Below are positions 1-64,000 of a stretch of 64,000 nucleotides of DNA, piece after piece. The position numbers and the translations under genes were made by a program. The stretch is taken from contig NC_059428.1 of the NCBI RefSeq assembly GCF_021028975.2, positions 143,034,001 to 143,098,000 on the forward strand. The letters run 5' to 3'. Position 1 is the first letter of the stretch, and each line of letters opens with the position of its first letter. Origin of the DNA: Sphaerodactylus townsendi. Its lineage: Eukaryota. The notes under the pieces were generated by a model that did not search any database, was not told the origin of the DNA, and saw only the letters and a program-made list of their open reading frames with translations.

Positions 1-12643: not shown

Positions 12644-12947
12644 AAGAACAACAAGAAGAGGAGTTTGGATTTATATCCCACCTTACTCTCCTGTAAGGAG
12701 ACTCAAGGTGGCTTACAAGCTCCTTTCCCTTCCTCTCCCCACAACAGACACCTGGTGAGGTAGGTGGGGCTGAGAGAGTCCCGAAGAACTGTGACTAGCC
12801 CAAGGTCACCCAGCAGGACTGTAGGAGTGCGGAAACACATCTGGTTCACCAGATAACTCTCTGCTACTCAGGTAGAGGAGTAGGGAATCAAACCCAGTTC
12901 TCCAGATTAGAATCCACCTGCTCTTAACCATTACACCATGCTGGCTC
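12644..12947 (-). mobile_element. Squam3-type SINE (subfamily B)
   Basis: Full-length copy. Confidence 0.88.
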
Positions 12948-13667
12948 TAAGGATCCTGGGCAATCTTTTGCTGACTTTGGACCTGAATTGTCAATGCCAC
13001 CCTCTACCGCTCTCTTTTGCAATTAGCAGGAAAGGAAAAGACTGAGAAATGAAACCATTTGCCAATACAAGATCTATTACATGAGCAACATCAAATAATT
13101 CTCCAGTGAGGGCAGATTGCAGCTGCAACCGAGTGTGGATTTGGTCTAATGAACATCTCCCGTTTCTAACTGTGGTGCTCCTCAATAATTCTTGAATGAT
13201 GAAGCAACCACCTCACCCAAGCCCCAGAAACAATTCTCGTTGGATGATGGGAACACAAATTACCAGACAGAGGAGATTGCTGAGGAAACAAGTAAAGTTC
13301 TTCACATTATTCCCGCCCACCAGCCAGATGACAGGATGACATTTGTCACTGATATCGCTGGTATCGATCGGGGAAAGGGAAATGTGGCGGCAAGCTTACC
13401 AAAACCACTCCTCATATCTTCGAATGGGATAAAAGCTAATGCGGCAAAAGACTTCAGTGTAATATGTTGATATTAGTTCCATATTCAGTCTTTAAGCCAA
13501 GGTTTTTGATTTTCCTGATGAGACTCTGACACATATGAAAATAACTCCCTTTGACCTCAGTGTGTGGAAAGGTAAACCTCACCGCAGTCATACAAATAAA
13601 TAAATGTCTATATTTGACTTGGCAGTAATCTGTTTCACAAATCGGTTCATGAAAGCATTTGGGGTCA

Positions 13668-13826
<159 letters not shown>

Positions 13827-14613
13827 TCATAATTATGCTTTTTATATATTTTTATACAGACAGAGAGTGCACCAAAATATGACTATCCATAAAATGGTTA
13901 TAATAAAGTTCTGTAGGCAGTTATATGCTTCATGGCGCTCTGGAAGAAATGGTCAAAGGAATATCCCTTTAATGTCCTCTGGATATGAAAAATGAAATAT
14001 GAATAGCAATAAAATGATTTGTGGGAGTTTTTTAACCTGGGGATAGAAACAATATTTTGTGCACAGTGGACACACAAAAAAAACAGCCTGAGGACCCATT
14101 CAAATGTTTAACTGACTGGTGGTACAGTCCTCTCAGAATGCACTTGGGGAGACTATGCTTGCCTTGAATCTCCAAAAATCACCACACATGGAAGGCTTTC
14201 AGACTATCTGCCAGGGACCTACCAGGAATCAAAGTTGGGTTCCATACTCTATGCAAGCGCTCCTCATTGTGAGCCATTCAAGACTAGGGGGTGAGTTGGA
14301 GAAGAGAATGGAATGGTGTTGTAGGACCCACCATGTTTTGTCCCCACTCCCCAAGTACCAATTGGTTCTTTCTTATGAGGCCTGTCTTTAAACAGTGGAA
14401 CAAGCTAGTTAATTTTGGACTTAGTCTATGGTGACACTCTTTTGTAACACAGAGCGCAAATTCAAAAAAAGAGAACGAATATTCCACAACCTCTTCTGTA
14501 CCCAACTCCACCATGTCAACAGATAGCCTCTTAACACAAAATATGGACAAGTAAGAGGACAACCCAGTGCTACGCCTATATGCTCAGAAGCTTTACTTGA
14601 CTGGCCAGCTACA

Positions 14614-14991
14614 GACTTCTGTCCCCTGATGGAGCTGCTAGCAGTAGAGAATTCTGGGTGAAGTCTAGATCCATTACAGGCCAAGAAGGGATCATGTTGG
14701 CTCAGAGCAATGGACTTTCCATCCCCTGATGGAGCTGCTAGCAGTAGAGAATTCTGGGTGAAGTCTAGGTCCATTACAGGCCAAGAAGGGCTCCTGTTGG
14801 CTCAGAGCAATGGACTTTCTGTCCCCTGATGGAGCTGCTACCAGTAGAGAATTCTGGGTGAAGTCTAGGTCCATTACAGGCCAAGAAGGGATCCTGTTGG
14901 CTCAGAGCAATGGACTTTCCATCCCCTGATAGAGCTGTTAGCAGTAGAGAATTCTGGGTGAAGTCTAGGTCCATTCTGAGCAATGGACTTT
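14614..14991. repeat. Tandem repeat, exact 100-bp period, ~3.7 copies
   Basis: tcccctgat recurs at 14622, 14722, 14822, 14922. Confidence 0.95.
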
Positions 14992-17900
14992 CAGATAGGT
15001 TTTTGCCTGCACTTTGGGACAAAGTACATAGTTCTCAACAGAACTCGCCTTGACTCTGGGCTTCTACAGCACTGCTGCTGTTGAGCAGTCATGGTTGAGT
15101 TGCAGTCTTGGATATTGGCTACCCGAACAGGAATTAGTTTCAGGCTCAACATCTTGGATGCTGATGCCCGGGCAGTTTGCTGAAAGAAGCCGTGGGCCTG
15201 GTTTTTGGGACCCTTCAGGAACCATCAACAGCACAACTGTGGGATTGCAGAGGCCAGCTTGAACAACTTGTTTCTAAAGGCAAGATGTAGCAGCTTTCAT
15301 ACTAACCTCTCTGCCTTTCTTTGCCTCCTCTAGATTGCTAACTCAGCTGTGACCATGAACGAGTGGATTTCCCCACGCATCGTGCTTTTATCGGGCTGTA
15401 ATCTGTCTCTGCACCAATCCCAGTTTAACTGGCCGCTAAAATTAATTCCAGTTTTCCACATTAAGTTAGTTACGCTGATTATTTTTCTGCTTGCCCAAAT
15501 CTGCTTCAATTGTGCCTCTGACATCAATGTTTCCCCATATCAAACAATGAAGAAAAGGCCATTCAAAATGTCAAGGGCCAACTGGGGTAATCTACCCATG
15601 CTTATCTAAGTCCACAAGCCCACAAGTCACATATTTAACGGCAGGAAATCTGCGTTTCGATGACACCTCTCCCCTACTTTCTACCCTAAATATGAGGGAT
15701 TCAACTGCTTTTTCAAATCTGTCAGGTCCTTCTGTCAAAGAGGCTGAGAGATACCCTCAGATTATAAGTTATACAAACGATGCCTCAATTTATCCGAGGA
15801 AGGAGAGGTGAAGAAAAAAAACACACAGTATTCGGGAAGATGCAGATCGATGCTCTTAGCTAAAAGTCGCACCCATATTTCATTTCCTTCCCACTCCCGA
15901 TTTGATGGCTGTATCATCTAACCCGGTGAAGCTCACCCAGGAAAGACTTCATTCATCATGAAAATAACAGCAATTAAACTTTACTTTGTCTTGTCAATGA
16001 GGGTTGTGCTGGCCCATAACTGTGTGGGTTAATCAAGTGTATGGAGAGGCTTGACATACCTGAATGAGGAACTGCCAAGGAACCCTGTGTTAGCGGCTGG
16101 GAGAGGTAAATTCGCCGCTGTGGGTGTAATTCTGGGAATTTGTCTTGCTGTCACAACACTTATCTTCTCCTCAGGTTGAAACTTTTGAAGGGAAAAAAAA
16201 ACACCCTACCTTCATCTGCATGGTAGAGCAAGAAGAGGAGGTGGGAGGAAAACACCGGGCCAATCCAGATGCTTTACACTGCCAGCCAATCACAGGGGGC
16301 CGGGTTGGTCCTATTCCCAATGAATGGGGATGAGCAAATGTTTCTGATCTCATGACCTTTTCAATCAATTTGCTAATATTATGATCAACGGTCCCAGTTC
16401 CGCGCTTTTTGCCACTGGCGTTCTAGATTTATTTTGTTGTGCGTATGCATGTTTTAGTGCTTCATACGCAATTTATGTCATATTGGCAGGCACGAGACCT
16501 GTGGTTTATATGTATAATATATGCACAGTGCTGATTTATTGATGGACAAAAGACACTGAATAATCCATACATTTTTATAGGGGGAAAAGGCCTCAAGGGA
16601 GACATGTAATCAAAACGGGAACTTGGGGGTTGAAACAACAGGAATAAAAAAATTCAAAATCTTTCCTAGCAGAAGGGCACAGACTTTGTAGGGAGGGCAT
16701 CACAAATTTCTACTAGACTTTTCAGGCTCAAAAGATATTCAGACAAAAAATGTGATGGGAGAACTTGCTGCTGCTCGGAGCAGAGGGTCTCAGCACTGTT
16801 CCAGAAAATCAGATCGCATTCTCACCCTCCTGAATTCTGATTTTACAATTCTAATATTATCTCTCCAACTGCAACACTCAGCTAATTCCCAACACTCCCA
16901 TGTTACGTTGATAGAACACTGCAAAACATGCACACTTGATTTTATTGCATTAGCTGTTTTCGTGCAGTGTATTCCTGACACGCATGCTGATAAAGCATGA
17001 CCCAAAAAGAGTACAGAAGTGGCCAGATATAATATACATGATCATACCAAAACTGGTGATAAGGAAGAGGGTCAAAAGTCACACACATACAGTGCTTGGA
17101 AACAAGCTGAAAACAACTGAGAACTCTAGATATGTGGCTTCCGTGATGGGAAGAAGATGAAGTAATTTTGGAACTTCAGGAAAAAATTCAGGAACACCCC
17201 TAGATAGATGACCCAAAAATTACTTCAAGAGAAAGTCTCAATATTGGCAATATCCAATGGTAATCACTGACCCTGTCCCTTATCTTTCTACCAAACCTAT
17301 CTCACAGGGCACATCTAAGTATGTAATCAGTATATGCTGCCCCGAACGTCTTCCAAGAGGAGTGAGGCAAAACTGGTTTCCCTCAGTTTCCATCAGAATG
17401 TCAATGAAGCCGTTGCTATATAAGCAAGCTTTAAATTTTGTATTTGTAATTAAACTCACAGAGCTGCCTTATATTGTCTCAGGCGATGGTCAGCATTGAC
17501 CAGACCTGATGGTCAGTCAAGGTCATCATTGTCTACTCAGACGGTAGCAGCGTTCCAGGGTCTTGGATGGAGGTCTTCCACATCATCCCTACCTGAGTTA
17601 TTCGGCTGAAGAAGCTAAGAACGCAGGACCTTCTGCAAGCCAAGAGGATGGTCGACCACTCAGCCCTCCAACAGTTGTTGAGAGCAAATTGTTTTAAAAT
17701 GGGGGGAAGTGATTGAATATTGTTGGGGCCAGAGCAAAATAATAGTTTGTGACCCAGTCAAACTATCCTGTCTGACTGACTGGTTTTTGATTCCCAAGGA
17801 GATGACATATTTAGGAAACTCTCAAGCACAGCAAAGCAATGCTCATTTGCATTGCTCGGTGCAGACGTGTTTAGATGAAGTTGGCGGAAAACAAAAATCA

Positions 17901-18649
17901 GTCTTTATCTTTGGGTTTTTTAGAAGAACAGGAGGGATTACGAAACGTTCCTCCACCCTGATTTATGGCAACTAGCTTAATAATTGTATGTCAAGCAGAG
18001 AACTCTTATTTTATTTTGTTTTTATTTTTTCATTTTCCCCGTGGTGGGGAGAGATAAATATGACAGAATCATTAAAAAATAAAACTGCTTGCTTGTCTTT
18101 GCCCCACTTTTGATGACGAAAACCATCTCACTAACAAGCTCAAGAACGTAGGTGGGAAAATAAGGCCCGTCTTATTTCACAGCTGACACCTGCCTCTGCC
18201 GGCTGCAAGAAACTGCTGTTATTGATCAGCTGTTGTTAAATTTCTTTTGGGTCTTTTTTTCGGAAGAGAGTCAGGGAAATCATAGTTCAGAAGGCAAAGA
18301 GGAACCAGCCAAACAGAAAGTTCTGCTATGGCCAATTCTGAATTGTTCAAAGGTAGAACTCAACTGCAAAAAAGATAATGTTATGCTCAAGGTGGCATGT
18401 TCAATAGCCAAAATAGTGCTGCTATCGGGCGAGGAATTTCCTCTTTTCCAAAATTCATTTATTGAGATTTTGTGATGGATTCCTCTCATCCTTTTCTAAA
18501 CAAGCGATTCCTCTTTCATTCCAGTCGGTTATGTCTTGCACTTAGCCTGGTCTACGCTGGCACCTGAAGTTTCAGTTTGCTCTGGCAGCCGTGCAAGGAA
18601 GAGAAATTGGGTTTAGTCCTTCAATCTCCACTCAGTTTCACATTCAACA

Positions 18650-19535
18650 GGAACAGCCTGGGGGTCCACCTGGATTCGTCTCTTTCAATGGAGACCCAGG
18701 TGGCCCATATAACCCGGGTTGCGTTTTTTCATCTTCGGCAGGCCCGGCGGTTGGTTCCCTTCCTCTCCCACGCAGACCTGGCCACGGTGATCCATGCAAC
18801 GGTCACCTCCAGGCTGGACTATTGTAACTCGCTCTACGCGGGCCTACCCTTGCGGTTGATCCGGAGGTTACAACTGGTCCAAAATGCAGCAGCCCGGCTG
18901 CTCACGGGAGGTGCCTTCCGTGACCATATTCAACCATTACTGCGTCGTCTGCATTGGCTCCCGGTTGAGTTCTGGATCATCTTCAAGGTATGGGTACTTA
19001 CCTTTAAGGCCTTACGCAGCCTGGGACCCTCATACCTTCGGGACCGCATTACCCCATATGTCCCTACTAGGCCTCTGCGTTCAGCAGTGGCCAATTTGCT
19101 GGTAGTCCCTGGCCCCTCAATGATGCGGCTGGCCTCCATGCGGGCCAGGACTTTTACAGCCCTGGCCCCTGCCTGGTGGAACACTCTTCCTCCAGCTGTT
19201 CGGGCCCTGCGGGATCTTGGTGAGTTCCGCAGGGCCTGCAAGACGGAGTTGTTCCGCCGGGCTTTTGGAGTGTCCAGCCGCTGATGGGTGCCCCTGCCTC
19301 CTCCTACATTTTGGGCCCATTACCATCTATGGGCCCACTCTTTTTCTCCCCTTCTGGGAGAGTCTAGTAGGAGTTGTTACGGGCATTGCTGTCAGTGGTT
19401 TATTAATTGCTGCATTTTTAACTTAAATTATTTATAGTCTAATGTACCTGTTATTTTATGTTGTTCACCGCCCAGAGCCCTTCGGGGGTTGGGCGGTCTA
19501 TAAGACTGAAAAATAAATAAATAAAAATAAATAAA
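18650..19535 (+). mobile_element. 5'-truncated L2-clade LINE (ORF2 C-terminus, 3'UTR, (TAAA)n tail)
   Basis: ORF 18577-19284 carries LGVHLDSSLS, SRLDYCNSLYAGLP, LQLVQNAAARLL and LHWLPV motifs; uninterrupted and CpG-rich, so relatively young. Confidence 0.92.
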
Positions 19536-20072
19536 CACTGTCGTAAAGGATAAAAGATGTGTAATTGAAAAATACACATTCACCCCTTCTTCAAAAATGC
19601 TACCAACAAGTTAGATAGTCCCATCCAAGGGGCCAGGCAGCTGTCCTGCACCGCTGTTCCCATAGAGGCATTGGGGCACAGGGCTGTGGCAGCCACACAC
19701 CAATGGTTTCCCCCCTTTGCTGAGGCAAGTGCCCCGGGGAGGGCAAATCCACGTGCAGCCATGCACTGCTTCTGTGGGTGGATTCGCCCTCCCTTTTGGA
19801 TGGGGCTCCGGGACTAGAGGCTGATCAAGAATAGCAAAACTGGCTAGAGGCTGAAAATTAAAACACCCTTCCATTTCCCTGCATGGCCCCAAGACATAAT
19901 GAGGCTGCAAAAATCCAGATATGAACTAAGGCAGGAAAAGGCCTCATTCTGGAGAGCTAGTACCACCAGCACGTGTTTGTGCTTGCCACAAAAAAACCGC
20001 GCTGCCATGGATCGAGAACATTACACAAATGTGTTGGGATGTAAAATCTGAAGAAACGTTTCACGTTCTTAC

Positions 20073-20133
20073 CGTTTGTATATGGATTTACGGCCTTTTT
20101 GTTTGTCATGACGCGGGCTGTCGCATTATTTAC
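20073..20133 (-). CDS. RBFOX1: RBFOX1 exon, 61 nt (VNNATARVMTNKKAVNPYTN-G), end of RRM
   Basis: Acceptor CTTAG|GTA, donor ACG|GTAAGA, phase 0-1. Confidence 0.96.
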
Positions 20134-21063
20134 CTAAGCACATAGAAAAGACAATCAGTATCACTTGTGCAAAAGGGAAGATTCCATGATACTAATGAAA
20201 CACATGCATTATTACTGGCATTAGTTATGTATAAATGCAATTTAATATATATACCAAACAAAAATCCAAAAGAAAGTAACAAAAAAAGCAGGAAGCAGAT
20301 AACAAAATCATACTATTTATAATTACATTTATTCTCATCACCAGTTTCTTAAAAAAAACTTACAAATCATTTCAATAAAGTAACATCATCTCCTTTAAAC
20401 TTTAATAAAGAGACATTAAAAGCAAATTAAAAAGGTTCTGCATAATTGAAGATTTAAGAGCATGCTTTTTGTTCCATGGTAACACTGAAACGATAAAATA
20501 TTTAAAAACGGAAAAATTTCAACGAAAAAAAGAGGAGAGAAAATACCAGATGAAGGAACATGCAGTGGTGTAGAAAGGGAAAAAGAGACAATGTACAAGG
20601 GAAGAAATTAAAGGTCAAAAGAAAATAGGGGGGAAAGGACAAACAGATCTAAGCATTGTGCAACATAGCCCTTTCAAAGAGAGGTTCCATTGGAAAAGCA
20701 ACATGTAGCATTCAACACTGGGAAACATGAGCCTCATTTGTTCATGGCAAGAAAACTAACAAAACCATTCAAGCTTTCAAAATCACAGCTAACAAAAGGA
20801 TAAAAGAGGGGTGCATTATTTAACACAATATGGAGTTAACAATCTGAGTAAGATGTGCACAAAAGTCATATCCTCAATCCAGTCAGTGTCTCCAAGACTT
20901 GCTTAAAATGGACACTCAAATTTTACAGGCGTACCGATATAGAAAAAAAAATATAGAGAGAGAGCATCAAGAAAACTTAATACGACAAGTCAAAAAAACT
21001 CCACGTGGTATATATCAGCGCTTAAAAATATACGTGAAACGGCGGATGGATTTTGCCACTTAC

Positions 21064-21139
21064 CATTCAGCACCATCGCCGGCATGGGGTATGTATACAG
21101 TTACCATGGTTACTGAGAGTTTGGTGAGGGCCCTAAGCG
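21064..21139 (-). other. Candidate 76-nt poison (PTC-containing) cassette exon of RBFOX1
   Basis: Acceptor TTTTCCCCCCTTCGACCGTAG|CGC, donor ATG|GTAAGT; reads RLGPSPNSQ* in frame after the 93-nt exon. Confidence 0.55.
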
Positions 21140-21792
21140 CTACGGTCGAAGGGGGGAAAATGGAAAGGCAAAACATGCGACATCTTACTCAAAAGACGAT
21201 AGCATTTTCAATTGGTAATTTCTTTTTGTTTTGTTTTTGTTTCTCTTTCTGTCTCTGTTTCTTTTAAATTCTAACAAATAACGATTCAGGCAGTGTTGAA
21301 GGGGATCCAGTGGTCATAAAGAAAAGAAGATAGGGGCATATTTTCAGATTTAATGTAAAGGGTTTAAGCCCTCTCGGGAAAAGGAATGGGTGTTTATTCA
21401 AAATGAAAACAACTTTTTCGTTTCAGATTTAGTTAATAGAATATTGGTTGCTGATTGCTCAGATTTCCCAATTTGAACAATTTGGAAAGCCACTGTAGAT
21501 CCTGCATCAACCCTGCATTGGAAAACAAACAAAATTTAAAATAAAAAAACCAAAAACTATCTTATTGTTTTGCTTTGCCACTTAATTTTGTCTCTTTTAT
21601 TTTTTTTCCAATTTTTGAAGTCTATTGCACCCATCAATTTACAAAACCTTTTTTTCAAATCACAGCAGAATATTAAAAGCTCATCACTCTTCGGTCATAC
21701 AACTTTCAGCAACAATTATAAGAATTACAAAATCAATTGGTTTATTTTTAAAAAATTAATAAACCCAAGTAAGGCCAGATTATCTTTATTTA

Positions 21793-22077
<285 letters not shown>

Positions 22078-22387
22078 CTACATGCAGGTGGGAAGAGGGG
22101 GGGAAAATAACATGCACATCATTATTTCAGACAATGACCACTTCTTTGCTTATGTTCTCTTTTGTGTATCTCTCTCTCACTTCCTGCCTCTCTTTAACTG
22201 TATAGGCTCTCGTTCTTGCTTCATTTCTGTAACATGCAAATTAGAAAAATCATAATCGTACCGAGATGTGCAATTAATAAAGCGACCCAATGTGAACAAC
22301 TTTTCTCTCTCTCTCTGTCTCTGTCTCTCGCTTTCATCAGTTAGAGCATATCCCCTGAAGAATGTCAAAGAACGAACACCAAGATAC

Positions 22388-22425
22388 CTTTTTATTTATT
22401 TATTTACTGTGTCTCTAAATTGTCG
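22388..22425 (-). other. Candidate 38-nt poison exon upstream of the 93-nt exon
   Basis: Acceptor TTTCTTTTCCCCCCCTTCGTAG|CGA, donor AAG|GTATCT; reads RQFRDTVNK* in frame. Confidence 0.35.
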
Positions 22426-24989
22426 CTACGAAGGGGGGGAAAAGAAATCTAATTAAAAAAAGAAAAAAGAAAGAAATCTAAATCAATGGAGTGATGTTAT
22501 CACATAGGAAAAATAAATAAATTGTGAGAAAATAAAGTGTATCACTTTTGGAAAGCATGCAGATTTTTTGCTCAACTGGTCGGAAGTACAAACCAAAAAC
22601 GTGTGCAACAAATTTCAACGCCAAATGCAAATCTAGTCTAGAACATTGGCTAGATACTCATGCCATTGTGGTTTGAAAAAAAACATGTTTGTCATGCAAC
22701 ACTAGGGTTGTTCATAATTTTGTCGGGGTCTACAACCTTTACTTTTTTTCTCCTAAAAAAAAGAGAGGAAAATAAGCACTACCAACAAAAGAAAGCTGAG
22801 GTTGAAATAAACTTTCCTGACTCTCACAAAATATAAAGCTGAATTATGTGATATGAGTAAAGAAAGAACAGAATTCCAAAATGCGACCAATTGAAGCAAC
22901 GTTCCACTATTCCATATTGCCATTCACAATGTTCCTTTTCAGTTGCAAAATGGCACCCGCATCTGACATTGGGTCGATTTACACATGGCCCGGGCATGCA
23001 CATTTGACATGCAGTAGAGTGTCAGAGCAAGCCACGGGCTCACGCACCTTGTGCTGTAGTGTAGGATGTTTTGTGTAAATCGTGGCCTATGTAGGTCTGT
23101 TTATCATGTGGCTCTCCACTGTACACACCGGGGGTGGGGGGGTAGTGGATAAGCCCTGGTTCACAAGAAACATCCTCTTTAAATTTGGAGGGGGGGTTAA
23201 CGCATGGTTCCAATTCTTGCTCCCACACTCCACAGAATGCTGGACATACATGCTTGGGCTATGCGCGAACAAGCCCTCTGTCACCCCTATCCCTATTCTC
23301 ATTAGAATTTGCTTAAAGTGTTACACTTTGGCTGGATTCTCTTTGCAAGACTTCTCTCTCCCTCCCGCCTTGAAAGCACAGACTTCTGCAATGCCCAACA
23401 GGTAGGAGCCCTCCGGGGATGGGGTGGTATACCAAATTGAATAAATAATAATAATAGTAATAATAGGAGTCCAACAAAAGTAGGTTTTCCAAAGCAGCGT
23501 AACACATGACAGACTTTGCAGTTAGAAGATGGCACACTGCTCCATAAGAGAGGGCTGCAGAAAGCATATCTAGCTATACATAAGGGCAACCTAGTTGTAT
23601 TGATTCTCACAGCTACTGCATACATGGTTGTTGCTGTGGGAGGAAACTTGAATCAATCTAGACATTGGTCTACAGATACCCCCTTTAAGGGAGGTTGACC
23701 GGCTCCCACCTTCAGTCATTACAAAAATTGGCGTAGAACCATAGAGTTGGAAGAGACCGTAAGGGCCATCAAGTCCAATCCCCTGCTATGCAGGAACAAA
23801 GGCATTGTCTGTGGTACTGGCCACCAGGAAGAGCCACCTCAGACAGAAGTTGCCCACATGAAAAGGAACAGTGCAGCCCATCTACAAAATAATTATATAC
23901 ATGTGGTGCCCACATATATGTGGATGTCATGGCTGGGGACCAACAAATTCACTTTGCGACTCAAAAATAGAGTCAAAAACTCATCCGGCCCAAATCCACT
24001 GTTTGGTGTACAACTTTAAGCAATTCATGATCATCTAACTTCACTCCTATTTTAATGACATGTCCCAACAGATACACGCTTGCATTTTAAACTTCCAAAC
24101 ACTTTGCCTACTACTGACAGCAAAACCTGAAATTTTTGTGATTTAAAAGACCAACCATCTACTTGGTGACCACAATGCAGCCCAACTTTTTGAAATAATC
24201 AACATTTATTTTTCACTCTCCTCCTCCCCAAATAAAACCACTTAACTGCAAGAGAGGAACGGTTGTTTAAAAGAAGAGGGTTTTGGCTTCCTCTACTGGC
24301 TGGCATAATATGGGCATAAAATTTTGCTTCTGACTTATGTTAGCTGGAGACCCTGTGCCTATACAGAGCATACCAGAATCCTACAGTGTTCTAGGGACTG
24401 TGTGAACACTGGCATTACAATCAAAGAAGAACACCAGACATGAACGGTCTGGGTTTGTCTGGTGAGTCCCAGGGACTTCTCCCACCGAGGGAGGGGGAAA
24501 CATCTAGTGTGGGTCAGAAAAGCTTGTAGCCAAATAAACCTGTTCATATATAAACCATCTAAGGATGACTGTCTTTCCTCTCTTTCAGTACTGATGGTTT
24601 TACCATGTAGGGACCACAGTGGGGAGGTTTGACCCCTTGAACCTTCTGCCTCTATGCACAGAGCCTATATTGAGAACTGTCAAATGTAAGTCCCTGTATG
24701 TATCATTTCATGTGGATCGGCATCACTTTTCATTGCAGGATCGCTGCGTAACGGCAGAGGTGCATGAGGACAAAGCTTCCCTCTGTGTCCTGCTGGGCAT
24801 ATAACCTACACATTCAGGGCACGGGTGACCCAGCAGACAGAGATTTCATAGCTGACATTCTCCAATCCAAGGATCGGGTGAAGCAGATCCAATCCACTAA
24901 CAATAGTGTTTCCCCCAGGAGCAAGGAGCCTTCATCGGCACAAAATCCTGCAGAAACAGCAGACGATTCCTAGCGCCAAAGGAAAGTCT

Positions 24990-25235
24990 CACTGTTTGTG
25001 GAATGGATCTGTGGTCTTCAATCGATGAGCTACAGCTAGGTTTGAGTCCAGAAGCGCCTAAGTGACCAACAAGATTTTCTGGATAGAAGCTTTCAGGAGT
25101 CAAAGTTCCTGTTTTCGGATAACAAGGGAGCGTTGACTCTCAAAAGCTTTGACTCCCAGGTCTTCAAGGTGCTACTGGACTCAAATATAGTTGTTCTATT
25201 GAAGACCAACACAGCTAACTTCTGAAATGATCTAC
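24990..25235. mobile_element. Second Penelope-like family, inverted ends, decayed hammerhead (related copies ~6580-6750, 29285-29470, 59925-60072)
   Basis: gagtcca...accaacaagatttt / aagggagc...gactctcaaaagc / aaggtgctactggactc inverted structure. Confidence 0.55.
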
Positions 25236-25869
25236 GGAGAAGTATTCTTTGCTTCTAAAATAAGACATTTTCCAGACAGCCCAGACTAACTCTCTTACTT
25301 TGTTACATAAACATGAAAACACCTTGAACATAAATGGGTTAGCATACTGAAGTTTTTAACTAACTGGGAAAACATCTGCACTTTCGTAATCAGGAACAAT
25401 CACATCTGATCAAGTAATTACTCCAGAGGATATTAGATTATATTACTTGCTTCCATTTCAAAGCAGAATATATACTTATTTTAACAATCTCTCCCCCCCC
25501 CCCAACCCTCTTTCTTTCTGCAAGCTTGAACTAATTTCGCAAAGATGAGCGAGACAATTATCAGGGAAGTAGAAAGGATCGGCAGACAACATTTGATTAT
25601 ATTTAAAAGCAGAAAGCAATATTCCCATTTAACCGGTGACAATTTATCGTAGTTAAAATTATCCCCTTTTCAAGGATTCAAAATTAGGCCGATGAATTTC
25701 ACGCTGTTTGGGAAATGGACGAAAAAAGAGGGGCCCAAAGCCCAATAGATGTTTCAATTAAAGTGGATACTTAAGGAGGGTTTATTACAGGAGTGCAGTT
25801 GCTTTCTCTTTGACATATCAAATACTTCAAACAAATTAAACATTTCCACAGGTGTATTCAACTGCTTAC

Positions 25870-25923
25870 CTTAGAGCCTCGCTCATTAAAAATAATTTCA
25901 ACATCTAAGATTTTACCAAATTG
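25870..25923 (-). CDS. RBFOX1: RBFOX1 exon, 54 nt (QFGKILDVEIIFNERGSK), RRM
   Basis: Acceptor TTTGCAG|CAA, donor AAG|GTAAGC, phase 0-0. Confidence 0.97.
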
Positions 25924-26167
25924 CTGCAAAGAAACAAAGAAGTCAGATGAGCATTTAAAAAACACACACATTAGGAACATTTAAAATGGTACCGCGAGAC
26001 GATGCCCTCAGTTTGGGAGGAGATATTATCTGGATTCTGAAACACAGTTGACTGAGATGAATACTAGAACCCCATGAGAATACAGACATGGAACTCCCTT
26101 GTAGCAAAGTCTGCTCCACATTTACATATCGGGACAGGCCCTGTATATGCACTGCTTGGCATATCTA

Positions 26168-26315
26168 CGCCTCTTCCACACATGCAGAATGATGCACTTT
26201 AATCCACTTTCAATGCACTTTGCAGCTGGGTTTTACTATGTGGAATAGCAACATCCACTTTCAAACAACTGTAAAAGTGGATTGAACGTGCATTATTTTG
26301 CATGTGCGGAAGATG
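26168..26315. mobile_element. Harbinger-type MITE
   Basis: Same family, eroded ends. Confidence 0.78.
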
Positions 26316-27169
26316 TACAATCTTGTTAAAGCAGGTGTGGTAGCTTTGCCGGACAGAAAGAGCACCCTATCATTGCACCAAAGGCTCCAGATGCTGCATT
26401 AGGTTGATGGTAGATGTAATTGGCTAGGGAAGCATCGCCCAGCAGCTTGGAAGCAGGGCAGAGATTCAGCTACCAAGCCCCCCTATTCACTCATGCTCAC
26501 AACTGGTCTCTGCACCGGTTTCTTGACTTCACCAATCATTCACCTGACAGATATATACAATGAGGACACCAAACTATCAATGAGAAACAGCTGTGTGTTT
26601 TCAAATGGTGCCTCACTGCAAGATGGTCTGGGGAATTGCAAACTGACTGCAGGACCCAGTGGAGATAGTCGTGGCCCATTGTGAAGTTGTTCAGAAAGAC
26701 TCCCCAAAATGAACGGGACCTTGTAACAGGGATGCTGGTTCCCTTCCAATTTAACATGCACTGGAATGTCCTAGAGAGGATCAGGCATACTTCTTCCCCT
26801 ACCAAAGAACTCTCAGGTTCCCTTTTGGCACAGTCTGATGACACCGCAGAGACCCAGCCTGTGGGAAAACAATCAGCCAATTCTATTGAAACCCTTTTAA
26901 ATTCACCTCAACATTGCCTTTTGCTGACAATTCAATGAAATTGTCTCTTGACCAAAGTTTAGCCAGCCTCGTTTCTTTGGCGACATTTTGCAAAAAAAAA
27001 TTATATGGGTCTCTCTCTACCACTTTTCTCTTGAGGAATCAAAAGCAAGTTTTGGACATTTCCGGATCAAATCAATCAATGGAACTTAAATGATCAAACA
27101 GAAACGTGTTATGACTAATGTTGGGTGGCAATTTTTCCAGCGCTTCCAAATGGATCCCAAAGCTCTGAG

Positions 27170-27515
27170 CCAGAAAAGCATGGCTCCCAATCTTGATCTT
27201 CCTTGATTTGAGATGGCAAATGCCTTAGCAGACCAGGGGCTCAGGAGCAGCAGCAGCAGCAGCAGAAGGCCCTTGCTTTCACATCCTGCAGGTGAGCTCC
27301 CAAAGGCATCTGGTGGGCCACTGCGAGTAGCAGAGTGCTGGACTAGATGGACTCTGGTCTGATCCAGCAGGCTAGTTCTTAGGTTCTTAAGGCCATTGCT
27401 TTCACATCCTGCCTGTGAGCTCCCAAAGGCACCTGGTGGGCCACTGCGAATAGCAGTGTGCTGGACTAGATGGACTCTGGTCTGATCCAGCAGGCTCCTT
27501 CTTATGTTCTTATGT
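27170..27515 (+). mobile_element. CR1 3'UTR with tandem duplication of the last ~123 bp
   Basis: ttgctttcacatcctgc...ctgatccagcaggct occurs twice in tandem. Confidence 0.8.
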
Positions 27516-27569
27516 AAAAGCAGTAGAGATCCTTACTAAAGTTCTCACATGGATAAAGAAATCAACAAG

Positions 27570-27750
27570 TCAGGGTGGTGTCGTGGTTAAGAGTGCTGGG
27601 TGGAATTGAATCCCCACTCATGCCAGCCGTACTTTCTCAGCCTGGCATACCTCACAGGGTTATTATGAGGAGAAAATGAAGGTGAGAAGAATGAAGTCAA
27701 TTGCCTTGAGTCTCCATTGTGGAGAAAAAAGCAAGGTACAAATGAATGAA
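27570..27750 (+). mobile_element. Old MIR/Squam3-like SINE remnant
   Basis: ggtggtgtcgtggttaagag head and acctcacagggttattatgagg core; a similar remnant lies at ~15-165. Confidence 0.6.
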
Positions 27751-28321
27751 ACCAAAAAAATGCTGTCCTTGCTTCTGCCCATCACTTGGCAGGAGTTGGA
27801 GCACGCCTGTCTGTTTCCATCCCAACAAGCCACTGAACTACAACTGGGTAATTAGGTGGTTTTCCTCTGAATGAAACAGCTAAAACTGCCAAAAGCTTAA
27901 CAGTATTTACTACAAATAAACTGGAGAAACCCCCTTCCCCTTTCTGTTCTTGACACATTTTTTACAGCGCAACATTTTCTAAAACGTCACTCACAGGGTC
28001 AGGTTTGCCTTTTTCGTGTGTCATTAACAAAACTGTGCAAAGTTGTATGTACAACGGCCAATGCCAGAAACACAAGAAACATGCCAAAAGGAAAGGCCAA
28101 ACGAGGAGCAGAAACACCAGGAACCCAAAGAGCTGCCCGAAATGTTTCTAGTAGGCCTGCAAAGCTCTAGATTGGGGATTTCTGGAAGATAGGGGATCTC
28201 TAGAAGATGGAAAATCTCTAGAAGATGGGGATCTAAATGGGTTGTTTCCCACTTTCAGTTTCATCTTACTTGGTAACATATTGGCGGCCAATTCTGAAGA
28301 CACACATGACTCTTTGTCAAT

Positions 28322-28900
28322 TTTTCAATTCAATTCAATTCAATAACCTTTATTAGGCATAATTTAAAATAAAATAAATAATAAATAAAATATATATTAA
28401 AAGGGGAGGAAAGGAAACTAGGAATAAAAACCCGAGAGATCAAGATTATACTTCTGCAAAGTTTGTTCCAGGGCCAAAGCAAAGAAACTTTGCCTCGGTC
28501 CGTTTAGAACAACAATAGTTGAGGAGTATCTGAGTCTTAACCCTGTCAGAAAGAGGCAGGTTTAAAGGAAGGTTTATTGCTATGAAGCTCAATGGAGAAT
28601 TGTTTCACTACGTAAATCAGTATGATGGGGATAATACAATAGGAAGACATGTGTTTCTGTTGTTTCCACATACAGCCATATCAAGGAACATGGACAAGGA
28701 GTCCTTTGCCTTTTTAAGTGAGGGTGGAATCTGAGAAGAGTATCTTCCAAGTGTTATTTGCAGTGGGAGGGGATATTGAAAGCGGGCCTGAGATAAAAGC
28801 ATGTCTTTAAAATGATCAAAACAGGGGCCTTATAAGAGTTAGATGAAATAATCTGACAAAGTAGGAGAGCTTCTGAGGATGACTGGGATATCCCATAAAT
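28322..28900 (-). mobile_element. Degenerate LINE 3' end (RTE-X-like), (TTGAA)n tail
   Basis: Minus strand ends AATAAAGGTTATTGAATTGAATTGAATTG; upstream SQARF...LGRY peptide remnants. Confidence 0.45.
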
Positions 28901-30001
28901 CAGTGGTGAATAAGGACCAATGGAGTGGGCTAGTAGAGTTTGTTTTTCAACATCCAGAATTCTTTGTTTTAGTATGTAAAGTATTTAGGCCACATCATGG
29001 TTTCAAAATGTATCTAAAGTGAAGCCAAGGGTCTTGACATAATGTAATATTTTGGAGTCCTAACTAGAATAGTGGGAATTATTTAGACTGTGCCACATTA
29101 GGCTGTCTGGCTTCACTCTAAAATGGAGGCAATGACTCTTTGACATATGTACACCCTCAACAATCATCTAATTTGCGTGTCTCTCAAGCTCTTCAGGAGT
29201 CACACGTGCTTCGAGAACGTGTCCCCTTCCTTCACTAATGAAGAAAAGTGGGGCCTTAGGAGACTCCCCTGCCATTTGAATTGCGAATCAGGCAGATCTG
29301 AGTCCAGTGGCACCTTAGAATCCAACAATATTTGGGGAATGCAAACTTCCAAGAGTTCCCTTCATCAGATGGTATCTTTGACTCCCAAAAGCTTCTTGAA
29401 AATATTACTGGAAAAAATGGATGTCAAGCTAGCCGTTCCACAGCAGACCAGTGCAGATATTTTCTGAATCTATTTTCTTGGATTATTGATATCTTTGAGA
29501 TCCCCCTCTTTGTTTAATGTTATGCAGTTGCGTCCATATGGGTCCAATATTTTGTTAACACAACCCAGCTTCTCTGCCAGTTCGCCACTTATGGGTCTGC
29601 CCTATATCCCTTTCTGCTCCAGGTTCTTGAGATCCTTTAACAAGGACAGCCGGGCTCCCCATACCAGGAGGTGACTGCCTGATGTCCCCTACCTGCTACC
29701 AAAATATTGGCAGCACCATATTTGTATCTCCTTTGGATATCGAGTCCACAGACTCTTTCTGTTGGTCGGATGCACACACCTAGAACAACTGACCTATGCC
29801 AGACAAGGGAGATCTGGAGTAAATTCCATAAATCCACTTTTCCTGCCACAGAAACTCTCACTAGCCTTGTAAGTCCCTTGTCTACCAGTGGAAGTATTTT
29901 AGGGAAATCAGCGGGCTGCAGGGGAGGTAAGAATTTTCTGGTCACTGACAGAAGTACTTTACGGGAGCAGAAAATTTAGCCTGGAACCTATGCTATTGGC
30001 C

Positions 30002-30355
30002 CAGAGGTGTACTGCCCAGGGGGACATATGGGGTCAAATATTCCTGGACTGTGGCCATTTAGTCACATGAGAGGTGGAAAATTCCCCCCACACCCTTCCT
30101 CTCCCCTCCTGGTCCATACACTGACTTCAAGACCTGGTGCAAAAAAAGTTGTTTGGTTGTGGCGGGGNNNNNNNNNNNNNNNNNNNNNNNNNNNNNNNNN
30201 NNNNNNNNNNNNNNNNNNNNNNNNNNNNNNNNNNNNNNNNNNNNNNNNNNNNNNNNNNNNNNNNNNNNNNNNNNNNNNNNNNNNNNNNNNNNNNNNNNNN
30301 NNNNNNNNNNNNNNNNNNNTTGCACCAGGCTACATTTTTCCTAGATATGCCTCTG
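30002..30355. mobile_element. Non-autonomous hAT element spanning an assembly gap
   Basis: CAGAGGTGTA...TATGCCTCTG ends; TSD tattggcc/tatcggcc. Confidence 0.72.
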
Positions 30356-30563
30356 TATCGGCCTCTTTGAAATTGAAAGCAATCATACACAGAAGTAAAT
30401 TCTGGAAGAAGCTCCAATTGTCCCAGACTCCTAGTCAGAGATATGAACGACACACTGCCCCATTAGAGTTGAAAAGAGATTTCTTGCCCCATGATAAAGG
30501 CTGGGGAGATACACATAGACATGGTTGGACTTATGACATTGACAGAAGGTGAGACAGAGCCTA

Positions 30564-30705
30564 GGGCCCCTTTCGCACATGCAGAAGAATGCACTTTCAA
30601 TCCACTTTCAATGCACTTTGCAGCTGTGCAGAATAGCCAAATCCACTTGCAAACTATGGTGAAAGTGGATTGAAAGTGGATTATTCTGCATGTGCGGAAG
30701 GGGCC
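30564..30705. mobile_element. Harbinger-type MITE
   Basis: Same family; 80 nt from the donor of the 144-nt exon. Confidence 0.85.
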
Positions 30706-30709
30706 ATTA

Positions 30710-30928
<219 letters not shown>

Positions 30929-32142
30929 CTAAAAAAAGATATCGGGGGGGGGGGGGGAGGAATAAAGTCAATCAGGCTTTCCAACACGCCTCTTCGACCA
31001 GAGGACTCCTACCCACCCCGACCACTTCAATGCAATTCAGGTCAACAGTAAAACAAACAGTTGGACAATGAAAGAATAAATGATCGATTAAATCAAACCA
31101 ATTAAAATAGAAAGACAGTCTTGGTGGTAACCAGGAGCTCTGCCCTTTAGATGTGTAATCAAATAGCCAGCCCCCTCCCTCCCCTTCCCCTCCCTCCGCT
31201 AGGGTGGGTGGGCCATGTCCAGATGCCGAACCCCTCCCTCTCCTCCCTTGCATGCCACCTCTCACTCACTCACTCCCTCCCCCCCCTTCCATTGCATGGC
31301 ACCCCTCCCCCGCCCTTCCCTCAACAACAATAGATAATAACAGGTTTAGAATGGCAAAGAGAAAGGGGCCATCCCATGACTTTGAACTATAGCAAAAAAA
31401 GACTGTATTTTGAATATGGTTGAGGGGATTGATCTGTAGTGGTATTCTGCAGGTAAGTATAAGGGATATTTGGATTAATAGTCCTATGTAGGGAAATAAT
31501 ACTTCCCCAGCACCATGGCCAAGATGCGATGATCAGATGTCAAGAAGCAGGTATCACAAATAGCTTACTAGCACCAAATCATGTCTATGTCTTGTCTGGA
31601 GTAGGAGAACACCTTGCTCTGCCTCCAGAGACAAATCCATCTATGACTCCCATTTACAATTGTTACCCAGATAGCAGGTTTACAGTGAAATCTTCAGTAG
31701 ACACACACCTTTCTGAGTTCATGGAAGTCAGTGGTCTTAGAAAGGGGTAACTCTGCTTAGGAGGATGGTGCTAGAGACTTGCTGCGCAGAACACACAAAA
31801 GAAATTAATTGTAGCTGAAGATTAATATGAATTGTCTTTTGTAAAGCGGAATGTTAACAATGCTCTAGGCCGTTTCTTTCTTTTTTAGAAAAAATTCCAC
31901 CCAAACATGGAATACCTAATTAATCATACTGTAGAAAATGTGTATGTATATGTATGTGTGTATATATACATGTGCGTGTGTGTGCATGTGTGCGCACACA
32001 CACACATTTATGGGCAAAAAGCCTTCTGAATGCACATCAACTTAATTTACTGGCACAAATAACAACGGTTGAAAGAAGACAGATGCAGAAGAAACAGTTT
32101 AAAATGAAGGAGGAGAAAATACTCCTTTTTTCTTTCACTTTT

Positions 32143-32365
32143 AAGAGTTGGACTTATATCCCTCCCCTTTCTCTCCTGTAAGGAGACTCAAAGGGGCTTA
32201 CATACTCATTTCCCTTTCCCCTCACAACAAACACCCTGTGAGGTAGGTGGGGCTGAGAGAGTCTTGAACAAACTGTGACTAGTCCAAGGTCATTCATGTG
32301 GAAGAGCGGGGAATCAAATCCGGTTCCCCAGACTGGAGTCCACCTGATCTTAACCGCTGCACCAG
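32143..32365 (-). mobile_element. Squam3-type SINE, internally deleted
   Basis: Same head and tail as other copies. Confidence 0.82.
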
Positions 32366-34599
32366 GATTCAGCACCAACCACTGCATGGATAGCTCCCAG
32401 TTCTTCCAGGGTCTGGCTAGAATAAGGGTCAGAACAGTCTTATGGCATCTGCTAACCGCAGTCTTATGGCATCTGCTAACCACAATTGTCTAGTGAAACA
32501 TTCCTTATGTCATGACAACATATTCCCACTTTGACCCATATCACAGAAGGTGCAGCGAAAGAAAAGAATAGAAAGGGCAACATCTGATCAATCTTGCTTG
32601 CAACTTTGGTCCTGCATCTTTGTTCCCTGCTCTCAAAGCAGTCCTTTCTAGTGGTGATAGACACAAATTTCTGCTGACTTCATGGTCCTAATGCTGCCTC
32701 TCTACAGAGCCTATGGTTCCTTATAGTCACAGGCCATGGGCATCTGCCCTAGCATAGCAATGCATCTGAAGTTCAGAATTATGAGGCCATGCTGACAAAT
32801 TCCAACAGCATGCAATGCTCACCTACCCTGGGAAACTAGTGCTGTGGCCCAGGTAGGCCTTCTGCACAAAGAATATTTAGGAAACTGTGAAGTTGAAGAT
32901 AGCTACTTTGATAGCTACTTCCCTCTTCTTCTACACCCACCACAGGATGGAGGCCCTTTGCTCTGTTCCAGGTGTCCCTAACCTTTTTGAGTGGGCACAA
33001 CTGGAATTCTGGCCCAGTGTGGTCGGCACAGCCACAAAATGGCCGCCACAGAAGGAAGCGCCAGTTGTACAACAGATACCGCAGCTGACCTTCAGTCACA
33101 TATCCTTGAGTTGTGGTGGCAGTTGTTGCTGAAGCCACAGTTTTCCAAATCTGCACAGCCAATGGAATCTCCACATCTAATCAGAAGCTTTGATGGCCAA
33201 AAGCACCCATGGGCTCCACTTGTTTACTAAAATGTGGTGGTACAGCATGGACTTCTGGGAAGAAATGCTACTTCCCTGTGGATAGGAGTACCCTGGCACC
33301 CACCTCCAGGAAGCCATCACAGATGGTTCTTTGGAGCATCACTGGGAACCAGTTTTCATAGTTCCTGATTCCAACATGGGTAAGCTATCAGTACAGATTA
33401 AGCCTTTCCCGGTCCTTTGGCTCTCCAGATTTTTTAGTATTAGGCATGCTCAGAGTTCATTATAATAACTGAACCAAAACCTCACCATCAGCAAAAGAAG
33501 ACACAGCCTTTGGATCAGGAGAAATACAACTTACACAAGGTACAATTTGACAGGCAGGACTTGCTGGATCTTCTGGATATTCTCAGGCCCATGCTGGGTG
33601 TTCGGTCACCCAGACTTAAGATGGGACAAAGATCTCCTCCACAACATTTAAAAGATTAGGCTCCGAGACAACTTGCTCGGCGAAAAAAAAAAGCTTCAAG
33701 CCTCGCTCTATAAATCTATTCTATATATGTCAGCTATAATGTCCGGCGACTTTCTAGCCCAGAGATTTGAGTCGCCATTTGTCATTGCTGTGGAAAAGGT
33801 CATTTCCACCCATTTACTGCCTGACTTTTTGGTGGCTCTGCTGAGATTGTATTTTTAATTTTAAGAAGCTTGATAAACAATTATATATTTTACTCGGGCT
33901 ATCGACAACTGTGGGATGCTGGTGTGGGGAGAGTGTGTCTCCCAAATCGTTTGCCACAGCGGCAACCGTTAACTCAGAAACCAAGAAGTCACCCAAGAAT
34001 AAAGCGATTGTTAGAGCCAAATTCCAACAAATATGCTTAAGCATTCTGAAGATACCAGCTCCCGTTTCGCAAACATCCCCCACCCTTTCCCAATTGTTGA
34101 ACCTAAGCTGCTGCTTTGAAGACTGTTGAGTGCATTTCACAACTACTTTAATCTGGGGCTCTGGGGCTCATTTTTCCATAATCATTTCTAACTCAATCAA
34201 TAAGGCGCAGCTACACAAGTTTAATCTTGGCGCAATTTGATTTAAGTATTGACAAATGGGCAGAGAAACACTACGCAGGGCATGCATGCATCTTCACAAA
34301 GGAATGTGTCTTCGTATGTCAAATTTAATTTATCATTCCTTAGCCAATTTGCATGCCTTCCCGTGGCACAAACTCTGGCTTTTCAGGCAGGGGACGCCCC
34401 TCCCTATACGTTCAATATTTTGCTTTTATGCTCCCACCTGCCTGCTTTTTTGAGATGAGGAGCATAATCCTGCTTGAGAAGAAAGCAAGGTATGGAGAAA
34501 AGCCATCCCAAGGGCCCGGGCAAATCTCCTCTCTCCCCAGTCAGCTGTCTCTGTACCCCATGGAGGGATGACTTTGGGTTTCTCACGTCTGCTCTTTAG

Positions 34600-34943
34600 A
34601 TGGCGAGGAGAAGGTGAAGAGGTGACATGATAGCCATGTTTAGATATCTGAAGGGATGCCATGTCAAATAGGGAGCAAGCTTGTTTTCTGCTGCTCCAGA
34701 GACTAGGACTGGGAGTCATTGGTTCAAGGTGAAGGAAAAGACATTCCACATAAACATCAGGAAAAATGTCCTGACCACCAGGGCTGTTTGACAGTGGACT
34801 GCACTATCTCGGAGGATGGTGAAGTCTCCTTCTTTGGAGTTTTTTAAAGAGAGGCTGGGTGGTCATCTGTCAGGAGTGTGTTCCTGAAATGCAGGGGGTT
34901 GGACTTGATGGCCTTTGGGGTCTCTTCCAACTCTATGATTCTA
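34600..34943 (+). mobile_element. CR1 3' end (second subfamily, ATTCT terminus)
   Basis: RGDMIAMFRYLKGCH motif; ttccaactctatgattct end. Confidence 0.82.
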
Positions 34944-36675
34944 ATCCAAAAACCTTTCTTGTGATTTCAGCCCCTCCTTCTGCAAACCTCGAGTTCACGA
35001 CTCTTTATTTTCACAATTCCATATTTTATGTACATCAGTTTTTGCTTCCTCAAATGATTTTTTTGCCCCCAAACACATGTTTCTTGGATGCATGTAGCGC
35101 GGCATATTAATATGTAACATATCCCTTGTCCACCTGAGGAGTGAATACTGAGCATTTAGAAACCATGCAAGAAGCGTACCCCATGCACTCAAGGTGACAA
35201 ACCCAATGGATAGACACAGAGCACTGGAATTGCCCAAATATATGAAAAACAATGACATAAATATGAAACAGGGAACAAGGACTCATTCCTAACTCGCAGT
35301 GCTATGAATTCTCATGCAACCAACAGTAACATGGATAGAAAGAGTATCAAGTAAGACTTGGAAATTAGGACAGACACCAGGAATTAATTCATTCAAAATG
35401 GAATTAAAAATCCACCTGTCTAAACCTCCCTTTCTCTTTCTGGTAAACTGGCAAACCACGGTTTGCTACTGCAAAACTGTAGGCACGCTCCAACGTTACA
35501 TTTTCACTTCTGTTTCTCTCCCCAGCAATGTTGCATTACATGCAAACCTTTCCTTGATTCTTCCGCATCATTTTGGGGTGTCAATATGTAGTCCCAAGAC
35601 CAAAACGTCAACAGCAATTTGACAGAATTCACCAACGGTCCAGTCCATTCGTCACAACCTTTGTGTGCATGCTTGTCCAAGAAAGTGCATTGGTGTTATT
35701 CCGTTTTTTAAAGGAAAAAAAAATCAAAACCATTTTATTTTATTTTCCTGATGAACTAGTCAGGTTATTTCTTGGGGGTAGNNNNNNNNNNNNNNNNNNN
35801 NNNNNNNNNNNNNNNNNNNNNNNNNNNNNNNNNNNNNNNNNNNNNNNNNNNNNNNNNNNNNNNNNNNNNNNNNNNNNNNNNNNNNNNNNNNNNNNNNNNN
35901 NNNNNNNNNNNNNNNNNNNNNNNNNNNNNNNNNNNNNNNNNNNNNNNNNNNNNNNNNNNNNTGGTTGAGCACCCACTGTACGGTTCTTTTGACCAAATTG
36001 ATTTGTGTAATGAACACTTGCTCTATCTCTTGAATAGGCCTCTTGATTTAAGCAGTAATGCTGGAAAGCCAAGTGAATTTACAGCCCCTACGGATCTTCT
36101 CTTTCAATCCAGCGAGAATAGCCGGGGTGGCCAACGTAACCCAATACACTGTGCTATAAGCGCAAGCGGGGGAGGGGGGGATAGAATAACGGCCAGCTTT
36201 TGCAATATACCTATTTGATTTGATTTGTAAGCCTGATAAAAAAGCAATTGAGAAAGGTTCAGGACAAATTATATATACATATGTATAGACGCAAACACGC
36301 ACACACAGTCGGGCAAGCAAGGAAAAAATAATAATGATATTGAAGCGTACAGAGACCTGCAAAATAATGCATTCTAAATCAACATTTTTTTTTAAAGGTA
36401 GCACTTTCTCAATTTAGAATGATGCTGGGTTAGTGGAAGAAAAAAAATTCCCATGAAATCAAAAGCCGAGCGAATGATTTCCATCCAAGGCTACTACTTT
36501 GGAGAATGGTTTTGTCTCCCTATGCCAAAAATGGCTGCTGGTCTACTTAAAGGTGGACACAGGTCCTGATTCATGGTGCCTGGGCTCCTTACAAGGGGGC
36601 ATGGTGGCATTTTACCCGGCTGGTGTTGAAGCCACTGTGGAAACTTTTCCACCCAAAGAGATAACTAGCACCCTC

Positions 36676-36974
36676 CCAGCGTGGTGTAGTGGTTAAGAGC
36701 AGGTGTACTCTAATCTGGAGGAGCCGGGTTTGATTCCCCTGCTCTGCCACTTGAGCTGTGGAGGCTTATCTGGTGAAACAGATTAGCTTGTGCACTCCAA
36801 CACATTCCAGCTGGGTGACCTTGGGTTAGTCACAGTTCTTTGGAGCTCTCTCAGCTCCACCCACCTCACAGGGTGTTTGTTGTGGGGGGTGGGGGAGGGA
36901 AAGGAGATTGTCAACCCCTTTGAGTCTCCTTACAGGAGAGAAAGGGGATATATAAATCCAACTATTCTTCTTCT
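36676..36974 (+). mobile_element. Squam3-type SINE (subfamily A), antisense to RBFOX1
   Basis: A box TGGTGTAGTGG, B box GGTTTGATTCCC, (CTT)n tail on +. Confidence 0.88.
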
Positions 36975-37826
36975 CCCATGTCACAAATGTCAGTAGACAT
37001 GACCTGATCATTATCTGAACTTTTAAAAAATCCTCATTGTCTAGGCAGGCAAGATGAATGGCGTTCTAGCCAACCTCTCCAATGAAGACTCATTCATTTA
37101 ATTACATTATTATTGCTTGCACTGCTGCCTGCTAAAAAAAGAACATAAATTGTGATACAGGATACTCTTTGGCAAACTTATGTGCTCCTTTTTGGCCCTC
37201 GCTCATCTGGAACGTTCTCCAGGTTTGGAAGTGGCTCTGTTACTTCTTGGCACGCAGAAGACTGGGTTGTAAAAGCCACCTCAGAAGGAGGGAGGCCATT
37301 CTCTAAGATGGTGGCGAAAGGGGTCTGGCAAAGGCAAGGACGTTCCCTTGTTGAAGGACAAAAGCCCAGGTAAGGCCCCAATTCCCAAAGGGGGAAAAAT
37401 ATCCACTCATTTGGCTGATGGTGCTCTGGGCCTGTTGGGTTCTTTGGCATCCTTCTGATAATAAAGTAGACCATATAGTAATGTTAAATCTTGTTTAAAT
37501 GAAACTGCCTTACACTGAATTCTGCTTTCTTAGATTCTGCTAAAGACCACCCTGACTACTGCCGGGGGCTAGTTGACAGGAGCACATCTTGCCTGTTTTG
37601 AAACCACTTCACTAGTGGACAGTTTGTTTCCAAGTTTAAATGAAGGAGTTAGCATTGACCTGGCCTGGAGCATGCATATCTGATGACCCATCTCCTCCCA
37701 TACGTCCCTGTGTGCCCCTACTGGCAATGCCCCCCACTGACATTGATCACAGCTCAGATTTTCTCCACCAACACTCTTCTTGTCTGTGGAATGAGCTCCC
37801 TGAAGTGGTGAGGGGTGCCTACACAT

Positions 37827-38144
37827 GAAGAAGAAGAGGAAGGAGGAGGAGGAGGAGGAGGAGGAGGAGGAGTTGGATTTATATCCCCCCTTTTTCTTCC
37901 GTAAGGAGACTCAAAGGGGCTGACAAACTCCTTGCCCTCCCCCCCTCACAACAAACACCCTCTGAGGTAGGTGGGGCTGAGAGAACTCTGAGAAGCTGCG
38001 ACTAGCCCAGGGTCACCCAGCTGGTGTGTGTTGGAGTGCACAGGCTAATCTGAATTCCCCAGATAAGCTTCCACAGCTCAGGTGGCAGAGCGGTTCCTCC
38101 AGATTAGAGTACACCTGCTCTTAACCACTACGCCACTGCTGCTC
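37827..38144 (-). mobile_element. Squam3-type SINE (subfamily A) with expanded (CCT)n/(CTT)n tail
   Basis: Full-length; (GAG)n run at ~37836-37872 is the tail. Confidence 0.88.
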
Positions 38145-38404
38145 CTAGAGATTTTTAAGATCAACCTAGAGGGGTTTATCCTCGACCTCATGGTGCTAAA
38201 ACGCCTTGATCCTTCAAAAGATGTTGAGAAGATCAACCGCTTGGAACTCACCAAGGTATGATGACCCTATTCCTATAGCAGATGCTAGACTTTGATCGTA
38301 GGATTGTTGAAAATGGGTCCAAATTAAGCCCCACAGCTTGAGGACTGTTTTGTGTTCCCTCTGAAGCGCGACACCATCTGGACCCAATCAAGCTGTAGCT
38401 AGAG

Positions 38405-38498
38405 CAGGGGTAGGGAACCTGTGGCTCTCCAGATGTTCAGGAACTACAATTCCCATCAGCCCCTACCAGCATGGCCAATTGGTTTTTCCCCAGCCCTG
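38405..38498. mobile_element. Related hAT MITE, one arm mostly deleted
   Basis: caggggtagggaacctgtggctctccagatgtt...cagccctg. Confidence 0.7.
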
Positions 38499-38886
38499 CT
38501 TTAGATGAATCTGCTCATACTCTTGAATATCTCTAGAGAGTATTGACAACAGAGGTTTGAAATGAGGGTTAGCAAAAGAGACCCTCTGCAAGATATACCA
38601 AAACAATGACAGAGGAAGACAACGACAACGTTTTACGGGCTCCACATGATGCACTGAAAAGTCCAGCTGCAGACTAGGATAAGTATGTGAACTGTGAAAA
38701 CGGGAAAATTACACATATGCAGTTTGGCTCCGAGAAATTATCTTAACTCCTCTTTAGCCAATTTATCTCACCAATTCAACAATCTGTCTCTTTTTTTTTT
38801 CTGTTTTAGAGAGCCACAGAAACTTCTAACCGGTTGGATTTTGCACCAAGAAAAATTCAAGCAGAGGAGGAAGGAAGGTTGGAAGG

Positions 38887-39787
38887 NNNNNNNNNNNNNN
38901 NNNNNNNNNNNNNNNNNNNNNNNNNNNNNNNNNNNNNNNNNNNNNNNNNNNNNNNNNNNNNNNNNNNNNNNNNNNNNNNNNNNNNNNNNNNNNNNNNNNN
39001 NNNNNNNNNNNNNNNNNNNNNNNNNNNNNNNNNNNNNNNNNNNNNNNNNNNNNNNNNNNNNNNNNNNNNNNNNNNNNNNNNNNNNNNNNNNNNNNNNNNN
39101 NNNNNNNNNNNNNNNNNNNNNNNNNNNNNNNNNNNNNNNNNNNNNNNNNNNNNNNNNNNNNNNNNNNNNNNNNNNNNNNNNNNNNNNNNNNNNNNNNNNN
39201 NNNNNNNNNNNNNNNNNNNNNNNNNNNNNNNNNNNNNNNNNNNNNNNNNNNNNNNNNNNNNNNNNNNNNNNNNNNNNNNNNNNNNNNNNNNNNNNNNNNN
39301 NNNNNNNNNNNNNNNNNNNNNNNNNNNNNNNNNNNNNNNNNNNNNNNNNNNNNNNNNNNNNNNNNNNNNNNNNNNNNNNNNNNNNNNNNNNNNNNNNNNN
39401 NNNNNNNNNNNNNNNNNNNNNNNNNNNNNNNNNNNNNNNNNNNNNNNNNNNNNNNNNNNNNNNNNNNNNNNNNNNNNNNNNNNNNNNNNNNNNNNNNNNN
39501 NNNNNNNNNNNNNNNNNNNNNNNNNNNNNNNNNNNNNNNNNNNNNNNNNNNNNNNNNNNNNNNNNNNNNNNNNNNNNNNNNNNNNNNNNNNNNNNNNNNN
39601 NNNNNNNNNNNNNNNNNNNNNNNNNNNNNNNNNNNNNNNNNNNNNNNNNNNNNNNNNNNNNNNNNNNNNNNNNNNNNNNNNNNNNNNNNNNNNNNNNNNN
39701 NNNNNNNNNNNNNNNNNNNNNNNNNNNNNNNNNNNNNNNNNNNNNNNNNNNNNNNNNNNNNNNNNNNNNNNNNNNNNNNNNNNNNNN
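38887..39787. other. Largest assembly gap (others: 7257-7441, 8864-8995, 10997-11183, 30168-30319, 35782-35961, 50044-50348)
   Basis: Runs of N. Confidence 0.99.
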
Positions 39788-41022
39788 TGTTGATCAGCTA
39801 TCAAGGTCCAGATCTGCAGACCAAATCTGGATCTTTGAATCAGAAGTCTTTCTTGACAGACATCAGTTGGCATAACTATAGGAAGCCAGTTCTAAGGAAC
39901 CGTCTCCGGGAACAACCTTTCATCCCTCCCTAGTTCCCCCCACTCCCTCTTTCTCACCCCATATCAAAAGCACAGTGAAATAGGACATGAATTCTATAGC
40001 CGTTACTTTCTCAAGGCCGGTGTGAAAGGTAAGTTGGGAGGCGGGCGAAGGTCCATTAGCATAACAGAGCCCCTTTGATGTCTGGAAGGCTCTTCCTGAC
40101 AAGACTACCACCTTTCCTAGTGATGACCAAGGAGGGGAGGAAGGTGGAGTATAAATCTAGTAGAAACATAAATCCGAATGGTGGAAATTTTCAGAAGACC
40201 TTAGTCATTCCTCTACAAACAATGGCCATCACAAGAACACAAACATAACAAGGACAACATGAAATTTCATGGCAGAATTGGAATTTTTCAGCTGCAACCC
40301 CCCCTCCCCTCGAAGAATACATTTCGAGAAGTTCTATGTTATGGAATTAGCTTCTCAATTCAGATTTATAGACAGTGTGTTCCTCCCCAATCCCTGGTTG
40401 TTTGGACCATCTCAGGACTCTTCCAGCAAACACCTTTGTTCATTTGTATGTACAGAAGGATGATAAGGCCCATGCAAAATGTCTGCCAGAAGGACCGTGT
40501 GGTGTGTTCACCTTGGGCCAATTGCAATGGACTCGAAAGTCTAGCATTTCCCCCTGCAAACAAGACTAATGTCACACACATAAAACTCCTTCCTGTTGGA
40601 GTCCGTGTTTATACAGCCTACCACTGAGCCAGCTTGCTGAATGCCGAGCGCCATGCTGAGAAAGAATGGCTGATTGCTACATTGGATGTTGCAAGGAAAT
40701 AAAAAGTGACAAGATGATGAAAGGGTTGCTGTGCTTGACCCATTAGAGGATCACCACCTTTCCCTGAAACCCCGCTGCACCTCCTTTCGTTTGCGCAGGG
40801 CTGAGCCATAACTGGAGCTCTGTTCTTTTACATTCTTAAAACAGCAGCTCCAAGTGTGATTCCCTCCCAAATAGAAATACTTCTGGAATGGAGGTGAGCC
40901 GAGATCTTTCTTTTTTGGAATGGGGGGAAGGTACTATTCCAACCCTGTGCTTCTAACTGCAGCCTTCAACAGTCTTTAACATCATGTGCTCTTCTATCTC
41001 GTGACCATTGGGGGACCAAGTC

Positions 41023-41315
41023 GAGGAGGAGGAGGAGGAGGAATACATTTGGATTTATATCCCCCCTTTCTCTCCTGTAAGGAGACTCAAGGCTCCTTTC
41101 CTTTCCTCTCCCTACAACAGACGTTTTATGATGTAGGTGGGGCTGAGAGAGTTCTGAAGAACTGTGACTAGCCCAAGGTCACCCAGCAGGAATGTAGGAG
41201 TGGGAAAACACATATGGTTCACCAGATAAGCCTCTGCCACAGGTGGAGGAGTGGGGAATCAAACCCGGTTCTCCAGATTAGAATCCACCTGCTCTTAACC
41301 ACCACACCACACTGG
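41023..41315 (-). mobile_element. Squam3-type SINE (subfamily B)
   Basis: Full-length copy. Confidence 0.86.
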
Positions 41316-42471
41316 AAAAACAAAGTGAGTCATTTAGATGCTCAACGGAGCAGGGAATGTTGATTCTGCTTTGCTCAGTCTTCACTAAATGTTGTGCCAA
41401 CTCAGGTTCAGTTTGAAACTTGCAAATTTTGTTTACAGCTCCTGGATACTAGGGTTGCGACTGCAGCTGTCATCTTTCCCCTCTATGGTTCACAAAGTTC
41501 ACTAGAAAAACTGCCAACAAAATTGAAACCTTGGGCGAGGGGGATAAATTGTGTTTAGATGATATAAAAAATAGTGCTAAAATGCTGCAGAAATAAGTGG
41601 GAAAAACAAGGTTTTCCTGACCTTGAGACAGCTGGCCAAGCACAGGTCAAAAAAAAACATTGCGCTGGGTGGGCCGTTGCCTCCAATCTGGCTGTCCACA
41701 AAAGCAATTAGCTCTGAAATGAATCCACAGGTGCCTGTTTACAGTGCCGAGGCCCTCAATGATATCAAAGGCCTGGCAAGTTATGAAAGAGCTTTCTTGC
41801 TAGCCACGGGTGGGCTTTTATATGCTGGCATTAGTCTGACTCTGTATGGCCGCCCCTGCACTTCCAATACTGTGGCAGGGCTGCCCAGAAGATCCTTCAC
41901 ACGGGCAGTGTGTGCGGCAACCTGCCCTGAACCCATTCTCTTGTTTCCACCACAGATGCCGGGGAAAACAGCGTGGGTTTTCGCTTAGCCGTTGTCCCTT
42001 CTCCGCCAGGCAGTTGACACAAAAGCAGCATTTCAAATGAGACAGAACGTTTTGAATGGGGCGGGGTGAGGGGGGGGGAGAGAAACAAAAACAGGGCTGG
42101 AGGCACCGATCATTTGATGTTTCCCATCCTTTATGTATTAAAAAAAGAAGCAGCTAGATTACAGCACCGCGTTCAGCTAGATGCCTCTGAAGTCTTTACT
42201 GGCTTCCTGTTATCTTAAGACCAAAATCCCAAGAAACCCGGAGAGAAGAGACGATTTGCAAATCCCGAACTGCCTTTTGTTCTCCCCGTATCGCTTCCCC
42301 GTTCCATAATATCCTTTTGTTAGCCTCTAATGGGACACAAATGGAAGGGCATCGCCTCGTACTGTGGGAGGTTCCATGTGGCCACAAGTAGAAACCAGCC
42401 CAGGACTCAGCAGTCTTTGGTGTCCCTTTGATGGACAGAAGTCACGACTGGCCAGGCCTTGGCTAAGCCAC

Positions 42472-42958
42472 AGTTGCCAGCTTTGGGCTGGGAAACTCCT
42501 AGTGGTTTAGAGGTGGAGCTTGGGAAGGAGATGACCTCAACAGAGTATAATGCTGTGGAGTCCACCCTCAGTTTGGTGAGGGAGCCGGCTTGTTTTCTGT
42601 GGCTCCAGAGACTAGGACCAGGAGTCATGGGTTCGAGGTGCAGAAAAGAGCTTCCTCCTAAACATCAGGAAAAACATCCTGACCGTCAGGGCTATTCGAC
42701 AGTGGAATGCACGACCTCGCAGTGTAGTGGAGTCTCCTTCTTTGGAGGTTTTTGAACAGAGGCTGGATGGCCATCTGTCATCTGTCAGAAGTGCTTTGAT
42801 TATGCAGGGCAGGGGGTTGGACTTGATGGGCCTCTTCCAACTCTATGATTCTATTATTCAAAGCAGCCATTTTCTCCCAGGGAACCAATCTCTGAACCTG
42901 GAGATCAGTTGTAATTCCAGAAGATCTCCAGGCGCCGCTAGGTGATTGACAGCCCTAA
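42472..42958. mobile_element. Old hAT (Blackjack-like) element with a CR1 3' fragment (~42578-42857) nested inside
   Basis: gttgccag...gacagcccta ends; gagtccaccctc|aaagcagccatttt junction split by CR1 sequence ending in ctatgattct. Confidence 0.6.
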
Positions 42959-43498
42959 CCATGGCTCAGTGGTAAACTACCCTGCTGGCATCTCTAGTTA
43001 AAAGAGCTAAGTCCCTGGAGAGCTGCTGCCAGCCTGAACAGACAAGACTGGCTTGGATGGGCCAATAGTGTGATTCAGTAGAAGACAGCTTAATGTGTGT
43101 TCAAAGCAACAGGAGCCTCAGATCTCTGCCAGCAGGAACTCCATTTGTGAACAGTGCCACACATGAGGCTCTAGGCTGAGGGGAGGCTAAAATGTCTGTT
43201 CAGCTCTCATGGCTATTGATGCTAGCCCAGATCCATGAATCTGTCCAACTCTTTAAAAATGCATACGTATGTCAGATGTCATCAACACACCTTGCAGCAG
43301 TGAGTTCCGTAAGAACCCTGCGCTGCTTAAGATGCAATGTGAGGTGAGCAGAAGGCACATCAGCCAGGGCACGAGGTGCCATGGCCAAATCTGGCAAGCA
43401 AATCCACAGAAAAAACACATCTTCCCTTGCACACCGATGCCCCCGCTCAGTAGGTGCCCTCACTCAGAAGTGGCCCATTCCTAGTCCAAGCTTCCATA

Positions 43499-43813
43499 AA
43501 GAAAGAGAAGAAGAGTGAGAGAAGAGTTTTGGATTTATACCCCACCTTTCTCTCCTGTCAGGAGACTCAAGGTGGCCTACAAGCTCCTTTCCTTTCCTCT
43601 TCCCACAACAGACACCTTGTGAGATAGGTGAGGCTGAGAGAGGTCACAAAGAAATGTGACTAGCCCAAGGGTCACCCAGCAGGAATGCAGGAATGTGGAA
43701 ACACATCTGGTTCACCAGATAAGCCTCTGCCACTCAGGTGGAGGAGTGGGGAATCAAACCTGGTTCTCCAGATTAGAATCCACCTGCTCTTAACCATGAC
43801 ACCACACTGGCTT
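43499..43813 (-). mobile_element. Squam3-type SINE (subfamily B)
   Basis: Full-length copy. Confidence 0.86.
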
Positions 43814-44692
43814 TCTGGAGAAAGATGTGGCCGGCAGATCTTCTGGGCAGCCCTTGTTCCAGTGGAAGATATGAAAAAACCCACTGCACATTGCAATCAA
43901 CCACACCCAACCTCTGCTGCATCTAAGAGAAAACACACAACTTTGGTTAGATTGGCCCCTTCCCACCCAGCAGATCCCAAGATGCCATAAAGCCTAGGAA
44001 ACGACTGCGCAGAGAAATGGGAGGGAACAAAACGTGCTCCACAGAAGTTTCAGTGTCAAAGACTTTAAAACAATCTTCCTTTTTTAAAAAATAATAATCC
44101 CAAAGTCTTTTACAATATAACAGCCCTGCTGCTAGTTCCGTCTTTGCCAATTCCAATCACCTGGCGAAAGCTAAAAGGCAGAACTGAAAGGTCACACACA
44201 GACGACCCCGCAGGAAGCTGGGAGCCTCTGGGAAGGAGCTGGCGGCAGGAAAGTCACAGGTAAATGAAGGTTTCCAGCTCAGGGGGACGCTGGGTTCAGG
44301 ATCATAAAACAGACCATGAGAGCCTGGTTTTGTTATCTCACGTTCAAGTGGGCAAAATCTGGATCTTGGCACGGGCATCGGATGCCAAGCTTTGGCTGTG
44401 TTACAGCAGTAAATGTCATGGGTGCCCAGAAGATGTGAGCAGCAAGCAAGAATTACTATGTTAAACAAAGTTATGTTTTCCATCTACAGGAACCGGGCTG
44501 GTCAAAAAGGCACCTCCAGACATCTAGTGCCAATTTTATCCCTCCTGTGACCATGGTCTTCCCTTTCCAATTTTATCCTCACAACAATAGGGTGTTTGGC
44601 CGGCTCTGTCGTACCAAACACAGTGGGAGTTTGAAGATGGGTTTTCCAGGCACCGTTCCAAGCTGTAAACCACTTCCCCCTACTGGCTCTCA

Positions 44693-44843
44693 GGCCCCTT
44701 CCGCAGATGCAGAATAATGCACTTTCAATCCGCTTTCAATGCATTTTGCAGCTGGATTTTACTGTGTGGAATTCCAAAATCCACTTTCAAACAATTGTGA
44801 AAGTGGATTGAAAGTGCATTATTCTGCATCTGCGGAAGGGGCC
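44693..44843. mobile_element. Harbinger-type MITE
   Basis: Near-perfect arms; TSD TCA. Confidence 0.88.
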
Positions 44844-45326
44844 TCAGAGATACAGAACATGCGCTTACGGCCACCTCAAATGGTCTCCTGCCTTTGTGGA
44901 TAGGTTGTTCTCATATCACAACCAGGTCATATTTATTTGTTCTGTCATGCTGGAGGCTGCGACACAGCTCTCAAAATTGGGAGGAGGAAAATGCAATCTT
45001 ACGCAGGTATGTTGTGAATCCAGACCCATGAAGTTGAAGAGGGTTTACTCCCACAGATGCTTTGGATGGTAACCCAGAATATAGTATATTTACTTAAACA
45101 CAAGGGTAGGTTTATGTCCAAGTATGTCATCAAAAAAGGAATGAGTACAAGTTGCAGTTATATCCATCAATACACCTTTGTGGATAACATTTTTGGGGCA
45201 GAGTTGTCCTACATTCAGGGTTGTCTTCCTTGCAAGTAAATATAGTAGGGATGTATTTGCCTTTTACCTTTCTCAGGGAGGTGTAACAATTAGGGGTACC
45301 AGACCAAGATGTGGGAGACCTCTCAC

Positions 45327-45502
45327 CAGAGGCGCAGCTCCAAGAGGATGGGGGCGTTTGACGCACCAGGTGTGCGCCCCTGTGGAGATGTGGCGAGGGC
45401 ATTCTGGGGGTGGGTGGGGGCATTCCAGGGGCGTTCTGGGGTGGGGCAGGGGCGGAGGGCGCACCAGTGCACCGGGTGCTTTTCCTCCTTGCTACGCCTC
45501 TG
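45327..45502. mobile_element. GC-rich non-autonomous hAT element
   Basis: TIR CAGAGGCG(C/T)AGC; perfect 8-bp TSD cctctcac. Confidence 0.85.
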
Positions 45503-46537
45503 CCTCTCACAGTCTAGGGTTGAAGAAAAATAACCTCACCGGATTGGAGAAAAAAAGGAGATCAGATCTGACGACGTGATAGCTAAGGATGGGATAAAAT
45601 GCGGTAGATCGGGTAGGAAAGGAAGGGATAAAACTTATTAGAGAGCAAAAAAACACAGAGAGAAAGAATGGCCCATTTTCAAGCAGAAGTCAGCCATGTC
45701 TGTAACCGACGAACAGCTGTGGATGATTTATAGTATAATTCAATGTGAGAATAATATAAGGGAAAAATAAATAAGGAAAGAACAAGGGAGGGGGTATGTG
45801 CCTAGGAGCCGGATGCAAAATGCCTCCTAACCTGATAAAACCAGTATGAGTTCGCTAATATATGGCACTTTCTCCATGTTATCATCAAAATCCCATACTT
45901 TGTAATACAAAACAGTGCTTGACAATATGATTCATAAATCCTTAACGTGATATACCGGCCCGCTGAGGTTTCATTATTTGGATTTCTAGTTTGACCGATT
46001 GCATAAAAACACAATCAACCCCCACAAAATCCATTACGAGCCACATTATTTTCAGACATGCTACTGGAGGTGCGTATATATGTGCGCGTGTGATTTTTTC
46101 CCCCCTCACTCCCTTTTATTCTCCCCTCCAGCTGTTCTGTCAACACAATATTTCTCTAATTCTGTTGGGTTTTTTTAAAAAAACAAAGTTTATTGGAAGT
46201 TCTAGATATGATAGCCAACACATACGCACACGATATCAGCAGTTTGGACGCCACTCCCCATGGTTTCAATTTCTTTGTATTAAAAACTAGGAGCAGGATG
46301 CAATGGAAAATGTCCTAATCCAGTTCACCTTAGTTCTCTCGCTCCCTGGATTGAAATGTTTAAATGTTTCCTTTCTTGTTAACTCACACAGTCGTTCAAA
46401 AACCGATGACCGGAACAAAATGGTCTTGCTAGGGCAGCTAAAGCCCAACCAAGCCCATTTTTCTGCTTCCAGTAAGAATCAGCCATCAGAAGTCAGATGT
46501 AGTGGTTAGAGTATCAGACCAGAACACCACACCCAGC

Positions 46538-46916
46538 CAGAGACATACCGGGGGAAAATGGTGCCCAGAGACATCCATCTCCATGCGCCTCCCCTATGCA
46601 ATGCCTGGGCCGGGACCCACCCCAGGCCCCACCCCTGAGCCTCGTCCCCTCCTGGCTCCTCTGCTCTGGGGAGGACAGAAGCAACTGGAAGGCTCTGTAC
46701 TGGGGCCTTTGCCTGTATAAGCTCGGGAGTGGTGCCACATGACAACATGGAAGGGGCCAAGGGTGCCAGAAGATGACAAGGCAGCAGGACTTCCTGCTGC
46801 CTTATCATCTTCCTGGTCATGTGAGGGGGGGGGGGTGATTTTGCGCCTCCCACGTGACCAGATCAATGGCGCCCAGGACACAGGGTAGCCCCTATCCCTA
46901 GGGAAATATGCCACTG
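46538..46916. mobile_element. Non-autonomous hAT element
   Basis: CAGAGACATA...TATGCCACTG ends; perfect 8-bp TSD cacccagc. Confidence 0.8.
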
Positions 46917-47008
46917 CACCCAGCAACACCTTTTTTTTAAGAAAGTGAACAGAGCCAGGTGGGGCTTCTGATCAGCCACTAGAAACTAGTTAGCTGTCAT
47001 GGCTGCTA

Positions 47009-47239
47009 CCGTGTTTCCTCGAAAATAAGGCAGTGTCTTATATTAATTTTTGCTCCCCAAGATGCGCTATGTCTTATTCTCAGGGGCTGTCTTATTTTTC
47101 TGTGTTCTGTTAGTCGGGCATGCTTCCAAACAAAAACTTTGCTACGTCTTACTTTCTGGGGATGCCTTATATTTCACACTTCAGCAAAACCTCTACTACG
47201 TCTTATTTTCAGGGGATGTCTTATGTTTGGGGAAACAGG
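47009..47239. mobile_element. Tc1/mariner (Tc2-like) non-autonomous element
   Basis: TA|CCGTGTTTCCTCGAAAATAAG...CTTATGTTTGGGGAAACAGG with repeated gtcttatt motifs. Confidence 0.7.
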
Positions 47240-47389
47240 ATAGTTATGAGCCTCCTGGATTCTTTTTCAAAAGCCATCTAAGCCAGTGGCCATTCCTTTA
47301 TCTTACGGCAGAAAGTTTCGTCAATCACTCATGCTCCATAAAATGCAACTTGAATGGAAGAACAACTAGAAAAGGAGAATAAACCTATT

Positions 47390-47688
47390 GAGAGCCAGCA
47401 TGGTATACTGGTTGAGAGAAGGTACATTCTTATCTGGAGAACCGGGTTTGATTCCCCCTCTGTGACTTGAGCTGTGGAGGCTTATCTGGGAAACCAGATT
47501 AGCTTGTGCACTCCAACATATGCCAGCTTGGTGACCTTGGGCTCTAGACACAGTCCTTCGAAGCTCTCTCAGCCCCACCAACCTCACAGGGTGTTTGTTA
47601 TGCAGGGGAGGGAAAGGAGATTGTAAGCCTCTTTGAGTCTCCTTACAGGAGAGAAAGGGGGGATATAAATCCAAGCTCTTCTTCTTCT
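47390..47688 (+). mobile_element. Squam3-type SINE (subfamily A), antisense to RBFOX1
   Basis: Head, CORE-like middle and (CTT)n tail on +. Confidence 0.86.
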
Positions 47689-48590
47689 ATTTCACTCTTG
47701 AGCATTGCCCCACCTATTGGGGGATTTTTTGCAGTATGAATTCTGTTCAGAGTTCCAACAGGGTAACATATAAGGGTGAGAATCCAGTGCCCAAATCTGG
47801 CATGGTTTTGGAATTCACCGCCTGAGGAACAAAAACACCTTTACGATCTCTCAGGTTAGCTACTTTGCTTTACAACCTTCCACACTTCATTAACCTTTAG
47901 TTCTGCCGGCATTTATGATCTCATAAGAGGAGATTGATCAAATGGGAAGCCCAGGATTTAAGAACTGTATTTGGGCCATCAATGTTGAGCAACAATTATA
48001 ACCGCGACGCTTTCAATAACGGCCACTCTTGGAATAACTTTGACATATTAGGTTGTCTTTTAAATACAAAGATGGATCACTGAGAGGCAAGGCTGAACTG
48101 TCAAACGCCGCTGCTAAGGTTTGTATTCCCAAGTTGCAGAACACCATTCTGGGGTAGCGACAATTTGGGCCTTCAGCAGGATAGCAAATTATTATGATTA
48201 CGTGTCCCTTCATGGCAGGGGGTTGGACTTGATGGCCCTTGTGGTCTCTTCCAAATCTATGATTCTAAATGGTGCAACTCTGTGCTCTTATTATGACATC
48301 TGACTGATTACAGAACCCTGTAAAACTTCAAGTTGGATCACACACTTTCCTTTCTTTAAATAAGTTAACTTCCAATTAGCACAACGCTTAATTTTTATTC
48401 AATTTGGTCTTGTATATTTGGGCCTAAATTCTTCTTCCAGAGCATAGTAAAAACCAACCTTGACAATGAAATTAAATAGAGTAAAATTAGCAGGAGTGTC
48501 TTAGGAAATCCTGACCAAAGTTCCCAGACTTTTGGCGACTGTTTCAGAGTGACTGGCACCCTGAGGGCTACAATTTCAAAAAGTCTAGTG

Positions 48591-48700
48591 CAGGGGTCTG
48601 CAACCTGCGGTTCTCCAGATGTTCTTGGACTACAAATTCCATCAGCTGATGGGATTTGTAGTCCATGAACATCTGGAGAGCCGCAGGTTGCAGACCCCTG
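48591..48700. mobile_element. Same hAT MITE family, centre deleted
   Basis: Identical TIRs to 56041-56189. Confidence 0.85.
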
Positions 48701-49535
48701 GAGTGAGATTTCTCAGGGTGGTCCCCTCTGCCATTTTTGTTTCAACAATGTCACAACTTTATTCAACACCTTAATGTTCAAACGGCCTATAAGGGGGGGG
48801 GGGCACTCTATGGCACGCTCTAGCAAGCATTTCCAATACATTACAAGGAGTTCCAAAGGATTTTCAAATGCATAAAAAATAAGATACTCAGAAATGCTCA
48901 GCTGCATTCCCAGCCACACAATTAGTCCAGAGATGTTGGCATTCCCAGCATACACCTCTATGATCCCAGGGGCCTTTTCTTTCTCTCCTTGTGCACAGAT
49001 TCCACATAAAATATTTAGATCATATTCAGAAGCAGCTGGAACTAAGGTGAATCCTCACTCAATGAAACAGGAGTTGACACCTTTAGAGGCACTTCCAAAC
49101 AACAACAAACAAAAACAACACAGCCGTCAAGAAAAGAGCTGCCAAATTTAATTACCTTGTCTCCCCTCTCCCCTCTCTGTTTTCTGGTAGGTGCATTGCT
49201 ATTTTAAGGTGATCAAAGTAAAAATAAAGATAAAAGGCTATTGATTACAGTGCAGCTGAACCCGCCCAACCACACCGCACAAAAGAGTGCAATTACACAA
49301 ACAATCCATGGTTGTCTTTCAAGAAGTCAACTTTGTTGGGGAAGAGTCTGTCTCAGAACCAGCCATTTCACAGCGGGACAAGAGGTCATTCAAGGTTAAC
49401 GCAGGTAAGGAGGCCAAGACTTAATTTTCATACTGCGGATGAAGGGATGCAGCTAAGCTAGGATTTCCCACATTTCCTGGAGCAGCGTGGGAGACTGAGG
49501 GCTTGGTAGGTAGGCTATGGTTGTTAACAATTATG

Positions 49536-49564
49536 GAGGAGGAGGAGGAGGAGGAGGAGGAGGA
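49536..49564. repeat. (GAG)n microsatellite
   Basis: Seen directly. Confidence 0.9.
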
Positions 49565-49786
49565 AAAATTCTTTCTGGATTTTTGTGAGAACAAAAGGGA
49601 GAAGTGCATACTATATATGCAGGCCTGGGCTCTTTGGAGGGTTGTTGGGATAAAAATGGAAAGACAGGGAAAGAAAGGCGGAGTCAGACTATCGATTCTG
49701 CCTAATTCCAAGCTGCCTCTTTGATGAAATCAATGCACATTGCTAACCTGACCCATCGCAAGCATCTTAACTTCAAAAGTAACTAT

Positions 49787-49967
49787 CGTGCATATAAAGT
49801 GTCGTCAAGTTACAACTGACCTATGGGGACCTTACGCAGGGGCTTTCATGGCAAGTGAGAAGGGTCTGCCATCGCCTCCCTCTGCTGAATCTTTCTTGGA
49901 GGTCTCCCATCCCAGCTTAGCTTTCGAGATCTGATGAAATTGGGCTATACCATGCCACCTGTCGGGC
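49787..49967 (-). mobile_element. 5S rRNA-derived SINE with 13-bp TSD
   Basis: ggtctcccatcc...gcttagctttcgagatctgatgaaattgggc resembles antisense 5S; flanked by caaaagtaactat at 49774 and 49968. Confidence 0.72.
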
Positions 49968-50348
49968 CAAAAGTAACTATTACCATGGGGTGGGGGGTGA
50001 GGTGGGGGAGAGTTTCAAATTAGTTCCTTGGTTCTTCCTAAAANNNNNNNNNNNNNNNNNNNNNNNNNNNNNNNNNNNNNNNNNNNNNNNNNNNNNNNNN
50101 NNNNNNNNNNNNNNNNNNNNNNNNNNNNNNNNNNNNNNNNNNNNNNNNNNNNNNNNNNNNNNNNNNNNNNNNNNNNNNNNNNNNNNNNNNNNNNNNNNNN
50201 NNNNNNNNNNNNNNNNNNNNNNNNNNNNNNNNNNNNNNNNNNNNNNNNNNNNNNNNNNNNNNNNNNNNNNNNNNNNNNNNNNNNNNNNNNNNNNNNNNNN
50301 NNNNNNNNNNNNNNNNNNNNNNNNNNNNNNNNNNNNNNNNNNNNNNNN

Positions 50349-50412
50349 CCGACCTTTCTCTCCTGTAAGGAGACTCAAGGTGGCTTACAAACTCATTTCT
50401 CTTCCTCTCCCT
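50349..50412 (-). mobile_element. Squam3-type SINE 3' fragment next to a gap
   Basis: ctttctctcctgtaaggagactcaaggtggcttacaa matches the consensus. Confidence 0.7.
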
Positions 50413-52024
50413 CCAGTCTTCTCACTCAATATCTGCCAAGCCTGAGTAATTTTGTCCCAAAACATGGTTTAATTTTGATGTCACCATTTGGTTGGTATCA
50501 AGTGGAAAACATAATGATTTGCCAAGGGATGCTGGCTGTGGACTTCAGATACTTTGGATCATTCTGGTTTAGCTAAATCCACTTGGACTCTGAAAAGATG
50601 GTGGATGCAGAAGACAAGACATGGAGGTGACAAACCTTCCTTCATGTGAAGCCAACCTCTGATGCAACAGAGGGATGGAAGGGGCTTTGGAAACATGAAT
50701 TAGAACACCCTGATTTTACTGGTTTATTTCCCAGAACTGCTGTCTACACTGCATTTCACACCTCTTAGGTCGGGATTAACTAGGAGACGTTCAAAAAGCC
50801 ATTCTAGACTTGGAGAATGTTTCGATTGTCACTCTCAGTTCAATCATACACACGAGCTTCTCCGTGTTGGCCAAACACCACTCAAAATGAATCTAAATGC
50901 AACCCTATGAACCAATGCATCAATATTTATTTTTGCTTTGCAGTGTTTTATCCGTGTGAATGTGCACATCCATGAACTACAGAGAGGAAAGGAAGCAAAA
51001 CGACGGCACATTTGCAGTCCTCTGAGCCAGTGCACGCTTCTCCCAAACTGGTTTCCACTTGGGAGACAAGCCAAACTCAGAATGTGGGGAAAATATGAAT
51101 GAGAATTTTGGAGGCATCCTAATTTATACATTCAGATTAGATGTTGTGTTTCCTTTTCCCGCAAGAGAAGAATTATTTCCATGGTTCTGGTAGAAGAACC
51201 TAGCTATAGATATAGTTTTTAATAAATGTGCTCTGTGCACATATAAAAGGCTCAAAACTTTTAATGAGGACTAGCAACCACATGGGAAATTGTAAAGAAC
51301 TGGTATATAAAATCGCAGCAGTGGATAGACTCGGGGCAGCGACGGCAAATTCAATTTCAGAGAAGGTGCTTTTAAAAAGGAATTGAATGCGTCACTGTGC
51401 ATATAGGATTATTATATTTTACCGAGTGGTATCACAATTAAATATATTTGCTAGCATTACACTAGTTGCTCACGAGGGATTATTAAAGTGGCTCGTAAAA
51501 TATAAAAGTATGCTTCCCCTTTTGGCACCGCTTATGTGCCTATATTAAAATCATAGTATTAGAAACTCCTGCGGTGGATTAAAATCTCAAATACTCATCT
51601 TTTCTTTCTCCACTCTTTCCTTCTAAAAGCAATTGCTCCATAGCCACAATATGAGGTCTCCTCCAATTTATTACTGCAGAAGTTCACATGGGGTAATCAA
51701 TCTGGTAGGTGGATACAGAATGAAGCTTTTCATACTTTCTATGTGCGTGGGGTAGAAAATGTTGACAGAGAGACATTTTTCTCTGTTTCTCACAATACTA
51801 AAACCAGGGGGCATACATTGAAAATGCTTAGGACTAATACAAGGAAACATTTCTTCACGCAACATGTGACTGGTGTTTAGAATATGCTTTCAGAGGAGGT
51901 GGTAACGGCCACTAACCTGGATAGCTTTCAAAGGGGCTCGGACAGATTGATGGAGGAGAAGTCGATCTATGGCTACCAACCTTGACCCTCCTTGATCTGA
52001 GATTGCAAATGCCTTAGAAGATCG

Positions 52025-52028
<4 letters not shown>

Positions 52029-52073
<45 letters not shown>
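52029..52073. repeat. (CAG)15 microsatellite
   Basis: Direct count. Confidence 0.95.
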
Positions 52074-52076
<3 letters not shown>

Positions 52077-52159
52077 AAAGCCATTGCTTTCACCTCCTGC
52101 AGGTGAGCTCCCCAAGGCACCTGCTGGGCCACTGCGAGTAGCAGAGTGCTGGACTAGAC

Positions 52160-52345
52160 CAGTGGTTCTCAACCTTCCTAATGCCGTGACTCTTTAATAC
52201 AGTTCCTCATGTTGTGGTGACCCCCAACTCTAACATTTATGCATTTTACAGGTGGAGAACACTGATGAGGAGAGTCTTAGGTGACCCCTGTGAGAGGGTC
52301 GTTTGACCCCCAAAGGAGTCCCAACCCCCAGGTTGAGAACCACTG
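52160..52345. mobile_element. SPIN (Space Invaders)/URR1-type non-autonomous hAT element
   Basis: TIRs CAGTGGTTCTCAACCT; internal TAATACAGTTCCTCATGTTGTGGTGACCCCCAAC as in SPIN/URR1; TSD gactagac/gtctagac. Confidence 0.88.
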
Positions 52346-52542
52346 GTCTAGACGGCGTCTGGTCTGATCCAACAGGCTCGCTCTTATGTTCTTTTGTGGC
52401 AATAATATAGAATACACTTTCTGTATGATCAACACTTCAAGCTGAAGAATAACGGACACTTGGATTACAGTGGAGTAGATTAGAGGTTCTTGCTCCACTG
52501 CTTTGTGGCAAGTCCCTCTGTTTTTACTCCATGACCCCGTCC

Positions 52543-52618
52543 AAGAAGAAGAGTTTGGATTTATATCCCACCTTTGTCGTCTGTCAGGAGACTTAAGGTG
52601 GCCTACAAGCTCCTTTCA
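52543..52618 (-). mobile_element. Squam3-type SINE 3' fragment
   Basis: aagaagaagagtttggatttatatcc... tail segment. Confidence 0.7.
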
Positions 52619-53539
52619 AGAAAGAAATGCTGCTTTAATCTCTTTCTCCCTTTCTCGTCTTTGTTTTATTTATTCATTAGTGCATTTAACTTTGTTTGCA
52701 GATAGAGTTAAATCAACTGATTGTGTGTTCCTGCATGGCAGGGGGTTGGACTTGATGGCCCTTGTGGTCTTTTCCAACTTTATGACACTAACTTATTTAG
52801 CTGTTCAGCTCTACACACATCTATAATCAACATAAATAACATACACATATAACCAACAGCTCTTTTAAACAATATAACAGATTGTGTTGACCTCAAACAG
52901 CATTAAGCAATAAAATCCACCCTCCGTTAAATTTTTTTGAAGAGTTTGCATTATTAGCACTGAAGAGCTCCATGTGTTTTGAAGCCAGAGAAAGGAGGGG
53001 GGAAAGCCCATTTAATCGGAGCGGCCTGACATAATATCTAGACTACTCTAATGCAGAATAATTTCTTCCCTCTGGGGAATCTGCTGCCCTCTGAATACTC
53101 CTGCTCAGAGAAATGTTCAGCTTTTGTGCTCTGATGCTGTAGAAATGCAGGTCGAGGTATTAGATTTTTTTTTCCTTCACCCACATCTGGGTTGTTAGGA
53201 ATTCCTCAAAAGAAAGATGAAGAGGATCTTTTGAACGCATCAGTGAGCAAAATTTGCTCACCAGCCAGCATTCTTTATTTATTTACTCAATCTGTAAACC
53301 AAAGTCTGCCATCGCTCCTCAAAAGGGTGATTGTGACCCCAAAGCAAACTGCGATCCAGGAAATCTAACATTCACATCAAGACGACCAAGACGCAAACGA
53401 ACACATCTGAAAAATGACTATCTCTGTCCTCCTTGTTGCTGGCTTGGCTAGGCCAGCATCTCAAAACTGATGAATGATAGTGGCAAACACAATTCTTGAG
53501 GGCAGGTCATGGTGCTACTACTGGAAAGGCCCCGTTCCC

Positions 53540-53832
53540 AAGAAGAAGATAAGAAGAGTTTGGCTGTATACCTCGCCTTTCTCTCCCATAAGGAGTCGCA
53601 AGGCTATTTACAAATTCCTTATCTTTCTCTCCCCACCACAGACACATTGTGAGGTAGGTAGGCCTGAGAGAGTTCAGAGAGAACCGTGACTGGCCCAAGG
53701 TCACCCACCAAACTTCATGTGTAGATGCGGGAAACAAATCCAGTTCACCAGATAAGAGTCCCCCACTCACATGGAAGAGTGAGAAATCTCCCAATTAGAG
53801 TCCACTCCTCTTAGCCACTAAACACATTGGCT
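53540..53832 (-). mobile_element. Squam3-type SINE, diverged
   Basis: Same architecture with more substitutions. Confidence 0.78.
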
Positions 53833-53867
53833 GCCCAACTTGTGCCCACAAACAACAGCCGCTATAA

Positions 53868-54254
53868 AGGGGGCATACATTGAAAATGCTGGGGGGAAGA
53901 ATTAGGACTAATAAAAGGAAATATTTCTTCACGCAACGCGTGATTGGTGTTTGGAATATGCTGCCACAAGAGGTGGTGATGGCCACTAACCTGGATGACT
54001 TTAAAAGAGGCTTGGACAGATTTATGGAGGAAAAGTTGATCTATGGCTACCAATCTTGATTCTCCTTGATCTGAGACTGCAAATGCCTTAGCAGACCAGG
54101 TGCTCGGGAGCAGCAGGAGCAGCAGAAGACCATTGCTTTCACATCCTGAATGTGAGCTCCCCAAGGCATTTGGTGAGCCACTGCGAGTAGGAGTGCTGGA
54201 CTAGATGGACTCTGGTCTGATCCAGCAGCCTCTTTCTGATGTTCTGATGTTCTT
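53868..54254 (+). mobile_element. CR1 LINE 3' end
   Basis: GHTLKMLGGRIRTNKRKYFFTQRVIGVWNMLPQEVVMATNLDDFKRGLDRFM is a CR1 ORF2 C-terminus. Confidence 0.88.
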
Positions 54255-54324
54255 AAAGGGGCCTTGTAGGTAAATCTAAAGGCGGATCTCGGCATGCTTC
54301 ACCAGGTTCTCCTGCACAAATTAA

Positions 54325-54465
54325 GGCCCCTTCCGCACACGCAGAATAATGAGTTTTCAAACCACTTTCACAACTGTTTGCAAGTGGATTTTGTTATTTC
54401 GCACAGCTTCAAAGAGCATTGAAAGCAGTTTGAAAGTGCATTATTCTGCATGTGCAGAAGGAGCC
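54325..54465. mobile_element. Harbinger-type MITE
   Basis: Same family; TSD TAA. Confidence 0.85.
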
Positions 54466-56040
54466 TAAGTCTGATCTGCAGAACATCCTCCAGTGGGGTA
54501 ACTGCTTAACCCACTCCCCAAAGGGTAGGAAATGGGGGTCAACACCCCAGCCAAGCTTCAGAGTCAAATTTTCCCCTCCTGGCCTACCTATTACACCACA
54601 GAGACAATATTTGCTCTTCAGGACAGGCAACTATAATCTCACTCGCCCTCCTATTGCTATCCTCCGTGTGGTTTTCACTCCACATGTTGCCTTCTCCTCC
54701 CTCCAAAAGATTGCAAATTGCCTCATTTAATTTGCCAAAGTATTCTTAACCGAATATGCCAAAGTCAAGACTTCTGCCATTTGAAGTCTGCCTCGTCTGT
54801 CTTGCTTTTTTACTCTTCATTGGTTTAATAAGTTCAATCTACCTAAATACCAGTGCCTCTTTCTTTCCTTTCCTGGGGAGGATATTGTTCTGAATCATGT
54901 CTACGCAAACCTAATATTGAAAAAGCCCCTAACCCCCCCCCCCCCCATGTCTGAGACATCCATGCATGGAAACCCTCTAAATATCAAATCATGGCTTGGA
55001 CTATAACAGGGCTAAATCAGGAATAAACCTTGCAAGACAAAAGAATCAAACTGGAATTTCTTTAGCACAAAAAACTCCCAACATCTACAGGACTGCAGCA
55101 AAAGTTTAATCTATCTGAGCAGATGGGTACAGCGGTGAACAGAAACAGGCAACTGATAGTCTCTCCGAGTTCAATTAAATAATTGTTCCTTGCTTGCCAG
55201 TTTGCTGAAAACTGGATTTTCTTCTTCTCAGTGAAGGTGCTGCACACCTCCAGTTGAGTCCTCTGGCGTGAGGAACCCAGTTCCAAACAGATGGGTAAAC
55301 ACAGTGATTCAATTACAGTTTGCACCCTGATGAACAGAGCCCCTCTAATAACAATATCATTGTAACACTAGTCCCACATTAGATTTGATTCCCTCGTTCC
55401 TAATTGACCCTGCTTGTACAGAATTTCCAGTTCCCTTATCCAAGGTGACCAGGGATCCAGAATCCAGCTCTTTAACAGAAGAAGCTGGATCGCCAATTAT
55501 TAGGTCTTGGCACATCAATCAATAAATTGACTCTGGATATGGAATCAGAAGCCATTATTGGGTTGGCAACAAGGACTCAACCTGCAGGAAGCCAGATCTG
55601 GGGCTTCTGGCTCTTGCAGACACATTTATTCCCTTCTTTTTCTCCTTGAACACCCCCTCCCATCTTCCCAAAGATTAATAGAACAACAAGGTGTGGAAAG
55701 TTTTGTTATGGAGTACTGAGTGTCTCAAGGCCAAAGTGGTATTCTGCCCTGAGCCTCAGCGCCTCCCTCCCCTCTTCTGGAGGCCCTAGGCAAGGTCGCC
55801 TAGTTAGATATGTTACTAAGCACAGAGCTTTAGAACAAAAGGTCCATTCACATATGATAGATAGGTATATGAAAGGATGCTCCCCCCTGACCAGGTGTGG
55901 CCTTGAGGTCTGAATAGTTTGATTCCAGGGAGGGCAGGTGCCGTCCCTGACACCAGTTCAATGACGCTGCCCTTGCTTGGGTAGACCAACCAGTTCCTGC
56001 GGAACCCCATGCAGATGGAATGGGACTCCTTTCCCTATGT

Positions 56041-56189
56041 CAGGGGTCTGCAACCTGCGGCTCTCCAGATGTTCATGGACTACAAATTCCATCATCCCCT
56101 TGCCAGCATGGCTAATTGGCCATGCTGGCAGGGGCTGATGGGAATTGTAGTCCATGAACATCTGGAGAGCCGCAGGTTGCAGACCCCTG
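56041..56189. mobile_element. Palindromic hAT (Charlie-like) MITE
   Basis: CAGGGGTCTGCAACCTG TIRs, almost fully palindromic; perfect 8-bp TSD ccctatgt. Confidence 0.9.
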
Positions 56190-57420
56190 CCCTATGTCCT
56201 TCCTTCCTTTCTGGAAGGAAGATGCTATAGAATTAATCTGATTTCAGACAACTCATGTTGCTCTGGTAGATGCCCCTTACCACTGTCCCACCCTCCTGCA
56301 CCAAATCTGCCACATTGTAAGACACCTACCCTACCCTACCCACAGTATCCCATTCTTGATAGTGCTTAGGTGTACACTTGATGGTCATCCAATATCCCTC
56401 CCCATGAATAATCATTCACTGAGCTAGGTACATCAACACACACCAACTATGCAAAGAGCTGGAGCTCCGCAACAGACGACAAAAGGTTAAAACGCCCATC
56501 TGTTCGAGTAGTGAGATATCATCTCAATCATTACTTAGGAGAGGGAAGTTTTCAATAAAGGGACCGGCTGAGAACCAGATGCTAAGAAGGAGGTAGAGAA
56601 TATGTAGACACACACTTACACGTCTTAGCATAGTGTCATTCCATCAGTGATTACTGGAAACCAGGGGATATTTATTGTATTACGGGCTGTTCGTCACACC
56701 AATAAGCTGGGGAAATTCCATGTGCTAAGTAAACAAGTAGGAGCAGAGCCTGCATCTTGAAAGAGAGGACTTAAGTTTCTTGTTTACAATATCAAGAATC
56801 ATCCTAAGAGGCTGGAAGAATCTCATCAAAACACTACTCAGCACAGGCAAATTTGCAACCTGGAAAGGACAAGGTAGCTCACTGCTCAAACAGGAAGTGA
56901 CATCATCTTACTGGTGGTCTGGGTCAACAACTAAGGCAAACAGATAAGGGCTCACAGTGAGGAGGATGGGGAGAAATGGGAAAGCTATCTGTGTCTGTAA
57001 ATAATCTACAGGAACAAAAAGGGTGTGTGTGTGCTAGCCCTGGCAAGTGACAGGCAGTACAAAATCCATTAATTGGCCACCTCAAATACGGCTTTTTCTC
57101 CCTGAATCTTGACTATTATCTAGATAAATGAGATAATCAATACAAGTGCTCATAAACCAGCCGGCATGTGCATATGAGTCGCATCTGATATAGCAAGATA
57201 AGAAGGCCAATCTCCACTCTTAGCCTCTATTAAAAAGTAATTAACCTAACTTTTCTGTACCTGTTTCAATTAATTGTCCAAGATGAAAGCAACTTGAAGC
57301 CATCAAATTTCATCCACACTTAAAAAGTGCTTGTACTCTCGATTAGTTTGCAAACTCAGCAAGAAAAGGTTAGGGATATCATAGCTACTGTTACATCATG
57401 AAGTGGCCTTATATGACACT

Positions 57421-57721
57421 AAGAAGAAGAAGAGTTTGGATTTATACCCCACCTTTCTCTCCTGTAAGGAGACTCAAGGTGGCTTACAAGCTCCTTTCCC
57501 TGCCTCTCCCCACAACAGACACCTGGTGAGGCAGGTGGGGCTGAGAGAGTTCTGAATGAACTATGACTAGCCCAAGGTCACCCAGCAAGAATGTAGGAGT
57601 GTGGAAACACATCTGGTTCACCAGATAAGCCTCTGCCACTCAGGTGGAGGAGTGGGGGAATCAAACCCACTTCTCCGGATTAGAATCCATCTGCTCTCAA
57701 CCACAGCACCATGCTGGCTCT
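57421..57721 (-). mobile_element. Squam3-type SINE (subfamily B)
   Basis: Full-length copy. Confidence 0.88.
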
Positions 57722-58946
57722 CATCTGTCGACAGTCGCCTACTCTGAAAGCAGCTGCTCTTCAGGAAAAATGTTTCCTAAGACCAACTACCTGAGATTTT
57801 TGAATGGGAGATGGCAGGAATTGAACTTGGGACTTCCTTCATGCACATTCTGTTCCCTGCAATGAATTTACAGCTGTTTAAGATACCTTATTATACAAAC
57901 ATATGGAGCTTTCTTATGCAGTGGGCTACCTGGTTCAGCCAGATGCTGAGATTGACAGTGGCTCTTCAAGGCTGCTAGCAAAGACAGAAAATTCCCGCCA
58001 ACTACTACGGGGAATCCTTTGAACTGGTGGTGGCGGGGACTGAACTTTGGGCTGTCCGGATGAAACACATGTGCCCTGGTACTGATCTCCCCAAATTAAT
58101 GTTAATAGCCATGTTACAGCCACATGGCACCAAAAATGACACAGTGTGTTGGGGGGAATTTTTGAAAGGCCAGAAGACATTATCCACGAAACCAACAGCC
58201 CAGTATTACCTCTAGTTTTTTTCCCCCGTTCCGATTCCCGTAGAAAGCAGAAATAACAGAAATCAAGTAAATTGTGAGCAAAAACTCCCCCATAAACCAT
58301 TTGTTTTTGTGAGGAAGATTGAACAGCCAAACAAGTGGGACTGTTTTTTATCAGTGAATAAGCAGCAACTTGATAGAAGCATAAAATATAATGGCTGTTG
58401 GGAAGAAGAAAAATATGACAGCCGCCCTTCCTACCTTTTAAAGCAAACCCAAAACAAAGAAGCAGGATGATATCCAAGCAAACCGAAAGGTACCGTGTGG
58501 CTTAACAGTGATAAAAATAAATAGCTCATTAGAGAGAATTCAACTACCGGAATCCCCTGGTGCACAAAATTTTTCATTCTGTTTGCTTCGGCACAAACCA
58601 ACCAACCTCCCCTCTCCACACCCCGCAAACCCCCAAGCTTAAACCAAACTCGTTCACATAAATTCTCCTCTCCAATTCTCCTCTGTGAGTGTTGACCTTC
58701 CTTGACATATTTGTCTGGAAATGCAATATATGTATGTTGATCTTCTCAGGCAGAGAAGCTCAGAGGGCACAGTGGCAATACCCAGAGTCGACCAGCTGGG
58801 CACCCGAGCGCCAGTCCCTTAGGAACCAGGTAAAGGTCTAAAACCTATTGGCCAGTGTGTGAAGTACATGATGCTCTCACCTCACCAGTCAATTACCCCA
58901 TTATTATTACTGTTATTATTATTGTTATTATGACTTCTATGCCACG

Positions 58947-59103
58947 CAGAGGTGTAGCTCCAAGGGGTGTGCGCGCAACACAGTGGGGGCATGGTGAGAG
59001 CGTTCCGGGGACGTTCCAGGGGCATGGCCGGGCATTCCAGGGCGTGGCGGGGGCAGAGGATGCACCAGTGTACTGGGCGCTTTCCCCCTTTGCTACGCCT
59101 CTG
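58947..59103. mobile_element. GC-rich non-autonomous hAT element (same family as 45327)
   Basis: TIR CAGAGG(T/C)GTAGC; TSD atgccacg/atgccaca. Confidence 0.85.
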
Positions 59104-59456
59104 ATGCCACACCTCTCCTCCTAGGGCAATATCTATCAAGAGTAGGAACAAGAGATAAACAGAAGCACACAGTATTCCAACTTTGCGACCAAATCTCAGC
59201 TTGCATCTATGAAATTAAAACTGGCACTTTAAAGACATCCTAAAACAATAGCGTGAACATTTTTCAATGAGGGGTTGTTTTTTAACTGAACCTTTGCAAG
59301 TATTTGCTCCTTTTCCAAAAGTCAAGACAAGCTCAAGTTGAAGAGAGGTCTTGGCTCAGGACAGAACATCGCTCCTGATAGATCTGAGGTTTTAACTCAA
59401 TTTGCAAATAAATATTTATGTACATTTGAGGGGGGGGTGCTGTCCCCCATACTTAC

Positions 59457-59699
59457 CGTGGCCGTGCCTGAGACAGTCTGTGCGTTGGCGTCGCTTGCGT
59501 TGGGTTCGGAGTGCGTCTGAGCAGGTGGGTACATGTTTAACGTGTGCTCTGGGACTGTTGTCTGGCCGGCGTAGTCTGGGGTGGGGTGGGGGTGGGGCGC
59601 GGTGTATTCTGCCGGGATGCCGTTCTGGGGGGGAGCAAACTGGGCCGAGGCGTAAGGCTGTGCCATTGAGTCAGGAGGAGCTGTTGCTTCCTGATTACC
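59457..59699 (-). CDS. RBFOX1: RBFOX1 exon, 243 nt, N-terminal region ([81 protein letters not shown])
   Basis: Acceptor TTTGCAG|GGT, donor ACG|GTAAGT, phase 0-0; peptide matches the RBFOX1 N-terminus (AQPYASAQF). Confidence 0.97.
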
Positions 59700-60599
59700 C
59701 TGCAAAGGAGGGGAAGAAATGAAGAACAAGGAAAAGGCGGTTAAGATAGTTAAGGTTGTCTGACAGATTCGCTTGTTTACTTGGTTTCTCCCCAACAGGG
59801 ATCCCCCACAGTGGCTTATATCGTCTTCTGCTCCTCTACTTCATCCTCACAACAAACTGAGATTGGTTTAGAACATAAGAAGAACCTTTCTGCATCAACC
59901 GTCTAGCCCAGCATCCTGTTTCACAGTGGCACCTTGAGAGACCAAGAGATTTTCAGAGTATCAGTTGTCAAGAGTCAAAGTTTACATCCCAACAATCTTG
60001 CTGGTCTTTATGGTATTATGGGCTTGGATCTAGCTCTTCAACTACAGATCCACATGGCTACATTCCTGAAACTGCCTCCCACAGTGACCAACCAGTTTAC
60101 TCTGGGAGGACAGGACACAGAGGCTCAAGCCAGTGTGGGTGACTGCCCAGTGTCACCCAGTGAGTTCCCATGGCTGAGTTGGGCCTTCAAACTAGGTCTC
60201 CCAGGTCCAGATCTGAAACATGCACCACATTGGATACAGGCCACCCAACCCATTCACAATAGCGCTGGCATGATCAAACGACATAATTATCTGTATACTG
60301 AATGTTACTGAGGATCAGTGAGGCAATTTGTGATTGGAAAACAAAGACACAAATTAAATAAATGCATAACTTCTCTCATAATCAATGCCTGAGTTACATT
60401 ACCATCCAATGCTTCGTTAAATGTTAATTCTTTGTTAATTGTTAACTGTTAATTCTACCAGTAATTAAAAACACCAGAAGCAAAGGCCAGAGGCATGCTA
60501 GGTTCATGGACAATGGACTCCACCCAGACAAAGGATTTACATTCGCCAATACTGCTGCTGCTGCAGGGAATGCAAATGTGAATCACTCCCTGGACTGAA

Positions 60600-60897
60600 A
60601 ACCCCCACCTGCAATATAATACAATACAATACTGTCAACCACACCTTTGCATAGCAAGTTCCACCCAAAGCACTTACTGATTGGTTCCCCACCGTGGGAC
60701 ATGGACAATATATACCCCACATTCCCTTCTCACTGGACACAGTGTGTAGCAGACTTCCCTCTGTGATACACCTCTGAAGATGCCAGCCACAGATGCAGGT
60801 GAAACGTTAGGAACGAGATCCACCAGACCACGGCCACACAGCCTGGAAAACCCACCACAACCAGTCGAATCCGGCCATGAAAGCCTTCGACAGTACA
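60600..60897 (+). mobile_element. Penelope-like element 3' end with hammerhead motif at 60771-60811
   Basis: cctCTGAAGAtgccagccacagatgcaggtGAAACgttagg; ends gaaagccttcgacagtaca. Confidence 0.78.
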
Positions 60898-61807
60898 ATA
60901 GTGTAGCTTCTTATTTTCACCACCATAACTGCTGGTCCTTGTATAACTCTTGATGACACTGTTATGACATTTTTAGGCCACCTTTCTTCTTGCCTCCATC
61001 AGCTTGCCTGGCCCAAAGGTCACCTGCTCCTCGCAACTGCACCCAGGGTCAGTCATGGTGCAGAGTGGGCACCCCTCCCTCTAGCTGAGCCCTCTTCCTG
61101 TCGGACTCCATCAGGAGCTGACTTTCCCGAAAAAGGGGGCTGCCACATCCTGGACAATGAATTAAAATTGAAATTGCCAACTATTTGGAAACAGTTTTAA
61201 AGCAACGAGAACAGCTACCATAAAAAGACCCACTCATCTCCACACCTTCACGTTCAGTGAGGAAATGAAGCAGGGACATCTTCTCCTACTGCCTGTTCTT
61301 TCAATCCTATCGCTTGCCTTCCCTCCCAATCCTCATCTGCGGGAGCAAACATGGTGGATTCAACCCAGAATGGAAAGTTTTCCAATAGCCACCTCTAGAA
61401 TGCAAAATCTGACTGAGAGGGCATGGAGACAGCACTAACGAAAGAAAAGAAGGGGTGAATCCCAGGTGCCAGATCTTTGAAAGATTGTTAGTCTACCTTG
61501 GGTTCTAAATCAGATGTTATGGAGACCCCCGCTGCTTCCAATTATCAATGACAGCCGTTCTTCAAGCCTCAAATTAATATCCGTGGCATTTTCTCTTCGT
61601 GCTAATTATAGCTAATACTTAATTAAGATCCATGAGCTTTGGTAGTATGTCTTACTGGTGATTTCGGACTTATTTCACTTCCCAGGAACCATTAAATAAC
61701 ATGTCCGGGATGGAAGTCAAGACCTGCGTATGTGGCTTCTCTGTTGTGGTCCTCATCTCATAGAAGGGCCTGCCAGAGGAAGCCAGGAAAGCTCTCAGGC
61801 TCTAGGC

Positions 61808-62115
61808 CAGTGATGGCGAACCTTTTAGAGACTGAGTGCCAGGGGTAGAGTGAGGAGGAACTGTGCCCGGGGCACGCGTGCACCCCGCACCCCTGCCACG
61901 CCCCCATCCGGCCCTGGAATGCCACGCCACACTCCTGGTACCTTCTTGCCACGCCCCTGCAGGGGCATGCACTCGGTGTGTCGCATACCCCCCCCCCCGG
62001 TGCCCTTGGTGCTACGTCACTGCCAAAAGCCCAAACTGGGACAACAGCGTGCATGCCCACAGAGAGGGCTCTCAGTGCCCCCTCTGGCGCACGTGCCATA
62101 GATTCGCCACCACTG
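61808..62115. mobile_element. hAT (Charlie-like) element with GC-rich interior
   Basis: TIRs CAGTGATGGCGAAC/ATTCGCCACCACTG; perfect 8-bp TSD ctctaggc. Confidence 0.87.
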
Positions 62116-62139
62116 CTCTAGGCTCTTCATCAGCTTGAG

Positions 62140-62438
62140 AAGAACAGAAGAAGACGAGTTTGGATTTGTACCCCACCTTTCTCTCCTGTAAGGAGACTCA
62201 AGGTGGCTTCCTTTCCCTTCCTCTCCCCACCACAGACACCTGGTGAGGTCGGTGGGGCTGAGAGAAGTCAGAGAGAACTGTGACTAGCCCAAGGTCACCC
62301 AGCAGGAATGTAGGAGTGGGGAAACACATCTGGTTCACCAGATAGGTCTCTGCCACTCAGGTGGAGGAGTGGGGAATCCAAGTTGGTTCTCCAGATTGGA
62401 ATCCACCTGCTCTTAGCCACTACACCACTCTGGCTCTC
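62140..62438 (-). mobile_element. Squam3-type SINE (subfamily B)
   Basis: Full-length copy. Confidence 0.88.
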
Positions 62439-62712
62439 AGCGGGAGGGAAAGGGGTCCTGGAAACTCTCTTCCCAACCCCATCCCACCCCCCAAATTGGA
62501 ACCAGCCCTGGACAGCTATATACCTTCCATCACCACTCAAGCACTTCTTAGATTCAGTCCCTCTTTGTCGATAAAGAAATGCATTTGGGAATTTATGGTG
62601 AGAAAATAGTAGTCGGACAGCCACTGTTTCCCATGACTCATTAGAGCCACTACAGGGCCCCAGATAAAGGTGGCCCCTGGGTCTCCACCGTGATCCTAGC
62701 CAGATATTGTAT

Positions 62713-62984
62713 GAAGAAGAAGAGGAGAAATTTGGATTTATACTTTCCTTTCCTCAACCATAAGGAGTCTTACAGAGGCTTACAAACCTGTTCCCTTCCT
62801 CTCCCCACCAAAGATAACTTATGACTAGCCCAAGGTCACCCAGCAAGCTTCATGTGTAGGAATGGGGAAACAAATTTGCTTCTCCAGATAAGGATCTGCT
62901 GCTCAGGTGGAGGAGTGGGGAACCAAACCCTGGTCCCCCCCCCCCCATCAGAGTTCACTGCTCTTAACCACTATACCATGCTGG
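62713..62984 (-). mobile_element. Squam3-type SINE, diverged and internally deleted
   Basis: Same head and tail as other copies. Confidence 0.78.
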
Positions 62985-63724
62985 GCCAATCAAAAGACTG
63001 GCCGAACTTTGTTGACACAATTGATTTTTGCTTGGGACTCCAACATAGTCCTGGCTTGAACTTGGGAGAAGTGTCCCAATAAGCAGGCATTCGACAGGCT
63101 ACGGATGAGACAGAGGGCACCGCCAGTTCCACACCTGGTGCTGGAATTGTGGATTGGTAAAGCTACACGAAATGTTTAACATCCCCTCTTTTTCTCGGCG
63201 TGGTTTAATACAGTAGCAGTTGGCAGTTAAAAGCATAAAAGATGGCAAAAATTCAGGCTGCACTAAGTGTTTTGGCCTCAACTTTAATGAAATCCACATT
63301 TCAACTCCAAAATATGCTTTATGTGGCAGAGTATAAAAATCCACTTTATTGCTTTCTGTTTACATATGGTGAACTCTCCAAAGTTCAAAACAGAAAGAAA
63401 AGCTTTGATTAAACAGAGGCCCACACTTTCTAGAAACCCCCCAGACTGGCGTAGTTTGAAAATGCTGCTGTTTTAAATGTAGTATGCAGAACTACTCACA
63501 TATCCAACTTAATTTTTTCCACGAGCGCCATTTCATCTGTTGCACAGAGCTTTTATAATTAAGAAATTGTGTGATAAAGTGTCAAAACAGAGAACAACCT
63601 TTGTTATGCTTGCACACAAAAGAAGGCAGCCAAAACCTTATTTATGCCACGTTCTCCTTTAAGCACACGATTGTAGAACCACACTGTATTTATTCATTTC
63701 TTTGGGGGGAAAACAGAACGGGTG

Positions 63725-63727
<3 letters not shown>

Positions 63728-63770
<43 letters not shown>

Positions 63771-63782
63771 ACACACACATGT
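63728..63782. repeat. (TG)n(CG)n(CA)n alternating purine-pyrimidine tract
   Basis: Seen directly. Confidence 0.9.
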
Positions 63783-64000
63783 AAGCGCGCGCTGGGGGGA
63801 AGAAACACCCTACTCTTTATGGCTTCTCACATTTTAAAAGTCTGGCTTGCTGTTTTATTGTTGGTTTTATATTTTTCTCCCCTCTATTGCGTGTGCTGCC
63901 TTTTTGGCAGGAGATATTTCACATCCTCGGGAAAACAAAAACAAAAACAAAAAACCTGCATTCGCATTGTAGTTAAATGAGCCGAACTGCATCGTGTCCT

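Follow-up and report, generated by a model that had tools for sequence, protein, structure and literature searches.

A candidate poison exon after the RRM exon of RBFOX1 has a homologue in RBFOX2 and lies within a predicted RNA duplex

Introduction

Does the intron that follows the RRM exon of RBFOX1 carry a poison exon through which the gene could send its own message to decay? According to a review, drawn on here in part, autism, intellectual disability and epilepsy have been associated with variants of RBFOX1, and the level of RBFOX1 is described as buffered by self- and cross-regulation. In the literature searched, as far as those sources were available, NMD-type control at the RRM exon is credited to RBFOX2 only. 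By the account in the available part of Dredge and Jensen (2011; PMC3126832), Rbfox2 exon 6* lies in intron 6, measures 74 nt in human and 71 nt in mouse, and is joined from exon 5 so that it replaces exon 6, the RRM exon (Fig. 5 legend); it reaches 20-25% of the message upon overexpression of nuclear Rbfox3, is stabilised by emetine, and is conserved among mammals and birds. We examined the question in a window of 64,000 nucleotides of Sphaerodactylus townsendi DNA (assembly GCF_021028975.2, contig NC_059428.1, positions 143,034,001 to 143,098,000), in which an initial annotation had proposed a poison exon downstream of the RRM exon of RBFOX1.

Results

The host gene and its intron 6

The gene in the window is RBFOX1 and is encoded on the minus strand. 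Its exon-4 peptide best matched PDB Fox-1 chains, and nearly all named top matches of a protein search were RNA binding protein fox-1 homolog 1. The coding exons that frame the locus are as follows.

25870-25923, minus strand: upstream coding exon, 54 nt (exon 5), whose donor would likely be joined to the poison exon upon skipping of the RRM exon (a junction inferred from the available part of PMC3126832).
21985-22077, minus strand: RRM exon, 93 nt (exon 6 in Rbfox2 numbering), with TGCATG at -39, at -9 and in the donor.
20073-20133, minus strand: downstream coding exon, 61 nt (exon 7).

Intron 6, from the RRM exon to exon 7, spans 1851 nt at a GC content of 33%; its mouse counterpart (mm10 chr16:7,292,277-7,294,069) measures 1792 nt. 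The candidate sits within it, as required of a poison exon of the exon 6* type.

Anatomy of the candidate exon

The candidate and its variant forms were located as follows (a slash marks the exon-intron boundary).

21064-21139, minus strand: candidate poison exon, 76 nt, from the upstream AG to a GTAAGT donor, stop at codon 10; identified by sequence, translation, RBFOX2 homology and single copy.
21064-21132, minus strand: 69-nt form that begins after the second AG of a tandem, 7 nt further on, and stops at codon 22; RBFOX2 retains this AG as well, which gives a 67-nt form there.
21099-21109, minus strand: 11-nt block identical in RBFOX2, holding a possible internal donor ATG/GTAACT with its last exon base at 21105.

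When the sequence was re-read, the 76-nt unit at 21139-21064, its quoted acceptor and its donor ATG/GTAAGT were as initially annotated, and translation in phase 0 after the 93-nt exon returned the reported peptide RLGPSPNSQ followed by a stop. The alternative AG, also part of that annotation, does yield a 69-nt form, and both acceptors lead to a premature stop. The internal donor would give RBFOX1 forms of 35 and 28 nt, both stopping early; when the RBFOX1 and RBFOX2 units were taken together, 8 of 8 acceptor-donor combinations stopped early. In all four RBFOX1 forms, 53-107 nt separate the stop from the end of exon 7, which is followed by exon 8; the stops are thus more than 50 nt from that junction. 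Under the 50-nt rule, NMD is expected when a junction lies more than 50 nt beyond a premature stop.

The last codon of the candidate is an ATG (21066-21064, minus strand) in frame with exon 7 and is a possible site of restart. By this feature, the exon could be read as coding for a micro-isoform, either a short protein or one in which the terminal ATG restarts the C-terminal half. This ATG is lost in RBFOX2, the reading frames differ between the paralogues, and the stops fall more than 50 nt before later junctions; moreover, 0 of the 120 RBFOX proteins listed (of 5432 matches) carried a tail from the candidate, a weak result because NMD forms are seldom annotated. We regard a coding role as highly improbable.

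The description of a CpG-retaining body in an AT-rich intron also held: the candidate body had a GC content of 53% compared to 33% for the intron, and 15 of the 26 CpGs of intron 6 fell between 21198 and 20931, within ~270 nt around the candidate. A search of the whole genome returned one match, the candidate itself, revealing a single-copy element of no repeat origin. No Rfam matches were detected across 21005-22500 at E values up to 1.

Splice signals and homology with RBFOX2 intron 6

To gauge how readily such splice signals arise, a rough consensus filter (donor matching 8 of 9 positions, at least 75% pyrimidines, AG-GT spacing of 40-200 nt) was applied to 58 kb of the gene strand. It retained 6 AG-GT pairs: the candidate, one coding exon and four others. 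Since six comparable pairs occur in 58 kb, the splice signals of the candidate alone are not above chance, and the four other unexplained pairs of like strength are what would be expected if the candidate were a chance pseudo-exon in an AT-rich intron.

Homology bears directly on this explanation. The genome carries four Rbfox genes. The C6 gene matched RBM9 chain 2cq3_A best and is identified as RBFOX2; judged by peptide signatures, the gene on C3 resembles RBFOX3 and that on C15 appears rbfox1-like. Alignment of 251 nt around the candidate to RBFOX2 intron 6 gave a score of 84 (z 15.5) against a background of 28.9 +/- 3.5 with a maximum of 39, obtained from 200 dinucleotide shuffles. For the 5 remaining paralogous introns that were tested, z ranged from -1.1 to 1.0, with no homology to the candidate; a corresponding poison-exon element in RBFOX3 or in the fourth paralogue was considered and rejected, being absent from both. 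The fourth gene (G000:C15:19860001-19870000) has intact RRM exons and is without TGCATG at its RRM-exon splice signals.

The homologous RBFOX2 unit measures 74 nt and begins 839 nt from the RRM-exon donor, compared to 845 nt for the candidate. It keeps both AGs 7 nt apart, the GTAAGT donor and the internal donor-like ATG/GTAACT; donor consensus positions number 7 of 9, compared to 8 of 9 in RBFOX1. Because a homologous unit occupies the same place in the RBFOX2 intron, we consider the candidate a real element. The two units differ by indels of 1, 6, 1 and 4 nt; the frame is therefore not conserved and there is no coding constraint. Local alignments were used throughout, because long insertions in RBFOX2 caused MAFFT, when run globally, to misplace two elements described below, the upstream arm and the post-donor block.

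At synonymous sites in exons 4, 5 and 7, 24 of 56 codons were identical between RBFOX1 and RBFOX2 and 25 of 58 between RBFOX1 and RBFOX3. This equal divergence indicates that the duplication is old, and the RBFOX1/RBFOX2 duplication is dated to early vertebrates. The RRM exon was exceptional, with 24 of 30 codons identical between RBFOX1 and RBFOX2 compared to 12 of 27 between RBFOX1 and RBFOX3, a similarity that would fit a shared constraint on the RRM exon and its intron. Old local gene conversion is a possible source of the RBFOX1-RBFOX2 similarity. At synonymous sites RBFOX2 is otherwise as far from RBFOX1 as RBFOX3 is, yet it matches the candidate at z 15.5 and in the same position. The paralogue alignment thus already refutes the chance pseudo-exon, barring a local gene conversion of great age that has since decayed neutrally; we assign it a negligible probability.

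Several further exon-like units were noted in these introns. In the intron before the RRM exon, a 71-nt unit (23118-23048, minus strand) has a donor AAG/GTGCGT and an in-frame stop and is followed by two TGCATG, at distances of 35 and 48 nt, an arrangement typical of exons that Rbfox activates; it is a possible functional counterpart of Rbfox2 exon 5*. It gave no alignment to RBFOX2 intron 5 (score 29, equal to background). When the two introns 5 were compared for an exon 5* counterpart, nothing rose above background beyond a shared repeat, low-complexity sequence and the final 60 nt that lead up to the RRM exon. RBFOX2 intron 5 (C6) itself has, ~6490-6440 nt before the RRM exon, an exon-like unit of 38-47 nt with a donor AAG/GTGCAT and a TGCATG ~38 nt downstream, which could be exon 5*; the available part of PMC3126832 gives 41 nt for that exon, and no AG of the unit gives 41 nt. 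A 38-nt unit (22425-22388, minus strand) has a strong acceptor (90% pyrimidines) resembling that of the candidate, a weaker donor and an in-frame stop; a match to it in RBFOX2 was not found. In the intron after exon 7, a perfect donor consensus AAG/GTAAGT occurs at 19002 (minus strand) in a GC-rich stretch with no pyrimidine-rich acceptor nearby.

Relationship to Rbfox2 exon 6*

Five AG-GT pairs were found in RBFOX2 intron 6, of which the homologous unit alone is 74 nt. By its place and length, the RBFOX2 unit on C6 is likely the orthologue of published exon 6*. The stop lies inside the unit in this genome; the part of PMC3126832 at hand places exon 6* stops in exon 7. On sequence grounds, the candidate is in turn likely the RBFOX1 counterpart of exon 6*. 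The initial annotation had argued from NMD-inducing cryptic exons of the paralogue by analogy; its poison-exon reading is strengthened to one of homology (z 15.5), and its set of junctions is amended. As Rbfox2 exon 6* joins from exon 5, the primary junction to be expected is 25870>21139, which that annotation had missed, and not 21985>21139 alone, and the candidate would probably replace the RRM exon. The stop is the same from exon 5 or from the RRM exon because the latter is 93 nt long. By analogy with exon 6*, the RBFOX1 candidate is probably spliced as a poison exon.

A predicted duplex encloses the exon in both genes

With simple sequence set aside, intron 6 of RBFOX1 and that of RBFOX2 have 16 exact blocks of 9 nt or more in common. 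The two longest, one of 15 nt (21194-21180) and one of 17 nt (20859-20843), lie on either side of the candidate and are mutually complementary; their pairing is termed H1.

21180-21193, minus strand: H1 upstream arm, 41 nt before the exon, in the 15-nt block identical in RBFOX2.
20843-20856, minus strand: H1 downstream arm, 208 nt after the donor, in the 17-nt block identical in RBFOX2.

The H1 duplex comprises 14 pairs (12 Watson-Crick and 2 others) and is predicted to enclose the exon in both genes. Its mean pair probability was 0.93-0.97 in 4 of 4 folds, and that of its central pair was 1.0 in 6 of 6. H1 was the best partner of the upstream arm intron-wide, at -23.2 compared to -13.9 kcal/mol for the next in one gene and -20.4 compared to -13.0 in the other. 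The minimum free energy of the region gave z of -2.97 and -2.59 in the two genes, with 0 of 60 shuffles each as good. By itself, a perfect inverted repeat of 12 bp is common, arising in 62 of 200 shuffled introns for one gene and in 53 of 200 for the other; the chance that the two most conserved blocks pair with one another is roughly estimated at 4.5e-4, given 120 block pairs.

The exon could be a real poison exon while the complementary blocks serve as separate protein-binding sites, on RNA or DNA, that are unpaired in vivo. H1 offers no covariation because 14 of 14 pairs are identical in RBFOX1 and RBFOX2, two sequences were compared, and pairing across 340-450 nt is a prediction, all of which suit such separate sites. 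Exact 12-nt reverse complements in both genes are, by contrast, unexpected for separate sites under the rough estimate above, and loop-outs of poison exons have precedent in BRD2 and BRD3 (PMC10789245 and PMC11062102, as far as available). We therefore hold separate binding sites to be unlikely, if the least unlikely of the alternatives, and prefer the duplex. As a modelled structure, H1 appears well supported by conservation between the paralogues, and we consider it probable that it forms and affects inclusion. In the accessible parts of the sources, looped-out exons show lower inclusion (PMC8052449), and 25% of cryptic poison exons carry paired conserved complementary regions (PMC11062102).

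Two further helices were modelled within the enclosed region.

21016-21025, minus strand: H2, predicted to pair with 21142-21133, a segment that includes both acceptor AGs (pair probability 0.85-0.86).
21040-21049, minus strand: H3, in a post-donor block that RBFOX2 also conserves; the best partner of exon bases 21081-21073, but not favoured when the whole region is folded.

In RBFOX1, the probability of being unpaired was 0.13 for the upstream AG and 0.09 for the second acceptor AG; the upstream AG was predicted to be paired in RBFOX2 as well (0.02 unpaired). The RBFOX2 acceptor paired with a nearer partner (probability 1.0) and its collinear H2 partner had a probability of 0.0. If the collinear H2 formed in RBFOX2, its 7 consecutive pairs would include two compensatory pairs and one change on a single side, in a register fixed by the pairing and not by the aligner. 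The local alignment of the post-donor block was reached in 4 of 500 shuffles, and H3, which includes one compensatory pair, ranked first among possible partners in each of the two introns. The three compensatory pairs of H2 and H3 include two in CpG context, and these two could represent parallel CpG decay. From modelling, H2 is plausible and H3 weak; H3 was rejected as a supported helix, as ensemble folding spoke against it (probability 0.01 and 0.0 in the whole-region folds of the two genes).

RBFOX2 intron 6 has a U-rich insertion before the exon and an A-rich insertion after it (offsets 783-816 and 968-1000), both absent in RBFOX1, and these are predicted to pair with one another inside the clamp with a probability of 0.78-0.99.

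Rbfox binding motifs

TGCATG motifs surround the RRM exon in both genes: RBFOX1 has them at -39, at -9 and in the donor, and RBFOX2 at -33, at -9 and likewise in the donor. Repression by Rbfox through TGCATG sites is known for the RRM exon family. Within RBFOX1 intron 6, GCATG occurred 5 times compared to 1.12 expected (1 of 500 shuffles), and 3 times downstream of the candidate compared to 0.61 expected (12 of 500 shuffles); RBFOX2 intron 6 displayed no such excess (125 of 500 shuffles intron-wide and 177 of 500 downstream). The sites of interest for the candidate are as follows.

21174-21178, minus strand: GCATG adjoining the end of the upstream arm, upstream of the acceptor; RBFOX2 is without GCATG here.
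20552-20564, minus strand: downstream TGCATG, whose GCATG (from 20563) opens a 12-nt block shared exactly with RBFOX2 intron 6 (8 of 1000 shuffles).

The first of these, which lies nearer to the candidate, was missed by the initial annotation. The downstream (T)GCATG sites it listed were found, ending at 20559, 20461 and 20203. As support for enhanced inclusion they are weak: they are enriched in RBFOX1 and one lies in the shared 12-nt block, but they are distant, at 500-860 nt from the candidate donor, and unenriched in RBFOX2. Conservation is better for another flanking feature, the complementary blocks of H1, which the initial annotation had not noticed. The flanks of the 12-nt block do not align between the two genes. 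By analogy with Rbfox2, inclusion of the RBFOX1 candidate is slightly favoured to depend on Rbfox.

An Rbfox RNA bridge of the ENAH type (PMC8052449, from the part available), in which a duplex carries a distant Rbfox site to within ~50 nt of the exon, was also considered and rejected. The nearest downstream GCATG is 280 nt past the downstream arm, and the duplex encloses the exon instead of bridging to it, a geometry of loop-out.

Published exon catalogues

Neither an RBFOX1 exon at this place nor a structure around exon 6* was found in the literature searched, which took in PMC13542418, PMC3967051, PMC3552424, PMC11062102, PMC11632617, PMC13078869, PMC8052449, PMC7764535, PMC6547761 and PMC4801060; VastDB and GENCODE lay outside the search. 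Table ST1 of PMC11632617 (poison exons) has 0 entries for RBFOX1. File 3 of PMC13078869 has 4 Rbfox1 and 4 Rbfox2 events, none in intron 6, and 12 of the 13 supplementary files of PMC11188260 hold one Rbfox1 event, of 40 nt and located elsewhere, with the candidate absent. The supplements of PMC8052449 (5 files), which probably do not include the full pair catalogue, gave 0 matches. Because Rbfox2 exon 6* is not seen in them either, the three poison-exon tables are insensitive at this locus. Prior annotation of the candidate exon elsewhere is quite possible. From the sequence comparison, the candidate is a real, conserved element and likely the RBFOX1 twin of exon 6*; no description of the duplex shared by the paralogues was found in the literature searched.

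The candidate could instead be a decoy or vestigial exon, a conserved unit that binds early spliceosome parts and tunes RRM-exon skipping or intron retention while being rarely spliced in RBFOX1. Such a role would agree with the predicted pairing of both acceptor AGs and with the absence of the candidate from the three tables. It agrees less well with the homologous RBFOX2 unit, which matches an exon that contributes a substantial share of the message under Rbfox3 overexpression (the available part of PMC3126832), and with RBFOX1 having kept all splice signals, including a donor at least as close to consensus as that of RBFOX2. We consider a decoy doubtful, slightly more so than separate protein-binding sites, and retain the spliced poison exon as the preferred reading.

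Discussion

Taken together, these results on balance favour a poison exon that predates the RBFOX1/RBFOX2 split, is likely switched on at high Rbfox levels, is predicted to trigger NMD, and is predicted to be skipped by default under the influence of a flanking duplex. As a working model, Rbfox proteins would repress the RRM exon by binding the TGCATG sites within its splice signals. The freed exon-5 donor could then be joined, as judged from Rbfox2, either to exon 7, yielding the dominant-negative delta-RRM protein, or to the candidate, yielding a message subject to NMD. H1 (21193-21180 with 20856-20843) may loop out the exon and H2 may mask its acceptor, setting a threshold for inclusion, as folding and precedent suggest. 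At the most speculative step, and the weakest, Rbfox bound to distant sites, or to the GCATG that adjoins the upstream arm, might help to open the clamp. More tentatively, RBFOX1 and RBFOX2 may share an RNA-clamped poison-exon module that predates the early-vertebrate duplication. In such a module the duplex would hold the exon out until the RRM exon is repressed by Rbfox, and structure would decide whether an excess of Rbfox leads to dominant-negative protein or to decay.

If the model is correct, the RBFOX feedback loop would gain a second arm in its most disease-relevant member, RBFOX1. The 76-nt exon and its two short pairing arms would be a place to look for deep-intronic variants, and the duplex arms would offer antisense handles on RBFOX1 and RBFOX2 dosage.

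Comparison with known systems places the candidate closest to hand beside Rbfox2 exon 6*: both lie in the same intron, after the 93-nt RRM exon, and introduce a premature stop. The RBFOX1 candidate differs in being 76 nt long, in having its stop inside the exon, and in that its inclusion and NMD are predicted. Exon 6* is described for Rbfox2 only, and the part of PMC3126832 available here mentions neither an RBFOX1 counterpart nor RNA structure. In the delta-RRM autoregulation of Rbfox genes, in-frame skipping yields a dominant-negative protein (Damianov and Black 2010, as described in papers that cite it). The candidate lies at that locus, whose RRM exon has the same TGCATG motifs around it; the outcome of its inclusion would be decay instead of a dominant-negative protein, and hence a second arm.

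The predicted structure resembles that of other paralogous genes. In the SCN-alpha genes, according to the available part of PMC12772994, intron blocks kept between paralogues pair and act with Rbfox2 and Rbfox sites; those elements govern mutually exclusive coding exons, whereas in RBFOX1 the exon is a candidate poison exon in the regulator's own gene. BRD2 exon 3b and BRD3 exon 5b are likewise poison exons between conserved complementary intron blocks (Petrova 2024, PMC10789245; PMC11062102; both in part). BRD2 and BRD3 are reported to have gained exon and structure independently, in non-homologous introns; by contrast, the exon and predicted duplex of RBFOX1 and RBFOX2 are homologous. If the duplex is real, a poison exon together with its RNA structure would have been kept in two paralogues since the early-vertebrate duplication, the opposite of the independent origin in BRD2 and BRD3.
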